In this document: in pieces, positions 1 through 64,000 of the stretch
Position numbering within the stretch: the stretch's first letter is position 1
How the letters are laid out: the number at the start of each line of letters is the position of its first letter
NCBI GenBank assembly: GCA_902593165.1
Contig: CACJHI010000005.1
Location: forward strand, 9,238 to 73,237
From: an uncultured Bacteroidota bacterium
GTDB lineage: Bacteria; Bacteroidota; Bacteroidia; Flavobacteriales; Flavobacteriaceae
Reading direction: 5' to 3'
DNA: 64,000 bases
Made by a program: the position numbers and the translations under genes
The notes under the pieces: generated by a model
What the model was told of the DNA's origin: nothing
What the model saw: the letters and a program-made list of their open reading frames with translations, nothing else
The model's database searches: none

Positions 1-1405
1 CTGTAACATCATAAAGTTTTTGATGATTAAATTCCCCATCTTCTACAAACATTGGCAGAGCAATAGATGCAAGATTACAAACAGCTATTTCATCCTTTGA
101 TGTATATTCTAATATCTCTGTACATAAATTTGAAGATCTGATTGTACCAAGATTTTTTTGATTTGATTTTCTGTTTGCAGAATCTTTGTAAAGCATGTAA
201 GGTGTTCCAGTCTCAATTTGAGATTCTAAAATCTTTTCCCAAAGCTCTCTTGCTTTAATTGATTTTCTACCCTTAGATTTCTTTTCATATTTAAGATATA
301 GTTTATCAAACTCATCCCCATGACAATCATATAAACCTGGGCATTCATTCGGGCACATTAAAGTCCACTCTTCATTATTCTCTACTCTTTTCATAAATAG
401 ATCTGGAATCCACATTGCATAGAATAGGTCCCTAGCTCTCATTTCCTCTTTCCCGTGGTTTTTCTTTAAGTCAAGGAAATCATAAATATCAGCATGCCAT
501 GGCTCAATGTAAATAGCAAATGAACCTTTTCTTTTTCCACCACCCTGATCAACATATCTCGCTGTATCATTAAAAACTCTCAGCATGGGTACGATCCCAT
601 TAGATGTTCCGTTGGTTCCTGATATATATGAGCCAGTTGATCTAATGTTATGAATTGAAAGACCAATACCACCTGCTGACTGAGATATTTTAGCAGTTTG
701 TTTTAGTGTGTCATATATTCCATCAATACTGTCATCTTGCATAGTCAATAGGAAACATGAAGACATTTGAGGTTTTGGCGTGCCTGCATTGAATAGAGTT
801 GGTGTAGCATGAGTAAAATATTTTTTCGACATCAACTCATACGTATCAATTACAGCATCAATATCATTTAAGTGGATTCCAACTGACACCCTCATTAGCA
901 TATGCTGTGGTCTCTCAACTATCTTTCCATTAATCTTCAGTAAATATGATCTTTCAAGAGTTTTAAATCCAAAGTAATCATATCCAAAATCTCTATTATA
1001 AATAATTTTAGAATCTAACAGCTCTGCATTTTTCTTAATTACTTTATAAACTTCATCAGATAAAAGAGGAGCTTTTTTTCCTGTGATCGGATTCACATAA
1101 GCATGTAGATCCTTCATAGTCGATGAGAAAGACTTATTAGTGTTTTTATGTAAGTTGGAGACAGAAATTCTAGCTGCAAGTGAAGCATAATCTGGATGAG
1201 TAGTTGTCATTGTTGCAGCAATTTCTGCAGCAAGATTATCTAACTCAGAAGTAGTAACACCATCATAAAGACCTTCAATAACCCTCATGGCTACCCTAAC
1301 AGGGTCAACAAGCTCATTGAAACCATAGCAAAGCTTTTTAATCCTTGCGGTTATTTTGTCAAACATTATGGGCTCTTTCTTCCCGTCTCTTTTAATTACA
1401 TACAT
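1..1405 (-). CDS. nrdA: Ribonucleotide-diphosphate reductase alpha subunit (class Ia), N-terminal ~468 codons; ORF runs off the left edge
   Basis: Own minus-strand translation from ATG at 1405: [25 protein letters not shown] (ATP-cone). Further in: [64 protein letters not shown] (R1 core signature). Open to position 1; lies 50 nt downstream of nrdB. Confidence 0.9.
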
Positions 1406-1455
1406 ACTTATTCCTTATTATTGCATTATTCAAAAAATTATTTAAATGATTATTT

Positions 1456-2433
1456 TTAGAAATCGTCGTCAAGACCAAAGTTTGACTCGTCTTTTTTATC
1501 ATTATTTAAAACACCTGCTTTCTGATACTCAGAAACCCTTTTCTCAAAGAAGTTGGTTTTACCTTGTAGGTTAATCATATCCATAAAGTCAAATGGATTT
1601 GAAACATTAAATTCTTTCTCACACCCAAACTGATCTAAAAGTCTATCCGTAACAAACTCCAGATATTGAGTCATTAATTTTGCATTCATACCTATTAGAC
1701 TTACAGGCAGTGATTCAGTAATAAACTCTCTTTCAATATTAAGCGCATCAATTAATATCTCCTTAATTCTTTCCTTAGGAACCTTATTGATCATGTGATT
1801 GTTATGTAGGTGAACTGCAAAATCACAATGAACACCTTCATCACGAGAGATTAACTCATTTGAAAATGTAAGACCTGGCATTAGACCTCTTTTCTTGAGC
1901 CAGAATATTGAACAAAATGAGCCCGAGAAAAATACTCCTTCAACACCTGCAAAAGCTATAAGTCTTTCAGCAAAAGAATCAGACTCAATCCATTTCAATG
2001 CCCAATCTGCTTTCTTTTTAATTGCAGGGAAATTCTCGATAGCCTTAAACAATGTATCTTTTTCTTTGTCATCCTTTACATAAGTATCAATTAAAAGTGA
2101 ATATGTTTCCGAATGAATATTCTCCATCATAATTTGGAATCCGTAGAAAAATTTTGCTTCTGAGTATTGAACTTCATTTACAAAGTTTTCTGCTAAGTTC
2201 TCATTTACAATACCATCAGATGCAGCAAAAAAAGCAAGAATATGTTTTATAAAGTATCTTTCGTCATCATTTAATTTTGTGCTCCAGTCATTTAAATCTT
2301 GATGCAAGTCAATCTCTTCTGCAGTCCAAAAGCTTGCTTCACATTTTTTATACCACTCCCATATATCATGATGCTTGATAGGGAAAATTACAAATCTGTC
2401 TTTGTTTTCTTGTAAAAGGGGTTCTTGCTGCAT
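1456..2433 (-). CDS. nrdB: Ribonucleotide reductase beta subunit (R2, di-iron/tyrosyl radical)
   Basis: 325-aa ORF with ferritin-like R2 motifs ([32 protein letters not shown]) and an acidic C-terminal tail ending DDDF. Confidence 0.95.
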
Positions 2434-2683
2434 AATAATAAATTTTGATTTATGATTTTTACTTACTTCAAATATTTAAAATTCTGATGAAAATTGAAAG
2501 AGGATTTTTCAAAGATTAACATAAAGTTTTTAACATTAAAAAAGAATAACTTTTTTTAATGTTTTTTTAATCTTTTTTCTCTACAATTTGAGCTAAAAAA
2601 AAAATTAAATTTTTAAATTTCTTCAATATATTTGGGCATTAAAATTGAATTAAAAAAATATTAATGATAGCTTTTTTTAGCTT

Positions 2684-2899
2684 ATGTTTGCATATCAAAA
2701 AATGAAAAATCTAGATAAAATTTTATTGTTTTTAACAATTTTGATTGTAGTATTTAATTTAACACAACTAAATATCTATAATTTTTTGGATGATGAAAAC
2801 AGAATTGCATTAATATGTTTTATTCTTTCACTATGTGCTCTTATCCTTATATTAATTTTAATGATTTCAAAAAAAATAAGAGACAAGTTCAAAAGCTAA
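2684..2899 (+). CDS. Small hypothetical membrane protein (2 predicted TM helices)
   Basis: 71-aa ORF with two hydrophobic stretches; no recognisable family. Confidence 0.3.
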   Translation: MFAYQKMKNLDKILLFLTILIVVFNLTQLNIYNFLDDENRIALICFILSLCALILILILMISKKIRDKFKS

Positions 2900-3315
2900 A
2901 TCTCAATAAAATCAACCTCTACGCCTGACTTTAATAAAAAATCAATTCCAGATTGATCTTTATATTTTTTGGAGTATACAATCCTTTTAATGCCAGATTG
3001 AAAAATAAGTTTGCTGCATTCTCTACATGGTGATAATGTTATATAAAGAGTAGCTCCATTTGTAGATTGAGTAGAACCAGAAACTTTTGCTATAGCGTTA
3101 GCCTCTGCATGAAGAACATACCATTTTGTATAACCTTCATCATCTTCACAAGGATTTTCAAATCCAGTTGGGGTTCCATTATATCCATCTGATATGATCA
3201 TCTTATCTTTTACAATTAATGCACCAACTTGTCTTCTTTTACAGTGTGATAATTTAGACCATTCCTCTGCCATTTTTAAATAGGCGATGTCATATTTTAA
3301 TTGTTTATTTTTCAA
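2896..3315 (-). CDS. Deoxycytidylate (dCMP) deaminase
   Basis: 139-aa ORF with cytidine/deoxycytidylate deaminase zinc motifs HAEANAI and PCRECSKLI. Confidence 0.85.
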   Translation of the reverse strand: MKNKQLKYDIAYLKMAEEWSKLSHCKRRQVGALIVKDKMIISDGYNGTPTGFENPCEDDEGYTKWYVLHAEANAIAKVSGSTQSTNGATLYITLSPCRECSKLIFQSGIKRIVYSKKYKDQSGIDFLLKSGVEVDFIEI

Positions 3316-3401
3316 TTTTGATCTTTAATTATTGATTGCTAAATATAAGTTAATCTGAATTTATTTTTTGACTTTCTTTATATATTTGTAAAAAAAATAA
3401 A

Positions 3402-3812
3402 ATGTACCCAGAAGAAATCGTAAAACCAATGAAGCTTGAATTAACTAATTCAGGTTTTTCAGAACTAACTTCATCAGAAGATGTTAAATCAGCATTAGAT
3501 AAAGAAGGCACTACACTTATTGTGGTAAATTCTGTATGTGGATGTGCTGCAAGAAATGCAAGACCTGGAGTGATTATGTCTTTGTCCAACGAATCTAAAC
3601 CTGATAATCTTTGTACTGTATTTGCTGGATTTGATATTGAAGCAACTAACACTGCAAGAGAAGAAATGCTTCCATTTCCACCATCTTCTCCATCCATTGC
3701 TTTATTCAAAAATGGTGAGCTGGTACACATGGTTGAAAGGCATCACATTGAAGGTAGAGAGGCCGATTTAATAGCTGACAATCTTATACAAGCGTATAAC
3801 GAATTTTGCTAA
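3402..3812 (+). CDS. Bacilliredoxin (BrxA/BrxB, YphP/YqiW, DUF1094 family)
   Basis: 136 aa. Near-colinear resemblance to B. subtilis YphP as I recall it: TTLIVVNSVCGCAA redox motif, PDNxxTVFAG, PSSPSIALFKNGELVH, C-terminal Cys. Confidence 0.85.
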   Translation: MYPEEIVKPMKLELTNSGFSELTSSEDVKSALDKEGTTLIVVNSVCGCAARNARPGVIMSLSNESKPDNLCTVFAGFDIEATNTAREEMLPFPPSSPSIALFKNGELVHMVERHHIEGREADLIADNLIQAYNEFC

Positions 3813-5261
3813 TTATTTAGGTAACGAGATTTTAAAATCTGTACCTTTTTTACTTTTTGATTTGTATGAAATTTTACCTCTGTGAGAGTTTATAATACTT
3901 CTTACAATACCTAAACCTAGACCCATTCCGTCAGACTTAGTTGTGAACTTTGGTTCAAATATCTTATCTCTATTATTTTTAGAAACTCCAAGTCCGTTAT
4001 CAGATACAGTTACTTTAACAGTTTTTAAGCTCTCAGTAATTTTTACAATGATAATTGGCTCTCTATCATGAGGGATTGCTTGGATACTATTTTTAATCAA
4101 ATTAGTCATCACTCTAATCCACTGTTCTTTATCTAGTTTAATAAAAATGTTTTCACTTGAAGTCTCGAGAGAAATATTATTTTGCTCAAAGATTTCAACA
4201 ACTTTTTTAGTTGCCTCTACAATATCAGTTTTTTCAAGCTGTGTCTTTGGAAGAGTCGCAAAATCTGAAAAAGATGTAGCAACATTACTCATTGTATCTA
4301 TTTGTTCTATTAAAGTATCACAAAAGTCATTTAACTTATCTTTCTGGTCTTCACCTTTTTTTGTACCACTATTTTTTTGAAAGCTTTGAACAGTTAGCCT
4401 CATTGGTGTTAACGGATTTTTAATTTCATGTGCTACTTGTTTAGCCATTTCCTGCCAAGCCTGCTCTCTCTCAGTTTTTGCTAATCTTTCCGCACTATCT
4501 TCAAGATCATCAATCATCTTATTATATGAGTTCACAAGACTATCAATCTCCTTTGTTGCATTGCTTAAATAAATCTTTTCATTTTTTTTAAGTAACCCTG
4601 CTTGTCCAATTTTTAGTCGAATAGTTTCAATGGACCTAGTAACATATCTTGATATAAAGTAAGCTAACACAATGGCAACTACAAGCATAATAAAGTATAT
4701 CTGATAAAGAGTTGATAAGAAAACATTCAATTCACTCTCAGCAAAAGAAACATCTTGAAAATATGGGAAAAAAAGTATTGCATATTTTTCTCCAATATCA
4801 TTTTTTAGTACACTGTAAGATGCTTGGAATTTTCCAACATCTGTAAAATTTTCTGATGTAAATTTTCCCTCCTCTGTTGAAACTAACATCTCTGCAAAAT
4901 CCTCCTCTAAGGAATAATTATTAGATATTACATCAAGTGGAAGATATGAGTAAAAGAGTGGGCGACCACCAGTTGTAAAAATTGAGTATTCGACACTATG
5001 GATTTTTGTTATCTCTTCAAAATCTTTTTCATACCCTTCCCATAAATCATATTGGTCTGAAAGATCATATTTATTAACTATGTAATTTATTTGTCTTTTT
5101 AATTGGTTTTCCTTTCTCTCTTGTCTGTAAGAGTTGTACTGATCAGATTCAGTTCTATATTGATAATAAGTTGAACCTAAAACCAAAAGTGTAGCAGTAA
5201 AAACTAATAATATCATTGAGATAAATATTCTTAATCTCAGAGACATTTTATTTTTAAACAT
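3813..5261 (-). CDS. Membrane sensor histidine kinase with no adjacent response regulator
   Basis: 482 aa. N-terminal TM, periplasmic-like region, second TM, H-box AHEIKNPLTPM, and a C-terminal HATPase region (DNGLGV, GMGLGLGIV). Confidence 0.85.
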   Translation of the reverse strand: MFKNKMSLRLRIFISMILLVFTATLLVLGSTYYQYRTESDQYNSYRQERKENQLKRQINYIVNKYDLSDQYDLWEGYEKDFEEITKIHSVEYSIFTTGGRPLFYSYLPLDVISNNYSLEEDFAEMLVSTEEGKFTSENFTDVGKFQASYSVLKNDIGEKYAILFFPYFQDVSFAESELNVFLSTLYQIYFIMLVVAIVLAYFISRYVTRSIETIRLKIGQAGLLKKNEKIYLSNATKEIDSLVNSYNKMIDDLEDSAERLAKTEREQAWQEMAKQVAHEIKNPLTPMRLTVQSFQKNSGTKKGEDQKDKLNDFCDTLIEQIDTMSNVATSFSDFATLPKTQLEKTDIVEATKKVVEIFEQNNISLETSSENIFIKLDKEQWIRVMTNLIKNSIQAIPHDREPIIIVKITESLKTVKVTVSDNGLGVSKNNRDKIFEPKFTTKSDGMGLGLGIVRSIINSHRGKISYKSKSKKGTDFKISLPK

Positions 5262-5416
5262 AGTTACTCAATTATTTAGTAAGTAAATATATTAAAGTTT
5301 TAACCAAATGATTTAAGCCCAAGACTTAAATAGTCGGAATTATATTAGAGGATACCATTATATAGGTAAACATATAAATTAGAAGTATAAGGCAATAGAG
5401 TAAGAAGTATGGATTA

Positions 5417-5539
5417 TTATCCTTTCACTTGGTGATCTCCACAAATGTTATTAGCCTCAACTTCAACATTATGTTTTGCACAAACTAATGACTCTGTCAT
5501 ATTTGTACAATTTATACATGTATTAACTGTTTGAATCAT
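5417..5539 (-). CDS. Unannotated 40-aa four-Cys small protein (possibly DUF1540-like)
   Basis: Own translation: MIQTVNTCINCTNMTESLVCAKHNVEVEANNICGDHQVKG, ATG to TAA. Below the ORF-track size cutoff. The pattern C-x2-C...C-A-x-H-x-V-x-V...C resembles DUF1540 repeats. Confidence 0.35.
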   Translation of the reverse strand: MIQTVNTCINCTNMTESLVCAKHNVEVEANNICGDHQVKG

Positions 5540-5584
5540 TTTAAATAATTTTCAATAAAATTAATTCAAAAAACGTTTAGAATG

Positions 5585-5617
5585 ATTTTAAATTACTCAT
5601 TTACAGTAATTTAAAAT
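5585..5617 (-). terminator. AT-rich hairpin just downstream of the ABC ATPase gene; possible terminator of the fbp operon
   Basis: Perfect 13-bp inverted repeat ATTTTAAATTACT / AGTAATTTAAAAT with a 7-nt loop, 27 nt after the stop at 5644. The U-run is displaced about 11 nt, so this is weak. Confidence 0.3.
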
Positions 5618-5643
5618 GATTATAAATAAAGAAATTAATGGGT

Positions 5644-6606
5644 TTAGGTGAAGAAATTACTACATCTTCTATCAAACTCTAAAAGATCACTCTTGTCAAA
5701 ATCAATAAACAAATTATTGGTATCCTTAATTGGTGTTGAATTATAAAAGTATATTTCATCTTTATTTAAGATCCCTTTTATCTTATACTCTTTACCAATA
5801 AATGAGGTCTTTTCAACTTTTAATTTATGTTCTGACTTATCTACAATTTTAATTTTTTCAGGTCTTATATAAAGTTCTTTTCCATCAATATGGATTCTGT
5901 TTAAATCACCTAAAATTTTAGCACAATAACAATTAACTGGATTACAATACATTTCCTCCGGCTTATCATATTGCTGGACTATCCCTGCTTTAAAGACAAG
6001 TATTCTGTCTGAAATATCAAAAGTATCTTTTATATCATGAGTTACTAGAATTGTAGTAGTGTTTGTACTTTTTAATATTTTATATACTTCATTTTGAATT
6101 TTTGATTTAATGCTAACATCCAGATTACTAAACGGTTCATCCATAAGAAGTAGGTCGGGCTCTCTAATCAAGGCTCTTGTTATGCAAACTCTCTGTTGTT
6201 CACCACCAGATAGCTCGTGAGGATATCGATTCAATAAATTATCTAGTCCCGTAAGCTCGACATAATACTCAATATTTTTTTCATATTTTTTTTCCAAGTT
6301 TATTTTCAGGTTTTCAAGAACGCTTAGATGTGGGAAGAGAGGGTAGTCCTGAAAAATAAAACCAATTTTTCTATGATTTGGCATTACAAATGTTGTCTTA
6401 TCATCTAATACCCTATTGTTTAACGTAATTTTTCCAGAATTTATTTTTTCAAGACCTGCTAAACATTTTAAAAAAGTAGTTTTACCAGAACCACTTTCAC
6501 CAATAAAAGAAACAAACTCGCCTTTATTAACAGAAAAGTTTAAATCCTTAATTAATGGATCTTCTTTACTGTAAAACTTAACTAAATTTTCAATGTTAAG
6601 ATACAT
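5644..6606 (-). CDS. fbpC: ABC transporter ATP-binding protein (Fe3+ importer type)
   Basis: Walker A GESGSGKTT, signature LSGGEQQR, Walker B LLLMDEP. Overlaps the permease gene by 11 nt. Confidence 0.8.
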   Translation of the reverse strand: MYLNIENLVKFYSKEDPLIKDLNFSVNKGEFVSFIGESGSGKTTFLKCLAGLEKINSGKITLNNRVLDDKTTFVMPNHRKIGFIFQDYPLFPHLSVLENLKINLEKKYEKNIEYYVELTGLDNLLNRYPHELSGGEQQRVCITRALIREPDLLLMDEPFSNLDVSIKSKIQNEVYKILKSTNTTTILVTHDIKDTFDISDRILVFKAGIVQQYDKPEEMYCNPVNCYCAKILGDLNRIHIDGKELYIRPEKIKIVDKSEHKLKVEKTSFIGKEYKIKGILNKDEIYFYNSTPIKDTNNLFIDFDKSDLLEFDRRCSNFFT

Positions 6607-8176
6607 CTACGCCTTTGTTTATAATTTTCCTCAAAAATATCAATAAAACTGCACCTAGTAAAATAATAATCAAAGAGTATATGGAAGATTTTGCAATCAT
6701 TTCTTCAATTGCATATTCATAAGTCCTAACAGCCAGGGTGTCAAAATTAAAAGGTCTTAGAATTAAAGTAATTGGCAGCTCCTTTATTATATCTACAAAA
6801 CATAAAATAAACGCAATATATATTGAGTTAATGTTTATAGGTAAATGAATTTTTTTAAATAGTTTAAAATTGGTCATTCCTAGATTCTTTCCAGTATCAT
6901 CGAATGTCTCCGGATGTTTATCAAAGCTTGATCTAAGAGGGGATATTCCAACTGCCATATATCTCATTACATAAGCATATACTAATATTATAACTGATCC
7001 AAAAGCTATTGAGACTCCAATTAACTTAGTTAAATATGCTAAAAAAATTATCAGTGATAAAGCAATTACTGCTCCTGGTAAGGCATATGTAAGCGAGACT
7101 ATCTCACTTAGGTAAAAAACAGTTTTACTTTTAGATATCTTTTTTATAAACTGAAAAAAAATTGCAATAGCTACTATTATTAAAGATGAAACTGAAGCTA
7201 AAAAGAATGAGTTTAAAGATAAATTTATTAGCTCTTTAAAGTCTATAATATCTATAGTTTTAAAAACATTATTTATTATGTAAATAACTGGAATAAAGAA
7301 ACCTAAAATAAATGGAAATGAGCAGATTAAATAAATTATTACTCTTGATAATTTATTTGTAGAATAATTACCAGATACATTATCATTTGATTTATAGTTG
7401 TATCTGTATTTGGAAGTTGAGTACCTTTCTAAAATAAAAAAAATAGATACAATAATAAGAAGACAAACAGCTAAAATAGATGCTGTATTTATGTCTTCCA
7501 TTGAGTACCAAGATCTAAATATCCCACTTGTAAAAGTGTTAACTCCAAAGTACTTGACGGCTCCATATTCATTTAGTACTTCCATTATAATTAAAAATAA
7601 ACCTGAAAAAATCGAAACTCTAGATATTGGCAAAATAATCTTGAAAAAAGTTTGAAACTGAGACATTCCAAGATTTTTAGAAATGTTAATATAATTCGAT
7701 CCTAGGAGTGAAAAAGATATTCTACATGCAGTATATAAGTAGGGATATAAAACAAGTGCCATTAGAAATGCCAGAACCTCAATTTGTAAATAATCATGAT
7801 TTACGTACTTATATAGATCAGGGTAATTATTCCTAAAGAGGCTTTGAATAGGACCGGTATAACTTAAAAGGTCACTATATGTAAATGCAATAATATATGA
7901 TGGAATAGCTAAAGGCAAAAATAGCACTAAATCAAAAAAGTTTTTCCCTTTGAAATTTGTTGTGGATACAAACCAAGCAGGAATAATACCAAGTATTAAA
8001 GAAAAAAAAACTGTTAGTGATAAAAGATAAATTGTATTGAGTGAGTAACCCAATAAAAGATTATTCCATAAATAAATAAACGTATCAAGGCTCAGTCCAA
8101 TTACACTATATAAAAGATAGATCAATGGACATAATAAAAAGACAGAAATGATTGATGTTAATAGTTTAACATTCAT
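6596..8176 (-). CDS. fbpB: Fused two-domain ABC permease (Fe3+ importer type)
   Basis: 526 aa, about 12 hydrophobic helices, duplicated permease architecture typical of FbpB/FutB. Confidence 0.75.
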   Translation of the reverse strand: MNVKLLTSIISVFLLCPLIYLLYSVIGLSLDTFIYLWNNLLLGYSLNTIYLLSLTVFFSLILGIIPAWFVSTTNFKGKNFFDLVLFLPLAIPSYIIAFTYSDLLSYTGPIQSLFRNNYPDLYKYVNHDYLQIEVLAFLMALVLYPYLYTACRISFSLLGSNYINISKNLGMSQFQTFFKIILPISRVSIFSGLFLIIMEVLNEYGAVKYFGVNTFTSGIFRSWYSMEDINTASILAVCLLIIVSIFFILERYSTSKYRYNYKSNDNVSGNYSTNKLSRVIIYLICSFPFILGFFIPVIYIINNVFKTIDIIDFKELINLSLNSFFLASVSSLIIVAIAIFFQFIKKISKSKTVFYLSEIVSLTYALPGAVIALSLIIFLAYLTKLIGVSIAFGSVIILVYAYVMRYMAVGISPLRSSFDKHPETFDDTGKNLGMTNFKLFKKIHLPININSIYIAFILCFVDIIKELPITLILRPFNFDTLAVRTYEYAIEEMIAKSSIYSLIIILLGAVLLIFLRKIINKGVDVS

Positions 8177-8194
8177 CGTTGATGCTTTTAGGTT

Positions 8195-9214
8195 CTACTT
8201 CCAACCTCCAGCATCAAATATACGAATTGCGTCATTTCTTTTGACACCTAACATATTCAAGTCAAGTGGGTCTTTTTTAAAAGTACCCCAAGCTTTAACA
8301 ATATCATTTGGCTCAATATTAGGTTTAACAGAATATTCATATGTATTGTTTACATATATTTCTTGAGCCTCATCACTAGTAAGATATTCAATCAGTTTTA
8401 GTGCGTTAGATTTGTTAGGAGCATTTTTTGCAAGAGCAACTCCTGAAACATTTATATGAGATCCTCTTTCTCCATCCCCTTGATTTGGAAAAAATACTGA
8501 AATTGATTTTCCTGCATTTACCTCCTCTTCATTTTCTGATGAAAGTAGAAGCCCTATATAATATGAGTTAACAATAGCAACATCACCTTGACCAGCAGCA
8601 ATTGCTTTTACCTGATCTCTATCATTTCCTTTAGGATCTCTAGCAAAATTTGAAACTACTGCCTTAGTCCAATTTTGTGTTGCATCTTCTCCTAGATTAG
8701 CAACAAGTGATGATAAAAGGGCTTGGTTATATGAATTGGATGATGATCTTACTAAAAGTCTTCCTTTCCACTTTCCATTTGCTAAGTCTTCATATGTAGA
8801 TAGATCACTTTTTTGAACCCTTTCATTACTGTATACAAGAATCCTTGATCTGTACGTGACTGGCACCCAATATCCATTAGGATCAATTAAGCTTTCTGTA
8901 ATTCCATCAGTCAAATTATCATCATTATATTTTTGGAGCAGATCCATATCGGATGCTTGCCATAATTTACCGACGTCAACTGTAATAAATAAATCTGCAG
9001 GACTATTCTCTCCTTCGTTCTTCATCCTTTGAATTAATTCATCAGCATTAGCCTTGATAACATTTACTTTAATACCTGTAATTTTTTCAAAATTATCATA
9101 TTGAATTTGATCAACATCATAGTGTCTCTGACTATACATATTGACAATTTGTTCCGAATTATTATTTGAACAAGCTAAAATAAATAGGGCGAAAAGAGGG
9201 AATAATTTTTTCAT
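8195..9214 (-). CDS. fbpA: Fe(3+) ABC transporter substrate-binding lipoprotein (FbpA/FutA/IdiA type)
   Basis: VNMYSQRHYDVDQIQYDNFEKITGIKVNVIKANADELIQRMKNEGENSPADLFITVDVGKLW matches the FutA/AfuA N-lobe pattern. I prefer the ATG at 9214 (MKKLFPLFALFILAC lipobox) to the TTG at 9235 in the ORF track. Confidence 0.85.
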   Translation of the reverse strand: MKKLFPLFALFILACSNNNSEQIVNMYSQRHYDVDQIQYDNFEKITGIKVNVIKANADELIQRMKNEGENSPADLFITVDVGKLWQASDMDLLQKYNDDNLTDGITESLIDPNGYWVPVTYRSRILVYSNERVQKSDLSTYEDLANGKWKGRLLVRSSSNSYNQALLSSLVANLGEDATQNWTKAVVSNFARDPKGNDRDQVKAIAAGQGDVAIVNSYYIGLLLSSENEEEVNAGKSISVFFPNQGDGERGSHINVSGVALAKNAPNKSNALKLIEYLTSDEAQEIYVNNTYEYSVKPNIEPNDIVKAWGTFKKDPLDLNMLGVKRNDAIRIFDAGGWK

Positions 9215-9256
9215 ATCTGACTTATTAAAGCACAATATTAAAAAAAAATTATTTTT

Positions 9257-9366
9257 ATTTAGACTAATTCTAAATAAATATTTAAATTAGCTCTGAAAAT
9301 AATTTAGAACGGTTCTAAATAATTTAGAAATCAATCAACCATAAACCACTTAGGACCGTTCTAAAT
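9257..9366. promoter_or_regulatory. Array of palindromic operator-like sites (half-site ATTTAGAAC) in the divergent fbpA / DUF4856 promoter region
   Basis: Perfect 19-bp palindrome ATTTAGAACgGTTCTAAAT at 9302-9320. An overlapping inverted arrangement TTCTAAATaATTTAGAA at 9313-9329. Imperfect copies at 9257-9275 and 9348-9366. Confidence 0.5.
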
Positions 9367-9382
9367 GTATTAAACAAATACA

Positions 9383-10621
9383 ATGAAAATTATAAAAAAA
9401 ATTAATCATAAACCAATATTATTTTTATTACTAACATCAATCTTTTTTATGTCATGTTCAAAAGATGATGATATTGAGTATATAACTCAGACAGTAACTG
9501 AAACAGTGGTAGTGACTGAAACACAAACTGTGACTGTTGAAGTTCCTGTTACACAAACTGTGACTGTTGAGATTCCTTACTCTTATGAATTTGCAAGAGC
9601 TGGAAAACCTACTGTTTCTTTTTCAGGACAAACAGCAAGACTTAATATGGCTGATGAGCTTTATTCTGCATTAAATACAAATACATTTTCAAAAGCGAAG
9701 ATGCTTGAGATGTTTAATGACGGAACTGGATTTGCAGACGCAGCACTAAATTCATCTGGTAAAAAGATGGGTAATAAAACAGCTGCTTCACCTTTAGCTT
9801 CAGCTACTGTTAAGCCTCAATTTGATGCAATGATTGCTGATTTTGCAGACAATGTAATTCCTAATTGGGCAACAGATGCATCTAATGGTCAAGCGGGAGT
9901 TTTAACTGATGTTGCTAGAACTATTCATGTAAATGCAAAAGGTCATGAGATTGATCAAACATTTATCAAGGGAATCATTGGAGCAATGACTCTTGATCAA
10001 ATAGTAAATAACTATATAACTCCATATCAATTAGATTCTGGAACTAGAACTGTAGATAACACTAATAAAACATTGTCTACCGGAAAAGACTATACAGACA
10101 TGGAGCACAAATGGGATGAAGGTTTTGGATACCTTTATGGTCAAGAAGTTGATGCTACTAGATTAGATTTAGGTACAACCCCAACTGGTAATGGAACAAC
10201 TCTAAACAAATACTTCAAGAAAGTGAATGCTAGTAGTCATCCAGGAATGGCAATTCAAGTATTTGATGCATTTAGAAGAGGAAGAGCTTACATTGTTGCT
10301 AATCAATATGACAAAAGAGACGAACAAGCAGAAATAATTAAAAAAGAATTATCAAAGCTTATAGCACAGAAAGCTGTTGATTATATTAATGGTTACATGT
10401 CTAAGATTGCGGATGGAAATACAGCTGATGCATTCCATGCTCTATCAGAAGGTTATGGTTTTGTAATGAGTCTTCAGTTCACAAATGACGGAACAGATAC
10501 GCCATATTTCAGTAACTCTGAAGTAAATGCATTCTTAGCTTCTATGGATAATTTCTGGACTGTTGAAAATTCAACTCTTGAGTCTATTAGAGATGAAGTG
10601 AAAGCAAAAGCTGGAATATAA
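9383..10621 (+). CDS. DUF4856-like lipoprotein (imelysin-associated)
   Basis: Lipobox FFMSC, TQTVTVE repeat linker, DMEHKWDEGFGYLYG motif. Canonical position upstream of an imelysin gene in Bacteroidota clusters as I recall them. Confidence 0.55.
   Translation: MKIIKKINHKPILFLLLTSIFFMSCSKDDDIEYITQTVTETVVVTETQTVTVEVPVTQTVTVEIPYSYEFARAGKPTVSFSGQTARLNMADELYSALNTNTFSKAKMLEMFNDGTGFADAALNSSGKKMGNKTAASPLASATVKPQFDAMIADFADNVIPNWATDASNGQAGVLTDVARTIHVNAKGHEIDQTFIKGIIGAMTLDQIVNNYITPYQLDSGTRTVDNTNKTLSTGKDYTDMEHKWDEGFGYLYGQEVDATRLDLGTTPTGNGTTLNKYFKKVNASSHPGMAIQVFDAFRRGRAYIVANQYDKRDEQAEIIKKELSKLIAQKAVDYINGYMSKIADGNTADAFHALSEGYGFVMSLQFTNDGTDTPYFSNSEVNAFLASMDNFWTVENSTLESIRDEVKAKAGI
9521..9580 (+). repeat. 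30-bp x2 tandem repeat encoding the TQTVTVE(V/I)P linker
   Basis: ACACAAACTGTGACTGTTGAAGTTCCTGTT followed by ACACAAACTGTGACTGTTGAGATTCCTTAC. Confidence 0.85.
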
Positions 10622-10663
10622 AATTTTAGCTATTTAGTTCTTTAATCAATAAGTGAGTTTTTT

Positions 10664-10697
10664 AAATCAGTGGGGTTCTTTATCCCACTGATTTTTT
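10664..10697 (+). terminator. Rho-independent terminator/attenuator between the DUF4856 and imelysin genes
   Basis: 11-bp stem AAATCAGTGGG / CCCACTGATTT, 9-nt loop, running into a T-tract. Confidence 0.7.
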
Positions 10698-10711
10698 AAA
10701 TTTTAAAAAAA

Positions 10712-11947
10712 ATGAAACATCTATATATTAAAATTTTTCTTGCCGTACTTGTAATAGTATCATGTAGTAAGGACTCTGATGAAGATTATGGTCAAAATAG
10801 TTCTCAGAGTAATGTTCAGACAACTACAAATAATTCTACTGGTTCAACAACTGGTACCTCAACTAGTACTTCAACTGGTAACTCTACTAGTACTTCAACT
10901 GGTAACTCTACTAGCACCTCTTCAAGTCAAGGAGACACTTTTGATAGAGGTTCCATTTTAGCAAACTATTCTGAGAATATAATTATACCAAGATATAATA
11001 CATTCAAAACATCTATGGATAACCTTAAGAATAGTATTGAGACTTTTGTTAATTCTCCTAATTCTGATAATTATGATGCACTTCAAAGTGACTGGATAGA
11101 TTCATATAAAAAATGGCAATATGTTGAAGTTTTTAATATTAGTAAAGCAGAAGAAATTATGTATGGATTAAAAATGAACACCTACCCAGTTAGTAAAGAA
11201 AGAACTGATAATAATATTGATGAAGGAAAAACAGATCTTACAAATCCCAATGACTGGTCAGCCCAAGGTTTTCCTGGACTAGATTATATGCTTCACGGAA
11301 TTGGTGAAACAAAAGATGCTGTAATTGAACTATACAATTCAGAATCAAAATATGGTAATTATTTACTCACTTTAGGTTCTGTAATGAATGAAAATACCAT
11401 CCAGGTAGTTGATGATTGGACAACATATAAAGATGTATTTAATTCCTCTTTTAATAATACTGCTACATCAGCATTCAATATGATGGTCAATGACTTTGTA
11501 TATTATTTTGAAAAAGGTTTAAGAACTAATAAAATTGGTATTCCTGCCGGAAGGTTCTCTTCTACTCCACTTCCTGATAAAATTGAAGCTTATTATTACT
11601 CAAAAAACTCTTTTGGAAATCTTTCAAAAACTCTTGCTCTAGAAGCAAGAAAAGGAGCTGAAGAGTTATTTCTTGGTCTCAATTCTGATGGTGTTGAAGG
11701 TCCAAGTTATAAATCCTATCTAGACTATCTTGAAACAGAAATAGGGACTAATGTTAAAACAAAATTGGAGGAAGCTAGTATACGAATAGATGATTTACAA
11801 GATAATTTCTTAACTCAAATTGCAGAAAACAACACCTTGATGCTCGTTGCTTTTGATGCGCTTCAAACAATTGTTGTAAATTTAAAAACTGACATGTTAT
11901 CTAACTTTAATATTGCCGTTGACTATACTGATGCAGATGGTGATTAA
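10712..11947 (+). CDS. Imelysin-like (Peptidase_M75 / IrpA-like) lipoprotein
   Basis: Lipobox IVSC, Ser/Thr/Gly/Asn linker, then imelysin-like blocks (ILANYSENIIIPRY, WIDSYKKWQYVEVF, GFPGLDYMLHG). Confidence 0.6.
   Translation: MKHLYIKIFLAVLVIVSCSKDSDEDYGQNSSQSNVQTTTNNSTGSTTGTSTSTSTGNSTSTSTGNSTSTSSSQGDTFDRGSILANYSENIIIPRYNTFKTSMDNLKNSIETFVNSPNSDNYDALQSDWIDSYKKWQYVEVFNISKAEEIMYGLKMNTYPVSKERTDNNIDEGKTDLTNPNDWSAQGFPGLDYMLHGIGETKDAVIELYNSESKYGNYLLTLGSVMNENTIQVVDDWTTYKDVFNSSFNNTATSAFNMMVNDFVYYFEKGLRTNKIGIPAGRFSSTPLPDKIEAYYYSKNSFGNLSKTLALEARKGAEELFLGLNSDGVEGPSYKSYLDYLETEIGTNVKTKLEEASIRIDDLQDNFLTQIAENNTLMLVAFDALQTIVVNLKTDMLSNFNIAVDYTDADGD
10862..10920 (+). repeat. 24-bp tandem repeat (2 full copies plus a partial one) encoding the TSTSTGNS linker
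   Basis: ACTAGTACTTCAACTGGTAACTCT twice, then ACTAGCACCTC. Confidence 0.85.
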
Positions 11948-11960
11948 CTAAAATATATCA

Positions 11961-13316
11961 TTGAATATTTCGAAATATTTAAATAAAGAACAAGACTCTT
12001 CAAGCCTAGCAATTTTTCGACTAGGCTTTGGTTTTTTAATGCTCTATAGTACAATAAGAATTTGGGGAAAAGGATGGATTAGGGAGTTATATATCGATCC
12101 ATCATTTCACTTCTCGTATTATGGCTTTGAATGGGTAAAACCAATTGGAGACTATACTTATTTAATCTTTTTAGTATGTGCAATATCATCATTTTTTGTA
12201 GCAATTGGATATAAATATAGAATCTCAATTATTTTACTCTTCTTAAGCTTTACATATGCAGAGTTAATGGATAAAACAACTTATCTTAACCATTATTATC
12301 TGGTTAGCCTGATAAGTTTTCTAATGATCTTTTTTCCCGCAAATGCAAAGTTTTCAATAGATAATTTAATTAGTAAAAAATCATATGTGTTTATCCCCAA
12401 ATGGAATGTAGATGCCTTAAAATTAATGATCTGTATAGTATACTTTTATGCAGGAATTGCAAAGATTAATAGTGATTGGCTTATTGATGCTCAACCATTA
12501 AAAATCTGGTTAACATCTAAATATGATCTTCCAATTTTTGGCAGCACATTATTTCAGATGGATTGGGTTCATGTTTTTTTTAGTTGGGCTGGTATGCTTT
12601 ATGATCTCTTAATTGCATTCATTTTATTATATAGAAAGACAAGACCATTTGGGTTTTTTCTTGTAATAACTTTTCATATTATGACAGCGATTCTTTTCCC
12701 TGCAATAGGCATGTTCCCTTACATAATGATTACATCTTCTGTAATATTTTTAGAACCTGAAACTCATAAAAAAATATTAGATAGAGTTTCTTCTATATTT
12801 AGAAAATACTTCCAAAAAGTGACTATTATATCAAATTATAATTTCAAAAAAGCTAAATTTTCTCAAGCTATTCTAGTTATTTTCTTTTCTATCCAGTTAC
12901 TTTTTCCATTTAGATATTTTCTTTACCCTGGAGAATTATTTTGGAATGAACAGGGATATAGATTCTCATGGAGAGTTATGCTTATAGAGAAGAAAGGTTT
13001 CACAGAGTTTAAAATAGTTGACGGAGTAACATCAGAATCATTTTATGTTTTAAATGAAGAGTTTTTAACTGAGTTTCAAGAAAGACAGATGAGTTTTCAA
13101 CCAGATTTTATTCTTGAATATGCACATTATCTTGGTGACTATTATAATAATAATGGATATAATAATGTTGAAGTTTATGCAGAGAGTTATGTGACATTAA
13201 ATGGAAGAAAAAGTAAAGTATTTGTTGATCCAAACATTGACTTAATGAAAGAAGAAAGAGGCTTTTCAAACAAAGAATGGATAACAGAATTAGAAAATGA
13301 AATTAAAGGCTTTTAA
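11961..13316 (+). CDS. HTTM domain membrane protein (vitamin K-dependent gamma-carboxylase fold)
   Basis: 451 aa, TTG start. N-terminal SLAIFRLGFGFLMLYSTIRIW and multiple TM helices typical of HTTM, plus a soluble C-terminal domain. Confidence 0.7.
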   Translation: MNISKYLNKEQDSSSLAIFRLGFGFLMLYSTIRIWGKGWIRELYIDPSFHFSYYGFEWVKPIGDYTYLIFLVCAISSFFVAIGYKYRISIILLFLSFTYAELMDKTTYLNHYYLVSLISFLMIFFPANAKFSIDNLISKKSYVFIPKWNVDALKLMICIVYFYAGIAKINSDWLIDAQPLKIWLTSKYDLPIFGSTLFQMDWVHVFFSWAGMLYDLLIAFILLYRKTRPFGFFLVITFHIMTAILFPAIGMFPYIMITSSVIFLEPETHKKILDRVSSIFRKYFQKVTIISNYNFKKAKFSQAILVIFFSIQLLFPFRYFLYPGELFWNEQGYRFSWRVMLIEKKGFTEFKIVDGVTSESFYVLNEEFLTEFQERQMSFQPDFILEYAHYLGDYYNNNGYNNVEVYAESYVTLNGRKSKVFVDPNIDLMKEERGFSNKEWITELENEIKGF

Positions 13317-15723
13317 AATATTAATTATTCTATGTTTTAACTCATTATCCTCTCAGGAGAATTTAAGTGGAGTTATTATAAGTGAATCAACTAGTCTACC
13401 ACTTGAAAATGTAACAATTTTCAACTCTGACACAAATGAAATCTCTTATAGTGATTATGAGGGTAAGTTTACTATTTCAATAAATAATATTGATTCAGAA
13501 ATAAACTTTTTCCTTGAAGGATATAATCTTTTATCTGAAATTTTCAGTCCTCAAGTTTCAGAATCTAATAATGTCACCACTATTAGGTTGGTTCCAAGAA
13601 TTGAGGAATTAAATGAAGTTGTGGTAAGGTCAAATCTAAAAAAGATTTTCCAAATTAAAAGATTTCAGGATATTGAGGGAACAAGAATATATGCTGGGAA
13701 AAAGAATGAGGTGATTCTTATTGATGTGTCAATGGCAAATCTTGCATCAAATAATGCTCGTCAAATTTATAATCAGATTCCAGGACTTAATATCTATCAA
13801 AATGATGATGCTGGACTTCAACTTAATATAGGCGGAAGAGGACTTAATCCAAATAGAACCGCTAATTTTAATACAAGACAAAATAATTATGATATCAGTG
13901 CAGATGCATTAGGGTATCCTGAAAGTTATTATACTCCTCCACCAGAAGGTCTTGAGGAAATTCAAATATTAAGGGGTGCAGCTTCACTCCAATATGGAAC
14001 TCAATTTGGTGGGCTTATTAATTTTAAAATCAAGAAACCCAAACCTGAGGAAAGATATGAGCTTATAACAAGAAATACTGCTGGTTCAAATAATCTATTT
14101 ACAAATTTTACTAGCATTAGCTCAAGCAAAGAAAAATCCAGTTACTATGGATATGTCAATTATAAAATAGGTGATGGTTTTAGACCTAATTCAGAGTTTG
14201 AATCAATAAATACCTTTCAAAATTTTAACTACAACTTAAGTGATAAATCAAATATAACAGCAGAGATAACATATATGGAATACCTTGCTCATCAAGCAGG
14301 TGGACTTTCAGATTTTATGTTTGCTAATGATCCTTTTCAAAGTAATAGAGAGAGAAATTGGTTTGAAATAAAATGGTTTTTATATAATCTAAAATATTTA
14401 CTTGAAATTTCAGAAGATTCAAGCTTTAGCTTCAGTTTTTTTGGTTTGGATGCTGCAAGAAATTCATTAGGTTTTAGGACAAATAGAGTTGATCAAATTG
14501 ATTATGGTGAAGAAAGAGATTTGATTAAAGGGGACTTTAAAAATTATGGTTTTGAATCAAGATATGTAACCAGCTTTAATTTTTTAAATAAAAAATCTTA
14601 TTTATTATTAGGAGCTAAATACTACAATTCATTTTCCAAAAGTGTTCAAGGTCCAGGAAGTAGTTCAAAGGATGCTGATTTTAATTTTGATTATATAAAT
14701 TTCCCAAACTATGTAAATCAATCTGAGTACAGTTATCCTAATAATAATTTGGCAATCTTTGGTGAAAATATTTTTTATATAAATGAAAGTTTATCCATAA
14801 CACCTGGGTTTAGGTTTGAGAACATAAATACTAGTCTAGATGGTTACTACAGAAAAATTAATCTAGATGCTGCAGGTAACACAATTTATAATGAAAGATT
14901 TGATGAAGAGGATACCAAGAAAAGAAAGTTTCTATTACTTGGTTTAGGACTTAGTTACAAAAAAAGGGGGCTTGAATTATATACAAATATCAGTCAAAAC
15001 TTTAGATCTGTAACATTTGCAGATATAAGTATTAATAACCCTGCTTATGCTATAAATCCTAATATTGATGATGAGAAAGGGTTTACATTTGATATAGGTT
15101 TTAGAGGAAACTATAAAAAAATGATTTCCTTTGACTCTAGTATTTTTGCACTTATATATAGAGACAGGATTGGGTTTATCCAAAAAGTATTTAGTGATGG
15201 TAATGTGAAGAGTGAGAGAGGTAATGTAGGGAATGCCCAAATAACAGGTGTTGAATCTTTATTTGATTTTGATATAAATGAAATTCTATTTAAAAATGAA
15301 GATGTAGATTTTAATATTTTTTTTAATTTTTCTTATATAGAATCTAAATATTTAAAATCTAATGAAGTAGGAATAACAGGAAAAGTAGTTGAATTTGTTC
15401 CTAAAAATAATTTTAAAACAGGTTTAAAATTTGGTTATAAAGATTTTGCAATTAATTTTCAATATTCATACCTGTCAAGTCAATTTACAGACTCTTCAAA
15501 TGCTATATCAGGAAATCTAAGTGGAGTAATTGGTCAAATTCCTTCCTATGAAATTTCTGATTTATCAATGTCATACAAACTAAGAAACATTAAATTTGAA
15601 GCTGGAGTCAATAATTTATTTGATGAAATATATTTTACAAGAAGAGCAACAGGATATCCTGGCCCCGGAATAATTCCTTCTCCTCCAAGAAATAGTTATA
15701 TAACTCTAGAAATCAAACTATGA
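13297..15723 (+). CDS. TonB-dependent outer-membrane receptor with an N-terminal CarboxypepD_reg-like domain
   Basis: 808 aa with signal peptide. GVIISESTSLPLENVTIF (carboxypeptidase-regulatory-like), plug (RGAASLQYGTQFGG) and beta-barrel repeats. Overlaps the HTTM gene by 20 nt. Confidence 0.85.
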   Translation: MKLKAFKILIILCFNSLSSQENLSGVIISESTSLPLENVTIFNSDTNEISYSDYEGKFTISINNIDSEINFFLEGYNLLSEIFSPQVSESNNVTTIRLVPRIEELNEVVVRSNLKKIFQIKRFQDIEGTRIYAGKKNEVILIDVSMANLASNNARQIYNQIPGLNIYQNDDAGLQLNIGGRGLNPNRTANFNTRQNNYDISADALGYPESYYTPPPEGLEEIQILRGAASLQYGTQFGGLINFKIKKPKPEERYELITRNTAGSNNLFTNFTSISSSKEKSSYYGYVNYKIGDGFRPNSEFESINTFQNFNYNLSDKSNITAEITYMEYLAHQAGGLSDFMFANDPFQSNRERNWFEIKWFLYNLKYLLEISEDSSFSFSFFGLDAARNSLGFRTNRVDQIDYGEERDLIKGDFKNYGFESRYVTSFNFLNKKSYLLLGAKYYNSFSKSVQGPGSSSKDADFNFDYINFPNYVNQSEYSYPNNNLAIFGENIFYINESLSITPGFRFENINTSLDGYYRKINLDAAGNTIYNERFDEEDTKKRKFLLLGLGLSYKKRGLELYTNISQNFRSVTFADISINNPAYAINPNIDDEKGFTFDIGFRGNYKKMISFDSSIFALIYRDRIGFIQKVFSDGNVKSERGNVGNAQITGVESLFDFDINEILFKNEDVDFNIFFNFSYIESKYLKSNEVGITGKVVEFVPKNNFKTGLKFGYKDFAINFQYSYLSSQFTDSSNAISGNLSGVIGQIPSYEISDLSMSYKLRNIKFEAGVNNLFDEIYFTRRATGYPGPGIIPSPPRNSYITLEIKL

Positions 15724-16121
15724 GTAAAAGCTTAAATAATGAGATTATAATTTATGATGGTATATGTGTGCTATGTAATTACTTTATTCAATTTATTTTA
15801 GAAAAAGATAGAAAGGCTCATTTTAAAGTAACAAATCTTCAAAGTGAATTTACAAAAACAAAATATCCAAAAATTCTAGCTGTTGATTCAGTTGCAGTTA
15901 TTTTGGAAAATGGAAAAATTTTGCAAAAAAGTAAAGCAGTTTACTACATTTTACAAAAAATTAAAGTCTTACTATTAATCAGAGTTTTAATTTATGTTTT
16001 TCCAACATTTTTTTCAAATATAGTCTATGACTTTATTGCTCTGATTAGATACAAATTATTTGGAAAATACTCCTATTGTCCCGTACTCAAAGGGGATTTA
16101 AAAAATAGAATAATTGAATAA
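15720..16121 (+). CDS. DCC-family thiol-disulfide oxidoreductase (DUF393)
   Basis: IIYDGICVLCNYFIQFIL (D-x-x-C-x-x-C motif) and a hydrophobic C-terminal segment. ATGA overlap with the receptor gene. Confidence 0.7.
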   Translation: MSKSLNNEIIIYDGICVLCNYFIQFILEKDRKAHFKVTNLQSEFTKTKYPKILAVDSVAVILENGKILQKSKAVYYILQKIKVLLLIRVLIYVFPTFFSNIVYDFIALIRYKLFGKYSYCPVLKGDLKNRIIE

Positions 16122-16227
16122 GAAAAACTTATGAACCTATAACGATATTTTTTAATTACTATTTAGAATAAATCTATATTAAACAAAGGAACTTCAAACA
16201 ATACTTTTAGAACCTTAAGCGTTATTA

Positions 16228-16254
16228 TTTGTATCCATCTTAAAATTAAATTTG
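16228..16254 (+). promoter_or_regulatory. Candidate Bacteroidota-type promoter of the hem operon
   Basis: TTTG at 16228-16231 and TAAATTTG (TAnnTTTG -7 consensus) at 16247-16254, 18 nt before the hemA start. Confidence 0.35.
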
Positions 16255-16272
16255 CAAATATTAATTTAGATT

Positions 16273-17547
16273 TTGGTTGGTTTAATAAGTCTTAATTACA
16301 AAGTTGCCCCTATTGAACTTAGAGAAAGGTTCTACCTAGATGATGCACAAAAAATTGTTTTTCATAATCTTTTGAAAAAAAAGGTTGGTGTGGAGGGATT
16401 AATGCTCATATCTACATGTAATAGAACTGAAATATATTTCGAGTTTGAGAATCATATAGGTAACGAAAATAAGTTTATTCACAGCATAGTTAAAGAGCTC
16501 TCAGAATTTAGAAACTTTAAGGACAGCCTCTCTCCTTACTTAATAAAGCAAACAGGGTCATATAACGTATCAAAACATCTGTTTAGACTAGCGTGTGGGC
16601 TAGAATCAATGATAATTGGGGAATTTCAAATTGTTGAGCAACTTAAAGAAGCATATGACTTCTCATATAAACACAGGATGCTTGGACCTATCTTAAATAG
16701 AATGGTTCAAAAATCTTTAGAAACAGGTAAATTTATAAGGACCAATACTAAAATAGATAAGGGAGCAGTGTCAGTGAGTTACGCAGCTGTTGAAAAAGTC
16801 CATAAATCTATTGAGATTCTTGAGCCTGAATTTTTATGTGTTGGTCTAGGAGAAACCTCTAAGTTATCTATCAAACATCTTCATCAAAAAGATTATTCTA
16901 ATATTAAAATTGCAAACAGAACACTTAATAAATCTAAAGATTTTGCAAAATCTTTAGGTCTCACTGCTATAAAATTTGAATCATTTAAAAATGAGCTAGC
17001 AAATGTAGATGTCGCCATTTTTTCAACCTCATCTAAAGAGCCATTAATATCAAAAAGCGAATTAGTCAAAATAAGAAAAGGAATAAAAAAAGAACTTTTA
17101 ATTATTGACTTATCTGTCCCAAGAAATATTCCAAATGATTGTAGTGAGATTTCAAATGTTAAATTAATAAATGTTGATGATCTTAAAGATGCAGTAAATC
17201 ATAACTATAAAAAAAGAAGAAGTCAGATTGTAAAAGCTGAAAAATTTATTGAAGATTTTTTATCTGATTTTGATGATTGGACTAATTCTCGTCAGTTAAG
17301 ACCCTCAATATTATCTATAAAAAAACAAATAAAAAATATCGTAATTGAACAAACAATTGAAAATGTAAACTCATCTTCAAATCAATCAGATGCAGACCTT
17401 TTTGATTCTGATGGATTTAACAAAAGATTAGATAAGGTTTATGAAAAATTTTCCGACAATCTGGTAAGAAAGATTAGACAAGCAAGTAACAATGGGAAAG
17501 ATGAAAAAGCAATCAGTGTAATTAATCAAATATTCCTCGATGATTAA
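16273..17547 (+). CDS. hemA: Glutamyl-tRNA reductase
   Basis: 424 aa, TTG start. LISTCNRTEIY active-site Cys motif, GLESMIIGEFQI, NAD-binding VGLGETSK. Confidence 0.9.
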   Translation: MVGLISLNYKVAPIELRERFYLDDAQKIVFHNLLKKKVGVEGLMLISTCNRTEIYFEFENHIGNENKFIHSIVKELSEFRNFKDSLSPYLIKQTGSYNVSKHLFRLACGLESMIIGEFQIVEQLKEAYDFSYKHRMLGPILNRMVQKSLETGKFIRTNTKIDKGAVSVSYAAVEKVHKSIEILEPEFLCVGLGETSKLSIKHLHQKDYSNIKIANRTLNKSKDFAKSLGLTAIKFESFKNELANVDVAIFSTSSKEPLISKSELVKIRKGIKKELLIIDLSVPRNIPNDCSEISNVKLINVDDLKDAVNHNYKKRRSQIVKAEKFIEDFLSDFDDWTNSRQLRPSILSIKKQIKNIVIEQTIENVNSSSNQSDADLFDSDGFNKRLDKVYEKFSDNLVRKIRQASNNGKDEKAISVINQIFLDD

Positions 17548-18466
17548 ATCAATTAAAATTGGTACTAGATCTAGCAAGTTGGCATTATACCAGTCTAATT
17601 TGGTTAAAGAAAAATTATCAAATTTATCGCCAAGTATAAAAATTTCATTAGTTGAAATCAAAACTAAGGGAGATAAGATCCAAGACAGAAATTTAAATAG
17701 AAGCATTGATAAAGGGTTTTTTGTTAAGGAGATTCAAGAACATTTATTAAACGACCAAATCGACATTGCTGTTCACAGTCTCAAAGATTTACCTGTTGAG
17801 AATTATTCAGATGATATTACCTCAGTAATTTTAAAAAGAGGAAATCACAGTGATGTTTTTTTAAGTAGAGATAAAAAAAAACTTGTGGATTTTGATCACT
17901 CACTAAGAATTGGGACATCATCATTAAGGAGAAAAGCTCAGCTACTCAATATTAATTCTAATTTAAAAATTGACGATATAAGAGGTAATGTTGATACAAG
18001 AATCTCTAAAATGTTAAAGGGTGAATATGATGGCCTAGTTATGGCTGCAGCTGGAATAGAAAGGCTTGGACTTAAAGAATACATTACAGATTATTTTGAC
18101 ACCGAACAAATGCTGCCTGCGCCAGGACAAGGAGCTATTTCAGTTGAGTTTAAGAAAAAAAATAATGAATTATTTGATATGCTTAAGAATTTAAATGATG
18201 ATGAAACCAGCCTTTGCACATACTTAGAAAGATCATTTATGAATGAACTAGGTGGAGGATGTAATTCACCAATTGGAGCATACTCATTTATTTCTAATAA
18301 AAAGAAAAAAATTACTGGTTCCATTCTTTCATTAGATGGAAGGCAACTATACAAGCAAAGCTTGGAAGAGGATATAAATAATGATATTAATATTGGGAAA
18401 CTTTTAGCTGAATATCTAATAAAATCTGGAGCTGATAAAATTATAAAAAACTTAACCGTTGAATAA
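17540..18466 (+). CDS. hemC: Hydroxymethylbilane synthase (porphobilinogen deaminase)
   Basis: IKIGTRSSKLALYQ, VHSLKDLP, RGNVDTR, PAPGQGAISVE, GGCNSPIG motifs. Confidence 0.95.
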   Translation: MIKSIKIGTRSSKLALYQSNLVKEKLSNLSPSIKISLVEIKTKGDKIQDRNLNRSIDKGFFVKEIQEHLLNDQIDIAVHSLKDLPVENYSDDITSVILKRGNHSDVFLSRDKKKLVDFDHSLRIGTSSLRRKAQLLNINSNLKIDDIRGNVDTRISKMLKGEYDGLVMAAAGIERLGLKEYITDYFDTEQMLPAPGQGAISVEFKKKNNELFDMLKNLNDDETSLCTYLERSFMNELGGGCNSPIGAYSFISNKKKKITGSILSLDGRQLYKQSLEEDINNDINIGKLLAEYLIKSGADKIIKNLTVE

Positions 18467-19178
18467 AAGTAACATCATAATAACTGGAGAAGACTTTGAC
18501 TACGACTTTAATGAGTTAAAAGCTATGGAAGTTGATATTTTTCATTATCCAATGATTTACACATTAGGAATAGATATTAATATCCAGCCTAATATTTATA
18601 ATTACATAATATTTACCTCAAAAAATGGTGTAAAATATTTCTTAAAAAATGTATCTACTTCTATAAATAGAGATATAAAATTTATATGTATTGGCAAAAA
18701 AACTGCAGAGGCACTAAAGAGGAATAAGCATAACCCAGATATAGTAGTAAAGCGAAATTATTCAAAGTTTATGTGTGATGAAATTAAAAATATGGGGATA
18801 AGCAAAAACAAGAAATTATTACTTATACAAGGTAATCTTGCAAAAAAAGAACTTTTTGAATGCCTATCTGAATCCTTGGATGTTGACCATAAAATAGTTT
18901 ATACTACTAATCCCGTTGAAGAAAAGATTGATGATTTAAATAAAAAAATTGAAAATGAGAATTCCTATGTTGTTTTTACAAGTCCCTCAACATTTAACTC
19001 ATTCATCAACAAGTATAATCTTAAAAAAAATATTATAAGTATTGGCAATACAACAACAGATCATATAAGAGACAAAGGCTTTGAGCCTTTAATGACTGCA
19101 AAAATGCAATCATATGAGGGTATAAGTAATTCAATTATTGAGTATTTAAATAAAAAAATAAATCATGAACTATCCTAA
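18459..19178 (+). CDS. hemD: Uroporphyrinogen-III synthase
   Basis: 239 aa between hemC and hemB. IIFTSKNGVKYF and VVFTSPSTFNSF repeats typical of the two-lobed HemD. Confidence 0.75.
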   Translation: MNKSNIIITGEDFDYDFNELKAMEVDIFHYPMIYTLGIDINIQPNIYNYIIFTSKNGVKYFLKNVSTSINRDIKFICIGKKTAEALKRNKHNPDIVVKRNYSKFMCDEIKNMGISKNKKLLLIQGNLAKKELFECLSESLDVDHKIVYTTNPVEEKIDDLNKKIENENSYVVFTSPSTFNSFINKYNLKKNIISIGNTTTDHIRDKGFEPLMTAKMQSYEGISNSIIEYLNKKINHELS

Positions 19179-20145
19179 TTCAAGATTAAGAAGACTCAGA
19201 TATAATCCTAATATTAGAAACCTAGTAGAGGACATTAATTTAAAGACCTCTGATTTAATATATCCAATTTTTGTATGTGAGGGTAAAAATATAAAGGAGG
19301 AAATTAAGTCCCTTCCAGGACAATATAGGTATTCAATTGATAACCTACTAATATTGACTAAGGAGCTAATAAGCCTTAATATAAATTCAGTATTATTATT
19401 TGGAGTATCTGATAAAAAAGATGATAGTGGAAATATAGCATGTAACCACAAAAGTATTATCCCAAAAGCAATAAAGAAGATTAAAGAAAATCATAATGAT
19501 GATATACTTGTGATTGCTGATTTGTGTAATTGCAGTTACACATCTCATGGTCACTGTGGAACTATAGTTGATGGAGATGTAGACAATGACTTAACTATTG
19601 AAACATTATGTAAGCAGAGTATAATTCTTGCAGAATCAGGCGTTGACATCATTGCCCCTTCTGATATGATGGATGGAAGAACTGGAGAGATTAGAAAAGA
19701 ATTGGATAAAAATGGATTCCACAAAATTCCAATTTTTCCATACTCAGTAAAATATGCATCATCTTTTTATGGACCATTTAGAGGTGCCGTATCAAATTCT
19801 TTGAATGGGGGTGATAGAGAAACTCACCAAATGAGCTTTAAAAATTCATCTGAATATTTAAGAGAAATTGAACAAGATATTAATGAAGGGTGTGACGCAG
19901 TAATTATAAAACCTGCTTTATCATATTTAGATATTATTTCAAAAGTAAAAGACAGATTCAATATACCTATAATTGCGTATAATGTAAGTGGTGTCTATTC
20001 AATGATTAAATCTGCCTCAAAAGAAAATTTAATTGACGAAATAGATATAACAATGGAAATTCTATATTCAATTAAGAGAGCTGGAGCAACTGCAATAATT
20101 ACATATAATGCAGTAGAAATTGCAAAAAAAATTAATAAAAAATAA
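19165..20145 (+). CDS. hemB: Porphobilinogen synthase (ALA dehydratase), Cys-rich Zn-type site
   Basis: RLRRLR, DLCNCSYTSHGHCG (C-x-C-x7-C zinc site), PSDMMDGR, YASSFYGPFR, KPALSYLD. Confidence 0.95.
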   Translation: MNYPNSRLRRLRYNPNIRNLVEDINLKTSDLIYPIFVCEGKNIKEEIKSLPGQYRYSIDNLLILTKELISLNINSVLLFGVSDKKDDSGNIACNHKSIIPKAIKKIKENHNDDILVIADLCNCSYTSHGHCGTIVDGDVDNDLTIETLCKQSIILAESGVDIIAPSDMMDGRTGEIRKELDKNGFHKIPIFPYSVKYASSFYGPFRGAVSNSLNGGDRETHQMSFKNSSEYLREIEQDINEGCDAVIIKPALSYLDIISKVKDRFNIPIIAYNVSGVYSMIKSASKENLIDEIDITMEILYSIKRAGATAIITYNAVEIAKKINKK

Positions 20146-21429
20146 ATGTTTTATAATAGTCAATCAGCATATAAGGAAGCAGAGAAATTAATTCCAGGAG
20201 GAGTGAATTCTCCAGTTAGGGCTTTTAGAAGTGTTGATTCAACACCAATATTTTTCAAGAGTGGGAATGGAAGCAAAATGATCGATATAGATGATAATCA
20301 ATATATTGATTGTGTTGGTTCTTGGGGGCCATTAATTTTTGGTCATGCCGATGATTATACAATTGAAGCTATTGTAAATTGTTCAAAGAATGGAACAACT
20401 TTTGGAGCGCCAACAGAGCTTGAGACTAAAATGGCTTCAAAGATAATTGAGATGGTTCCTTCAATTGAAAAGGTAAGAATGGTAAGCTCAGGAACAGAAG
20501 CTACAATGAGTGCTATTAGGCTTGCTAGAGGCTACACTAGAAAAAATCTAATAATTAAATTCTCTGGTAATTATCATGGTCATTTTGATAGTTTCTTAAT
20601 AAAAGCTGGCTCTGGAGCAATGACATTAGGTAAACCAGATAGTCAGGGAGTAACCGAAAATATTGCAAAGGATACATTAGTAGCAGAATTTAATGATATT
20701 GATTCTGTAGTTAAACTCTTTAATGAAAATAAAGATAAAATTGCAGCAGTTATTATTGAACCAATTGCTGGAAATATGGGTTTAGTAATTCCAGAAAACA
20801 ATTTTTTGAGTGAGTTGAGGGCTATTTGTACTGAAAAGAATAGTCTATTAATCTTTGATGAAGTTATGAGTGGTTTCAGAGTTTCAAAAGGTGGTGCTCA
20901 AGAATTATATGATGTAATACCAGATATTACTACGCTTGGAAAAATTATTGGTGGTGGACTACCTGCAGGTGCATATGGGGGGAAAGCTGAAATTATGGAT
21001 CATGTTGCACCAGATGGCCCAGTTTATCAGGCTGGAACATTATCTGGAAATCCCTTAGCCATGGTTGCAGGATTAAGTGTACTAGAAAGATTAAATGATG
21101 ATGTATATAGTAAACTTGAGGGTATATCCTCTAAAATTCATGAAGGATTTCAGCTAAATATAACTAAGACAGGAGTTATGGCAAACATTGCCAGAGTAGG
21201 CTCAATGATGACTTTATTTTTCTCTGACTTAGATAGTGTTAAAAATTATTCTGAAGCTAAAAAATGCAATACAACTCTTTATTCAAAATATTTTAAGTCA
21301 ATGCTTGAGCTTGGGATATATCTTCCCCCGTCTCAATTTGAGTGTCTTTTTCTTTCGAATAGAATTGATGAAAATGATATTGATAAAATTATAGATAGTA
21401 ATCTCAAATCATTAAAAAAAATTAAATAA
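20146..21429 (+). CDS. hemL: Glutamate-1-semialdehyde 2,1-aminomutase
   Basis: PGGVNSPVRAF, SGTEATMSAIRLARG, FDEVMSGFR, TTLGKIIGGGLP (PLP lysine). Confidence 0.95.
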   Translation: MFYNSQSAYKEAEKLIPGGVNSPVRAFRSVDSTPIFFKSGNGSKMIDIDDNQYIDCVGSWGPLIFGHADDYTIEAIVNCSKNGTTFGAPTELETKMASKIIEMVPSIEKVRMVSSGTEATMSAIRLARGYTRKNLIIKFSGNYHGHFDSFLIKAGSGAMTLGKPDSQGVTENIAKDTLVAEFNDIDSVVKLFNENKDKIAAVIIEPIAGNMGLVIPENNFLSELRAICTEKNSLLIFDEVMSGFRVSKGGAQELYDVIPDITTLGKIIGGGLPAGAYGGKAEIMDHVAPDGPVYQAGTLSGNPLAMVAGLSVLERLNDDVYSKLEGISSKIHEGFQLNITKTGVMANIARVGSMMTLFFSDLDSVKNYSEAKKCNTTLYSKYFKSMLELGIYLPPSQFECLFLSNRIDENDIDKIIDSNLKSLKKIK

Positions 21430-22455
21430 ATGGAATCTATACTACTAAGAACTATTAAGGGAGAGAAAACAAGTAGGCCACCAGTATGGTTTATGAGACA
21501 GGCAGGGAGAATTCTTCCAAATTATATGAAACTAAAAGAGTCATATACTTTTCATGAACTCATGAATGATAAAGACCTAGCCTCAAAAGTTACTCTTTTA
21601 CCTATTAGTGATCTTTCAGTTGATGCTGCTATTCTTTTTAGTGATATACTCGTTATCCCTCATGCGTTGGGCCTAGGAGTTGAGTTTAAAAAAACAGGCC
21701 CTGTTTTTAATAGTCCTTTAAATATTGGTTCAAAAGCAGCAGATTTAAATTTTGATTCAAAAAAATTAGAATATATATATAATAATATCAAACAAATAAA
21801 TCTAGACAAAGATGAGCAGACCCCGTTAATTGGGTTTTGTGGAGGACCATTAACTGTTTTTCTTTTTATGTTTAAGCATGAAGGGTCAAAAGATCATATG
21901 AAAAAAGCGATTAGATTCTTATATGAAAATAGAAGTGAAAGTAAGATGATTCTTGAACTTATAACTCAATCCTCTATAGAATATGTTGAGAACCAGTGTA
22001 AATCAGGTATAGATGTTTTTCAACTTTTTGAGACATATTGTGGTTCTATACCTTATCAATTATACAACAAACTAATCCTTCCATATTCAAAAAGAATATT
22101 AGATGCGGCAAGGAGAAATAATTGTCCAACAATTTTCTTTCCAAAAGATATCGGCAATGGAGTATCTATTATTAATAAGACAGTATGTGATTTTGTTAGT
22201 GTTGATTGGCATACTTCAATAGAACATGCAAGAAACATGATTGATGATGAAATAGGAATACAGGGGAATATGGATCCACGTATATTCTATCAAGATTATG
22301 ATGAAATCGAAGATTATTTGAATAGTTTAAGTACTTTTGGCAGCCAAAATCAAAATTGGATTTTCAATCTTGGCCATGGTTTTCTTCCTGATATTGATCA
22401 TAAAAAAGTGAAGTTTGTAGTTAACTGGATAAAAGATAAAGACTGGAATAGATAA
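21430..22455 (+). CDS. hemE: Uroporphyrinogen decarboxylase
   Basis: RPPVWFMRQAGRILPNY, ILFSDILVIP, FNLGHGF. Confidence 0.95.
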   Translation: MESILLRTIKGEKTSRPPVWFMRQAGRILPNYMKLKESYTFHELMNDKDLASKVTLLPISDLSVDAAILFSDILVIPHALGLGVEFKKTGPVFNSPLNIGSKAADLNFDSKKLEYIYNNIKQINLDKDEQTPLIGFCGGPLTVFLFMFKHEGSKDHMKKAIRFLYENRSESKMILELITQSSIEYVENQCKSGIDVFQLFETYCGSIPYQLYNKLILPYSKRILDAARRNNCPTIFFPKDIGNGVSIINKTVCDFVSVDWHTSIEHARNMIDDEIGIQGNMDPRIFYQDYDEIEDYLNSLSTFGSQNQNWIFNLGHGFLPDIDHKKVKFVVNWIKDKDWNR

Positions 22456-22460
22456 GAAAT

Positions 22461-23840
22461 ATGGACAGAATAAAAGAGAAGTTATTAAAGAAGTATAGCA
22501 CTACTGGGCCAAGGTATACCTCCTATCCCCCTGCTACCTTTTTTGATACAAATTTTACAAATGATGAGTATGAGGAAAAACTCATTCAATCTAACAATGA
22601 GTATCCGCAGAGTATTTCCGTTTACATTCATATTCCTTTCTGTCCACAAATATGTCATTTCTGTGGCTGTACAACTGAAACAGGTTTTACAAAGCCATTC
22701 CTTGAAAGATATATAGATGCACTAATTAAAGAAATCGAATATGTATCAAAAAAAATTGATTCAAAAAGAATTTTAACTCAAGTTCATTGGGGAGGAGGAA
22801 CTCCAAATGCAATTTCATATAAATATATTGAGAGAGTCACAAAAAAACTTTTTGAAATATTTACGTTTTCAAAAAACTATGAGATGGCTATTGAGTGTAA
22901 TCCTGCACACCTAGAATTTAAACATATTGAATTACTAAAAAAGTTTGGATTTAATAGAATTTCTTTAGGGATTCAAGATTTTAGATTAGATGTTCTTGAA
23001 GGAATAAACAGAAAACCTTCTAAACATCCAATTAAAGAAATTATTAAGAAAATTAGTGATGAAGGTTTTACAGGCACTAATATAGATCTTGTTTATGGAC
23101 TACCATATCAAACTCCTGAAACCTTTAGTGATACCGTTGATAAAGCTATAGAGCTTGATACTGATAGGATTGTTACTTTTTCATATGCTCATGTTCCAAG
23201 TATTTTGCCACGACAAAAAATACTTGAAAAAATTGGTTTCCCAAGCTCAAGTGAAAAGGCAATAATGTATGAGACTGCTTATGAAAAATTAGTCAATGCC
23301 GGCTATATTTCTATTGGAATGGATCATTATTCAAAACCTCATGATGAGTTTGCAATTGCTTTAAAAAATAAACAATTACATAGGAATTTTCAAGGTTATT
23401 GTACTAGAGAGACAACAGGTCAAGTATATGCATTTGGTGCTTCATCAATTTCTCAACTTGACTCAGCATATATACAGAATATAAAGAATGCAAGTCAGTA
23501 TATTAATTCTATTGAAAAAGACAATCTTGCTGTATTACGAGGATATTCTGTAAATAAAGATCAAAAGATTATTCGTGAAATTATTAATTCCATAATGTGT
23601 AACTATTATGTTGAAATCAAAACTATTGCTAAGAAATATAATCTACAAGCATCAGAACTTTACAGCTTAATAAAGTTCAAAAAAGATAATTTAGATGATT
23701 TTATTGTAGATGGAATTCTTGAATTTAAAGATGACATCATCACAGTAAAAGAGAGTGGAAGGTTATTTACTAGAAATATTGCTATGAGATTTGATCCATT
23801 AATTGATCAAAAGGTTGGTAGCTACTCAAATACTGTATGA
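22461..23840 (+). CDS. hemN: Oxygen-independent coproporphyrinogen III oxidase (radical SAM)
   Basis: GPRYTSYPPA, YIHIPFCPQICHFCGC (CxxxCxxC), HWGGGTPN; 459 aa full-length HemN type. Confidence 0.85.
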   Translation: MDRIKEKLLKKYSTTGPRYTSYPPATFFDTNFTNDEYEEKLIQSNNEYPQSISVYIHIPFCPQICHFCGCTTETGFTKPFLERYIDALIKEIEYVSKKIDSKRILTQVHWGGGTPNAISYKYIERVTKKLFEIFTFSKNYEMAIECNPAHLEFKHIELLKKFGFNRISLGIQDFRLDVLEGINRKPSKHPIKEIIKKISDEGFTGTNIDLVYGLPYQTPETFSDTVDKAIELDTDRIVTFSYAHVPSILPRQKILEKIGFPSSSEKAIMYETAYEKLVNAGYISIGMDHYSKPHDEFAIALKNKQLHRNFQGYCTRETTGQVYAFGASSISQLDSAYIQNIKNASQYINSIEKDNLAVLRGYSVNKDQKIIREIINSIMCNYYVEIKTIAKKYNLQASELYSLIKFKKDNLDDFIVDGILEFKDDIITVKESGRLFTRNIAMRFDPLIDQKVGSYSNTV

Positions 23841-24859
23841 TGAAAGGTTTATTAATGATAAATTTAGGCTCTCCGGACAGCACATCTATTCCAGATGTAA
23901 AGAAATACTTGGATGAGTTTTTAATGGATAAGAGGGTAATTGGTAAAAGCTATCTATTTAGATGGATTCTTGTCAAATTAATAATTTTAAATACTAGACC
24001 TAGAAAGTCTGCTAAGGCATATAAAAAAATTTGGTGGAAAGAGGGGTCCCCTCTAATAGTTCTATCAAAAAGGTTATTCAATAAAGTTACTAAGCTACTT
24101 GACATACCTGTTGCTCTGGCAATGAGATATGGGTCAATTAGTATAAAAAAGGGTCTAAGTGAACTAGATAAAAAAGGAGTAAAAGACGTCTTAGTCCTTC
24201 CTTTGTATCCTCATTATGCAATGTCATCATATGAGACTGTTGTTGAAAAAGTAAAAGAGGAAAGAGAAGCTCATTTTCCAAACCTTAATATAGATGTTAT
24301 TCCTCCATTCTATAAGAATCCAGAATACATTGATATATTAAGTGCAAAAATAGAAGAGTCAATTAAGAGTGTTGAATTCGATCATCTACTTTTCTCATAT
24401 CATGGAATTCCAATTAGTCATCTTAAAATATCTGATCAAACAAATAGTCATTGTTATAAAGTAAATGATTGTTGTAATGTAGATTCTTTAGCCCATAGAA
24501 CTTGTTATAAGCATCAGTGTCTTGAAACTACCAAAAAAGTTATAGAAAAACTTAATATTGGAGAGGATAAGCATAGTAACTCATTTCAATCTAGACTTCC
24601 TAATGAACCTTGGTTAAAACCATATACAGATAGTGAACTTGAAAGACTTGCTAAGGCTGGTAAAAAGAAACTAGTCATAGTAACTCCAGCTTTTGTTACA
24701 GATTGTCTTGAAACTCTTGAAGAGATTGCAATGGAAGGAAAAGAAGAATTTTTAGAAGCTGGGGGTAAAGAATATACATATGTATCTTGTTTAAATGAAG
24801 ATGATAACTGGGCTGAATTAATATCAAGATGGACAAAGGACTATATTAAATTAAACTAG
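23837..24859 (+). CDS. hemH: Ferrochelatase with an internal Cys-rich insert
   Basis: LLMINLGSPDSTSIPDVKKYLDEFLMDKRVI, LPLYPHYAMSS, FSYHGIP, FVTDCLETLEEI. Insert: HCYKVNDCCNVDSLAHRTCYKHQC. Confidence 0.9.
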   Translation: MMKGLLMINLGSPDSTSIPDVKKYLDEFLMDKRVIGKSYLFRWILVKLIILNTRPRKSAKAYKKIWWKEGSPLIVLSKRLFNKVTKLLDIPVALAMRYGSISIKKGLSELDKKGVKDVLVLPLYPHYAMSSYETVVEKVKEEREAHFPNLNIDVIPPFYKNPEYIDILSAKIEESIKSVEFDHLLFSYHGIPISHLKISDQTNSHCYKVNDCCNVDSLAHRTCYKHQCLETTKKVIEKLNIGEDKHSNSFQSRLPNEPWLKPYTDSELERLAKAGKKKLVIVTPAFVTDCLETLEEIAMEGKEEFLEAGGKEYTYVSCLNEDDNWAELISRWTKDYIKLN

Positions 24860-24863
24860 TGCT

Positions 24864-26186
24864 TTGAAAGTAAATACTGTAATTATTGGAGGAGGTATTT
24901 CTGGATTAAGTGCAGCAAATTTCTTATCAAAAAAAACTTCAGATTTCCTTATTCTTGAGTCAAGTAATAGAGTGGGTGGTACAATAAATAGTTCAGAGGT
25001 TGATGGCTATATACTTGAAAATGGGCCAAATACAGTATTGGATAATAACACTGCAATTCAAGAGCTTTTATCTGACCTTAGTATTACAGAAGAATTAATA
25101 TACCCTGATATAAAAAAGATCAGTAACAGATACTTATTAATAAATGATAGGTTAGAGAAAATACCCCTAACTATTATTGAATTTCTTTTAACTCCAATAT
25201 TAAGTATTTATTCAAAAATTAAAATCTTTTCTGAAATATTAGTTCCAAGACATATAAATGACACCGATGTCGAAAGTTTTATAAAAAGAAGATTTGGAAA
25301 AGAGTTCCATGACAATTTGATTGTGCCATTTCTAACAGGAATTTATGCAGATTCCACAAATAAAATGAGTACAAAAAATACACTGAAAAAAATGTGGGAG
25401 CTTGAGCAAAAGCACGGGAGTATCATAATTGGTTTAATTAAGGAAAAAAATAAAAATTCAAAGGCAAAGATTTTTACAATTAATGGAGGGCTGTCAAAAA
25501 TAACTGACTTAATATCTAAGAAGTTTAAAACTCAATTAATGTTAAATACTAAAGTTTCATGTATTGTTAAACTTAATGAATCATATAAAATTACTTTAAA
25601 AGAAGGTGAGGATATATTTTGTAAAAAAATCATATCTACAATACCCTCATACTCACTTAAAGATATAGTCTTTGATGATAAACTTAAGAGTGTTTTGTCT
25701 AAAGTAAATTATAATCCAATTGATGTATTTCATTTTGGTTTTGATAGAGATGCCTTAGAGATAGAAATTGATGGATTTGGAATACTTACAAAGCCACAAG
25801 ATAGAAAGAGCTTTTTAGGGGTATTATTTAGTTCAAATATTTTTGAGCATGTCTCCAATAATAAAAAATTTCTAATTACTGTTTTAGCAGGTGGAGATAG
25901 ACAGAAAGATTTATGCAAAAAATCTCCTAAAGTTCTTGAAAAGGAAATCTTAAATGAGATTCTACCTCTACTTAGATTAAAATCTGAACCTGAATTTAAA
26001 AATCATTTTAGATGGTCAAATGGTATTCCCTCCTATTCAATGTCAGTAAGAAAATTACAAAAGGATATAAAAATTTTTGAAGAAAGAAATAAAGGTTTTT
26101 ATATAATTGGAAATTATCATCTTGGTGTTTCTGTAAGTGATTGTGTAAAAAATTCGAAAGAACTTATCGAAACTAAATTCAACTAG
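24864..26186 (+). CDS. hemY: Protoporphyrinogen oxidase (FAD, HemY type)
   Basis: TTG start. VIIGGGISGLSAANFL dinucleotide fold, ENGPNT, C-terminal IGNYHLGVSVSDCV. Confidence 0.8.
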   Translation: MKVNTVIIGGGISGLSAANFLSKKTSDFLILESSNRVGGTINSSEVDGYILENGPNTVLDNNTAIQELLSDLSITEELIYPDIKKISNRYLLINDRLEKIPLTIIEFLLTPILSIYSKIKIFSEILVPRHINDTDVESFIKRRFGKEFHDNLIVPFLTGIYADSTNKMSTKNTLKKMWELEQKHGSIIIGLIKEKNKNSKAKIFTINGGLSKITDLISKKFKTQLMLNTKVSCIVKLNESYKITLKEGEDIFCKKIISTIPSYSLKDIVFDDKLKSVLSKVNYNPIDVFHFGFDRDALEIEIDGFGILTKPQDRKSFLGVLFSSNIFEHVSNNKKFLITVLAGGDRQKDLCKKSPKVLEKEILNEILPLLRLKSEPEFKNHFRWSNGIPSYSMSVRKLQKDIKIFEERNKGFYIIGNYHLGVSVSDCVKNSKELIETKFN

Positions 26187-27030
26187 ATCTTAGGTATTTT
26201 TTTGGGGTTGTCCCGAACCTATTTTTAAAAGCATTAATGAAGTGGCTTGAAGTACTATACCCTATATGATCAGCAACCTCGTTAACATTATAGTTTCTTG
26301 TAGAAAGCATTTTACTAGCAATATTCATCTTATATTCCAATAGAAATCCATAAACTGTGTAACCATAAATTTCTTTAAATCCTTCCTTAAGATTTTTGAG
26401 AGAGATATCAACTTCAGCAGATAACTCTTTTAAAGAAGGAGGGTCTGACATTCTTTTTATTATTATCTCCTTTGCCATTTTTATTTTTACAACATTTTTC
26501 TCATCTGCTAAAAATGGGCATTGTTCAATATTTAATTCGTTTGACTCATTAAAGAATAGTCCTAATAATTCAAAGATTTTTCCCTTTATATAAAGATTTT
26601 TTACATTATCACTAAGCTTTTCATTAACAATTTGATTAAGAATAGTACTTATCTGTGGTGAGATGACATTCTCTTTATAATATTTTTTTCCTGCATTTTC
26701 TTGAGATAAAAAAGAAATATTATCTGTTAATTCTGAAAACAAACTATGAAATTTTTTAATTGTGATCAATAGACTTACATATTTGGATCTTTCATCTAGT
26801 TTAGCATCAATAGGGAGGTTAGTCGATGGATTAAATAAAATAATTGAATTATTCTCTTGAAGATTAAATGTGTAAGCCCCGTTGTTATATCTTAGAGAAA
26901 TTTTACCTTCTAGACAAAAATGGAACTGGATAAAATTTATATCTGTACTAAATAATATATCCTTAGAGCCTTTTTCAAAATTTGAACAGGTATTAATTAA
27001 AATATCATTGTCAATTTTTAAAGTGTTCAT
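26179..27030 (-). CDS. AraC-family transcriptional regulator
   Basis: 283 aa. C-terminal double HTH (SLKELSAEVDISLKNLKEGFKE; HIGYSTSSHFINAFKNRFGTTPKKY). The 3' end overlaps the hemY 3' end by 8 nt (convergent). Confidence 0.85.
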   Translation of the reverse strand: MNTLKIDNDILINTCSNFEKGSKDILFSTDINFIQFHFCLEGKISLRYNNGAYTFNLQENNSIILFNPSTNLPIDAKLDERSKYVSLLITIKKFHSLFSELTDNISFLSQENAGKKYYKENVISPQISTILNQIVNEKLSDNVKNLYIKGKIFELLGLFFNESNELNIEQCPFLADEKNVVKIKMAKEIIIKRMSDPPSLKELSAEVDISLKNLKEGFKEIYGYTVYGFLLEYKMNIASKMLSTRNYNVNEVADHIGYSTSSHFINAFKNRFGTTPKKYLRSS

Positions 27031-27104
27031 ATTTGATCTTTATATATAGACAAATATAAAATTGTTAAATAACATATAGAATTAATTTCATTAAATTAGC
27101 TAAT

Positions 27105-28373
27105 ATGGATGTTAGCTCAATTTTAATAGTACTTCCTTTACTGATAATTTTCTCTTATCTGTTTGATATTTTTGCGCGAAGAACAAAATTCCCTTCAGTT
27201 ATATTATTAGTTTTTACTGGTATTATTGCAAGGTTTATATCTTCATTTTATGGGTATGATAATTTTGCTTTTTTAGATAGCTTGGTCCCTGTTCTAGGTA
27301 CAATTGGATTAATACTAATTGTTCTAGAAGCTGCTATTGAGTTAGAGATAAAAAAGGAAAAAACTGAAATTATAATCAAAGGTTTTCTAGCAGCCTTAAT
27401 TATACTGGTTATAAATATTGTTCTTGTTAGTGTTTTCTTTAATCAAGTAATTGGACTGCCATACCCAACTTCTGTTATATATGCAATACCATTATCAATT
27501 ATTAGTAGTGCTGTTGCAATACCTTCAGCTACAGGTTTGATTACAAAGAATAAGGAGTTTGTGGTTTATGAATCGACATTTTCTGATATTTTAGGAATTA
27601 TGTTTTTTTACTATTGTATAAGACAAGCTGAGAAAGGGGAAGCACTAATTGGTATAGAGCCAATAATTACCCTAATTGGTCAAATATTTTTAATTATAAT
27701 CATATCTATAGCTATTACTTATCTTCTTTTTCAATTAATTCAAAGAATTGAGCACCATGTAAAATTCTTTCTAATTCTTGCTCTATTAATTTTAGCATAT
27801 GAGATAGGTAAAGATTTTCTAAAACTTCCATCATTAGTATTAATATTTATTTTTGGAATATTTCTGTCAAACTTTACAAACCTCATCCCTAAGGGTTTAA
27901 AAAAATATATCAAAACAGATAAAGTAGGAAAATCAGACCTTCACGAGTTTCATTTACTAACTGCAGAATCAACTTTTTTAGTTAGAACTTTCTTCTTTTT
28001 GTTTTTTGGGTTTTCTATCCCACTTGAAAGTTTTATAGAGTTTGAACCATATATAATTGGAGCCACTGTGCTGCTTATTATGTATGGTATTAGATATTTT
28101 TATTTAGCCCTTGTATTAAATGATGATGATTCTAAACCATTACTTTACTTCTCTCCTAGAGGTTTGATTACAATACTCCTCTTTTTAAGTATTTCAGATT
28201 ATGATATTCAGAAAAGTAATATTGTTGATGAAAAAGTGCTTTTAGTAATAATTATTGCTTCAATGCTAATTATGATTCAAGGCTCTATTAATAGGAAAAA
28301 GAAAGAGGAACCTGATCCAGAACCCCAACAATCATTTACTGAAATAGTCGACTCTCAAATTGATAAAAAATGA
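27105..28373 (+). CDS. Cation:proton antiporter (Na+/H+ exchanger family)
   Basis: 422 aa, about 11-12 TM helices, polar C-terminal tail. Confidence 0.6.
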   Translation: MDVSSILIVLPLLIIFSYLFDIFARRTKFPSVILLVFTGIIARFISSFYGYDNFAFLDSLVPVLGTIGLILIVLEAAIELEIKKEKTEIIIKGFLAALIILVINIVLVSVFFNQVIGLPYPTSVIYAIPLSIISSAVAIPSATGLITKNKEFVVYESTFSDILGIMFFYYCIRQAEKGEALIGIEPIITLIGQIFLIIIISIAITYLLFQLIQRIEHHVKFFLILALLILAYEIGKDFLKLPSLVLIFIFGIFLSNFTNLIPKGLKKYIKTDKVGKSDLHEFHLLTAESTFLVRTFFFLFFGFSIPLESFIEFEPYIIGATVLLIMYGIRYFYLALVLNDDDSKPLLYFSPRGLITILLFLSISDYDIQKSNIVDEKVLLVIIIASMLIMIQGSINRKKKEEPDPEPQQSFTEIVDSQIDKK

Positions 28374-29506
28374 AAACATTAAAAAATATTATAATTGGAT
28401 CAGCAATCATTTTTGCTCTTGTCTATACTCTTAACTTAGAATATTTTGTAAAAGGAATTAGAGTAGTTTATTTAAATGGACAAACAACTGTTTTTATTGA
28501 TGATCTTAAATATTTTGATTATGAGGTAATTGAATCAACTCCAGAAAAAGCACCTTGGCCTATTAGCGAAAATGTAGTTGATAGTTTTTCAGATAAATTT
28601 GAAAAGTACAATGAAGATTTTGGAACAGTTGCTTATGTTGTAATACATAAAGACACAATCATTGCAGAAAAATATTATAAGGGTTATTCATCTAATTCAT
28701 CTACAAATTCTTTTTCTATGGCAAAAACTTTAGTTTCAGCAGCTATGGGTAAAGCTCTTGAACTTGGTTATATAAAAAGTCTAAATGACAAAGTCATAGA
28801 CTATATACCTAATTTAAGAGGTGAATTCGCAGATCAGGTTCGTGTAGTTGACCTAGCTTCAATGACATCTGGATTAAAATGGGATGAAGGTACATCTGAT
28901 CCATTTAGTCCAGTTGCAAAGCAGTACTTTATCGATGATGTTGAAGAACTTATGTTAAATCAGCCATTCATTGAAAAGCCTGGTGAAAAGTATCATTATT
29001 CAAGTGGAAACACACAGCTCCTATCTCTTTTGATTGAAAAAGCATCTGGTATTAAATTTGATAAATTTTTTGAGAAAGAAATTTGGTCTAAAATTAATCC
29101 AGATAATGATGCTTACTGGCAACTCGACAGCAAAGAAAAAGGGAATATTAAATCTTTTTGTTGTTTCCACTCCAATGCTCGAGATTTTTCAAGATTAGGT
29201 AGACTCTACCTTAATCATGGAAAATGGGATGGGGAGCAAATTATAGATTCTCTATTTATAAAAAGATCAATGACTCCATTTTTAGAGAGTTTTGATGCAT
29301 ATGGAATTGGTGTTTGGTTATCAAATCATAAAGAGTTAAATATATCCTTAATGAGTGGGCACCAAGGACAATACGTAATTATGATTCCAGAAAAAGATCT
29401 AATTATTACAAGATTAGGAGAAAGGGATATTGATCTTGGTGGTCCAGGTGTATCAGGAGATGTATTGGTTTATATTGATGAAGCACTAAGTCTGATTCAA
29501 GACTAA
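28370..29506 (+). CDS. Serine hydrolase (beta-lactamase / PBP4* fold)
   Basis: SFSMAKTL (S-x-x-K), YSSGNT (Y-x-N-like) and GHQGQY motifs. ATGA overlap with the upstream gene. Confidence 0.65.
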   Translation: MKTLKNIIIGSAIIFALVYTLNLEYFVKGIRVVYLNGQTTVFIDDLKYFDYEVIESTPEKAPWPISENVVDSFSDKFEKYNEDFGTVAYVVIHKDTIIAEKYYKGYSSNSSTNSFSMAKTLVSAAMGKALELGYIKSLNDKVIDYIPNLRGEFADQVRVVDLASMTSGLKWDEGTSDPFSPVAKQYFIDDVEELMLNQPFIEKPGEKYHYSSGNTQLLSLLIEKASGIKFDKFFEKEIWSKINPDNDAYWQLDSKEKGNIKSFCCFHSNARDFSRLGRLYLNHGKWDGEQIIDSLFIKRSMTPFLESFDAYGIGVWLSNHKELNISLMSGHQGQYVIMIPEKDLIITRLGERDIDLGGPGVSGDVLVYIDEALSLIQD

Positions 29507-30264
29507 AGATTAAGGTTTAATTTAACTGGGCAATGGTCTGAGTGATGAACATCACTTAAAATTTCAGAATTATTTATTTTATTTATTAATGGTTTAGAGA
29601 CGATGTTATAATCTATTCTCCAACCTTTGTTATTAGCTCTGGAGTTAGCTCTATAACTCCACCAGCTATATTGATGGGGAGACTTATTAATATGTCTGAA
29701 GGAATCAATAAAATCATTGCCAATGAAAAGATCTAACCACTTTCTCTCCTCAGGTAAAAAGCCAGACACATTTTTATTTCTTACTGGATCATGAATATCT
29801 ATTGCATTATGGCAGATATTATAATCTCCACATATTACAAGGTTTTTTATTTCTTTATTTAAAGAATAAATGTATTCTTTAAAATCATCCATAAATCGAA
29901 ATTTGAAGTCTAACCTAGCAGTATTTGTTCCAGATGGCAGATATAAACTCATGACAGAGACTTCATCAAAATCAATTCTTAAAACCCTTCCTTCAAAATC
30001 CATATAGTCAATACCTGTTCCATATTCAACGTGATTTGGAGTCTGTTTAGAAAAAATAGCAACTCCGCTGTAGCCTTTCTTTTGTGCTGAAAACCAATAT
30101 GTCTTATACCCTAATTCCTCTATTAATTCAAAATCAACTTGGTCCTTATTTGCCTTTGTTTCTTGAATACATATTACATCAGGAGATTCATCTCTTAGCC
30201 AGTCAACAAATCCTTTTTTCATCGCTGCCCTTATACCATTAACGTTATAGGTAATAATATTCAA
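29503..30264 (-). CDS. xth: Exodeoxyribonuclease III
   Basis: NIITYNVNGIRAA, ICIQETK, GDYNICH, SDHCPV; TTG start. Confidence 0.9.
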   Translation of the reverse strand: MNIITYNVNGIRAAMKKGFVDWLRDESPDVICIQETKANKDQVDFELIEELGYKTYWFSAQKKGYSGVAIFSKQTPNHVEYGTGIDYMDFEGRVLRIDFDEVSVMSLYLPSGTNTARLDFKFRFMDDFKEYIYSLNKEIKNLVICGDYNICHNAIDIHDPVRNKNVSGFLPEERKWLDLFIGNDFIDSFRHINKSPHQYSWWSYRANSRANNKGWRIDYNIVSKPLINKINNSEILSDVHHSDHCPVKLNLNL

Positions 30265-31802
30265 CTGTTGAGATTTTTTAATAAGCTTTTAAGTGTAAGC
30301 TCATCTTCTACAATCTTTTTTAACTGATCAATTTTGATTCTTTTTTGCTCCATTGAATCTCTATCTCTAAGTGTAAATGTGTCATCCTCTAGAGTCTGGT
30401 GATCTATTGTTATACAATATGGAGTACCAATTGCATCCTGCCTTCTATACCTTCTACCAATTGCGTCTTTTTCGTCGTAGACAATATTTATTTCATGCTT
30501 AAACTCCTTCATTAGCTTAATCGTATATTCAGGCAATCCATCTTTTCTAAGCAATGGTAAGAATGCTAATTTATTTGGTGCTAGCTGCTTTGGAATACTC
30601 ATTATATTTCTTGATGATCCATCATCTAAAGTCTCCATTTTAAAGGAATGACTAAGGATTGCTAGAAACATTCTGTCTAACCCAATTGAGGTTTCCACTA
30701 CAAAGGGTGTATAATTCTTATCTAATGCTGGATCAAAATATTGTATCTTTTTACCAGAAAGTTTTTCATGACTCTTAAGGTCAAAATCTGTTCTAGAATG
30801 GATACCTTCAAGCTCTTTAAACCCGAATGGGAAAAGAAATTCAATATCACATGCAGCATCAGCATAGTGAGCTAGCTTATCATGATCATGATATCTAAAA
30901 GAACTATTATCAATTCCGATATTAAGATGCCAATCTAGACGTTTCTTCTTCCAAATGTCAAACCATTCTGCTTGAGATCCTGGTTGAATAAAGAATTGCA
31001 TTTCCATTTGTTCAAATTCTCTCATTCTAAAAATAAATTGACGGGCTACTATCTCATTTCTGAAGGCTTTTCCAGTTTGAGCAATACCAAATGGTATTTT
31101 CATCCTAGATGTTTTTTGAACATTTAGGTAATTAAGAAAAATTCCTTGAGCAGTTTCAGGCCTAAGATAAAGATCCATACTAGAATCCTCAGATGCACCT
31201 AATTTTGTGCTAAACATTAGATTGAATTGTCTAACTTCTGTCCAATTACATGTGCCTGAAATTGGACATTTAATTTCTAAATCATCGATTAGCATTTTTA
31301 CAGAGGCTAAATCCTCATTTTCAAAAGCAGCCACCATTTTAGATTTAATTTTATCAATTGAAGATAATATTTCTTGTACTCTTGGGTTAGTCTCAATAAA
31401 CTGTTTTTTATCAAACTTATCTTTAAACCTTTTTTCTGCTTTAACTATTTCTTTTTGGACTTTCAAATTTAATTTTTCAATATGCTCTTCAATTAATACA
31501 TCAGCTCTATACCTTTTCTTTGAATCCTTATTATCAATTAAAGGATCATTAAAAGCATCCACATGCCCAGAAGCAACCCATGTTTTAGGATGCATAAATA
31601 TTGCTGAATCAATCCCAACGATATTTTCATTTAATTGAACCATTGACCTCCACCAATACTCTCTTATATTATTCTTTAAGAGAGTACCATTATGTGCATA
31701 ATCATAAATAGCATTTAGACCTTCATATATTTCACTTGAAGGAAATATAAAACCATATTCCTTTGAGTGTGATATTATTTTTTTTAGTGAGTCCTTGTCC
31801 AT
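30261..31802 (-). CDS. glyQS: Glycine--tRNA ligase (homodimeric alpha2 type)
   Basis: YGFIFPSSEIYEG, LRPETAQGIF, FRNEI, REFEQMEMQFF, GLDRM. Confidence 0.9.
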   Translation of the reverse strand: MDKDSLKKIISHSKEYGFIFPSSEIYEGLNAIYDYAHNGTLLKNNIREYWWRSMVQLNENIVGIDSAIFMHPKTWVASGHVDAFNDPLIDNKDSKKRYRADVLIEEHIEKLNLKVQKEIVKAEKRFKDKFDKKQFIETNPRVQEILSSIDKIKSKMVAAFENEDLASVKMLIDDLEIKCPISGTCNWTEVRQFNLMFSTKLGASEDSSMDLYLRPETAQGIFLNYLNVQKTSRMKIPFGIAQTGKAFRNEIVARQFIFRMREFEQMEMQFFIQPGSQAEWFDIWKKKRLDWHLNIGIDNSSFRYHDHDKLAHYADAACDIEFLFPFGFKELEGIHSRTDFDLKSHEKLSGKKIQYFDPALDKNYTPFVVETSIGLDRMFLAILSHSFKMETLDDGSSRNIMSIPKQLAPNKLAFLPLLRKDGLPEYTIKLMKEFKHEINIVYDEKDAIGRRYRRQDAIGTPYCITIDHQTLEDDTFTLRDRDSMEQKRIKIDQLKKIVEDELTLKSLLKNLNS

Positions 31803-31868
31803 TAGTATATTGTAAAAATAGTTCTTTTTACTATTTTAAATACGTTAATTTGTAATTGAATTGATGTA

Positions 31869-33503
31869 ATGAGAAAAATTATATATACAATTTTATCATT
31901 AGCTTTAATAAGCGGATGTGCAAAAAGAGGTTCTCCAAGTGGAGGTCCTATGGACAGTATACCTCCAGTTCTCGTTAACGCTAACCCTAAACTCAATTCT
32001 ACAAATTTTGACTCAGAGGAGATAAGACTAACTTTTGATGAATTTGTTAAGTTAGATAAAGTTCAAGATCAATTAATAATATCTCCACCAGTTGAAAAAA
32101 GCGCATATGAGATTAAGCCTCTAACTGGAGTTACAAAAAAGGTGTTTTTGAAATTTATTGATACTCTAGACATAAATACTACTTATACTATAAACTTTGG
32201 AAATAGCATTAAAGACAACAATGAAAACAATCCGTTAACTTTTTTTAGTTATACTTTTTCAACTGGAGAAACCATTGATTCACTTTATGTAAAAGGTAAT
32301 ATCTCAGATGCCTATGATATAGATACAGATGAGTACGTTTCAATTCATCTTTACAGAATTGATTCCACATTAAATGACTCCATAATTTTTAATAAACGAC
32401 CTACTTACATCTCTAATTCTCTCGATTCAACATCATATAAATTTAATAACTTAAAAGAGGGTAAATATTTTATAGTAGCAATGAAAGATGTAGATAATAA
32501 TTATTTCTTTGATCCATTTTATGATAAAATTGGTTTTATTGATTCAATTATTACTCTTCCAAAAGATTCAATTATTGATTTTAAATTATTTAAAGAAGAG
32601 ACTGAATTAATATGGGATAAACCACATTTTTTAAATAGTGAGAAAATTGGATTTGGGTATTATGGAAAACTTGATTTTAATAGGTTGGTAATTGACTCAA
32701 AACTTCCAGATAGTATTGATTACACTTTCACAAAAGAAATAGAAAAAGATACAATTTATCTATGGCTAACAAGGAATAGTTTTGACTCATTAAATTTCAA
32801 TTTGATAGAAAAAGATACTACCAAGTTAACTACTGTTAAGTTTGATAGAAAAAGAGATACTCTTATTGATTCTCTCAGTATTAGCGCTAAAACAGCAAAT
32901 GTTATTCATCTTAGAGAATCATTTAAGCTTTCAAGTAATATACCAATTAAAAAAATTGAGGATTCTTTAATTAACATAAGAGATATTGATTCGATTATTG
33001 TTCCCTTTACAACTTCACTAAATGATAACTTAGATGAAATTGATATAAAATTTGAAGTTTCACCATCAGATAATTATAGAATATTTATTCTACCAGAAGC
33101 TATCAGAGATATAAAGGGTGTGACAAATGATACTTTACAATTTAATTTAGTTAGTCAGGCATTAGAAGATTATGGAAATATATATTTAGATGTTATAAGA
33201 AACAGTCAGTCTAAGTTTATACTTCATCTGTTAAACTCAAATGGAGATATTATTAGGAAATATAATAATGTAAATGAAAATTCGACTTTTAACTTTGATT
33301 ACATAAGGCCAGGAAAATATACTTTCAGATTAATTGAGGATTTAAATAATAATAATCTTTGGGATACTGGTAATTATCTTAATAGAGTTAAGCCCGAACC
33401 TGTTTATTACTTCCCATCTGAACTTGAGGTAAGAGCAAATTGGGACCTTAATGAAACTTTTGATTTAAACATAAAACAATCAGTCAATGACTCAATAAAC
33501 TAA
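31869..33503 (+). CDS. Ig-like (Big_5-type) domain lipoprotein
   Basis: Lipobox ISGCAKRGSPSGGPMDSIPP followed by a beta-rich sequence, as in the conserved Bacteroidota Ig-like lipoprotein. Confidence 0.5.
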   Translation: MRKIIYTILSLALISGCAKRGSPSGGPMDSIPPVLVNANPKLNSTNFDSEEIRLTFDEFVKLDKVQDQLIISPPVEKSAYEIKPLTGVTKKVFLKFIDTLDINTTYTINFGNSIKDNNENNPLTFFSYTFSTGETIDSLYVKGNISDAYDIDTDEYVSIHLYRIDSTLNDSIIFNKRPTYISNSLDSTSYKFNNLKEGKYFIVAMKDVDNNYFFDPFYDKIGFIDSIITLPKDSIIDFKLFKEETELIWDKPHFLNSEKIGFGYYGKLDFNRLVIDSKLPDSIDYTFTKEIEKDTIYLWLTRNSFDSLNFNLIEKDTTKLTTVKFDRKRDTLIDSLSISAKTANVIHLRESFKLSSNIPIKKIEDSLINIRDIDSIIVPFTTSLNDNLDEIDIKFEVSPSDNYRIFILPEAIRDIKGVTNDTLQFNLVSQALEDYGNIYLDVIRNSQSKFILHLLNSNGDIIRKYNNVNENSTFNFDYIRPGKYTFRLIEDLNNNNLWDTGNYLNRVKPEPVYYFPSELEVRANWDLNETFDLNIKQSVNDSIN

Positions 33504-33507
33504 CAAC

Positions 33508-34665
33508 ATGAAGAAAAATTTATCAATCTTATTAATTACTATTTTTTTTAATGCTAACTGTCAAGATCTATATTTTCCAAGTAAAGGAAATTGGGAAGTA
33601 AAGTTGCCTTCAGATTTTAATTATGATTCAAAGAAAATTCAAAAAGCAATTGACTTTGTAATTGAGAATCAAAATAATGGTAATAAGGATTTAAGAGTTG
33701 AAATATTAAAAGGATTTTCAACAGAACCCTATCATAGCATAAAAGGACCTACCAAAAAAAGAGGAGAAACAAATGGCTTAATTATAAAAGATGGATATAT
33801 CATAGCCTCATGGGGTGATGCTAAAAGGGTTGATATGACTTTTAGTGTTACAAAAAGTTATCTCTCTGCTATAGCAGGAATTGCAGTTGACAAAAACCTT
33901 ATTAGATCAGAAAAAGATTTTGTTTCTAATTATGTTTGGGATAAAACGTTTGATGGAGAAAAGAATAGTCTGATCACATGGGAACATCTATTAAACCAAT
34001 CTTCAGATTGGTTTGGAAATTTATTTGGAATTAACCATTGGGAAGATAGGCCAAATATTAGTAAAAGTATAGATGATTGGAGGTCAGAACCTCAGAAAGT
34101 ACCTGGAACACACTATAAGTATAATGATGTAAGGGTAAATGTTTTAGCATATTCACTTCTTCAAGTTTTTCGAGAATCACTGCCAAAAGTTTTGAAAAAG
34201 ACAATCATGGATCCAATTAATGCTTCAGATACATGGAGATGGTATGGGTATGAAAATTCATGGGTAAATATTGATGGAGTAAAAACTCAGTCTGTATCTG
34301 GAGGTGGACATAATGGTGGGGGGATATTTATTAGCTCTGAGGATCATGCAAGGTTTGGACTGCTATTTTTAAATAAAGGAATGTGGAATGGTAAAAGAAT
34401 TATTTCTGAGGATTGGATAGAGAAGTCTATTTCACCATCCAAGACAAACCCTGAGTATGGATATATGTGGTGGATTAATTCTAAACTAGGTGAAGATTAT
34501 CAGACAACTGATTGGAAGAATGTCCCTACAAACATTTTTTATGGAAGTGGTTTTGGAGGAAATAAAGTCATTATAATTCCAGATGAGAATATGGTAATTG
34601 TTGGAAGATGGTTTGGGAGTCAAACAGAAAGCACTTTTATAAAGATGATTTTAGATTCTAAATAA
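33508..34665 (+). CDS. Serine hydrolase (beta-lactamase fold)
   Basis: Signal peptide, FSVTKSY (S-x-x-K), YKYNDV (Y-x-N). Confidence 0.6.
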   Translation: MKKNLSILLITIFFNANCQDLYFPSKGNWEVKLPSDFNYDSKKIQKAIDFVIENQNNGNKDLRVEILKGFSTEPYHSIKGPTKKRGETNGLIIKDGYIIASWGDAKRVDMTFSVTKSYLSAIAGIAVDKNLIRSEKDFVSNYVWDKTFDGEKNSLITWEHLLNQSSDWFGNLFGINHWEDRPNISKSIDDWRSEPQKVPGTHYKYNDVRVNVLAYSLLQVFRESLPKVLKKTIMDPINASDTWRWYGYENSWVNIDGVKTQSVSGGGHNGGGIFISSEDHARFGLLFLNKGMWNGKRIISEDWIEKSISPSKTNPEYGYMWWINSKLGEDYQTTDWKNVPTNIFYGSGFGGNKVIIIPDENMVIVGRWFGSQTESTFIKMILDSK

Positions 34666-34667
34666 TT

Positions 34668-35408
34668 TTAGATTTTAGCTTTATAAAACTCTCTATTCAT
34701 TCTTGCTATATTTTTTATAGATATTCCTTTTGGACACTCTACCTCACAGGCACCAGTATTTGTACAGTTTCCAAAACCTTCATCATCCATTTGCTTAACC
34801 ATATTGAGTACTCTCTCCTTGGCTTCAACTTTTCCTTGAGGCAAGTAAGAAAACTGTGAAACTTTTGCAGATACGTACAGCATTGCAGAGGCATTTTTAC
34901 AAGTTGCAACACATGCTCCACATCCAATACAGGTAGCAGCATCGAAAGCATTATCTGCATCTTCTTTTCTAATTGGAGTAGTATTTGCATCTTGTGTGTT
35001 TCCAGAGGTATTAATACTAATGTATCCCCCTGAATGTTGAATCCTATCAAATGCAGACCTATCAACAACAAGGTCTTTAATTATAGGAAAGGAACTTGCT
35101 CTAAAAGGTTCAATCACAATTGAATCACCATCTTTAAATTTTCTCATGTGAAGCTGACATGTAGTAATTCCCTTATCAGGACCATGAGCTCTTCCATTTA
35201 TAAATAATGAACAACTACCACATATTCCTTCTCTACAGTCATGATCAAAAGCAATTGGATCAATATTTTCATAAATTAATTTTTGGTTAAGTACATCCAT
35301 CATTTCCAGGAAAGACATATCGGGAGTGATATCATCAATCTCATATTTGACAAAGCTACCTTTTGACTCTCTATCTTGCTGTCTCCAAATTTTAAGGTTA
35401 AGTTTCAT
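34668..35408 (-). CDS. sdhB: Succinate dehydrogenase/fumarate reductase iron-sulfur subunit
   Basis: [10 protein letters not shown] (2Fe-2S), [11 protein letters not shown] and [12 protein letters not shown] cluster motifs. Confidence 0.95.
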
Positions 35409-35409
35409 A

Positions 35410-36918
35410 TTAATATTTAGCTGGGGTGTTATTAGTAATAGTTTTAAGAATGAAATCTCTAAGGTCTTGATTTGATTTTTGTAGATCTTCTCGTCTTAAA
35501 TACATCATATGTCCACTTTCATATCCTTTGAAGGTGAATCTGTCACTTAGTCTTCCGCTCTTATCCACTTGTTGAATAGTAAATCTTCCTGCTGAGAAAG
35601 TTGTTGCTCCATCATAATATCCTGATTGAATTAGAACATTTAGAAATGGGTTTTGCGCGATTGCAAGTCTAAAATTTCTTCTTATTGGATAATTTTCTGT
35701 ATCCCATGGCCTTACTGAAAGCTCTCCCCTAGCATAAGTATTATATTTAACATCCGTCTGGAAGTTGAGGATTTCTTTCACATAAGAATTCATTGCCGGG
35801 GTAAACGAGTGGTTCCATGAGTCATATTCTGCGTTATACTCTGGGTATATTCCAGCATCCCTGCTATCTATTCCTTTATATCTAGAATCTAATCGTCCAA
35901 TTGTATATCCTTCATCTCTAAGTAATTCTTTCCAAAAAAAGTAAGTAGATATATTTAAATTATTTCGAATTACTTCATCTTCTTTAATACCAATTAAAGA
36001 AGATATCTCTTTTGCAAGGGCACTTTTTTCATCATCTTCTAAAGCACCTCCTCGAGCGAGTGCAGGAAGAAGTCTCTCATAGGCAAAGTCCTCTGAAATA
36101 TCAATTACATCTAATAATGATTTGTTTTGAAGATTATCATCTAATTTATTGTGGTACCACGCAGTTGCTGTCATATAGGGAAAATCAATAGCAGAGTTTA
36201 AGATCCCTCCTCTTTCATCATATCCAATTTCATAATCAGCAGGAGAGACTAAGACTACTCCATTTAAGTGCATCCACTGAACTTGTTGCAGTTCATATGC
36301 TAGCCCCATTACTCTTGGCCCACCATAGCTCTCTCCAATTAGGTACTTTGGAGATTTCCATCTTTCAGACCTTGTTACAAAAGTACTAATCCACTCAGCT
36401 AAATATTGGATGTCTTGTTTCATTCCAAAGAACTTTTTTGTAGCCTCTTCCTTGGTCATATCTTTTAAAATTCTAGAAAACCCAACATTAATTGGGTTTA
36501 CAAACACGATATCTGCTACATCTAATATTGAATATGGATTTGACTTATAGCCATAAGGTTGAACTGGATAACCTTCATCATCAATAATCAGGTTGTAAGG
36601 TCCAGTGTAACCAAGATGCATCCATATTGAAGCAGATCCCGGACCTCCATTAAATGAGAATGCAATTGGCCTATTGGAGTTATCGTCTATATCTGTTCTT
36701 TTGTAGTAAGTATAATAAAGAGAAGCAATCACGTTTCCTTTAGAATCCCAAACAGGTTGAGTCCCTGCCTCAGCAGAATAGGATACTTTTTTACCAAGTA
36801 TGGAAGTAGTATGATTTGATATGACCTTTGTATCAGCAGGAATCTGTCTATCGGATAAGTTATTCTGTGAATAACAGAAAGAAATTGACAAAACAGATAT
36901 TAAAAGTAATTTTTTCAT
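35410..36918 (-). CDS. Secreted S10-family serine carboxypeptidase, located between sdhA and sdhB
   Basis: Signal peptide, [13 protein letters not shown], catalytic GESYGG, C-terminal GHMMY (His). Confidence 0.8.
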
Positions 36919-36926
36919 AAGATAGA

Positions 36927-39266
36927 TTATTTATAAGATCTAGTTTTAACTTCTATTTCTTCATATTTAAGATCTTCTTTGTGGAGCTTAGCATCTGATG
37001 GTTCCCCAACATATTCCCAAGCTGAGACAAATTTGAAATTCTTATCATCTCTAATAGCCTCTCCATCTTTAGTTTGATACTCTTCTCTAAAATGACCACC
37101 ACAGGATTCGTTTCTTTCTAATGCATCTTTTGCAAATAACTCACCCAGTTCAAGGAAATCTGCAACTCTAACTGCTTTAGCAAGCTCCTCATTATATTCG
37201 CCAACCTTACCAGTAACATTTACATTTTTATAGAAATCCTTTCTTAATTTTTTAATTTCATTAATTGCATCGACTAAATCATTTTGATTTCTTGACATAC
37301 CACATTTATTCCACATAATCTTTCCTAATTTTTTGTGATAATAATCAACTGAGTTTTTCCCTTTATTAGATATTAGCTTTAAAAGCAAGTCTTGAACTCC
37401 TTTTTCACTTTCTTCAAATTCTTTACTATCAGTACTGATTTTACCTGTACTAATGTCATCAGATAAATAGTCTCCAATTGTATAGGGAAGAACAAAATAC
37501 CCATCCGCTAATCCCTGCATTAAAGCAGAAGCACCTAGCCTATTTGCTCCGTGATCTGAAAAATTTGCTTCACCTATTGCAAAACATCCAGGAATTGTTG
37601 TCATTAAGTTATAGTCTACCCAGACACCACCCATTGTGTAATGAACAGCTGGATAAATTTTCATTGGCATAACATATGGATCTTCATCTAATATTTTCTC
37701 ATACATCTGGAAAAGGTTACCATATTTTTGTTTTATAATTTCTCTACCTAATTTTTTTACTGTCTCAATATTATTCTCATCTTGACCATTAATTAACGCC
37801 TTCTCCTTACCATATCTAATAATTGCATGGGAGAAGTCTAAGTATACAGCCTCTCCGGTTTTATTAACTCCAAAACCATTATCACATCTTTCCTTAGCAG
37901 CTCTTGAAGCAATATCCCTTGGAACAAGATTTCCAAATGCAGGGTATCGTCTTTCTAAATAATAATCTCTATCTTCTTCCTTTATATCAAGCGGTGACAA
38001 CTTACCTTCTTGTACTAGTTTAGCATCAGTTAAATCTTTTGGCACCCATATTCTTCCATCATTTCTTAATGATTCAGACATTAGAGTTAATTTTGACTGA
38101 TAATCACCTGATACTGGAATACATGTTGGATGAATTTGAGTAAAACAAGGATTAGCAAAGTAAGCTCCTTTTTTATGAATCTTCCATGATGCGGTCACAT
38201 TACTTCCCATAGCATTTGTAGATAGATAAAAAATATTTCCATATCCACCAGAAGCAATTACAACTGCATGAGCTGAGAACCTTTCAAGTTTACCCGTAAC
38301 ATGATTTCTTGCTATTATACCTCTTGCTTTGCCATCTATTTTCACGAGATCCATCATCTCATGTCTGCTGAACATCTCTATTTTACCTCGAGCAATTTGC
38401 CTGTTCATTGCTGAATAAGCACCTAAAAGTAATTGTTGCCCTGTTTGTCCTTTAGCATAAAAAGTCCTTGAGACTTGAACTCCACCAAAAGAACGATTAT
38501 CAAGAAGTCCTCCATAATCTCTTGCAAAGGGTACTCCTTGAGCAACACATTGATCAATTATATTACCGGATACTTCAGCTAATCTATACACATTTGCCTC
38601 TCTTGACCTGTAGTCTCCTCCTTTGATAGTATCATAAAAAAGTCTATAGTCTGAATCTCCATCACCTTGATAGTTTTTAGAGGCATTTATACCTCCTTGA
38701 GCAGCAATTGAGTGAGCTCTCCTAGGAGAATCCTGAAAACAAAAAGCTTTAACATTATAACCTAACTCAGCTAGAGTTGCAGAAGCAGATGCACCAGCTA
38801 AACCTGTACCAACAACAATTACGTCAATATTTCTCTTATTTGATGGACTAACAAGGTTAATGCTACCTTTGTGGGATTCCCATTTTGAGGAAAGAGGGCC
38901 ATTAGGTACTTTTGAATTTAAAGTGGATTTAGTTTTAATATTTTTAATCTCATTATCTAACAGCTTAGTAATTTCAAATTCCGATTTTAATTTTTCAGGT
39001 GTAAGAGGTTCTTTTTTTGCTTCAAAAGCATTTATAATGTTCTCAAGCTGAGATTTTATTGCCTTTATCTTTCTATTTTTTAAACCAGCTTCTTTATCAG
39101 ATGATTTTACTTTCTTTTTATCAAAGCACCAATTTTTATTATTAACCTTTAAACTGCAGAAAACCTTTGTTCTTTTATTATTGATATGATATATAAAAAA
39201 AGGTGAGACATGGTCATCTTTGCCATCTTTATACTTTATGTGCTTCTCTGTAAGATATAATCCCAT
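36927..39266 (-). CDS. sdhA: Succinate dehydrogenase/fumarate reductase flavoprotein subunit with a ~113-aa non-SdhA N-terminal extension
   Basis: From residue ~116: [80 protein letters not shown]. The only in-frame ATG/GTG/TTG upstream of the conserved N-terminus is the ATG at 39266. Confidence 0.9.
38928..39266 (-). other. Tyrosine-integrase Arm-DNA-binding-like segment fused in frame to sdhA (probable mobile-element remnant)
   Basis: [61 protein letters not shown] follows the pattern of Bacteroidota integrase N-termini (e.g. IntDOT: CPLMGRITLDGKVAQFSLKEDIHPDRWDSKQGRA...LNQKIEQYKQEI, from memory). Confidence 0.5.
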
Positions 39267-39320
39267 AATACAAATATATAACTTTTAATTTAGTTGTACC
39301 CCATTTTGTGCCCCATTTGT

Positions 39321-39986
39321 TTAATGCATTAGATTGTGAAAAACTGCAATAAAAATAAAACCAAAAGGAATAAGAATTGAAAAAATAAATGTAAATGATT
39401 TAATAGGCTTATAATATTTAGAATCAACACCAATAGTTTTAAATGAAGAGCTAAAACCATGCAAAAGATGAAGAGCTAAAAAGATAAAGGATACAGAATA
39501 AATTGACGTTCTAATTGGACTCTCAAATTTGTGAATTAATTCTTCATAGTATCTATTTGGATCTTCCGGGAGGAACTCAATATATTTATAATTCATCTCT
39601 GGAACCCAAAAATCATAAAAATGGAGTATTAAGAATAAAAGTACTACACCTCCACTAAATATCATATTTCTAGAGATCCAAGGAGCATTATCTCCACCTG
39701 CATATCTTGAATAATTAGCACCTCTAGATTTTCTATTTATAATTTCTAAATAAAAACCCATTACAAAATGAAAAATGACACCAAATATCAATATAGGTTG
39801 TAAAATAAATTGAACAAGGGGGTTATTTCCCATAAAATGGGATAAGAAATTGAATATTTCTTCACTAAAAACTGAAGTAATATTAATTAGAAAATGTTGA
39901 GTTAAAAAAACTACAAGAAAGATACCTGACAAGGCCATTAAAAGCTTCTTCCCAATAGAAGATTTAAATATAGAAATCAACGACAT
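39321..39986 (-). CDS. sdhC: Succinate dehydrogenase cytochrome b subunit (b558 family)
   Basis: SSIGKKLLMALSGIFLVVFLTQHFLIN, five TM helices with conserved His residues. Confidence 0.85.
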   Translation of the reverse strand: MSLISIFKSSIGKKLLMALSGIFLVVFLTQHFLINITSVFSEEIFNFLSHFMGNNPLVQFILQPILIFGVIFHFVMGFYLEIINRKSRGANYSRYAGGDNAPWISRNMIFSGGVVLLFLILHFYDFWVPEMNYKYIEFLPEDPNRYYEELIHKFESPIRTSIYSVSFIFLALHLLHGFSSSFKTIGVDSKYYKPIKSFTFIFSILIPFGFIFIAVFHNLMH

Positions 39987-40031
39987 AATAATTTTTCAAC
40001 TTGTAAAATTAAATCATAAAACTTGAAATAA

Positions 40032-42857
40032 CTATTTTATTTTAAATTGATTTTCTATTGTGGTATTATCTGTTTTTATGGAAATAGAGTAAACACCTTT
40101 CTGTAAATAATATTTTCCATTTTGAGATTTATCTTTTAAATCAATATCTGCATCATCTAATATTGTCAAATTATAATCAATAAAATTATATCCCTTATCA
40201 AGTGAAATTGATTTTGAAAATAAAATATCTTTCTCATTGTTAATAATATCAAAAGAAGCGTTATGACTTGATTTAGAGAAAATTGAAAACTTTAAACTTG
40301 GTGTGTAATAATTTTTATCTGTACTCCTTTTTGTACCCCATCTTTCAGAAAACCTAACATCTTTAACATCAAAAATCTTAATATCTGATTGTTGATTATC
40401 AATATCATGGTTCTGAATTAGAGCTATGTCAGCTAGATATATTGATCTACCGTGTGTTCCAACTAATAGATGCTGCTTTTCTTCTTGTATAACTAAATCA
40501 TGTACAGCTGCAGATGTAAGACCTTTATTGAATGGCTCCCAAGTTTTTCCTTGATCTAATGAAATATATACCCCATGATCATTTCCAACGTATAAAATAT
40601 CTTCATTAACGTTATCTTCTATGACAACATTAATAGGTGAATCTGGTAGATTAGAACTTATAGATTCCCATGTCTTACCATAATTCTTACTTTGAAATAG
40701 ATAAGGTGAAAAGTTGTCCCATCTGTAACCATCAAGAGATAAATAAACAACTTTTTCATCATGATTTGAAGCATAAACATTACTTACCCAAAGTTCCTCT
40801 GGAAGATTCCCTGAGATATTCTTCCATGTTTTTCCACTATTTTTTGATACATACACAAAACCGTCATCACTTCCTGTATATAGGACTCCCTCTTTAACTG
40901 GTGATTCAGAAATTGTTGTAATTGTTCCATAAGGAACATTACCCTTTTTACCACCACTAGTTAAATCTTCTGAAATAGTCTCCCAGTCATCTCCTTGGTT
41001 AGAGGATTTATGTAAAAAGTTTGATCCAAGGTATAAAACATCCTGATTATGAGGTGATAGAAGAATAGGAGTCTGCCAATTAAATCTGAATGGAGAGTTA
41101 CCAAGCTCATGAATTGGTTTAATAGATTTTCTTCTTCCGGTGTCTAAATCTAAACGAGCGTAAAAACCAAACTGAGATCCCGTAAAAACAATGTTTGGGT
41201 TTCTATTATCAATTTGAACTTCCATTCCATCTCCACCAAGAATGCCCTTCCATGCATATTGACCTGTCATGTTCCATCTTTTATTCTCTAAAGAATTATG
41301 TGGTCCCATCCAGACTCCATTATCTTGCAGCCCACCATAAACATTATATGGTGTTTGATTATCTACATTAATTGCATAAAACTGTCCGACTTCAGTAGAA
41401 TTATTTTTTATCCAGTTTTTTCCATCATCGTAAGTTATATTTACTCCTCCATCATTTCCATTTATAAGGTGTCCGGGTTTATCAGGATTTATCCATAAAT
41501 CATGATGATCAGCATGAACATTCTCCTTTCCAATTCTATAAAAAGTTTTTCCACCATCATCAGATGTCAAAATTGGAACACCATAAGTATATATCTTTTG
41601 ACTATTACTTGGATCTACATGGATTTTTCCAAAATAATATCCATAAGTATTGTATACTCCATCTAAAAAAGAGTCATGTGTTTTGGTCCAAGTTTTTCCA
41701 CCATTTTCACTTTTATAAACCTCTGCTCCAATTATTGGAGTATCAAATAATTCGGAGTTTGCATTTACTAAATATCTATATAGATCATCAGGTTTGAGTT
41801 TTCCATCATTAATGTCTTTTTTAATTGCATCAGGTTTATACTTAGACGGAAACCTATTAGATCTTAAAAAAGCTCTAAGGTCATTAATACTTATTTTATT
41901 AAAGTTTTCAACTGTCATACCTATGAAGGACTCTTTTGTTAAACCTTGATCTACTTTTTTCTCGGTGGATTCTCTGAAATTTTGATTGTCGACAACTCCG
42001 TAAACTATGTCTTTATCAAAAACTGCTATTCCAATTCTTCCTATTCCAGCTCCTGTTGGAAAGCCTGATTCATCATTAGATATCAAGCTCCAATTATCTC
42101 CTCCATCAATACTTTTATATATTCCTGAGCTATGCCCATCCTCGTCAAAATTCCAAGCCTTTCTATCTTTTTCCCAAGATGTTGCATACATTATATTAAA
42201 ATCTCCTGGCGTTTCAGACATATCAATAATTCCACTAACATCATTTATATATAATGTCCTATCCCAGTTTTTACCCCCATCTTTTGTTACATATACACCT
42301 CTATTAATATTCTTTGAATATAAGTGTCCAGTAACTCCAATTACTACATGATTAGAATTTTCAGGATTTATTAGAATTTTTCCAATATGATGACTATCAT
42401 GCAAACCAACATTTTTCCAGTTTGAACCATCAGCATTGGTCTTTAAAATTCCAATCCCAGAGTATGAAGATCTTGAAGAATTATTTTCTCCTGTTCCAAC
42501 CCATAATATACCATTATTCCAGTCCATTGCTATTTCTCCAATATTTTGAGTTGGCCAATCATCAGATATAGAATTAAATGATGTTCCATTATTATCTGTA
42601 TACCAAACTCCTCCAGAAGCATATGCAACATAGAATTTTGTTGGATCTTGAGAATTGACCTCTAGTGCAACAACTCTTCCACTCATTATTGTCGGACCTA
42701 TATTTCTAAATTCAAGGTTTTTGACCCTAGATGATTGTACTAAGACCTCTTTATTTTCATAAGCGTTAATGATACTTTCTGCATCCGTTGGATTTGGTTG
42801 AGAAAACACTACAAAAGAGCTTATTAAACTTAGTGAAATTGATAAAATCTGTCTCAT
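40032..42857 (-). CDS. Secreted sortilin/VPS10-type BNR (Asp-box) repeat protein
   Basis: 941 aa with signal peptide and at least 9 Asp-box motifs (TKDGGKNW, SIDGGDNW, SENGGKTW, SDDGGKTF, YDDGKNW, SKNSGKTW, SKNYGKTW, SLDQGKTW). Confidence 0.75.
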   Translation of the reverse strand: MRQILSISLSLISSFVVFSQPNPTDAESIINAYENKEVLVQSSRVKNLEFRNIGPTIMSGRVVALEVNSQDPTKFYVAYASGGVWYTDNNGTSFNSISDDWPTQNIGEIAMDWNNGILWVGTGENNSSRSSYSGIGILKTNADGSNWKNVGLHDSHHIGKILINPENSNHVVIGVTGHLYSKNINRGVYVTKDGGKNWDRTLYINDVSGIIDMSETPGDFNIMYATSWEKDRKAWNFDEDGHSSGIYKSIDGGDNWSLISNDESGFPTGAGIGRIGIAVFDKDIVYGVVDNQNFRESTEKKVDQGLTKESFIGMTVENFNKISINDLRAFLRSNRFPSKYKPDAIKKDINDGKLKPDDLYRYLVNANSELFDTPIIGAEVYKSENGGKTWTKTHDSFLDGVYNTYGYYFGKIHVDPSNSQKIYTYGVPILTSDDGGKTFYRIGKENVHADHHDLWINPDKPGHLINGNDGGVNITYDDGKNWIKNNSTEVGQFYAINVDNQTPYNVYGGLQDNGVWMGPHNSLENKRWNMTGQYAWKGILGGDGMEVQIDNRNPNIVFTGSQFGFYARLDLDTGRRKSIKPIHELGNSPFRFNWQTPILLSPHNQDVLYLGSNFLHKSSNQGDDWETISEDLTSGGKKGNVPYGTITTISESPVKEGVLYTGSDDGFVYVSKNSGKTWKNISGNLPEELWVSNVYASNHDEKVVYLSLDGYRWDNFSPYLFQSKNYGKTWESISSNLPDSPINVVIEDNVNEDILYVGNDHGVYISLDQGKTWEPFNKGLTSAAVHDLVIQEEKQHLLVGTHGRSIYLADIALIQNHDIDNQQSDIKIFDVKDVRFSERWGTKRSTDKNYYTPSLKFSIFSKSSHNASFDIINNEKDILFSKSISLDKGYNFIDYNLTILDDADIDLKDKSQNGKYYLQKGVYSISIKTDNTTIENQFKIK

Positions 42858-42921
42858 ATTATGTAATTTTACCTTTAATTTAAAAACATTAAATTAAATA
42901 AGGGTAATTGATAAAGATAAA

Positions 42922-44211
42922 ATGAAATATACTCCACTCAGTAATTCAGTATATAAAAGGAACAGAATTAATTTCATGAATGAAATGAAGGGGAACTGTT
43001 TGGCTGTCTTCAACTCTAATGACATATATCCAGTAAGTGCAGACTCTGAACTACCTTTTGAACAACATAGAGATATTTTTCATCTATCTGGTATTGATCA
43101 AGAAGAAACTATTTTATTACTATATCCTCCATCAAAAGATGATAAAACAAGAGAAATACTTTTTATAAGAAAATCTGACAATCATACTAAAGTATGGGAA
43201 GGTGAGAAATTAAGTAAAAAACAAGCAAATGAACTATCTGGTATTGACAACATATACTATATAGAAGACTTTAAGGCTGTCCTTAGTTCAATTGCAACTA
43301 AAGTTGATACTTTTTATATAAATAAAAATGAGCATTATAGAGCAAACTCTCCTGTTGAGACCAGAGAAGATAGATTTATTTCATGGCTTCTAAAAAAATA
43401 CCCTGCTCACAATGTTGCAAAAAGCAATCCTATACTTCAAAGACAGAGATCAATAAAGCACCCTCATGAAATTGATCAAATAAAAAGAGCATGTGGAATA
43501 ACAAGCAAGGGGTTTAATAGAGTATTAAAATTTATTAAACCTGATATCTGGGAATATGAAATTGAAGCAGAGTTCATCCATGAATTTATTAATAATTCAT
43601 CAAAAGGTTTTGCATATTCTCCAATCATTGCCAGTGGTAATGACAATAATGTACTTCACTATATAAAAAATAACAAGCAATGTAAAAGTGGGGAATTAAT
43701 ATTAATGGATGTTGGAGCAGAATATGGTAATTATTCAAGTGATATGACACGAACTGTTCCTGTTTCAGGAAAGTTTTCAAAAAGACAAAAGGAAATCTAC
43801 GATGCTGTTTTAAGAGTTAAGAATGAAGCAACTAAACTTTTAACTGTTGGTAACAATTGGAAATTATTTCATGAGCAAGTAGGTGAAATTATGACAGCTG
43901 AGCTGATAAAAATTAAATTATTAGATAAAGTTGATATAAAAAATGAAACAAAAAAGAATCCTGCTTACAAAAAGTATTTTATGCATGGAACTTCTCATCA
44001 TTTAGGTCTTGATACACATGATTATGGACTATTGGAAGATCCTTTTCAAGAAAATATGGTTTTTACAGTTGAACCTGGTATTTATATTCCTGATGAAGGG
44101 TTTGGAATAAGGCTTGAAGACGATGTAGTAATTCAAAGTAAGGGTGAACCTATAAACCTAATGAAGGATATACCAATTGAGCCAGACCATATTGAAGAAT
44201 TGATGAATTAG
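42922..44211 (+). CDS. pepP: Xaa-Pro aminopeptidase (M24B)
   Basis: LMDVGAEYGNYSSDMTRT, HGTSHHLGLDTHD, VFTVEPGIY, GIRLEDD metal ligands. Confidence 0.85.
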   Translation: MKYTPLSNSVYKRNRINFMNEMKGNCLAVFNSNDIYPVSADSELPFEQHRDIFHLSGIDQEETILLLYPPSKDDKTREILFIRKSDNHTKVWEGEKLSKKQANELSGIDNIYYIEDFKAVLSSIATKVDTFYINKNEHYRANSPVETREDRFISWLLKKYPAHNVAKSNPILQRQRSIKHPHEIDQIKRACGITSKGFNRVLKFIKPDIWEYEIEAEFIHEFINNSSKGFAYSPIIASGNDNNVLHYIKNNKQCKSGELILMDVGAEYGNYSSDMTRTVPVSGKFSKRQKEIYDAVLRVKNEATKLLTVGNNWKLFHEQVGEIMTAELIKIKLLDKVDIKNETKKNPAYKKYFMHGTSHHLGLDTHDYGLLEDPFQENMVFTVEPGIYIPDEGFGIRLEDDVVIQSKGEPINLMKDIPIEPDHIEELMN

Positions 44212-44873
44212 TTTGATTCTTCTTTTTTTAAAATCTTTATGTCACTTATTAAGTTATCCATTACATCATTATCCGTACCATCATAAAAACCTCTGATTCT
44301 TCTTTTAGAATCAACTAATACAAAATTTTCAGTATGTATCATATCATATTGAATAGGGCTTTCAATATCTTCTGCAACTAGATATGACTTTCTAGCTAAA
44401 TTATAAATCTGTTTTTTGTCTCCTGTAACCATATTCCATTTAGAGTCTATTACTCCTTTTTCTTGAGAATATTTTTTTAAAACAGAAACTGAATCAATTT
44501 CTGGTGTAACAGTATGAGATAGAAGCAAAACATTATCATCATTAATGAACTCATTTTGTAGTGTAATCATATTTTCTTTCATGATTGGGCAAATACCTGG
44601 GCATGTTGTGAAGAAAAAGTCTGCTACATATATTTTTCCATCATAGGTTTCATTGGAAACTACTTCATTGTTCTGATTTATTAATGAGAAGTCATCAATT
44701 TTGTGAAATCTTTTTATATGCTGAATTGTGCTATCAACTAACTGAAACTTTACCATATTAGGTTGATATATAGGTAGTTTCTTTTCAGGCGTCAACACAT
44801 TATAGAACATGAAAATAGCTGCTAACGATATAGTTAGCATAACAGAAGCAAAAAGACCATACCTTTTTAACAT
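44208..44873 (-). CDS. SCO1/SenC family copper chaperone / thiol-disulfide protein
   Basis: FFFTTCPGICP (CxxxC) and TH...D motifs. I prefer ATG 44873 (MLKRYGLFASVML TM anchor) to the TTG at 44897. Confidence 0.8.
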   Translation of the reverse strand: MLKRYGLFASVMLTISLAAIFMFYNVLTPEKKLPIYQPNMVKFQLVDSTIQHIKRFHKIDDFSLINQNNEVVSNETYDGKIYVADFFFTTCPGICPIMKENMITLQNEFINDDNVLLLSHTVTPEIDSVSVLKKYSQEKGVIDSKWNMVTGDKKQIYNLARKSYLVAEDIESPIQYDMIHTENFVLVDSKRRIRGFYDGTDNDVMDNLISDIKILKKEESN

Positions 44874-44950
44874 ATTTTTTTTATTTGGGGATAACAAAGA
44901 TAATTCAAGGAATTAAAAAAATATTAAATTTGCAGTTCAAAAATTAAAAT

Positions 44951-46273
44951 ATGTTTTCACCAGAATTTTTTATCAAAGCAGGACAATTGTTATTATCATT
45001 ATCCATTTTGATTGCATTACATGAGCTTGGCCACTTTATTCCTGCAAGAATATTTGGATGTAGAGTTGAGAAATTCTATCTATTCTTCGATGTAAAATAT
45101 TCTTTATTTAAAAAGAAAATTGGTGATACAGTATATGGAATTGGTTGGTTACCACTTGGTGGTTATGTAAAGATCTCGGGTATGATTGACGAAAGTTTTG
45201 ATAAAGAGCAAATGCAAAAACCACCTCAACCATGGGAGTTTAGATCAAAACCTGCATGGCAAAGACTAATTATTATGCTTGGTGGGGTAACTGTTAATTT
45301 ACTTCTTGGATTCTTTATTTACATGATGGTTCTATTTGTTTGGGGGAAAGAAACACTTCCGCAAGAAAACATACCTCTTGGTCTAGAGCCTTCTGCTTTC
45401 ATTCAAGAAATAGGTTTTGATAAAGGTGATAAAATAATTGATGTAGATGGTGAGGAGTTAGACTTCGTTTTAGACATAAACAGGATGTTACTTTTAAGGC
45501 CAGTTGATAAAGTAAAAGTTGAGAAACTTGATGGTACTATTTCTGAGATTAAAATCCCAGAAAATATTGGTAATGATATATTCCAAAGTGGACAGATAAG
45601 TAGTTTTACTCCTTTATTTAGTGCTACTATAGACTCTGTCTACAATGACTCTCCTGCACTGTATGCAGGGATGCAATCTGGAGATATAATTGTGTCAATA
45701 AATGGAGAAAGCATTTATGACTGGGGAGATTTCTCAAATTGGATAGATAATAATCCTGATGATATAATAGATGTTGAAGTTGAAAGAGGAAACTCTATTT
45801 ATAAATTAAATATTGATAGAAATGATGATGGAACAATTGGAGTTTTGAGAAGAAATGGAATTAAAACTATAAATAAAAAACTTGGTATATCTGAGAGTAT
45901 TGTTCAAGGATTTAATTACGGATATTGGACCCTATATGAGTATGTTGCTGGATTTTCATTTGTTTTCACAAAAAAAGGAGCATCACAGCTTGGTGGTTTT
46001 GGAACAATTGGTAATATCTTCCCTGCAAAGTGGGATTGGAAAGGTTTTTGGTTATCAACTGCTCTTATATCTATTATTCTAGCTTTTATGAATGTATTGC
46101 CAATTCCTGCTTTAGACGGTGGGCATGTAATGTTTCTTTTATATGAAATGGTCTCAGGAAGAAAGCCTAGCGATAGATTTATGGAAGTCTCAACTATGAT
46201 TGGATTCTTTATTTTAATTGCCATTGTTCTTTACGCAAATGGAAATGATATAGTCAGGGCTTTTGCTAACTAA
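44951..46273 (+). CDS. rseP: RIP metalloprotease RseP (site-2 protease, M50)
   Basis: HELGHF, PDZ region, NVLPIPALDGGH. Confidence 0.9.
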   Translation: MFSPEFFIKAGQLLLSLSILIALHELGHFIPARIFGCRVEKFYLFFDVKYSLFKKKIGDTVYGIGWLPLGGYVKISGMIDESFDKEQMQKPPQPWEFRSKPAWQRLIIMLGGVTVNLLLGFFIYMMVLFVWGKETLPQENIPLGLEPSAFIQEIGFDKGDKIIDVDGEELDFVLDINRMLLLRPVDKVKVEKLDGTISEIKIPENIGNDIFQSGQISSFTPLFSATIDSVYNDSPALYAGMQSGDIIVSINGESIYDWGDFSNWIDNNPDDIIDVEVERGNSIYKLNIDRNDDGTIGVLRRNGIKTINKKLGISESIVQGFNYGYWTLYEYVAGFSFVFTKKGASQLGGFGTIGNIFPAKWDWKGFWLSTALISIILAFMNVLPIPALDGGHVMFLLYEMVSGRKPSDRFMEVSTMIGFFILIAIVLYANGNDIVRAFAN

Positions 46274-46275
46274 AA

Positions 46276-46301
46276 AAGGCTAGATTAAAAAACCTAGCCT
46301 T
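46276..46301. terminator. Hairpin terminator between convergent rseP and the TonB receptor
   Basis: 8-bp stem AAGGCTAG / CTAGCCTT with a 10-nt loop. Followed by a U-run on the minus-strand transcript and flanked by an A-run on plus. Confidence 0.55.
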
Positions 46302-46328
46302 CTTCAGATTAAATTGATTTAGGATATT

Positions 46329-48359
46329 TTAGAAATTATATTTCAATCCGATAGAAATATTTCTTCCTAGCCCAGCTATTCCAGATTCTTTTAATCTAGA
46401 TAAGTGATCATAATATTCAGTATCAAATACATTATCTACACTCCAGAAAATATCTAGATCATTATCTAAGAAAGATGTTCTCCAATTTCCAGAAAGATTT
46501 AAAAGTGAATATCCATCAGTCTCTTCTTCAAACTGAGAAATTCTGCTTTGTTTTGCCTTAGCTACAAAGTCAATTTCAAGAGAATAATTTTCTGAAAAGT
46601 CTAAGTTAAAGACTTGCTTAAATGTTAATGGAGCTATGAATGGAAGTGGATCACCATCAGCTGATTCTCCACGAATATACTCAAGAGATGTGTTAGAGCT
46701 CAACCATTCAATTCCTGTTTGTTTTGAGTAATTTATCTCAGAACCATATAATGTTGCATCTTGTTGCATAAAATTATATAATTTATATCCAGATACCATC
46801 TCGTTCGAGGGAGCCACATAAATGTAGTTAGATATATCATTAAGGAATATATCAAATGTAAGAGATGAGCTCTCACTCATCAAGTCAAGAGATATTTCAC
46901 TTTGAAAGCTTGTCTCAGACTCTAGATTAGGATTACCTTTTTCATATCTAAAGGTCCCATGATGAACTCCGTCAGCAAATAACTCAATTAAGTTTGGCGC
47001 CCTATATCCTGAACCTAGGTTTAGTCTTAAGGATGAGTTTTCAAAATTTCTCTTTAATCCAATTGAACCATTGAAATTTGAAAAATCAGCAGCTCCTTTT
47101 TCAGATGTTATAGATCTTGAGTCATATCTAACACCAATTAAAGCTGAACCATTCTCCATCGTAATCTGTCCTAACCCATATAATCCAAAATCATTCATAT
47201 CTGCATCTGGAATTAATTCTTCGTGACCAAAGTTTTTATTCTCTTGTGAGAGTATGTTAGTACCTAATATCATATTGAAGTTATCAGACTGAGGCATCGT
47301 TAAAGCAACATCAACTGTATTTGTTGTTAATTCCATGTCAAGTTCTGCTCCACTTCCACCGTGACCGTGATCATCGTGATCATCGTGGCCTTCATGATCA
47401 TCATGATCATCGTGGCCTTCCTCTTCACCATGACCGCCAAACTCTTTTCTTTCGTTAAATTGTCTACCTAGTGTTATTTCAAGATCATGATTGTTTCCAA
47501 GATCAAAATTATTCTTCCAAGTTAACATCGTATGCGATAACTCCTGATAATGACCTTCGTGATCATCATGGCCCTCGTGATCATCATGGCCCTCGTGATC
47601 ATCATGGCCCTCTTCCCCTTCAGGAATTCCTAATTCAGAAATATTTACTGAAAGTCTAAGATCAGATGAGAATTTTTCAGATTGATACTTTAAACCTCCC
47701 TGAAAATCATATTCCTTTAACCAAGTATTTTCAACTTCTCCATCAGGTGTTGAGAAGTTTTGATTGTCAGTCATATTTCCTCTTAATACATAAGAAAAGT
47801 CTCCTGAACCTCCCTTTAATCCTAAATTATTTGTAATACCGCTGTAATTGGAATTATAAATTCCCATATAATCAACAGAGAAATCATCAGAATACCTTTC
47901 TGGCTCAATATATAATACTCCACCCATGGCATCACTTCCATAAAGAACATATGCTGGACCTTTGATTAATTCAACAGAGCTAATACCAGAAGTTGAAACA
48001 CCTACTCCGTGCTCATCTCCCCATTGATGATTCTCTAACCTTACCCCTTGAGAATAAATTATTACTCTGCTTGCACTAAGCCCTCTAACGGATGGTTTTG
48101 CAATTCCAGGCCCTGTTGTTATTAAGCTAATTCCTGGAAGCTTAGATATTGATTTACTTATGTACGATCTTAGAATTGGGTTAATACTGTTTAGGTTGAT
48201 TTTATTTACTTTAATAACAGACTTTCCACGATCTTGATTAAAAGGCAGAGATAAGATAATTTCATCTAACTCTACAGTGTCAGCATTCGTTTGTGAAAAA
48301 GAAGCCTGAGAAATTAATAGCATTGAAGCTAATAGACTATAAATATATTTTTTATTCAT
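46329..48359 (-). CDS. TonB-dependent receptor with two His/Asp/Glu-rich insertions (ZnuD-like candidate metal receptor)
   Basis: Signal peptide MNKKYIYSLLASMLLISQASFSQ (the second Met of the ORF is preferred), plug LIKGPAYVLYGSDAMGG, C-terminal GRNISIGLKYNF. Inserts: EGHDDHEGHDDHEGHDDHEGH and GHGEEEGHDDHDDHEGHDDHDDHGHGG. Confidence 0.85.
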   Translation of the reverse strand: MNKKYIYSLLASMLLISQASFSQTNADTVELDEIILSLPFNQDRGKSVIKVNKINLNSINPILRSYISKSISKLPGISLITTGPGIAKPSVRGLSASRVIIYSQGVRLENHQWGDEHGVGVSTSGISSVELIKGPAYVLYGSDAMGGVLYIEPERYSDDFSVDYMGIYNSNYSGITNNLGLKGGSGDFSYVLRGNMTDNQNFSTPDGEVENTWLKEYDFQGGLKYQSEKFSSDLRLSVNISELGIPEGEEGHDDHEGHDDHEGHDDHEGHYQELSHTMLTWKNNFDLGNNHDLEITLGRQFNERKEFGGHGEEEGHDDHDDHEGHDDHDDHGHGGSGAELDMELTTNTVDVALTMPQSDNFNMILGTNILSQENKNFGHEELIPDADMNDFGLYGLGQITMENGSALIGVRYDSRSITSEKGAADFSNFNGSIGLKRNFENSSLRLNLGSGYRAPNLIELFADGVHHGTFRYEKGNPNLESETSFQSEISLDLMSESSSLTFDIFLNDISNYIYVAPSNEMVSGYKLYNFMQQDATLYGSEINYSKQTGIEWLSSNTSLEYIRGESADGDPLPFIAPLTFKQVFNLDFSENYSLEIDFVAKAKQSRISQFEEETDGYSLLNLSGNWRTSFLDNDLDIFWSVDNVFDTEYYDHLSRLKESGIAGLGRNISIGLKYNF
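47367..47420 (-). repeat. 27-bp x2 imperfect tandem repeat encoding EGHDDHDDH
   Basis: GTGATCATCGTGATCATCGTGGCCTTC followed by ATGATCATCATGATCATCGTGGCCTTC (25/27 identical). Confidence 0.85.
47557..47610 (-). repeat. Perfect 18-bp x3 tandem repeat encoding (EGHDDH)3
   Basis: TCGTGATCATCATGGCCC repeated three times without a mismatch, in frame. Confidence 0.9.
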
Positions 48360-48415
48360 TTTATGTTTTTTAATTTTTATTTGGTGCATTTTTTTGCTTT
48401 ACACAAAGCTTAAAG

Positions 48416-48444
48416 ATTACCTCCTCACTATGTAAGGAGGTAAT
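48416..48444 (-). other. Intercistronic hairpin between the mini-lipoprotein gene and the receptor gene
   Basis: 9-bp stem ATTACCTCC / GGAGGTAAT with an 11-nt loop; possible attenuator or processing site. Confidence 0.35.
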
Positions 48445-48454
48445 AATTTGATTG

Positions 48455-48592
48455 TTAAGATTTAGCTACATAAGCAATGTGGTCATGATCGTCATGGTCG
48501 TCATGATCATGGTCATCATGATCATCTTTTCCACAAGAAACCACTGCTAGAGTAACAAAAGTAAACATCAATAGGTATAAATATTTTTTCAT
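48455..48592 (-). CDS. Unannotated 45-aa mini-lipoprotein with a 16-residue pure Asp/His tract
   Basis: Own translation: MKKYLYLLMFTFVTLAVVSCGKDDHDDHDHDDHDDHDHIAYVAKS, ATG to TAA. Lipobox VVSC. Immediately upstream of the His-rich receptor on the same strand. Confidence 0.6.
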   Translation of the reverse strand: MKKYLYLLMFTFVTLAVVSCGKDDHDDHDHDDHDDHDHIAYVAKS

Positions 48593-48624
48593 AATTATTT
48601 AAATTTTAATATGTTAATATGAAA

Positions 48625-48648
48625 TATTAGATTAAGCGAAATCTAATA
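48625..48648. promoter_or_regulatory. Palindrome TATTAGATT-N6-AATCTAATA upstream of the mini-lipoprotein gene
   Basis: Perfect 9-bp arms with a 6-nt spacer. Lies 33 nt upstream of the ATG at 48592 and 17 nt downstream of the stop of the 109-aa ORF. Either an operator or a terminator. Confidence 0.35.
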
Positions 48649-48664
48649 GTAAATTAAATAGAAA

Positions 48665-48994
48665 TTAGACCAGACTTGGTGGCCCTCTATTTGGCAGAAT
48701 ACTAAATTCAGTATTTAATAATAGTTCATTATACTGATTAAAAGTACTTTTGAAATAGTGAGATATATATGATTCGTATGAGTGATTTAAGAAAAAGTCT
48801 AAGTCGTCTTCTTGAATTGAAAATAAAGATATTTTACAATGAACTTCAGATTCATGAACACTTATGTTTTCTTCAATTGAAATATCATGTGAGTCATGTA
48901 TGGCATGAAAAGCTTCAACTACTGTGGGCAACAGTAGAGAAATTAATAGAATATAACTAAAAAAATTTCTCACTTTGTATATCAAATATAGCAA
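48665..48994 (-). CDS. Hypothetical N-terminally anchored His-rich protein
   Basis: 109 aa. TM segment FFSYILLISLLLPTVV, then EAFHAIHDSHDISIEENISVHESEVHC. Same strand as the receptor module. Confidence 0.45.
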   Translation of the reverse strand: MLYLIYKVRNFFSYILLISLLLPTVVEAFHAIHDSHDISIEENISVHESEVHCKISLFSIQEDDLDFFLNHSYESYISHYFKSTFNQYNELLLNTEFSILPNRGPPSLV

Positions 48995-49040
48995 TAAGAT
49001 TAAACTTAAATGTAAAAAAAAATTTATATTTGCCGACTAT

Positions 49041-49114
49041 TCCTCCTTAGCTCAGTTGGTTAGAGCATCTGACTGTTAATCAGAGGGTCCTTGGTTCGAG
49101 TCCAAGAGGGGGAG
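49041..49114 (+). tRNA. tRNA-Asn (anticodon GTT)
   Basis: Cloverleaf read by eye: acceptor TCCTCCT/AGGGGGA, D-arm AGCTCAGTTGGTTAGAGC, anticodon loop CTGTTAA, T-arm CTTGGTTCGAGTCCAAG. CCA is not encoded. Confidence 0.9.
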
Positions 49115-49127
49115 CAAGTAAAATGAT

Positions 49128-49167
49128 AAAACGGTTAGACTATTTAGTTTAACCGTTTTTTTATTTT
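49128..49167 (+). terminator. Rho-independent terminator after tRNA-Asn
   Basis: 10-bp stem AAAACGGTTA / TAACCGTTTT, 12-nt loop, T-rich tail. Confidence 0.7.
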
Positions 49168-49172
49168 TGAAT

Positions 49173-49442
49173 ATGTCTAGAAAAGTTTTTTACCCACTCT
49201 TATTATTATTTATTCCATTAATTGGAATGAATTTTACTGATGAGATTGATTGGTCTCTTTCTGATTTTATTGTAGCAGGTTTAATTTTATTAGTTTTTAG
49301 TATTTGTGCAAACTTCATAATACTTAAAATATCTAATAAAAATGTAAGAGTAGTCTACATAACTATTCTATTAATAATATTTGTGTTAGTTTGGGCAGAG
49401 CTGGCTGTAGGAATTTGTGGGAGTCCCTTCGCTGGGAGCTAA
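49173..49442 (+). CDS. Small hypothetical membrane protein (3 TM)
   Basis: About 89 aa from the ATG (the ORF track uses a TTG two codons upstream); hydrophobic throughout. Confidence 0.4.
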   Translation: MSRKVFYPLLLLFIPLIGMNFTDEIDWSLSDFIVAGLILLVFSICANFIILKISNKNVRVVYITILLIIFVLVWAELAVGICGSPFAGS

Positions 49443-49443
49443 C

Positions 49444-50175
49444 TTATTTTTTCTTTAAATTTCTAAATAGTTCACTTAGAAAAATTGCAATAGCATTTGC
49501 AACATTTAAACTCTCCGCTTTATTATCTCCTTCCCTAAATTGAGGTATAGCCAACTCACCTTCTAATTTGCTTAGTAATTGTCTTGATATTCCATGAGAC
49601 TCACTTCCAAAAACAAACGAGGCTTTATTTGGCATTTGAGTTGAGTATATAGAATCTCCAGTTAAAGTAGCTCCATAAATTGGTTTTTGCATTGAAGATA
49701 ATGTAGTTCCAAGGTCATCAACATAATGACACTTCACCCTTGATATTGAACCCATTGAAGCCTGGATTACTTTGGCATTGAAACAATCAACAGAGTTATT
49801 ACTACATATCAATTCAGATAATCCAAACCAGTCACACAATCTTATAATAGTTCCAAGGTTTCCTGGATCACTAATACCGTCAACACCAATAGTAATAGGT
49901 TCAGATATTATTTCTTTTGAATCAGGTAAAACGAATATCCCCAAGGCTTGGCTAGGTGTTTTAAAATTTGAAATCTTCTTCATCTCATCTGAAGTCAAAA
50001 GTTCAGAATCTGGATGGAAATTTTCTTCAGTAGAAAATATATTTTTAAACGGCCAACCTGAATTTATTAATTCATTTACAACTTTTTTTCCTTCAGCTAC
50101 AAAAAGCTTGTTAGCCAAACGGTGCTTTTTTTTTTCTAATTGCAGAATTAATTTACGTTGATTATGAGAAAGCAT
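49444..50175 (-). CDS. TrmH/SpoU-family RNA 2'-O-methyltransferase
   Basis: SDPGNLGTIIRLCDWFG, FGSESHGIS, LNVANAIAIFL. Start at MLSHNQRKLI preferred. Confidence 0.75.
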   Translation of the reverse strand: MLSHNQRKLILQLEKKKHRLANKLFVAEGKKVVNELINSGWPFKNIFSTEENFHPDSELLTSDEMKKISNFKTPSQALGIFVLPDSKEIISEPITIGVDGISDPGNLGTIIRLCDWFGLSELICSNNSVDCFNAKVIQASMGSISRVKCHYVDDLGTTLSSMQKPIYGATLTGDSIYSTQMPNKASFVFGSESHGISRQLLSKLEGELAIPQFREGDNKAESLNVANAIAIFLSELFRNLKKK

Positions 50176-50180
50176 AAAAG

Positions 50181-50579
50181 TTATGATGTACAACAATTCT
50201 CATCATCACATCTACAATACTTCAAATTATATATGTGAAGACAAATTAATGAGGATGCTGACAGATAAGTTGCTGTTTCAGGAATAGAGAGGATTCCTAG
50301 ACTTTCATTTATAATTAAACCTGATAATACAGCCCAGAAGAGATATAGAAAGACCCTAATAAATCTATTGGATGAATTTTTAACTGAATAATAAATAGCG
50401 ATAAATGAAATAAAAAGAAAAATATAGTTAATGATAAACCATGGTAATGTAAAATCTACTGAAATAAAAATCAAAGAAGACTGAGACAAAAAGAGAAATG
50501 GTGTTGCAAAACAATGCAGCATACAGAGCCCTGATGATACAGCACCTATTTGATCGGAATTTTTAATAATTACCTTCAT
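50181..50579 (-). CDS. MerC-domain membrane protein with a C-terminal Cys cluster
   Basis: IGAVSSGLCMLHCFATPFLF (MerC-like C-x-x-H-C), 4 TM, tail YCRCDDENCCTS. Confidence 0.6.
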   Translation of the reverse strand: MKVIIKNSDQIGAVSSGLCMLHCFATPFLFLSQSSLIFISVDFTLPWFIINYIFLFISFIAIYYSVKNSSNRFIRVFLYLFWAVLSGLIINESLGILSIPETATYLSASSLICLHIYNLKYCRCDDENCCTS

Positions 50580-50638
50580 AAACTTTCACAAATGTATATG
50601 TTTTATTTAACTTACAGCATAATCTTAAAATCAATAAA

Positions 50639-51559
50639 ATGAAAAAAATATTATTAGTACTTACAATTTTATTTTCATTTAGTGTTTTTGCTCAGAAGCA
50701 AACAAATGGAAAAATATATATAGAGCATCCTGCTATTGATGTTGTAAATCAATTTAACGAGGCTTATGTTTCAGGTGACCTGGATAAATTAAAAGAACTT
50801 GTTACAGATGATGTTAAAGTTTGGAGATTAAGAAACAGAGAGGCTAATGGTCTTAATTGGATTCTTGGAACATCAAATTATTTAAGTAAAAATTTAATAA
50901 ATTTTGAAATTAAGCATTATGGTGGAGCTTATCCTGATGTTTTTGAATATAAACAAGATGATTTAGTGGATGTGAAGACATATGAGTTCCTAACTGGATA
51001 TGATAAGAATACCGGTTTAGATTTAAATATGCCTAGGTATGGTACATATAGATTGACAGAGAAAGGAGATAAAATTCAGACAATATGGATTAATGATGAT
51101 GAAATTTTATGGCAGAAAAATTGGGATGCATATGAGACTAGTGAAAATGGTATTATTTATAAAGATCATCCATTGGTAACAAAGGTAAGACTACTTTATC
51201 AGTCATATAAAACTGGTGATGTAGAAAAAATTAAAGCAAATTATACTGAGAATACAATTTTTTATGATGTTATGAACTCTGGAATTGATGAGTTTAAAAC
51301 TTTAGAAGAGGAGTTTGCTCAGTTTGATCAGTATATGGAAGTTTTTGAACTAGTTAATATCAGAGAAAGTGGTTTTCCTGATGTCTTAGATTATTCTGGA
51401 GATGGAGCTGTTGTAATTTCTTGGGCTGATTTCACTTTTAGAAATAAAAAGTCAGGAAACACAAAGACAATTAGTCAGCATATTCAACATTGGTTTAATG
51501 AAGAGGGAGAGATAGTGAGAGAAGATTATTATTTTAATCCTGCACAACTACCTCAGTAA
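50639..51559 (+). CDS. Secreted tandem NTF2/SnoaL-like domain protein
   Basis: Signal peptide. Two related halves starting HPAIDVVNQFNEAYVSGDLDKLKELV and HPLVTKVRLLYQSYKTGDVEKIKANY. Confidence 0.45.
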   Translation: MKKILLVLTILFSFSVFAQKQTNGKIYIEHPAIDVVNQFNEAYVSGDLDKLKELVTDDVKVWRLRNREANGLNWILGTSNYLSKNLINFEIKHYGGAYPDVFEYKQDDLVDVKTYEFLTGYDKNTGLDLNMPRYGTYRLTEKGDKIQTIWINDDEILWQKNWDAYETSENGIIYKDHPLVTKVRLLYQSYKTGDVEKIKANYTENTIFYDVMNSGIDEFKTLEEEFAQFDQYMEVFELVNIRESGFPDVLDYSGDGAVVISWADFTFRNKKSGNTKTISQHIQHWFNEEGEIVREDYYFNPAQLPQ

Positions 51560-51607
51560 TTTAAATTAATAAGATTAGTTAACTTCCAAATAATATTTGG
51601 GGGTTAA

Positions 51608-53062
51608 CTAATTTTTATACATCAAGGAATCTAATGATTTTCTAGATAATCGATGGCCATTTTTTATAACCGAAGATATATCTTGAGTATTTCTAATTAG
51701 ATCTAAAGGATTTGAATTCAAAATTACTAGATCTGCTTTATAACCATTTTTAATTCGTCCTGTCTTATCTTGTATTCCGAAAAAAGTTGCCGGATTTACT
51801 GTTGCAGTTTTAATTGCTTCTAGATTTGAAAATCCACTTTCAACTAGGACTTCCAATTCAATATGTAGACTTCTTCCTGGAATCAAATATCCAATTGGCG
51901 TATCAGTACCAGCCATAAAAGGAACATTTTTTTTGTGAAGTTTACCTGTTGCCTCTTCTAACCACTTAGAATATCTCAAACCACTTTTAACAACTAAAGT
52001 ATCAATATCTGAAATTTCTTTGATCCATTTTTGTTTAGTCTGACTTGGTAATTTATCTAACTCAGGAATAAAAGAAGGATCTTTAAAAATTTTTCTAGAA
52101 AAATTTCTATATAAAAAAAGTGTTGGTGTTTGCCATACATTTTTTGATACCAGAAGGTCTGCCGCTTCTTCAAACTTATTATAATCTATAGAATCAAGTG
52201 CTCTCATTCTTTGTTTTGAGTGAATTAGAGATCTCAAATCACTTCCAGGTAAATCATCTGGATTTTTAAGTAACTCTAATCGCTCTTTGTAAAGTTCATC
52301 AGAATTACTTGCAACCGAAAGTGCAAGGTTTCTTAGATGTTCTATCCCATTTAAACCTGAATCAATAGCAGAAAATAAAGTCATACTTAAAGGGATATGT
52401 CCAGTTACATTCAAGTTTCTTTTTTTTGCAATTCTCATTAAGGCTAGAAACTGATTTTCAGTAAGCATTTCATATGCCTTTAAAAAATCTACTTCTCTAT
52501 CAACTATTCCTAATACATTAGATTCAATTTCAATAATGTCATTGTTTTCAATTGAAAGAAGCGGAAATGAAGGGCTTGAATTGTTATATACATTTGGAGT
52601 TCCATCTATTAGAGGTCCTGCTATATAAACATTTGGATTTTTAATCGAGTCATTTAATGACAAGTCTTTCATTTTGACTACAAGGTCAATGGGCCCACCT
52701 GTATCTCTAACGCTCGTTACTCCATGAGCTAAAAAAAGTCCTGGCATATATGGTGCTAGGTTTGTATCAAAGGAAAAATGAATATGAGCATCCCACAAAC
52801 CTGGAATTAGATACTTTCCGGTGGCATCTATTGTGTTATCATCTTTGGCTATTATTTCATCATCATTATCTAATATCATAGTTATGATATCATTAGTTAT
52901 AACAACATGCTTATTAGATTGAAGTCCATCAATTGGGTCAATGATAGATATGTTTTTTATAACGTATGAATCTTCTGGAATTGTTACTTGATTTGAGCAA
53001 CTTATTATATTAAATAACAAAAATACAAGAGTGCAGTTTTTCAAAGTCTTAAGATAATTCAT
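51608..53062 (-). CDS. Secreted amidohydrolase-family metallohydrolase
   Basis: Lipoprotein-like signal, IPGLWDAHIHF (H-x-H), GTD...PG and DLVILNSNPL motifs. Confidence 0.7.
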   Translation of the reverse strand: MNYLKTLKNCTLVFLLFNIISCSNQVTIPEDSYVIKNISIIDPIDGLQSNKHVVITNDIITMILDNDDEIIAKDDNTIDATGKYLIPGLWDAHIHFSFDTNLAPYMPGLFLAHGVTSVRDTGGPIDLVVKMKDLSLNDSIKNPNVYIAGPLIDGTPNVYNNSSPSFPLLSIENNDIIEIESNVLGIVDREVDFLKAYEMLTENQFLALMRIAKKRNLNVTGHIPLSMTLFSAIDSGLNGIEHLRNLALSVASNSDELYKERLELLKNPDDLPGSDLRSLIHSKQRMRALDSIDYNKFEEAADLLVSKNVWQTPTLFLYRNFSRKIFKDPSFIPELDKLPSQTKQKWIKEISDIDTLVVKSGLRYSKWLEEATGKLHKKNVPFMAGTDTPIGYLIPGRSLHIELEVLVESGFSNLEAIKTATVNPATFFGIQDKTGRIKNGYKADLVILNSNPLDLIRNTQDISSVIKNGHRLSRKSLDSLMYKN

Positions 53063-53089
53063 AGCCTTTCTTTAAAAATTTAAGATAGT

Positions 53090-53260
53090 TTAATTACCTC
53101 TTCCAACTTTTCTAACACCAGTCATTTTTGTCTTCCCTACGCCTTTTGACTGAAGCTTACTACTAAAATTTTTTTTTGAATTTTTGTTTGAGTTTTTGAC
53201 TTGACGCTTTCCGTTTGTCTCTCTATTGTCGTTTTTATTTCCAAAAAATTTACTTCCCAT
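53090..53260 (-). CDS. Unannotated 56-aa highly basic small protein
   Basis: Own translation: MGSKFFGNKNDNRETNGKRQVKNSNKNSKKNFSSKLQSKGVGKTKMTGVRKVGRGN. Fills an otherwise empty 290-nt gap. Confidence 0.35.
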   Translation of the reverse strand: MGSKFFGNKNDNRETNGKRQVKNSNKNSKKNFSSKLQSKGVGKTKMTGVRKVGRGN

Positions 53261-53354
53261 ATTTATTTAGTTTATAAAACTGTATGATTACAATTTATGA
53301 AAGAATATTTAAATCAATCTGTTGTTTCTAGAATAATTATAATATTTTTAAATT

Positions 53355-53594
53355 ATGAAACTATTCTCAAAGCTTTTCCTATCAAGCTTAATCTTTATTT
53401 TTTCATGTTCATCTGATGATTCGGATGAAAATGCATGTGTAGATGAATCTAAAATTGATGAGTTTGCTGTATGTATTGAAATATATGAACCAGTATGTGG
53501 TTGTGATGGAGTTACATATCCAAACCTGTGTTATGCAAGCAGTATTGGAGGAGTTACTTCTTTTATTGATGGAGCATGTGGTAAGCCAAATTAG
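53355..53594 (+). CDS. Kazal-type serine protease inhibitor domain lipoprotein
   Basis: Lipobox IFSC; CIEIYEPVCGCDGVTYPNLCYASSIGGVTSFIDGAC matches the Kazal PVCG-DG-TY-N-C signature. Confidence 0.75.
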   Translation: MKLFSKLFLSSLIFIFSCSSDDSDENACVDESKIDEFAVCIEIYEPVCGCDGVTYPNLCYASSIGGVTSFIDGACGKPN

Positions 53595-53597
53595 ATT

Positions 53598-53801
53598 TTA
53601 GTTAGCTCCAATAAGAATCAAAAATATGTATTTCCATATTAGGTATAATAGATGGCCTAAAATTAACCCCCAAGCCAAAACCTTTTTAACATTTTTATCA
53701 CCTTTGAAAAATTTAAGTTTATCTATAAGAACATAGGAAATTAAAATACTGATCAATACCCATAATCCAAAAGCAGCATAATCTATTAAAGTGAAGTTCA
53801 T
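53598..53801 (-). CDS. Small 2-TM membrane protein (third gene of an orphan operon)
   Basis: 67 aa; ATGA overlap with the upstream gene. Confidence 0.4.
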   Translation of the reverse strand: MNFTLIDYAAFGLWVLISILISYVLIDKLKFFKGDKNVKKVLAWGLILGHLLYLIWKYIFLILIGAN

Positions 53802-54097
53802 TTTTCATCAATTAATTCCCACTCATATAGATAAGTCTCTCCATCATATAATAGATCGATACTGAATGTTTGCTGCATTCCATCATAAGTAGTTTTTAAT
53901 AATCCTGAATAGCTGTTTCCTTCATCATAAACTAAATTAAAGGAATTAAGAATAATTTCTGACTCATTGATATCGTAATTTTCAGCAATATCCTCAAGCA
54001 AACTTGGCCCTAGATCTTCCTCTATTTCACTAACAGAAAGTCTCATTGAACAAGCAGTCAATAAAACGAAAAATAAGATAAATATATTTTTCTTCAT
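53798..54097 (-). CDS. Small acidic lipoprotein (orphan)
   Basis: 99 aa, lipobox LTAC; ATGA overlaps on both sides. Confidence 0.45.
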   Translation of the reverse strand: MKKNIFILFFVLLTACSMRLSVSEIEEDLGPSLLEDIAENYDINESEIILNSFNLVYDEGNSYSGLLKTTYDGMQQTFSIDLLYDGETYLYEWELIDEK

Positions 54098-54513
54098 TGT
54101 GTAAGTGATTTTTCTGCCTCTTCTTTAATTCTAGATTTATTCAGAATGCTATCTTTCAAAATAGATTTCCTATCAAATTCCTTATCAGTAATATTAATCC
54201 TCATCTTTTCACGATTAACAGTAAATATCTCATAATTAAAAAGTGCTTGATTTAGAAACTCTAAAGCTTTAATTTCATTATCAACACCTCCAATACTATT
54301 ATCTTTATTCAAGGCGTTAGAGTATACAGATATTATCTCGTCTGCGATTATTTGATAGGCCTCCGTAAATGCTCCCTCTAGATCTTGTGCTTCAAGTTCT
54401 TTGGTCTCATATGTAGCGTCACCTGACTGACTGTAATTAAAACTGTCTAAATAATAAATTTCCCCACCACACCCTATGAGAAGAAAAGATATAAAAAAAA
54501 GTATTTTTTTCAT
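54094..54513 (-). CDS. Small lipoprotein (orphan)
   Basis: 139 aa, lipobox LIGC. Confidence 0.45.
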   Translation of the reverse strand: MKKILFFISFLLIGCGGEIYYLDSFNYSQSGDATYETKELEAQDLEGAFTEAYQIIADEIISVYSNALNKDNSIGGVDNEIKALEFLNQALFNYEIFTVNREKMRINITDKEFDRKSILKDSILNKSRIKEEAEKSLTQ

Positions 54514-54663
54514 GATTAGTTGACTTTTACAAGTATAAATATATTAAATGATAATAATTAATTAAAAACGAAAAAAATCATTCTGGGGTACAGAATAAAA
54601 ATAAGGGCACAAACTATCACTATATATATAAAATAAATTGTATATTTAGTATAGTATTTGAGT

Positions 54664-55212
54664 ATGGAAAAATTAAAAAGAATTTCTCAAGAAAAATTTG
54701 ATTCACTTAAAAAAGATGAAAAAGAATTATTATTAATTTATTATAAAACAATTGAAAAGGAGAGCAAATTATCAAAGTCCTTAGCCAAATCAAGAAGAAA
54801 GACAAAAAAAGTAAAAGAGAAATTGAATAAAGTTCAGATAAGTAGAAAAGAAATTCTAAATAAAATTAAGTCAATCAATCAAAGTTTATTTACAAGTTCT
54901 ACAATTGTCTGTGACAAAAGGTGGAATTCTTATATATGTATTTTTAAAAACAGTGTGTCACAAAAGTCATTATATCTGGGTAATCATAAGACTATAGTTA
55001 ATGCTCTTTCACCATTTTATTCAAATGAAGAGTTTATAGACTCTCAAGATTTTTTAAAAAAGGAATTGAAAAAAATAATATCTACAGTTCAAGACAAATT
55101 AATTAAACATAATGATAGCAATGAAATAAGCTTCAAAAAAAACAAGCTTAAAAATATAGTTGAGTTATATGCTGAAAGCGGTAAATGGGATTATTGGTCC
55201 ATTGAAGATTAA
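54664..55212 (+). CDS. Hypothetical Lys-rich coiled-coil protein with a possible small DNA-binding-like core
   Basis: About 182 aa from the ATG. Basic N-terminus, central KRWNSYICIFKNSVSQKSLYLGNHKT (AP2-like beta-sheet pattern; weak). Confidence 0.4.
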   Translation: MEKLKRISQEKFDSLKKDEKELLLIYYKTIEKESKLSKSLAKSRRKTKKVKEKLNKVQISRKEILNKIKSINQSLFTSSTIVCDKRWNSYICIFKNSVSQKSLYLGNHKTIVNALSPFYSNEEFIDSQDFLKKELKKIISTVQDKLIKHNDSNEISFKKNKLKNIVELYAESGKWDYWSIED

Positions 55213-55245
55213 TTTTCTGGGAACTCTAGTTTTTAAATTAGTTAT

Positions 55246-56559
55246 ATGAATATTTTAAAGAACATAAGTCTATTTTTGATTTTAATTATGATTGGTTCAT
55301 GCAATTTATTAAAACCTGAAGAACAGATATTTATTGAGATATCAAAGAAAAAGTATCAAGATCAACTTGAAGGCTTTTGGCTTGGTCAATCAATTGCAAA
55401 TTGGACTGGATTAATAACAGAAAATGATAAAATTGGAAATATTGGAGAAATTAAGACAGGTGATTTTTACACAAGAGAAGACTGGGGCAAAACTGATCAA
55501 AGAAGTATTTGGGAAGATGACACAATAGACAAATCAAAAATTAAAATTGATTATGTTTTGAAATCAGTAGATGAAGTTTGGGGATCAGATGATGATACTG
55601 ATATTGAGTATATGTATCAGTATTTACATAATTTTCATAAAACTAATATTTTAACTCCATCTCAAATTAGAGAAGGATGGCTTGAGCATATTGATACTGA
55701 AGAAGAAAACTATTTATGGGTTTCAAACCAAAGAGCACTTGACCTTATGTTGGAAGGGTTTGAGCCACCTGAAACTAGTAATCCTGAAAAAAATGAATTT
55801 TATGATATGATTGATGCTCAATTAACAACTGAAATTTTTGGTTTATTCTCTCCTACAAATCCGGATTTCTCAATAAAAATGGCAAGATTGCCAATTCAAA
55901 CAACAGCTCGAAAAGAAGCACAAGAAATAGCAGAGTTTTATGTTAGGATGTATTCAAATGCATCAAATCTAAATGAATTTAAATCAATTAAAGAAAAAAT
56001 GCTTTGGCTTGGCAATGAATCTAGATCTAAGCTCAATAATGATTTATATCCTGCAAAAATGTATGATTATGTAAAAGATTTATATGAGTCAGGAATTAAA
56101 TGGGAGCAGACAAGAGATTCTATTTATTATAGATATCAAGTCAATCAAAAAGATGATTATGGCATAACTTCAAAGAATTTATATTGTAATGGTTGTTTCG
56201 CTGCTGGAATTAATTTTGCATCTAGTCTTGTGAGTTTATTTTATGGAGAGGGAGACTTAAAAGAGACAATAAAGATTGGAACACTGGCTGGTTGGGACTC
56301 TGATAATCCAACATCAACGTGGGGAGGTTTAATTGGATTTATAATTGGTAAAGAAATGATTGAAAAAGAATTTGACATGAAACTTTCCAGCAAGTTTAAT
56401 ATTCATAGGACAAGAAAGAACTTCCCTAACAAAGGCTTAGATACATTTGAGAATATGGCGATCAATGGGATGAAGGTAGTTGATAAGGTTGTTAAAGAAG
56501 AACTTAATGGAAAAATTGATATAGATAATAAGTCATGGTTAATTCCAATTATTAATTAA
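55246..56559 (+). CDS. ADP-ribosylglycohydrolase-family protein with a lipoprotein signal
   Basis: Lipobox MIGSC; WGSDDDTDIEY and GWDSDNPTSTWGGLIGF match the ARH metal-binding motifs. Confidence 0.7.
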   Translation: MNILKNISLFLILIMIGSCNLLKPEEQIFIEISKKKYQDQLEGFWLGQSIANWTGLITENDKIGNIGEIKTGDFYTREDWGKTDQRSIWEDDTIDKSKIKIDYVLKSVDEVWGSDDDTDIEYMYQYLHNFHKTNILTPSQIREGWLEHIDTEEENYLWVSNQRALDLMLEGFEPPETSNPEKNEFYDMIDAQLTTEIFGLFSPTNPDFSIKMARLPIQTTARKEAQEIAEFYVRMYSNASNLNEFKSIKEKMLWLGNESRSKLNNDLYPAKMYDYVKDLYESGIKWEQTRDSIYYRYQVNQKDDYGITSKNLYCNGCFAAGINFASSLVSLFYGEGDLKETIKIGTLAGWDSDNPTSTWGGLIGFIIGKEMIEKEFDMKLSSKFNIHRTRKNFPNKGLDTFENMAINGMKVVDKVVKEELNGKIDIDNKSWLIPIIN

Positions 56560-56562
56560 AAA

Positions 56563-57048
56563 ATGATTTTACCTGTAAGTAATTCAATTGATTTAGATTT
56601 TGATAGACAGTCTGTCTGGAAGATTATATCAGAACCAGGAAACCTAAACAAAGTTCATCCTTTCTGTAAATCTAACAAAGTTGTCAATTGGGATAAAGAT
56701 AACCATGAAGATATATTAGAGTATTTAAATGGGGTAACACTTCACAGGAAGTTTGATAAATGGGACGAAGGGAAAGGATATGAACTTAATATTGGAAGGG
56801 AGAATGGCAGAAAGTCTAAGGTTATTTGGAAAATTACCGGTGAAAAAAAGTCAAAACTTAAAATCACAGTTTACCCTCATGTTTTTAGTAATAGAAGCAG
56901 AATAATTTACTTTATAATTCATGCTTTATTTATTAATCCAGGATTAAAAAAATATTTAAGCTCAGTTTTGAGGGGTTATAAATGGTATTTAGAAAATAAA
57001 CAGCCAGTTCCCAGGAATCAGTTTGGGAGTCATAAATGGTTTTCCTAA
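56563..57048 (+). CDS. SRPBCC (START/Bet v1-like) family protein
   Basis: 161 aa; the N-terminal IDLDFDRQSVWKIISEPGNLNKVHPF pattern is typical of the polyketide-cyclase/SRPBCC family. Confidence 0.5.
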   Translation: MILPVSNSIDLDFDRQSVWKIISEPGNLNKVHPFCKSNKVVNWDKDNHEDILEYLNGVTLHRKFDKWDEGKGYELNIGRENGRKSKVIWKITGEKKSKLKITVYPHVFSNRSRIIYFIIHALFINPGLKKYLSSVLRGYKWYLENKQPVPRNQFGSHKWFS

Positions 57049-57077
57049 TTATTAGGAAATATATTCACTTTGATTTT

Positions 57078-57578
57078 TTAGTCGTTATTATGATCATGAT
57101 CCATATGGTTCATATGATTCATTTTCATCTTTCCAATGTTTAAGATGGGCATCATTACTCCAACAGATTTCATCATATCAGAATGATTGTAATAAACCTT
57201 AAGCATTCTATTTTTAAATGGCTTAAATTCAATTCCAAAATATGGCTCTGAATCCATTCTCATAGTATGTGATGAAGAGTGCATACCTGACATCATTCCT
57301 GGCATTGCCATATCACCAGTCATCAAACCTCCAACCAATGTGAATTTTTTAATATTATACTTTGCATTATACATAATCATATAGTCATCACCTCCATCAA
57401 ATGGTGTAACCATAGCCATAGCTCCAACTGATATTTTTGGAAAAGGCATATAATTTAAGCCCATACCAATTTGAGTATATTCACTTTCAAGATCAATTCC
57501 ACCCATCACACCAATGTGAGCCTGAGAGTGAAGGCTAAAACCTGTAAGTATTAATGATAATAGAAGAAATTTTTTCAT
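57078..57578 (-). CDS. Small secreted Met/His-rich beta-rich protein (candidate Cu/metal-binding OMP)
   Basis: Signal peptide. GDMAMPGMMSGMHSSSHTMRMD loop and C-terminal MKMNHMNHMDHDHNND. Alternating hydrophobic pattern. Confidence 0.5.
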   Translation of the reverse strand: MKKFLLLSLILTGFSLHSQAHIGVMGGIDLESEYTQIGMGLNYMPFPKISVGAMAMVTPFDGGDDYMIMYNAKYNIKKFTLVGGLMTGDMAMPGMMSGMHSSSHTMRMDSEPYFGIEFKPFKNRMLKVYYNHSDMMKSVGVMMPILNIGKMKMNHMNHMDHDHNND

Positions 57579-57583
57579 AGTAA

Positions 57584-57757
57584 TTATTTTGGGAGTGAAC
57601 CATGTCGATCATAGTAGTCCTTGTCGTAATCAAATTTTTCTTTAGTTGAAAGAAAAAGGGAAATTATAACTAGTAGTGTAACTGTACATCCAAAAATAAA
57701 TATGGATAGAGTTAAGTCACCAAGTAATAAATCTTTTATTTGACCGTATCTGTTCAT
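57584..57757 (-). CDS. Unannotated 57-aa single-TM protein directly upstream of the Met-rich gene
   Basis: Own translation: MNRYGQIKDLLLGDLTLSIFIFGCTVTLLVIISLFLSTKEKFDYDKDYYDRHGSLPK. The stop is 5 nt before the next start. Confidence 0.4.
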   Translation of the reverse strand: MNRYGQIKDLLLGDLTLSIFIFGCTVTLLVIISLFLSTKEKFDYDKDYYDRHGSLPK

Positions 57758-57974
57758 ACATCTAAATTATTTATATACTATAAGAAATCTTTCTAATGTA
57801 ATAGAATTAACAAAAATTTTAGATTTACATGTTGAAGTAAAATATACATTTGTCATGTGTTTAAAATGAACAAAATCCCCAAAGAATATTACCCCGAAAT
57901 CCTATTCGTGATTTTCCTTATTGTTATGTTTTCCAAAGTTTACATAATGGTTCAACTTGCAAACTCTTAGTAAC

Positions 57975-59621
57975 CTAGTCTAAACCAGGTATAACTTGAC
58001 TTATAACTGATGAGTCATTGTTAATTTCCCAATGAAAAAGTGTCATAGGAATGTTCCCAACACTTATTAGTTTATTAAAGAAACTCTTCAAATCAGCTGA
58101 TATATTATTCTCATTTAATCGAGAAAATTCAGCAAGTGCATTTTCAAATAAATACTTTCCAGTTATGTAGCTAGTCCCGTAACCAGGCTGTCTTAAGTAT
58201 AAATGCTGTTCAAATATTAAAAGTTCTTTCTCTGTTTTCATCCAACCTCTAGGGGTATACTCAGAATGAATTTTTCCTGCTTCTTCCATGCTCATTAAAT
58301 TTGCATGCGCATATAAAGAGCCTAATCCCCTTGCTGCTCTTTGGGCAATTAATATATATACTATTTCTTTTGACCTAGGACTATTTTCATAAAGTCCTGC
58401 CTGCATAAACATTTCCTCTACACCAGTTGCTACTCCCTCGTTTCTGCTATCAAAAATGTTATACAATAGAGGTTCTTTCCTTATAATATTTTGACTTGGA
58501 TTAAAATCCATTTCAGCCAGTTCAAACCAATGAAAAAAGTGAGAGAAAAGTGGCTTTGGGTCAAGGTGTGCAGTTATCCAAAAAAAGTTTCTTTTATCTT
58601 CAGGAATATAGCCCCCAAGATGTTCATTAAGGGCATCCTTATAAAAATCTTTTACATCAAGTATTTGTTCTTTATCTAGAAAATTTAGTAATTCCTTTGA
58701 AGCTTGATTTACAAGAAGATCATATTCTTCTGAAGTAGATGCAGGAATCAGCTTTGGCAAGTTCCTATTCTTATGTTCTTCTAATTTTAATGATGCCCAG
58801 GCTCTGGCAAGCTCTCTTTTTAAAATCATTACTTCATCATCCCATGTTAGTGGTACAAGATGAACATTTTGCTGATACCAGGTATAATTTTCTTTTCCAA
58901 TTCCAGAGGGTCCATCTTTTTTTGAAGACTCAGTTTTTAACCACTCTGAAAAACTCTCTGTAGATTCAATAGCTTTATTTATAGTATTAACTAGACTCTT
59001 ATTATTATTTACATCAGGATAATTCAATATTGATTTTAGGTCTATAGTTTGCCTATCAATATCTCTTATCCCAGCAATCCAAAGATCTTTTGCATTTCCT
59101 GTTAAATTTGATTTTGCTTGCTCATTTAATATGGGTATTACTTGAAGTTGCTTATCAAGTTTAGATGACTCATTTTTTGAAAGTGGAAAATTATACTGCC
59201 ATATTTCAATAACACTATGGTGTGTAGGGCCCTCGTGAGCTGGAACATCACTTCTATACATCCATACTGATTTATAATATGCTGGATCTCTTTCCCATGG
59301 TTTTAGAACTCTAAAATTAAATTCAAAACCGTTCATTTCAGCCCATATTATTGACCAGTCAATTTTGCTTTTAGTTTCTAAATCTGATTTATCTATCTTA
59401 ATGAGTCTATCTCTCAACTTTCTATATTCAGGCATTCTATTTTTGAAGGTTTCATTTGAATAATCTGGAGCTCCATTTTTTAATGGCGGGATTTCAAATT
59501 GACGCCAATCATTATACAATTCCTCTAACTCCTGTCTATTATTTTCTTGGGAAGACAAGAATTCATTAGTTACAAGAGAAAGAATTAACGTTAAAGAACA
59601 AATTAAATAAGGCTTTTTCAT
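57975..59621 (-). CDS. DUF885-family secreted protein
   Basis: NEGVATGVEEMF, RAARGLGSLYAH and YLRQPGYGTSYITG align by eye with the DUF885 blocks EGWAxYxE, RAxRxxxDxGxH and PGQAxSYxxG. Confidence 0.5.
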   Translation of the reverse strand: MKKPYLICSLTLILSLVTNEFLSSQENNRQELEELYNDWRQFEIPPLKNGAPDYSNETFKNRMPEYRKLRDRLIKIDKSDLETKSKIDWSIIWAEMNGFEFNFRVLKPWERDPAYYKSVWMYRSDVPAHEGPTHHSVIEIWQYNFPLSKNESSKLDKQLQVIPILNEQAKSNLTGNAKDLWIAGIRDIDRQTIDLKSILNYPDVNNNKSLVNTINKAIESTESFSEWLKTESSKKDGPSGIGKENYTWYQQNVHLVPLTWDDEVMILKRELARAWASLKLEEHKNRNLPKLIPASTSEEYDLLVNQASKELLNFLDKEQILDVKDFYKDALNEHLGGYIPEDKRNFFWITAHLDPKPLFSHFFHWFELAEMDFNPSQNIIRKEPLLYNIFDSRNEGVATGVEEMFMQAGLYENSPRSKEIVYILIAQRAARGLGSLYAHANLMSMEEAGKIHSEYTPRGWMKTEKELLIFEQHLYLRQPGYGTSYITGKYLFENALAEFSRLNENNISADLKSFFNKLISVGNIPMTLFHWEINNDSSVISQVIPGLD

Positions 59622-59666
59622 AATAACAATTTATGAAAAAAGGTTTTAAAATTATACCTTAGATAT

Positions 59667-60446
59667 ATGAGACCTTACATATTTGTTAGCTTAATCAGCA
59701 TTCTATCTATTTACTGCGGTACTGAAAAAGAAGAATGGACATCTCTTTTTGATGGAGAAAGTCTTAGTGGATGGGAGATGAAAATTGCTGGGTATGAGTT
59801 AAATAATAATTACAGAAATACATTTAGTGTAAAAGATGGAGTAATTAGAGTTTCTTACAGTGAATATGACTCATTTGATGAAAAGTTTGGGCATCTTTTT
59901 TATACAGAAAAGAAGTTCAAAAATTATCACTTAAAGATGGACTATAGGTTCTATGGTGAGCATGCAAATCAATTAAAAAACGAAGATGAAGCATGGAATT
60001 ATAAAAATAGTGGTGTAATGCTTCATTCGGAAGATCCATCCAAAATGTTCCTTGATCAAGAGTTCCCAGTAAGTATAGAAGCACAATTTTTAGGAGGATC
60101 AGGAGAAAGAGATAGACCAACTTTAAATATGTGTTCACCTGGAACTGAAGTTGATATTAATGGATCTCAAGCTTTGAAACATTGTATTTCTTCTAATTCT
60201 AAAACATACCACAATGAAGATTGGGTTAGTGTTGAATTTATTGTTTATTCAGATTCCATTGTTCACCACGTAATTGATAAAGACACAGTCATGACATACT
60301 CAAATATTAAAATTGGTGGAGGCTATTTATCTGATAACTTTACAAATAGAATTGGTGAGCCACTTGAGCAAGGGTACATTTCACTTCAGTCTGAAGGTCA
60401 TCCAATAGAATTTAAAAACATAAGAATAAGAGAACTTATTGAGTAA
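59667..60446 (+). CDS. DUF1080 (3-keto-disaccharide hydrolase-like) domain protein
   Basis: WTSLFDGESLSGWEM, FSVKDGVIRV, NSGVMLHS, GYISLQSEGHPIEFKNIRIREL. Confidence 0.75.
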   Translation: MRPYIFVSLISILSIYCGTEKEEWTSLFDGESLSGWEMKIAGYELNNNYRNTFSVKDGVIRVSYSEYDSFDEKFGHLFYTEKKFKNYHLKMDYRFYGEHANQLKNEDEAWNYKNSGVMLHSEDPSKMFLDQEFPVSIEAQFLGGSGERDRPTLNMCSPGTEVDINGSQALKHCISSNSKTYHNEDWVSVEFIVYSDSIVHHVIDKDTVMTYSNIKIGGGYLSDNFTNRIGEPLEQGYISLQSEGHPIEFKNIRIRELIE

Positions 60447-60894
60447 CACAATGCAAGTAAGAGAAGCTAAATTGTCTGATCTAGAAAATCTATCCGGTTT
60501 GTTCAATTCTTATAGAATGTTTTATGGAAAAAAATCTGACTTAAAAATTGCTGAAGAATTCTTAAGATCCAGAATTGAAAATAAAGATTCCAAAATATTT
60601 GTTTGTGATTTAAACAATGAATTATCTGGCTTTGTACAATTATATCCAATATTCTCATCAACTAGAGTTAGTAAATATTGGCTACTAAATGATTTATTTG
60701 TAGATATTAAAAAAAGAGGTAAAGGATACTCAAAGCTACTAATTGACAGGTCTAAAGAACTTGTACTAGAATCGAAGGCATGTGGTATGATGCTAGAAAC
60801 TGAAAAGTCAAATGATATCGGCAATATGTTATATCCATCAACAGGTTTTAAAAAGAATGAATTATGTAATTTTTATGAATGGATTCCTAATTAA
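60439..60894 (+). CDS. GNAT-family N-acetyltransferase
   Basis: 151 aa with an acetyl-CoA binding block VDIKKRGKGYSKLLI. Confidence 0.7.
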   Translation: MSNTMQVREAKLSDLENLSGLFNSYRMFYGKKSDLKIAEEFLRSRIENKDSKIFVCDLNNELSGFVQLYPIFSSTRVSKYWLLNDLFVDIKKRGKGYSKLLIDRSKELVLESKACGMMLETEKSNDIGNMLYPSTGFKKNELCNFYEWIPN

Positions 60895-61672
60895 TAATTC
60901 TTTTTAAGTATACTGATGTAGCCTTATCTGCAATTTCTTGAAGAAGCATCTTGTCCTCTTCATCTATGGCCCCATAGTAATCATATTTTAGGCCTATTGG
61001 AGATGTTCTATATATACTTGCAAAAACAGTACATGCTGCCAAGTATGTTCCTTTAAGATTTGGATGTGTCCCATCATCTTGATGAAGTTTTATGTCTGGG
61101 AATTCCTTATATGCAATATCAAAAGCTAAGCCAACAGGAATTACAAGAACATTATTTTCTTTACCAACTTTTGTATAGATATCTTCAATAATTCTTATTT
61201 GATTATCTTCAAAATCTTTATGTGGTTTAACATAAGCATGAGTCATATAAAGAGCTGCTTTAGAATTATTTGCCTTGATAGATTCTATATGTTTTTTAGC
61301 AAAGTATGAGAACTCTTTTCGGTTTTCTTTAGTTAATGGCTCAGAGCTTCCACCTTGGAGAATAACTAAATCAAATTTTTTAATTGAACTGATTGCTCCT
61401 GGCTTAATAAGTCTTTCAACGTCATGATGTTTTAATCTTGCCCCACCAATTGTTGCAGATTTTACAGATGCTCCACCATCATAATCCTCAAGATACTCCT
61501 CAACCATACGTTTGAAATGATTGTGAAGACTATCACCATAATATAAGTAACTGTTACCAATAAATAATATTGTTCTTGGTTCTTGATTTCTATCTTGACC
61601 TTCAACCTCCTGAGATAACAACGAGTTTGAAAAGATTAATAGTATTACAAAAAAATTTAAAATATTTTTCAT
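60887..61672 (-). CDS. SGNH/GDSL-like hydrolase, secreted
   Basis: ILFIGNSYLY (block I), QGGS, DGTHPN (block V-like). Confidence 0.5.
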   Translation of the reverse strand: MKNILNFFVILLIFSNSLLSQEVEGQDRNQEPRTILFIGNSYLYYGDSLHNHFKRMVEEYLEDYDGGASVKSATIGGARLKHHDVERLIKPGAISSIKKFDLVILQGGSSEPLTKENRKEFSYFAKKHIESIKANNSKAALYMTHAYVKPHKDFEDNQIRIIEDIYTKVGKENNVLVIPVGLAFDIAYKEFPDIKLHQDDGTHPNLKGTYLAACTVFASIYRTSPIGLKYDYYGAIDEEDKMLLQEIADKATSVYLKRIIN

Positions 61673-61745
61673 TGTTTTTATTTCAAGAAGGTAAATATTC
61701 TTTTAATTTTAACCAAGTTTCGTTTAATCCCCAAAAATTTAAAAT

Positions 61746-62951
61746 ATGTCGATAGATAAAAGAGAGTTTGATATCATAATCTGGGGTGCAACTGGGTTTA
61801 CGGGTAGACTTGTTGCTGAATATTTATCTCAAAATTATAGTCCTAATGAATTGAAATGGGCTATAGCAGGAAGAGATGCCGATAAGCTTAATAAAATAAG
61901 AGACAAATACCTTAATGAAAAAATTCCAATAATTATTGCAGACAGCTTTGATGAAGTTAGCTTAGGCAAAATGACAAAAAGAACTAAGGTAATATGCACT
62001 ACGGTTGGCCCATATGCAAAATATGGATCTCTAATTGTAAAGTCATGTGTTAGTTCAAAAACACATTATTGTGATCTGGCCGGTGAAGCACAGTGGATTA
62101 GAAAAATGATTGATCTTCATCATGAAGATGCTAAAGATAATAAAGTAAGAATAGTTAATTCTTGTGGTTTTGATTCCATACCATCAGATCTTGGTGTCTA
62201 TTATATTCATAAAAATATTTCCAAAAAAAACCTCTCAATAAGAATGAGGGTTACAGGTGCAAAAGGGACCTACAGTGGTGGAACATATGCAAGTATGCAA
62301 AATATAATCAAGGAGGCATTTAAAGATAGGGAGGTAAGAAAAAGTTTAACTAATCCTTACGGACTAAATCCTGTTGGGCAACAAAATGGACTTGATAAGA
62401 GAGATTTAAGATCTGTGAAATATGATAAAAGAATTAAAAGCTGGATATCCCCTTTTTTAATGGCTGGAATTAATACCCGAATTGTTAGAAGGAGTAATGC
62501 ATTAAGTAATTTCAGTTATGGAAAAGAATTTACATATAACGAAGCCGTAATGACTGGGAAAGGATTTAAAGGAAGATTAAATGGAATTTTTCTATCAATT
62601 CCTCTTATGTTTCTTGCCGCAAAACCAGGATCTTTCTTTAATAAAATTTTTAATATTATTTCTCCTAAACCAGGACAGGGCCCAAATAAAAAAGAAAGAG
62701 AAAATGGATATTTTAGTTTACGATTTTTTGTTTTTCAAAAAGATGGTAATAAATCAATTTTCAAAGTAACTGGTGATAAAGATCCTGGTTATGGCTCTAC
62801 CTCTAAGATGTTGGCTGAAAGTGCTGTATGCCTTGCAAAAGATAGACTAGAAGAGAACTATGGTGTACTAACACCATCTTATGCTATGGGTGATAATATC
62901 CTCGATAGACTTGTTTCAAATGCTGGATTAACATTTAATAAAATTAAATAA
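61746..62951 (+). CDS. Saccharopine dehydrogenase-like NAD(P)-binding oxidoreductase
   Basis: FDIIIWGATGFTGRLVAEYL Rossmann motif; length and SCGFDSIPSD block typical of the family. Confidence 0.7.
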   Translation: MSIDKREFDIIIWGATGFTGRLVAEYLSQNYSPNELKWAIAGRDADKLNKIRDKYLNEKIPIIIADSFDEVSLGKMTKRTKVICTTVGPYAKYGSLIVKSCVSSKTHYCDLAGEAQWIRKMIDLHHEDAKDNKVRIVNSCGFDSIPSDLGVYYIHKNISKKNLSIRMRVTGAKGTYSGGTYASMQNIIKEAFKDREVRKSLTNPYGLNPVGQQNGLDKRDLRSVKYDKRIKSWISPFLMAGINTRIVRRSNALSNFSYGKEFTYNEAVMTGKGFKGRLNGIFLSIPLMFLAAKPGSFFNKIFNIISPKPGQGPNKKERENGYFSLRFFVFQKDGNKSIFKVTGDKDPGYGSTSKMLAESAVCLAKDRLEENYGVLTPSYAMGDNILDRLVSNAGLTFNKIK

Positions 62952-62983
62952 AGAAATAAGACTAGTCTTGAAAAAGTTTATGA

Positions 62984-63424
62984 CTATTTTGTTTTAAGAT
63001 TATACCAAGAAGAGATTAATGTAATAGGGAACCAAGACTTATTTTTATTACAATATATTAAGTGCCTTGTTGACTTAGGCTCTAAAAGATTATTTTTCTT
63101 TGAATTTGAGATTATTTGATTTTTTGAAAATGTATCATTCTCATCTGTAATAATTTTATCAGAAAAATAATTTATCAATGTCACAGGCACTTTATCATAA
63201 CCTAATTCTTTTAATGCTATATATCTGTGATGTCCATCTATAATTAAACTAGACTCACTGCAAATTAAAATTGTGGATATTATCAGATGCTGATCTTTGT
63301 ATTTTAAACTACTTTTTAAAATCTCTTTTTTATCAATTAGTACTTTTTCATGAGGTACTAAAGAATCAACATACACCTCATCGATTCCTATAATTATGTC
63401 TTTGTCTATATCTATTGAGTACAT
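62984..63424 (-). CDS. ParB/Sulfiredoxin-fold small protein
   Basis: LVPHEKV and IIDGHHRYIALKELGYDKVPV motifs. Confidence 0.5.
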   Translation of the reverse strand: MYSIDIDKDIIIGIDEVYVDSLVPHEKVLIDKKEILKSSLKYKDQHLIISTILICSESSLIIDGHHRYIALKELGYDKVPVTLINYFSDKIITDENDTFSKNQIISNSKKNNLLEPKSTRHLIYCNKNKSWFPITLISSWYNLKTK

Positions 63425-63427
63425 ATT

Positions 63428-64000
63428 TTACTCTTGAACTATTGCTTCTGCTTCAATTTCAACAAGGTATTCATCCCCAACTAATTTTGCTTGAACTAAT
63501 GTGTTTGCCGGATTAATATTTTTAAATCTTTTGCCATGAGTTTCAGCAATTTTTTTCCAATCTTCAATGTTTTTTACAAAAACTCTTGTTTTTACAACAT
63601 CAGATAATTTGCCTCCCAATGAAGAGATTGAAGCTTCAATTTTATCAATTACAAAGTCTGTTTGAGCTACTGGATCTCCTAGGCCAATAACTTTATCTTC
63701 ATGAGTTGCAGTTGTGCCAGACACAATGATTCTATTTCCATGTTTAACTGCTCTTGAATAACTTGCCATTTTTTCCCAACTTGTATTACTTGAAATGTTT
63801 TTTCTCATATTATCAATTTTTTTAACCTTGAATACATTTGGAATAGAATCAAGATGATGACTCAAATCTCCTGATGCTGTTAAAAATGGTGGTTTTCTGT
63901 ATTCATCCCCACAATCTCCAGGTACTTTCTTTAATAAATTTAATGATTTAGAAATTAATTCTTTTTCACTTATAGAGAGATTAATGTCAATGATTTCTTT
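63428..64000 (-). CDS. RidA/YjgF-family domain ORF, open to the right window edge
   Basis: WEKMASYSRAVKHGNRIIVSGTTA and the C-terminal EIEAEA block. The same frame has no stop from 64000 down to 63428 (own translation), so the 5' end is undetermined. Confidence 0.7.
   Translation of the reverse strand, partial: KEIIDINLSISEKELISKSLNLLKKVPGDCGDEYRKPPFLTASGDLSHHLDSIPNVFKVKKIDNMRKNISSNTSWEKMASYSRAVKHGNRIIVSGTTATHEDKVIGLGDPVAQTDFVIDKIEASISSLGGKLSDVVKTRVFVKNIEDWKKIAETHGKRFKNINPANTLVQAKLVGDEYLVEIEAEAIVQE

What the first reader, a model, noticed from the sequence alone, without database searches (positions are those of the whole stretch)
9383..16121. Five-gene DUF4856 / imelysin / HTTM / TonB-receptor / DCC cluster: an uncharacterised envelope system with a vitamin-K-carboxylase-fold core
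Five same-strand genes are tightly coupled (20-nt and 4-nt overlaps at 13297 and 15720). They encode two periplasm-facing lipoproteins (DUF4856-like, imelysin-like), a polytopic HTTM protein, a TonB-dependent receptor and a DxxCxxC DCC-family thiol-disulfide oxidoreductase. HTTM is the fold of the eukaryotic vitamin-K-dependent gamma-glutamyl carboxylase, which works with a thiol oxidoreductase (VKOR). Flavobacteriia use menaquinone, a vitamin K2. The HTTM + DCC pair could therefore be a quinone-driven modification or redox module acting on the co-encoded lipoproteins or on the imported substrate. Imelysin-like proteins are linked to iron uptake (EfeO/IrpA relatives). At the position where I expect the imelysin GxHxxE motif, this protein reads GFPGLDYMLHG, so the metal site may be non-canonical. 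A terminator-like hairpin (10664-10697) after the first gene suggests differential expression. The position between an Fe3+ importer and the heme operon argues for iron or heme acquisition, but no component has a defined mechanism.
Basis: partly seen in the sequence, partly recalled or inferred. Interest (0 to 1): 0.7.

Follow-up and report, generated by a model that had tools for sequence, protein, structure and literature searches.

The report
Iron-uptake cassette with vitamin-K-type carboxylase
These genes form an iron-starvation cassette found in hundreds of marine Flavobacteria, and its bacterial relative of the human vitamin-K-dependent carboxylase sits next to an imelysin-like iron-uptake lipoprotein even in unrelated phyla, which points to that lipoprotein as a testable partner for an enzyme family with no known bacterial protein target.

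Summary
All five genes, both overlaps, the hairpin and the quoted motif are present as described.

- **Core and accessory genes.** The conserved unit has four genes: DUF4856 lipoprotein, imelysin-like lipoprotein, HTTM/VKGC-type membrane enzyme and TonB-dependent receptor. They keep this order in all 80 related Flavobacteriales loci, as far as each contig reaches. The DCC gene follows in only 8 of 80.
- **Iron control.** Three operators matching the EMSA-supported Riemerella Fur box lie in the promoter shared with a FutA-type Fe3+ ABC importer. Similar sites precede the cassette in 61 of 63 loci. The Riemerella orthologues are iron- and Fur-regulated.
- **The enzyme.** It keeps every human GGCX residue for quinol deprotonation, CO2 binding and carboxylate anchoring. 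It lacks the Gla-handling residues and the C-terminal clamp.
- **Its partner.** In high-GC metagenomic loci an IPPA-type imelysin lipoprotein gene is still adjacent in 6 of 11 look-ups.
- **DCC link.** One relative carries a DCC domain inserted in the loop that is cytoplasmic in human GGCX.
- **Location.** DUF4856 carries a surface-export signal, so "periplasm-facing" is probably wrong. Its confident model has no PDB match.

Best reading: a Fur-repressed ferric-iron uptake system whose menaquinol-dependent carboxylase modifies the imelysin-like partner. The modification is inferred, not shown.

The parts
9257..9366 (.). Three 19-bp Fur-box-like palindromes (9257-9275, 9302-9320, 9348-9366) in the 147-nt promoter region shared by futA (- strand) and the cassette (+ strand).
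   Evidence: They show 1, 0 and 2 mismatches in the 16 specified positions of the R. anatipestifer Fur box ATTTAGAATTATTCTAAAT. That consensus and its EMSA support come from PMC5609570. Equivalent sites precede DUF4856 in 61 of 63 loci, at 5.24 per kb against 0.10 per kb elsewhere in the loci.
9383..10621 (+). DUF4856 lipoprotein (412 aa), predicted surface-exposed. Proposed to be the abundant Fe(III)-capturing component.
   Evidence: Pfam DUF4856 7e-93. Lipobox followed by C-S-K-D-D-D, which fits the C-X-K-(D/E)2 export signal. 55 of 58 orthologues have at least two D/E at positions +2 to +6. Remote FEA1_rel_lipo match in 18 of 47 members. AlphaFold2 model pLDDT 88 with no PDB fold match. Invariant E241-H242-x-x-D245-E246 and H352-x-x-S355-E356.
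10664..10704 (+). Intra-operon stem-loop with a T-rich tail after the first gene. It could be a partial terminator or an mRNA stabiliser.
   Evidence: 13-bp stem found by the scan. A comparable hairpin with a T-run, differing in sequence, sits at the same junction in 56 of 63 loci.
10712..11947 (+). Imelysin-like lipoprotein (411 aa) of the IPPA/PA4372 'GxxxxE' type, with an S/T/G/N-rich linker.
   Evidence: Peptidase_M75 1e-25. PDB relatives 3n8u, 3pf0 and 4ecg. G-F-P-x-x-D with D191 invariant, and a C-terminal D-x-D-G-D. The type classification follows PMC3143127.
11961..13316 (+). [quoted passage not shown]
   Evidence: Pfam 1e-78 and 5e-57. Human GGCX 1.5e-47 over residues 54-505. The equivalents of N159, H160, K218, W223, D263, F299, W390 and W399 are invariant in 77 orthologues.
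13297..15723 (+). TonB-dependent outer-membrane receptor (808 aa), overlapping the HTTM gene by 20 nt.
   Evidence: CarboxypepD_reg, Plug and barrel domains. The nearest solved structure is FecA at 2e-20. The overlap of 20 or 23 nt is kept in most loci.
15720..16121 (+). DCC1-like thiol-disulfide oxidoreductase (133 aa), a lineage-specific accessory gene that is probably cytoplasmic or membrane-associated.
   Evidence: Pfam 1e-18. No signal peptide, CxxC at residues 16-19, and a hydrophobic helix at about residues 76-103. It follows the receptor gene in only 8 of 80 loci. A DCC domain is inserted in the HTTM protein P0505.
5644..9235 (-). Divergent FutABC-type Fe3+ ABC importer: binding protein 8195-9235, permease 6596-8176, ATPase 5644-6606. 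Proposed to carry out the periplasm-to-cytoplasm leg.
   Evidence: Pfam domains. The binding protein matches FutA/IdiA structures 6g7n at 3e-95 and 2pt1 at 3e-93. An Fe3+ ABC operon adjoins the cassette in 14 of 80 loci, in four different arrangements.

Best explanation
The cluster is the local version of a conserved, Fur-repressed ferric-iron acquisition cassette of Flavobacteriales.

1. When iron is scarce, Fur leaves the three operators shared with the divergent futABC importer.
2. The first gene encodes a DUF4856 lipoprotein, a remote FEA1 relative. The hairpin that follows it would allow this gene to be expressed in excess. Its export signal sends it to the cell surface, where it is proposed to bind Fe(III).
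3. The IPPA-type imelysin-like lipoprotein and the FecA-like TonB-dependent receptor complete the outer-membrane part.
4. FutA and FutBC take the iron across the periplasm and the inner membrane.
5. [quoted passage not shown] It most likely uses menaquinol, O2 and CO2/bicarbonate to carboxylate one or more acidic residues of the imelysin-like lipoprotein while that protein is still tethered to the inner membrane. This would create a stronger metal-chelating site.
6. The DCC protein, where present, works at the cytoplasmic face of the same enzyme, for example to supply reducing equivalents or to recycle the oxidised quinone.

**Shown:** the gene content, order and conservation; the Fur boxes; the catalytic-residue conservation; the HTTM-imelysin and HTTM-DCC linkage.

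**Inferred:** the iron species taken up, the surface location, the carboxylation itself and its target, and the role of DCC.
For: - **Core conserved.** The order DUF4856, imelysin-like, HTTM, receptor holds in all 80 loci as far as the contigs reach, although the flanks differ.
- **Iron control.** The Fur boxes match the EMSA-supported Riemerella consensus. RAYM_09779 to RAYM_09794 (receptor, 'vitamin K-dependent gamma-carboxylase', imelysin, hypothetical protein) are induced about 2 to 3 log2 by low iron and by fur deletion. Sites lie upstream in 61 of 63 loci, about 50-fold above the rate elsewhere in the loci.
- **Importer.** The neighbour is FutA-type, and such an ABC operon recurs next to the cassette in different arrangements.
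- **Enzyme.** E = 1.5e-47 to human GGCX. K218, W223, D263, F299, N159 and H160 are invariant in 77 orthologues. K218, D263, F299, N159 and H160 are at least 90% conserved, and W223 invariant, among 135 representatives of 32-58% identity. Residue roles are taken from PMC12647623.
- **Partner.** A Peptidase_M75 gene directly adjoins the HTTM gene in 6 of 11 distant look-ups, on contigs of GC 0.59-0.75. These include M75-DHOR-DHOR-M75-HTTM operons. The adjacent copy is always the His-less IPPA type and a lipoprotein.
- **DCC.** A DCC1-like domain is inserted between the HTTM and lumenal domains of P0505. A C-terminal HTTM-DCC fusion is reported in a preprint.
- **Surface signal and stoichiometry.**
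Against: - No experiment shows carboxylation by any member of this subfamily. From my own knowledge (Rishavy et al. 2005, J Biol Chem, not read here), the Leptospira orthologue epoxidised vitamin K but did not carboxylate the substrates tested.
- The residues that hold Gla in the human enzyme are not kept: R406 is variable, R436 is Q and H440 is Q. Y395 is F in 14 of 77 orthologues. The protein ends at about human residue 505, so the second half of the propeptide clamp is missing.
- No propeptide-like or Glu-rich segment is conserved in either lipoprotein. The TVTE-rich linker is lineage-specific.
- Three distant HTTM genes have neither an imelysin nor a receptor gene beside them.
- DCC is absent from 72 of 80 loci.
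- The export signal of the imelysin-like protein is weaker: 47 of 67 have two D/E at +2 to +6.
- Recombinant imelysin-like proteins did not bind Fe3+ or heme in thermofluor assays (PMC3143127), so their ligand is unknown.
- The receptor's nearest solved structure is FecA, which could mean a chelate rather than free Fe(III).
Confidence: 0.45

Rival explanations
1. The HTTM protein is a menaquinol oxygenase or epoxidase that no longer carboxylates proteins. It would contribute a redox or oxygen-dependent step to iron handling, alongside or instead of the di-haem DHOR/EfeB-type enzymes that accompany imelysin proteins elsewhere. Examples would be controlling the Fe(II)/Fe(III) state or destroying an organic iron ligand in the periplasm.
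For: - Imelysin-type clusters normally include a redox enzyme (PMC3143127). In the flavobacterial cassette that position is taken by HTTM.
- Some loci add a CxxCH Haem_bd protein.
- Gla-handling residues and the clamp are missing.
- From my own knowledge, the Leptospira orthologue was reported as epoxidase-only.
Against: - The CO2-stacking F299 and the carboxylate-binding N159 and H160 are invariant. That would be unnecessary for a pure epoxidase.
- HTTM and DHOR coexist in the same operon in L091 and L092, so HTTM is not simply a DHOR substitute.
Confidence: 0.2
2. The HTTM enzyme carboxylates a small molecule rather than a protein, as MloH does in malonomycin biosynthesis. It might make or alter a low-molecular-weight chelator, or process the ligand brought in by the receptor.
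For: - MloH is the only bacterial homologue with a demonstrated carboxylase activity, and it acts on a small-molecule intermediate.
- The receptor is FecA-like.
- There is no propeptide clamp and no conserved Glu-rich substrate segment.
Against: - No biosynthetic genes (NRPS, PKS or siderophore synthetases) accompany the cassette in any of the 80 loci.
- The conserved neighbour across phyla is a lipoprotein, not an enzyme.
Confidence: 0.15
3. The DCC gene is only a neighbour that ended up between the receptor gene and hemA in streamlined marine genomes, with no role in the cassette.
For: - It is present in only 8 of 80 loci.
- The DCC family is broad, and I know of no link to vitamin K. This rests on my own knowledge.
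Against: - The 4-nt ATGA overlap with the receptor gene.
- It keeps this position in loci whose flanks differ, for example L011, L059 and L072.
- DCC domains are fused to HTTM proteins in two separate architectures.
Confidence: 0.25
4. The cassette imports heme or another metal rather than ferric iron.
For: - It lies next to the heme-biosynthesis operon in 7 loci.
- Fur also controls heme-uptake genes in Riemerella.
Against: - There is no HmuY-like or other hemophore gene.
- The recurrent inner-membrane partner is a FutA-type Fe3+ system.
- The neighbouring hem genes are biosynthetic.
- Imelysin-like proteins did not bind heme.
Confidence: 0.07

Closest known systems
Riemerella anatipestifer RAYM_09779 to RAYM_09794 (TonB-dependent receptor, 'vitamin K-dependent gamma-carboxylase', imelysin lipoprotein, hypothetical protein)
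   Same: The annotated products are the same kinds, listed in the reverse order, and the organism is another Flavobacteriales family. All four are induced by iron restriction and by fur deletion, and the Fur-box consensus is the same (PMC5609570).
   Different: They are known only as rows in an RNA-seq table, with no functional study and no comment on the carboxylase. No DCC gene is listed. I did not compare the sequences directly.
Fur-regulated imelysin clusters: P. aeruginosa PA4370-PA4373, V. cholerae VC1264-1266, Leptospira LruB locus, and EfeUOB
   Same: They contain an IPPA/PA4372-type 'GxxxxE' imelysin-like lipoprotein, are iron-regulated, and pair the imelysin protein with an extracytoplasmic enzyme (PMC3143127).
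   Different: Those clusters use a canonical GxHxxE imelysin plus a di-haem DHOR/DUF1111 or DyP enzyme. Here the first protein is DUF4856, which has no detectable imelysin homology, and the enzyme is a VKGC homologue. Bridging forms that carry both enzymes exist in other phyla.
[quoted passage not shown]
   Same: HTTM plus lumenal domain, E = 1.5e-47. The quinol-deprotonation triad, the CO2 pocket and the Glu-carboxylate ligands are conserved. A thiol oxidoreductase is associated with the enzyme.
   Different: The protein has 451 rather than 758 residues, with no clamp B or C-terminal region. The Gla-binding R406 and H440 and R436 are not kept. The quinone would be menaquinone. The associated oxidoreductase is DCC1-like and probably cytoplasmic, not VKOR. 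The substrate is unknown.
MloH, the vitamin-K-dependent-carboxylase-like enzyme of malonomycin biosynthesis (Streptomyces)
   Same: It is a bacterial HTTM-type enzyme with demonstrated carboxylase chemistry (cited).
   Different: It sits in a PKS-NRPS biosynthetic cluster and acts on a small-molecule aspartyl intermediate. It has no iron-uptake context.
Neisseria TbpAB-FbpABC, and algal FEA1/ISIP2a phytotransferrin-type surface iron capture
   Same: The logic is the same: a surface-exposed binding protein, a TonB-dependent receptor, and an FbpA/FutA-type ferric shuttle. DUF4856 shows a remote match to FEA1-related lipoproteins.
   Different: There is no homology to TbpB. The FEA1 match (28 bits) is far below the family cut-off of 250 bits. 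Iron binding by DUF4856 is untested.

Membership tests
[quoted passage not shown] | HTTM membrane domain followed by the VKGC lumenal domain | tested here: met
   PF05090 1.3e-78 and PF22777 5.3e-57. phmmer to human GGCX chains gives 1.5e-47 over query residues 6-444 against human residues 54-505.
[quoted passage not shown] | Quinol-deprotonation site: K218 stacked on W223, with D263 beside it | tested here: met
   K168, W173 and D215 are invariant in 77 orthologues. W223 is invariant, and K218 and D263 at least 90% conserved, among 135 diverse representatives. Residue roles are from PMC12647623.
[quoted passage not shown] | CO2 pocket (F299) and substrate-carboxylate ligands (N159, H160, Y395) | tested here: met
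   F252, N110 and H111 are invariant. The Y395 equivalent is Y in 63 and F in 14 of 77 orthologues.
[quoted passage not shown] | Residues that accommodate Gla and the peptide backbone (R406, H440, R436) | tested here: not met
   The R406 position is A, M, K or R. R436 is Q (75 of 77) and H440 is Q (77 of 77).
[quoted passage not shown] | Complete propeptide clamp, including the clamp B/bridge helix around R513 and the C-terminal region | tested here: not met
   The alignment ends at human residue 505 and the protein has 451 residues. Nothing corresponds to human residues 506-758.
[quoted passage not shown] | Same three-dimensional fold | tested here: inconclusive
   The AlphaFold2 model built from the 12-sequence alignment had pLDDT 47.9. 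That is too poor for a fold comparison.
[quoted passage not shown] | Quinol-, O2- and CO2-dependent carboxylation of a Glu (or Asp) substrate | not testable with these tools
   This needs enzymology or mass spectrometry.
Imelysin-like superfamily (Peptidase_M75), IPPA/PA4372 family | Imelysin domain made of two four-helix bundles | tested here: met
   PF09375 9.5e-26 over residues 91-378. Sequence matches to 3n8u, 3pf0 and 4ecg.
Imelysin-like superfamily (Peptidase_M75), canonical imelysin/IrpA/EfeO families | GxHxxE motif | tested here: not met
   The motif reads G-F-P-G-L-D. The Pro aligns with Pro194 of IPPA (PMC3143127). The acid is D in the flavobacterial set and E in the other phyla. The second imelysin gene of the mixed operons, not adjacent to HTTM, has H.
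Imelysin-like superfamily (Peptidase_M75), IPPA/PA4372 family | GxxxxE variant motif, lipoprotein signal and iron-regulated operon | tested here: met
   The G-x-x-x-x-(D/E) acid is invariant. The lipobox Cys is conserved. Fur boxes are present.
TonB-dependent receptors | N-terminal plug plus 22-strand barrel domain, signal peptide, aromatic C-terminus | tested here: met
   Plug and TonB_dep_Rec_b-barrel with an extra CarboxypepD_reg domain. TIGR01783 and FecA models match below their cut-offs. FecA structures match at 2e-20. The TonB box was not examined.
DCC1-like thiol-disulfide oxidoreductases | DCC1-like domain with an N-terminal DxxCxxC | tested here: met
   PF04134 1.1e-18. Y-D-G-I-C-V-L-C is at residues 12-19, and the motif is kept in all 8 orthologues.
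Flavobacterial Fur regulon | 19-bp Fur box ATTTAGAATTATTCTAAAT within about 100-150 bp of the start codon | tested here: met
   Three sites with 0-2 mismatches lie 35-126 bp upstream of DUF4856. None of 100 shuffles of the window reached the observed count. Binding by Fur was not tested for this promoter.
FEA1-related lipoproteins (NF038033) | Score above the curated family cut-off | tested here: not met
   28.1 bits against a cut-off of 250. 18 of 47 DUF4856 members match at E <= 0.01, best 4e-9. This is a remote relationship only.
Surface-exposed Bacteroidetes lipoproteins | Lipoprotein export signal C-X-K-(D/E)2 or S-D-D-D-D-like directly after the lipidated Cys | tested here: met
   The window DUF4856 has C-S-K-D-D-D. 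55 of 58 DUF4856 orthologues and 47 of 67 imelysin-like orthologues have at least two D/E at +2 to +6. The signal is defined in PMC5080379. Actual exposure was not tested.

The most novel reading that the evidence does not exclude
Bacterial homologues of the vitamin-K-dependent carboxylase are maturation enzymes for iron-uptake lipoproteins. Using menaquinol, they would convert Glu or Asp residues of IPPA-type imelysin-like proteins, and perhaps of DUF4856, into malonate-type residues such as Gla that chelate Fe(III).

If so, this would give the first physiological protein substrate of a prokaryotic VKGC. It would explain why unmodified recombinant imelysin-like proteins bind no metal. It would also suggest that vitamin-K-dependent carboxylation arose in bacterial metal acquisition, with DCC-type thiol oxidoreductases as an alternative to VKOR.
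Probability: 0.3. Interest if true: 0.9.

Novelty: new variant of a known kind. Interest (0 to 1): 0.72.

Why it matters
To my knowledge, what the many bacterial homologues of the vitamin-K-dependent carboxylase do has been open since they were noticed about twenty years ago. This search found 4,964 clusters at 50% identity with E <= 0.001. Only one bacterial member, MloH, has a known substrate, and that substrate is a small molecule.

The conserved pairing with an imelysin-like lipoprotein, under Fur control and beside a TonB-dependent receptor, names concrete candidate substrates and a phenotype to test.

The result also bears on iron uptake by abundant marine Flavobacteria. The closest relatives in the protein and genome searches come from marine metagenomes, including Tara Oceans, and from uncultured single-cell and metagenome-assembled genomes. 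It suggests a function for DUF4856, a family with no PDB fold match in this search. It may also explain why imelysin-like proteins have resisted biochemical characterisation.

Tried and rejected
- **DUF4856 as a diverged imelysin.** Rejected. hhalign between the two family alignments matched only the signal peptide and export signal. A PDB profile search found nothing. Foldseek with a confident model gave a best E of 0.77.
- **The TVTE-rich N-terminal linker of DUF4856 as a Gla-type substrate segment.** Rejected, because it occurs only in the window's own lineage and a few others.
- **DCC as a core partner.** Rejected, because it is present in 8 of 80 loci.
- **Fold-level confirmation of the HTTM protein.** Failed. 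The model had pLDDT 47.9 from a 12-sequence alignment, and no prediction jobs remained.
- **My own narrow DCC HMM.** It barely detected the fused DCC domain (E = 0.025). Pfam detected it clearly.
- **Literature searches.** 'HTTM' with 'imelysin', and 'DUF4856' alone, returned no papers.
- **Mutant studies in related bacteria.** The F. psychrophilum BfpR/HfpR paper and the R. anatipestifer B739_1343 paper could not be tied to this cassette.
- **Other recurrent neighbours.** HMG-CoA-lyase-like, IMP-dehydrogenase-like, dihydroorotate-dehydrogenase-like and peptidase-T-like genes look like housekeeping synteny. I assigned them by eye from the sequences, not with a tool.

Full report
**1.

Five + strand ORFs occupy 9383-10621, 10712-11947, 11961-13316, 13297-15723 and 15720-16121. 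The stated overlaps of 20 nt and 4 nt are correct.

Pfam assigns the five proteins as follows:
- DUF4856 (7e-93)
- Peptidase_M75/imelysin (1e-25)
- HTTM (1e-78) plus VKGC_lumenal_dom (5e-57)
- CarboxypepD_reg, Plug and TonB-dependent barrel
- DCC1-like (1e-18, motif D-G-I-C-V-L-C)

The hairpin is found at 10664-10694, with 13 pairs and a T-rich tail. The string QGFPGLDYMLHG is present.

Upstream and divergent lies an Fe3+ ABC importer. Downstream lie hemA, hemC, hemD, hemB, hemL and hemE, which are heme biosynthesis genes.

The window is about 30% GC. Its closest relatives are uncultured marine Flavobacteriales single-cell and metagenome-assembled genomes. The nearest is L001 at 96% identity, and L003 is labelled 'Cryomorphaceae bacterium MED-G11'.

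**2. The conserved unit has four genes, not five**

I scanned one genome per species with an HTTM alignment.

In every locus with enough flank the order is DUF4856, imelysin-like, HTTM, receptor, all on one strand. The surroundings differ between lineages. Some have the Fe3+ ABC operon and hemA. Others have housekeeping-looking neighbours, which I assigned by eye.

The DCC gene follows the receptor gene in only 8 of 80 loci (L001-L005, L011, L059, L072). Other lineages carry different small genes near the cassette:
- a CxxCH Haem_bd protein in 12 loci
- a 40-residue Cys-rich ORF in 10 loci

An Fe3+ ABC operon adjoins the cassette in 14 loci, in four different arrangements.

The HTTM and receptor genes overlap by 20 or 23 nt in most loci.

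**3. The cassette is under Fur control**

The 147-nt region between futA and DUF4856 holds three 19-bp palindromes: ATTTAGACTAATTCTAAAT, ATTTAGAACGGTTCTAAAT and ACTTAGGACCGTTCTAAAT. None of 100 shuffles of the window gave as many matches.

They match the Riemerella anatipestifer Fur box ATTTAGAATTATTCTAAAT. That consensus was predicted from Fur-regulated promoters, and Fur bound four of those promoters in EMSA (PMC5609570).

[quoted passage not shown] I did not compare those sequences with the window directly.

Across my loci, 61 of 63 have at least one such site within 300 nt upstream of DUF4856. There are usually two, near -95 and -30. The density is 5.24 per kb against 0.10 per kb elsewhere in the loci. 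I did not run a separate control for AT-rich intergenic DNA.

**4. The first gene is set apart by a hairpin**

A strong stem-loop with a T-run (most between -12 and -22 kcal/mol) lies between DUF4856 and the imelysin-like gene in 56 of 63 loci. The sequences are unrelated between loci.

Structure kept while sequence drifts suggests selection for a partial terminator or a stabiliser. Either would let the first gene be expressed more highly than the rest.

**5. The two lipoproteins**

*Surface signal.* Both proteins have a lipobox. The window DUF4856 continues C-S-K-D-D-D, which fits the optimal C-X-K-(D/E)2 surface-export signal of Capnocytophaga. Orthologues mostly read C-S-S-D-D-D, like the Bacteroides signal SDDDD and the Flavobacterium signal SDDFE (PMC5080379).
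- 55 of 58 DUF4856 orthologues have at least two acidic residues at positions +2 to +6.
- 47 of 67 imelysin-like orthologues do.

DUF4856 is therefore probably surface-exposed. The imelysin-like protein is likely to be so, with less certainty.

*DUF4856.*
- It has no sequence relative in the PDB.
- Its AlphaFold2 model is confident (pLDDT 88, pTM 0.85) and mainly helical. Foldseek finds no PDB match, with a best E of 0.77.
- Profile comparison with the imelysin family aligns only the signal peptide.
- It has a consistent remote match to NCBIfam 'FEA1-related lipoprotein'. This is 28 bits against a cut-off of 250 for the window protein, and 18 of 47 family members match.
- Algal FEA1 and ISIP2a are cell-surface ferric-iron-concentrating proteins (PMC7676907).
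- The invariant motifs are T-x-M-E-H-K-W-D-E-x-x-G-Y and H-x-x-S-E-x-x-G-F, plus several invariant Arg, Lys and Tyr. That composition would suit a metal or oxyanion site. This is inference.

*Imelysin-like protein.* Its 'non-canonical' G-F-P-G-L-D aligns with Q-G-I-P-G-L-E of Psychrobacter IPPA (PDB 3pf0). Xu et al. defined the IPPA/PA4372 family by exactly this loss of His ('GxxxxE'), and those proteins are also Fur-controlled (PMC3143127). The acid is invariant in my set, and the C-terminus ends in a conserved D-x-D-G-D.

**6. The HTTM protein looks like a working carboxylase core with a different substrate**

It matches human GGCX at 1.5e-47 over human residues 54-505. I took residue roles from a cryo-EM study (PMC12647623).

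| Human residue | Role | Window position | Conservation in 77 orthologues |
|---|---|---|---|
| K218 | catalytic base | K168 | invariant |
| W223 | stacks on K218 | W173 | invariant |
| D263 | beside K218 | D215 | invariant |
| F299 | holds CO2 | F252 | invariant |
| N159, H160 | bind the substrate carboxylate | N110, H111 | invariant |
| Y395 | binds the substrate carboxylate | Y333 | Y in 63, F in 14 |
| R406 | holds Gla | K345 | variable (A, M, K, R) |
| R436 | binds the peptide backbone | Q376 | Q in 75 |
| H440 | holds Gla | Q380 | Q in 77 |

- W223 is invariant, and K218, D263, F299, N159 and H160 are at least 90% conserved, in 135 representatives of 32-58% identity.
- The protein stops where the second half of the human propeptide clamp begins.
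- That paper already shows the Kordia algicida orthologue in a conservation figure. I assume this is the protein at locus L006, which is 60% identical to the window's, but I did not check it. Catalytic conservation in Flavobacteria is therefore not new.
- The family is large: 4,964 clusters at 50% identity with E <= 0.001, and 1,672 with E <= 1e-30.

**7. The enzyme's conserved partner is the imelysin-like lipoprotein**

I looked up the contigs of 11 distant representatives (33-49% identity).

| Result | Representative and locus |
|---|---|
| Peptidase_M75 gene directly adjacent | P0369 (L083), P0387 (L084, L085), P0428 (L087), P0410 (L093) |
| HTTM convergent with an M75-DHOR-M75 operon | P0378 (L086) |
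| M75-DHOR-DHOR-M75-HTTM operon | P0462 (L091, L092) |
| TonB-dependent receptor gene ends 8 nt upstream | P0392 (L089) |
| Neither an imelysin nor a receptor gene adjacent | P0362 (L082), P0453 (L088), P0505 (L081) |
| Contig cut, uninformative | P0436 (L090) |

- The measured contigs (L081-L088) have GC 0.37-0.75, and those with an adjacent M75 gene have 0.59-0.75. By composition they are not close relatives of the 30%-GC window organism.
- In the five full-length cases the adjacent imelysin is a lipoprotein of the His-less IPPA type.
- The second imelysin of the mixed operons, which is not adjacent to HTTM, has the canonical His.
- Peptidase_M75 is an uncommon family, so 6 of 11 adjacencies cannot be chance.
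- No paper in the searchable library mentions HTTM together with imelysin, or mentions DUF4856 at all.

**8. The DCC link is real but accessory**

- P0505 (37% identical to the window HTTM) has a DCC1-like domain (5.8e-17, Y-D-G-E-C-R-F-C) inserted between the HTTM and lumenal domains. From my own knowledge, this loop is cytoplasmic in human GGCX.
- Of the 20 longest representatives scanned against Pfam, only P0505 carried a DCC domain.
- A recent preprint reports a different fusion, with DCC C-terminal to HTTM, in Melghirimyces.
- The window DCC has no signal peptide, has its CxxC at residues 16-19, and has one hydrophobic helix.
- DCC therefore probably serves the enzyme from the cytoplasmic side. 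How it does so is open.

**9. Proposed mechanism and its weak points**

The iron-uptake frame is well supported: Fur control, a surface lipoprotein, a receptor and FutABC. The binding protein matches FutA/IdiA structures at 3e-95, and the receptor's nearest solved structure is FecA at 2e-20.

The step that makes the system unusual is that the HTTM enzyme carboxylates its imelysin-like neighbour at the periplasmic face of the inner membrane. That step is inferred from residue conservation and gene linkage only.

Points against it:
- The missing clamp and Gla-handling residues.
- No conserved Glu-rich segment in either lipoprotein.
- The reported epoxidase-only behaviour of the Leptospira orthologue (my own knowledge, not read here).
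- The HTTM genes that lack an imelysin neighbour.

A redox-only role and a small-molecule substrate, as for MloH, are the main rivals.

**10. Novelty and verdict**

The genes are annotated in many genomes, and the Riemerella orthologues appear in a Fur-regulon table. The components and the iron link are therefore known.

I found three things described nowhere in the searchable library:
- The four-gene cassette as a conserved unit.
- The linkage of VKGC-type enzymes with IPPA-type imelysin lipoproteins on contigs of very different base composition.
- DCC as a fused partner of a VKGC-type enzyme that also carries the lumenal domain.

This is a new variant of a known kind of system. It turns an old open question, what bacterial vitamin-K-carboxylase homologues do, into a directly testable one.

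Noticed in passing
window 5417-5539 (- strand), with Fur-box-like sites at 5575-5593 and 5609-5627: A 40-residue Cys-rich ORF (MIQTVNTCINCTNMTESLVCAKHNVEVEANNICGDHQVKG) has no Pfam match and two Fur-box-like sites just upstream. Homologues occur in 10 of 80 related loci. Four lie beside the Fe3+ ABC ATPase gene and six lie directly downstream of the cassette's receptor gene. It may be another small accessory component of the iron system.
   Followed up: partly
window 16161-16179, upstream of hemA (16273): A Fur-box-like site (2 mismatches) lies between the DCC gene and hemA. Similar sites precede hemA in L001, L003, L004 and L005. In L059, L067 and L072, hemA is divergent from DUF4856 and shares its Fur-box region. 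Heme biosynthesis may be iron- or Fur-controlled in these streamlined genomes.
   Followed up: partly
related loci, e.g. L008 13772-14227, L048 6980-7462: A 152-residue membrane-anchored CxxCH protein (Pfam Haem_bd, 8.5e-49) lies directly after the receptor gene or directly before DUF4856 in 12 of 80 loci. In these loci it takes the accessory position that DCC holds in the window.
   Followed up: partly
L091 2684-10587 and L092: On these contigs the HTTM gene is the fifth gene of a Peptidase_M75, DHOR, DHOR, Peptidase_M75, HTTM operon. It is followed by DUF2249 and CREG/DUF2470-like genes. This links the classical imelysin-DHOR clusters with the HTTM type.
   Followed up: no
P0438 (709 aa) and L081 2730-3449: One HTTM plus lumenal protein carries a C-terminal TPR array. 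A separate TPR protein is encoded directly after the HTTM-DCC fusion gene. This hints at a recurrent TPR partner in some lineages.
   Followed up: no
window 9383-10621, residues 33-65; window 10712-11947, residues about 28-72: DUF4856 has a T/V/E/Q-rich repeat (TQTVTETVVVTETQTVTVEVPVTQTVTVEIP) that the model builds as a long beta-hairpin. It is found only in the window's lineage and a few others. The imelysin-like protein has an S/T/G/N low-complexity linker, which produced a sub-threshold Pfam 'New_glue' match that is probably compositional.
   Followed up: partly
L003 (Cryomorphaceae MED-G11 MAG) about 7454-9983: In this close relative the DUF4856 ORF is truncated to 262 residues and the imelysin-like ORF has an in-frame stop. 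This is either an assembly error or decay of the two lipoprotein genes.
   Followed up: no

Follow-up and report, generated by a model that had tools for sequence, protein, structure and literature searches.

On the minus strand of the window (the whole 64-kb stretch of DNA analysed here) lie an upstream open reading frame (uORF), a mini-ORF for a 45-residue putative lipoprotein, and a gene for a TonB-dependent receptor, in that order (Table 1). All three ORFs are present as first described, and the prediction of a three-gene, same-strand unit is borne out. The unit is kept among uncultured marine Flavobacteriales, and at every locus examined the mini-ORF is located between an RGPP uORF and a ZnuD-related receptor. 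Two operon types occur; in the second (type-2), the mini-ORF is present and the receptor is without Asp/His loops. The pattern goes far beyond chance, since the mini-ORF is in-frame in 12 species-level genome loci and 73 protein clusters, the Asp/His inserts of the receptor are conserved among relatives down to 37-41% identity, and RGPP is seen once in the 21,870 residues of the window's long ORFs.

Start codons were assigned by comparison with homologues. The uORF most likely begins at GTG 48973, because most close homologues are 102 aa long and begin MRN...; this shortens the first gene from the 109 aa originally given, which runs from TTG 48994. The receptor ORF (46329-48389) encodes 686 aa from ATG 48389, and its probable start is ATG 48359 (MNKKYIY...), because homologues begin there.

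Table 1. Features of the three-gene unit, with coordinates in the window
Feature	Coordinates	Strand	Description
Candidate promoter box TATATTTG	48983..48990	-	Bacteroidota-type -7 box for the operon, read from sequence
uORF, 102 aa, GTG start	48665..48973	-	N-terminal hydrophobic signal/anchor, His/Cys sensor, fixed-length spacer, C-terminal RGPP-SLV-stop
Sensor region, uORF residues 23-49, HAIHDSHDISIEENISVHESEVHCKIS	48827..48907	-	Alignment A3 and motif table
RGPP arrest motif, AGA GGG CCA CCA	48677..48688	-	Three codons ahead of stop
Inverted repeat ATTAGATT-N6-AATCTAAT	48625..48648	-	Begins 17 nt past uORF stop codon
Mini-lipoprotein gene, 45 aa	48455..48592	-	Signal peptide, lipobox VVSC, export signal C-G-K-D-D, Asp/His tract, tail IAYVAKS
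13-bp hairpin	48416..48444	-	dG -21.3 kcal/mol, z -5.7; begins 10 nt past mini-ORF stop
TonB-dependent receptor, 676 aa from ATG 48359	46329..48359	-	Plug and 22-strand barrel, ZnuD-like
Plug apical-loop E126-H127	48009..48014	-	Within invariant WGDEHG; align to ZnuD Asp-99/His-100
Insert 1, residues 256-279, EGEEGHDDHEGHDDHEGHDDHEGH	47553..47624	-	Between predicted strands 5 and 6, extracellular loop 3
Insert 2, residues 318-348, GGHGEEEGHDDHDDHEGHDDHDDHGHGGSGA	47346..47438	-	Between predicted strands 7 and 8, extracellular loop 4
H476-H477	46959..46964	-	Between YRAP and NPNL; H476 aligns to ZnuD His-499

The upstream ORF and its arrest motif

The uORF has no matches in Pfam or NCBIfam. Its conservation is limited to the sensor, the length of the spacer and RGPP; the remainder varies and is predicted to be disordered (AF2 model unstructured, pLDDT 45), and roughly half of the protein is kept in length only. 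Among 28 family members (alignment A3), R96, P98 and P99 are invariant, and H23, H29 and C46 vary little or not at all. Many Flavobacteriia uORFs have a CXXC (CSTC, CVLC, CEIC and others) at the sensor position. In the window clade CxxS stands in its place (C46-K-I-S in the window uORF), and uORFs of type-2 operons have H-x-D/N instead.

An R[GA]PP is found 1-5 residues, mostly 3, ahead of the stop in about 40 Flavobacteriia proteins. The RGPP motif is held at a fixed distance from the sensor, with 46-49 residues from Cys to Arg in Flavobacteriia uORFs (in the window 49 from C46 to R96, or 46 if counted from the second-Cys position). Of 19 RAPP proteins encoded upstream of related receptors in Gamma- and Alphaproteobacteria, Acidobacteriota and SAR86, 17 show a spacing of 43-47. 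The uORF opens an operon that includes a TonB-dependent transporter in the window and at 23 of 25 flavobacterial loci (of the other two, one is cut off upstream), and many loci of other phyla also place it ahead of a TonB-dependent receptor. Both RGPP and RAPP have been shown experimentally to arrest ribosomes; RGPP, the strongest such tetrapeptide, is otherwise avoided in proteomes, and uORFs carrying either motif are enriched ahead of TonB-related genes (PMC12992588).

We read the uORF as a candidate metal-sensing ribosome-arrest regulator of the CruR/CutF class, because it has RGPP near its stop, a fixed sensor spacing, an unconserved and unstructured body, and the first position before TonB-dependent receptors in several phyla. 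CruR (Bp2923, DUF2946), a copper-responsive upstream regulator of Bordetella pertussis, heads a TonB-receptor operon and has a CXXC at 90-93 and a RAPP at 139-142, three residues from its end, with conserved spacing (Roy et al. 2022, PMC9426467). Like CruR, the window uORF is small, apparently exported and placed first, before a TonB-dependent transporter gene, with a metal-ligand motif fixed ~45-49 residues before R[AG]PP (45 from the second Cys in CruR), an arrest motif three residues from the C-terminus and a body that is unstructured and little conserved. Unlike CruR, it has RGPP rather than RAPP and a His-rich sensor with a single Cys (CxxS) rather than CXXC, and it belongs to an AT-rich genome in a phylum where DUF2946 is not reported; a lipoprotein gene is also interposed before the receptor. 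The Pfam model PF11162 (DUF2946) matched neither the window uORF nor five flavobacterial relatives with the E limit raised to 10, and one proteobacterial neighbour protein scored 13.7 bits (E 0.11). Comparison of the uORF family with DUF2946 by hhalign gave 92% probability on the C-terminal motif region, with the last 11 columns only aligned.

CutF of Rhodobacter capsulatus, also of the DUF2946 family, uses stalling to sense Cu in the periplasm (Ozturk et al., bioRxiv 10.1101/2025.02.05.636593). The window uORF resembles it in being a predicted nascent exported peptide with a C-terminal Pro-rich stall motif and a stem-loop before the next gene; sensing and stalling are assigned here by analogy. 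CutF turns on a copper-detoxifying oxidase at high Cu, whereas uptake genes are predicted downstream here, and the inverted repeat leaves the next start codon uncovered.

The original prediction regarded the first gene as a His-rich membrane-anchored protein. On this view its product would be stable, membrane-anchored or periplasmic, and would act as a metal-binding chaperone fed by the receptor. The hydrophobic N-terminus, the conserved His/Cys and the conservation of the uORF beside the receptor are consistent with such a protein. It is quite unlikely, however, given that so much of the uORF is conserved in length only and predicted unstructured, that the only C-terminal feature kept without exception is the most potent arrest tetrapeptide known, at CruR's exact position, and that CruR itself is undetectable as a protein (PMC9426467). 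The invariant RGPP and the fixed spacing fit an arrest uORF better than a metal-capture protein.

The Asp/His mini-lipoprotein and its hairpin

The product of the mini-ORF is MKKYLYLLMFTFVTLAVVSC joined to GKDDHDDHDHDDHDDHDHIAYVAKS, with the Cys20 codon at 48533-48535 and the Asp/His tract at 48479-48526. As first noticed, the tract consists of 16 residues, exactly 10 Asp and 6 His. All proteins in the 73 clusters of the family are 29-73 aa long, with an invariant Cys and a near-invariant C-x-K-[DE]-D (alignment A5). The reading frame through the variable-length tract is kept in every cluster except P0170, and the short hydrophobic tail that follows is conserved across two subfamilies and both operon types. 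In the signal peptide, 44% of differing codons are synonymous. Searches of Pfam and NCBIfam returned sub-threshold matches only (Pfam DUF4972 and DUF1980; N-termini of NCBIfam lipoprotein families). With the lipobox Cys and the constant position between uORF and receptor, these findings uphold the mini-ORF as a conserved lipoprotein gene coupled to such receptors.

The mature N-terminus (VVSC followed by GKDDH) fits the Bacteroidota surface-export rule C-X-K-(D/E)2-X. This LES optimum experimentally drives surface exposure, and suffices for it, in a flavobacterium relative (PMC5080379). From this signal we infer that the mini-lipoprotein reaches the cell surface. It could instead sit on the periplasmic side, with its lipid in the outer membrane's inner leaflet, as a tethered metal acceptor or buffer like the His-rich loop of ZnuA: periplasmic ZnuA uses Asp/His loops, surface exposure is read from the motif alone, and the start of an acidic tract could mimic the export signal through composition. 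However, C-x-K-[DE]-D is kept even where the tract varies, and the same signal is borne by a 181-aa partner lipoprotein in type-2 operons, which together with the LES experiments makes a periplasmic position unlikely.

Strong hairpins begin 10-15 nt past the mini-ORF stop at all eight loci folded (the window and seven others, where the sequence differs), and are candidate attenuators/terminators or 3' stabilisers. Their strength, together with the very short ORF in a regulatory leader behind another regulatory ORF, might suggest that the mini-ORF is mainly a cis-regulatory leader, whose translation controls a terminator-like hairpin and whose peptide is functionless. We consider this very unlikely. 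The lipobox Cys, export signal and tail, conserved across subfamilies and operon types, have no role in attenuation, and a 45-aa peptide would be barely out of the ribosome before termination. Moreover, where a lineage has no mini-ORF the hairpin is missing too; thus, the pair behaves like a gene that brings a 3' structure of its own.

The mini-ORF is dispensable, because it is absent from many relatives with Asp/His-loop receptors (L005, L007, L008 and L015-L027).

No characterised counterpart of so tiny an Asp/His lipoprotein was found. Partner lipoproteins of the SusD, BtuG and HmuY type are roughly 20-60 kDa. Like them, the mini-lipoprotein is a LES-signal lipoprotein encoded beside a TonB-dependent transporter and presumed to capture substrate. 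In contrast to these folded pocket-binding proteins, it would be a 26-residue low-complexity lipopeptide, and it has no detectable sequence or fold homology to them. It also resembles the disordered His/Asp-rich loops of ZnuA and PA4063, which serve low-affinity Zn capture and hand-over; those loops are inside folded soluble proteins, whereas here the lipid-anchored tract is nearly the whole mature polypeptide. The role first suggested for it, a lipid-tethered fishing line, is plausible in view of its export signal and its coupling to such receptors.

The receptor and its probable metal

The receptor has both Pfam domains expected of its class, the plug (PF07715, 49.5 bits, cut-off 23.9) and the barrel (PF00593, 129.3 bits, cut-off 27). 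The AF2 model has 22 strands with all periplasmic turns of 2-5 residues, at low confidence (pLDDT 49.6). In a PDB search the best matches are ZnuD and FepA. Among solved relatives, neisserial ZnuD, a TonB-dependent receptor for zinc (PDB 4RDR/4RDT; Calmettes et al. 2015, PMC4557270), ranks first, with E 8e-13 for a single sequence and 3e-15 for a profile, and OprC is second-best. The NCBIfam ZnuD model NF038289 matches over its full length (23-686 vs 12-685 of 685) with 138.8 bits against a cut-off of 950. TIGR01785 (TonB-hemin), the top NCBIfam model and also a full-length match, scores 140.8 bits (cut-off 316.85), and the OprC-type TIGR01778 scores 70.5 bits (cut-off 472).

The two long His/Asp/Glu insertions originally noticed are confirmed. 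One includes EGHDDH x3, with a perfect 18-nt tandem repeat (x3.1; 47557-47612) as its coding DNA, and the other carries the run GHGEEEGHDDHDDHEGHDDHDDHGHGG. As the original prediction supposed, the AF2 strand map assigns both to loops predicted to be extracellular (loop 3 and loop 4), not to periplasmic turns. In phmmer alignments insert 1 is set opposite the cluster-1 region of ZnuD loop 3, with low posterior confidence. Loop 3 of ZnuD has two analogous His/Asp/Glu clusters, called a 'fishing net'. Neither insert survives in two close variants of the receptor (L003 and L004).

The buried high-affinity zinc site of ZnuD consists of Asp-99, His-100 and Glu-340 together with His-499 (PMC4557270). 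E126-H127 and H476 of the receptor align to three of these four ligands, the Glu-340 equivalent falling in an unaligned stretch, and all three residues are invariant in 37 receptor homologues. The likeness to ZnuD thus stands, at a score below the curated cut-off. The two proteins are distant relatives, at 51 bits in a pairwise comparison and 139 against 950 bits with the curated model. Both receptors have His/Asp/Glu clusters, on a flexible extracellular loop in ZnuD and on predicted loops here, where they are much longer, repeat-encoded and divided between two loops. No lipoprotein partner and no arrest-peptide leader accompany ZnuD, and a Zur box is missing here.

Zn(II) is the most likely substrate metal, at a probability approaching even, and Cu comes second, as a possible metal well behind it. 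The zinc assignment made at the outset is likely, with copper as a serious alternative. With the same architecture, copper could be both substrate and signal; the uORF would then be a true CruR-type Cu sensor, and the receptor and lipopeptide would provide Cu to, for instance, cytochrome oxidase by way of SCO1. Both characterised members of the uORF class, CruR and CutF, sense copper, and CXXC is kept by many Flavobacteriia uORFs. A SCO1/SenC gene is two genes away from the receptor in conserved synteny, although a gene of opposite orientation separates them. OprC is the second-best solved relative, and Caulobacter TccA, a receptor that supplies Cu, has a site of two His by prediction; the receptor here, however, has no Cys at all and is missing the CxxxM/HxM site of OprC. 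In Bacteroidota, RGPP/RAPP uORFs preceding Cu-related genes are reported to be absent (PMC12992588). The change from CXXC to CxxS in the window clade and to H-x-D/N in type-2 operons leads away from soft Cu(I) ligands, and the Asp/His clusters and the Asp/Glu-His plus His site fit ZnuD. We therefore regard the copper reading as doubtful, and zinc as the better candidate.

Import of haem or another His-ligated chelate, with the Asp/His elements binding haem iron, is most improbable. By eye the receptor has YRAP...HH...NPNL and a plug His, which we take to fit the haem-receptor signature, and TonB-hemin is its top NCBIfam model. ZnuD itself is similar to haem receptors (PMC4557270). Against haem, the TIGR01785 score is under the curated cut-off, long Asp/His/Glu tracts are characteristic of Zn systems, the uORF sensor is a metal-type His/Cys motif, and no haem-utilisation genes were found among the neighbouring ORFs scanned.

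A proposed metal-uptake operon and its leader elements

In this marine flavobacterial unit, metal sensing is probably the task of a small leader peptide that stalls the ribosome. A 45-residue Asp/His peptide with a lipid anchor probably captures the same metal on the cell surface, and import of the metal probably falls to a ZnuD-like receptor of the outer membrane whose loops are rich in Asp/His. The reading as a whole, a post-transcriptionally regulated outer-membrane metal-uptake operon of three parts, we hold to be evenly balanced. Its components are of known kinds overall; the novel part is the mini-lipoprotein.

The N-terminal signal/anchor of the uORF would take the nascent chain to the membrane, where the His/Cys motif could meet metal. 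The ribosome would arrest on reaching RGPP, three codons short of the stop, and by analogy with CruR and CutF metal binding would decide whether the arrest is held or released, setting downstream expression. For uptake genes the expected logic is that when metal is scarce the stall is kept and the operon is on. The mini-lipoprotein would be processed to a lipidated 26-residue peptide, whose Asp/His tract may bind divalent metal weakly and reversibly and raise its concentration at the mouth of the receptor; the conserved hydrophobic tail may dock it there. The hairpin after the mini-ORF would probably give more mini-lipoprotein message than receptor message. The receptor could gather the ion on its Asp/His/Glu-rich loops 3 and 4 and hand it to a buried ZnuD-type site formed by E126/H127 (plug) and H476/H477 (barrel), from which, as in ZnuD, TonB energy would move it into the periplasm.

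More tentative, and short of even, is the joint proposal that the receptor has a metal antenna acting in trans, namely the Asp/His peptide of ~26 residues with its lipid anchor, and that the RGPP uORF is a His-based arrest peptide sensing zinc, not copper, in Bacteroidota. If true, the lipopeptide would be far smaller than any other known surface-lipoprotein partner. It would also be functionally interchangeable with the Asp/His loops of the barrel, type-1 receptors having the Asp/His element in cis and type-2 operons supplying it solely in trans, and the CruR/CutF mechanism would be extended to a new metal and a new phylum.

The candidate promoter box TATATTTG, which presumably matches the Bacteroidota -7 consensus, is also kept at other loci (L002, L006, L009-L013 and L024). 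The uORF start codon is 4-16 nt downstream of the box at all loci, implying a leaderless or near-leaderless mRNA. The inverted repeat after the uORF (9-bp arms, dG -6.9 kcal/mol, z -2.2 on folding) is a candidate weak RNA hairpin or operator. The suggestion that this palindrome is a Zur/Fur box is not supported: an inverted repeat is conserved in position between lineages, but its sequence varies and contains no recognisable box. No conserved Zur-like box was found in the operon leader, and the 64-kb window yielded no Zur/Fur gene, Zur box or znuABC (for Fur-family genes, 10 neighbouring ORFs were scanned). The stretch 48840-48620 is richer in C than in G and G-poor, a composition no more than suggestive of a Rho site. 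On the opposite strand, a mirror-image -7-type box serves tRNA-Asn (49041-49115).

Gene order and promoter region

Our computational analysis partly supports the original prediction of a zinc/metal capture module: the receptor and the lipopeptide fit it, and the first gene is reinterpreted. As a whole, the locus varies on known kinds of system, and one of its parts, the mini-lipoprotein, is potentially new. Trace-metal acquisition in the abundant, streamlined marine Flavobacteriales is poorly understood.

The proposed run of three same-strand genes is confirmed as three ORFs on the minus strand of the window (table). The first gene had been given 109 aa; most of its close homologues are 102 aa long and begin MRN, which fits GTG 48973 as the start. 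Receptor homologues begin at a position matching ATG 48359, and the receptor start was corrected to this codon.

Features of the operon and its surroundings in the window
Feature	Position	Strand	Basis or remark
First (upstream) ORF, TTG start, 109 aa as read mechanically	48665-48994	-	ORF translation
Mini-ORF, 45 aa	48455-48592	-	ORF translation
Receptor ORF, 686 aa	46329-48389	-	ORF translation
tRNA-Asn gene	49041-49115	+	Divergent from operon
Divergent promoter region	48981-49040		Highly conserved across loci
Inverted repeat	48625-48648		Begins 17 nt past upstream-ORF stop codon
13-bp stem hairpin	48416-48444	-	-21.3 kcal/mol, z = -5.7, begins 10 nt past mini-ORF stop
Small hairpin, GCTTT-GTGT-AAAGC	48396-48409	-	Between mini-ORF hairpin and receptor start
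Repeats encoding the mini-ORF Asp/His tract	48480-48526		9/15-nt in-frame repeats
Repeat encoding receptor insert 1	47557-47612		Perfect 18-nt x3.1 tandem repeat, in frame
Repeat encoding receptor insert 2	47368-47420		27-nt x2 in-frame tandem repeat
SCO1/SenC (copper chaperone family)	44208-44897	-	Receptor 3' side
RseP site-2 protease	44951-46273	+	Receptor 3' side
SpoU/TrmH-type RNA methylase	49444-50196	-	Overlaps MerC-family gene by 16 nt
MerC-family membrane protein	50181-50579	-
SdhA-like flavoprotein, mechanical ORF, 779 aa	36927-39266	-

A gap of about 65 nt, holding a compact promoter region, separates the first ORF from the tRNA-Asn gene. Comparison of leaders revealed one TATATTTG box on each strand of this region, conserved across loci, in which we see the -7 promoter element of Bacteroidota. 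Between the first ORF and its box upstream lie only 4-16 nt, suggesting that its mRNA is leaderless or nearly so. Searching the leader region with Rfam at a permissive threshold returned no riboswitch; only the tRNA matched.

The upstream ORF as a putative arrest-peptide leader

The first gene had been described as a membrane-anchored metal binder. We reread it as an arrest leader on account of its RGPP motif, fixed spacer and unconserved body. Of 25 flavobacterial loci, 23 have a small ORF ending in R-[GA]-P-P plus 1-5 residues upstream of the receptor (L019, among the other two, is truncated upstream). Such ORFs are also present in all operons of a second type (type-2, described with the mini-lipoprotein), where gene callers missed most of them. 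They also precede distant receptors in Gammaproteobacteria, SAR86, Alphaproteobacteria, Acidobacteriota and Longimicrobiales. Examples with CXXC...RAPP/RGPP occur among the related loci L036-L072 (L056:4621-4926, L064:3715-4011, L037:3866-4270), whose hosts include Kordiimonas, SAR86, Acidobacteriota, Longimicrobiales and Gammaproteobacteria.

Across 28 aligned flavobacterial upstream ORFs, conservation is confined to a hydrophobic N-terminus with Pro16, H23, H29, a frequent H-x-H, C46, R96, P98 and P99. The stretch of about 50 residues from C46 to R96 is free in sequence and held in length, with 46-49 residues between the sensor Cys and the Arg in Flavobacteriia; of the 19 ORFs from other phyla, 17 have 43-47. 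Many flavobacterial upstream ORFs have CXXC at the sensor Cys (CSTC, CVLC, CEIC); the window clade has CKIS at this position, and type-2 upstream ORFs have H-x-D/N. RGPP occurs once in the 21,870 residues of the window's long ORFs, namely in the upstream ORF, for which AlphaFold2 gave no fold (pLDDT 45).

Ribosomes are arrested by RGPP and RAPP whatever the surrounding sequence in many cases, most strongly by RGPP, and across many bacterial phyla no tetrapeptide is avoided more than RGPP (PMC12992588, 2025). Throughout Gram-negatives, the regions upstream of TonB-related genes are enriched in small secreted ORFs that have RGPP/RAPP at the C-terminus (PMC12992588). CruR of Bordetella pertussis (Bp2923, DUF2946) is an exported protein of ~145 aa encoded by the first gene of a TonB-dependent-transporter operon; copper, via CXXC, relieves its RAPP arrest, leading to Rho-dependent termination ahead of the receptor gene (PMC9426467). 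At this arrest the ribosomal P and A sites hold the two Pro codons (PMC12992588). CutF, a DUF2946 member from Rhodobacter, senses periplasmic copper during co-translational export, and its stall at a C-terminal Pro-rich motif melts a stem-loop hiding the ribosome-binding site of the next gene (bioRxiv 10.1101/2025.02.05.636593).

The features of the upstream ORF (first gene before a TonB receptor, sensor, fixed spacer, C-terminal RxPP) match the description of CruR. Its 3' half and the spacer after it hold few G and more C than G, recalling the CruR rut region, a likeness that is only suggestive in an AT-rich genome. We consider it probable that the upstream ORF works like CruR and CutF, a likeness of working for which no homology is claimed. 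No Pfam family, PF11162 (DUF2946) included, and no NCBIfam family matched the window ORF or five relatives. Among 10 other-phylum ORFs scanned, the only PF11162 hit was a sub-threshold one, to a proteobacterial RxPP neighbour (E = 0.11); the Pfam model thus seems to miss part of the class. DUF2946 has been described from Proteobacteria and a few other phyla, not Bacteroidota (Roy et al., PMC9426467). Because hhalign paired flavobacterial and other-phylum RxPP proteins over the last 11 columns only (92% probability), whole-length homology is not claimed.

Going by its sequence features, the upstream ORF represents a new RGPP branch, rich in His and invisible to Pfam, within a regulatory class that was recognised only recently. 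Since RxPP ORFs had already been noted bioinformatically ahead of TonB genes, it is a variant and not a new category. Small RGPP/RAPP ORFs before receptors should be labelled regulatory leaders in annotations, instead of membrane proteins that bind metal. Should the upstream ORF prove to be a His-type metal-sensing arrest peptide, this would extend a mechanism so far seen for copper in Proteobacteria only to another metal and phylum, and would explain the lack of a visible Zur-type operator.

The inverted repeat between the upstream ORF and the mini-ORF had been flagged as a place to look for a Zur/Fur box, a reading that we reject because its sequence is not conserved across 12 leaders. The next start codon lies outside it. 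An inverted repeat stands at this place in every lineage, with a different sequence in each (ATTAGATT/AATCTAAT, TTAGATCA/TGATCTAA, TTAGTTATT/AATAACTAA, TAATTC/GAATTA). Such constancy of position with varying sequence is easier to reconcile with an RNA-level element than with a conserved Zur operator. No Zur/Fur operator was detected in the leaders of the 12 loci compared, only the two -7 boxes and these repeats.

The Asp/His mini-lipoprotein and its receptors

The predicted lipoprotein with a tract of 10 Asp and 6 His was borne out (MKKYLYLLMFTFVTLAVVSC-GK-DDHDDHDHDDHDDHDH-IAYVAKS; predicted tryptic peptide DDHDDHDHDDHDDHDHIAYVAK). A protein search recovered a family of 73 clusters (29-73 aa), and a single sequence is indexed in up to 414 contig-collection blocks, called by independent gene callers. 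Where named, these proteins are almost always 'hypothetical'; elsewhere they are missed altogether, and scans of the window's mini-ORF against Pfam and NCBIfam gave no family. In the family alignment the Cys behind the lipobox is invariant and C-x-K-[DE]-D nearly so; the tract of ~4-18 Asp/His ends in an invariant H-D-H followed by a short hydrophobic tail. Length shifts are almost always in frame (one frameshifted sequence in 73). Among signal-peptide codons that differ, 44% are synonymous, and replacements are hydrophobic-for-hydrophobic. Judged from these alignments, the mini-ORF represents a true family of genes.

A lipoprotein export signal of Capnocytophaga, with the optimum C-X-K-(D/E)2-X, suffices to surface-expose a periplasmic lipoprotein (PMC5080379). 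The mature N-terminus of the mini-lipoprotein matches this signal, and from the motif we infer that it is on the cell surface.

Mini-ORFs of type-1 (tail IA[YFM]V) lie directly upstream of a ZnuD-like receptor with Asp/His loops, in the window and in the related loci L002, L006, L009-L014, L024, L144, L151 and L157. Several lineages with loop-bearing receptors (L005, L007, L008, L015-L027) have no mini-ORF, which counts against an essential role for the mini-lipoprotein. Searching 185,579 species genomes with a degenerate DNA pattern for DHDHIA[FY]V turned up 68 matches, of which 10 were true mini-ORFs; the type-1 gene was thus confined to about ten Bacteroidota MAGs, none of them a cultured isolate.

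Type-2 operons occur in uncultured Flavobacteriaceae (L077-L084, L153-L156; e.g. L081:5624-9863). They comprise the RGPP upstream ORF, a mini-lipoprotein with the tail [SM]A[IL][IV][IV]...N[IL]A, a 181-aa lipoprotein with the same export signal (CSKDD) and without a Pfam or NCBIfam family, and a receptor of ~800 aa. A YhhN-family membrane protein gene follows, except in L077-L080 and L155-L156, and a Rieske protein and second receptor come next in most of these loci. The type-2 receptor has an N-terminal carboxypeptidase-regulatory-like (CarboxypepD_reg) domain, is 24% identical to the window receptor, has ZnuD as its sole solved relative, and retains GPDH in the plug and DGLHH in the barrel. 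Its lack of Asp/His inserts beside a mini-ORF implies that the Asp/His tract comes from receptor loops (in cis), from the lipopeptide (in trans) or from both, the best comparative argument for cooperation between lipopeptide and receptor.

A strong hairpin of unrelated sequence follows the mini-ORF at the matching position in 7 other loci folded, including type-2 operons; in lineages without a mini-ORF it is absent or a remnant only (L005). Since no convincing separate promoter was seen for the receptor gene, the hairpin would most simply be a partial terminator or 3' stabiliser that raises the lipopeptide message over the receptor message. L002, L005 and L024 also have the AAGCTTTG..AAAGC motif of the smaller hairpin, and L011 and L013 have a changed version of it.

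The literature searched yielded no characterised equivalent of the mini-lipoprotein, an absence that is not proof. To our knowledge, the lipoproteins that partner Bacteroidota transporters all fold, and the Asp/His mini-lipoprotein is potentially a new component among otherwise known kinds of parts. If it captures metal, substrate capture for a TonB-dependent transporter could be delegated to a minimal disordered lipopeptide, which would offer a very simple, synthesisable model of surface metal capture. Two other identities were rejected. ZepA, of a cyanobacterial exoprotein zinc system, is unrelated and absent from Bacteroidota; against a RiPP or methanobactin-like precursor, the mini-ORF has a lipoprotein signal rather than a leader peptide, and the neighbouring genes scanned include no modification enzyme.

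The receptor's Plug and barrel domains score above Pfam thresholds. The NCBIfam models for ZnuD (139 bits, cut-off 950) and TonB-hemin (141 bits, cut-off 317) both cover its full length at scores far under their cut-offs, making it a member of neither curated family; it adds one more protein to a known kind. Haem is an unlikely substrate, to which the TonB-hemin score and a YRAP...HH...NPNL signature leave some probability. Among solved structures ZnuD is the best relative, with the copper receptor OprC and FepA next. In the phmmer alignment with ZnuD, allowing for a 14-residue numbering offset, E126-H127 align with Asp-99/His-100 and H476 with His-499; all three are invariant in 37 receptor homologues, and the fourth ZnuD ligand position falls in an unaligned stretch.

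The two His/Asp/Glu insertions are present as described (EGHDDH x3 and GHGEEEGHDDHDDHEGHDDHDDHGHGG). Among relatives as distant as 37-41% identity, their composition is conserved and their length varies. The 37-sequence alignment given to AlphaFold2 was shallow (mean identity 79%) and the model consequently poor (pLDDT 49.6), so only its strand map was used. This has 22 strands, with all odd-even connections (2-5 residues) on the periplasmic side, and puts the inserts between strands 5/6 and 7/8, in extracellular loops 3 and 4, not on periplasmic turns. In ZnuD, loop 3 (residues 233-309) carries two His/Asp/Glu clusters acting like a 'fishing net' (PMC4557270); the inserts would still be extracellular if the intervening hairpin were part of one long ZnuD-like loop 3. 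The 640-aa receptors at L003:5016-6950 and L004:5016-6938 (also e.g. the related protein P0060), 78-79% identical to that of the window, have lost both inserts and lack a mini-ORF; L004 retains the RGPP upstream ORF.

About 1,900 receptor relatives are detectable (1,943 matches), the closest (69-97% identity) from marine metagenomes. Those of at least 37% identity in species-representative genomes belong to uncultured marine Flavobacteriales, including 'AG-...' single-cell genomes, Cryomorphaceae MED-G11 and Candidatus Marisimplicoccus, and to one cultured species, Urechidicola vernalis.

Candidate metals and neighbouring genes

We give zinc an even chance at best of being the transported metal. 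It is favoured by the ZnuD-type ligand set and loop clusters of the receptor, by an Asp/His chemistry common to ZnuA-type loops, and by the move of the sensor from CXXC to His/Asp precisely in the clades carrying the Asp/His lipopeptide. RGPP/RAPP upstream ORFs ahead of Cu-related genes, moreover, are reported absent from Bacteroidota (PMC12992588). Copper is the second candidate, less likely than zinc: CruR and CutF both sense it, and many flavobacterial upstream ORFs keep CXXC. The synteny with SCO1/SenC, at a distance of two genes, is conserved as well, although an oppositely oriented gene stands between it and the receptor. Caulobacter TccA also offers a copper-supplying receptor with a predicted two-His site. 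Other substrates take the remaining probability.

The operon neighbours are housekeeping genes (SCO1/SenC, RseP, SpoU/TrmH methylase, MerC-family protein), with an Xaa-Pro peptidase assigned by eye from its translation; the neighbouring ORFs scanned include neither a Fur-family regulator nor a ZnuABC transporter. The order of SCO1/SenC and RseP recurs in L157/L158. The MerC/methylase pair shares the operon's strand and sits a little upstream of it, beyond the tRNA-Asn gene, and a link of the MerC-family protein to metal transport is possible. Elsewhere in the window, residues 21-94 of the SdhA-like ORF match an integrase Arm DNA-binding domain (PF17293, E 5.5e-8); this ORF probably reads through an upstream remnant ahead of its true start.
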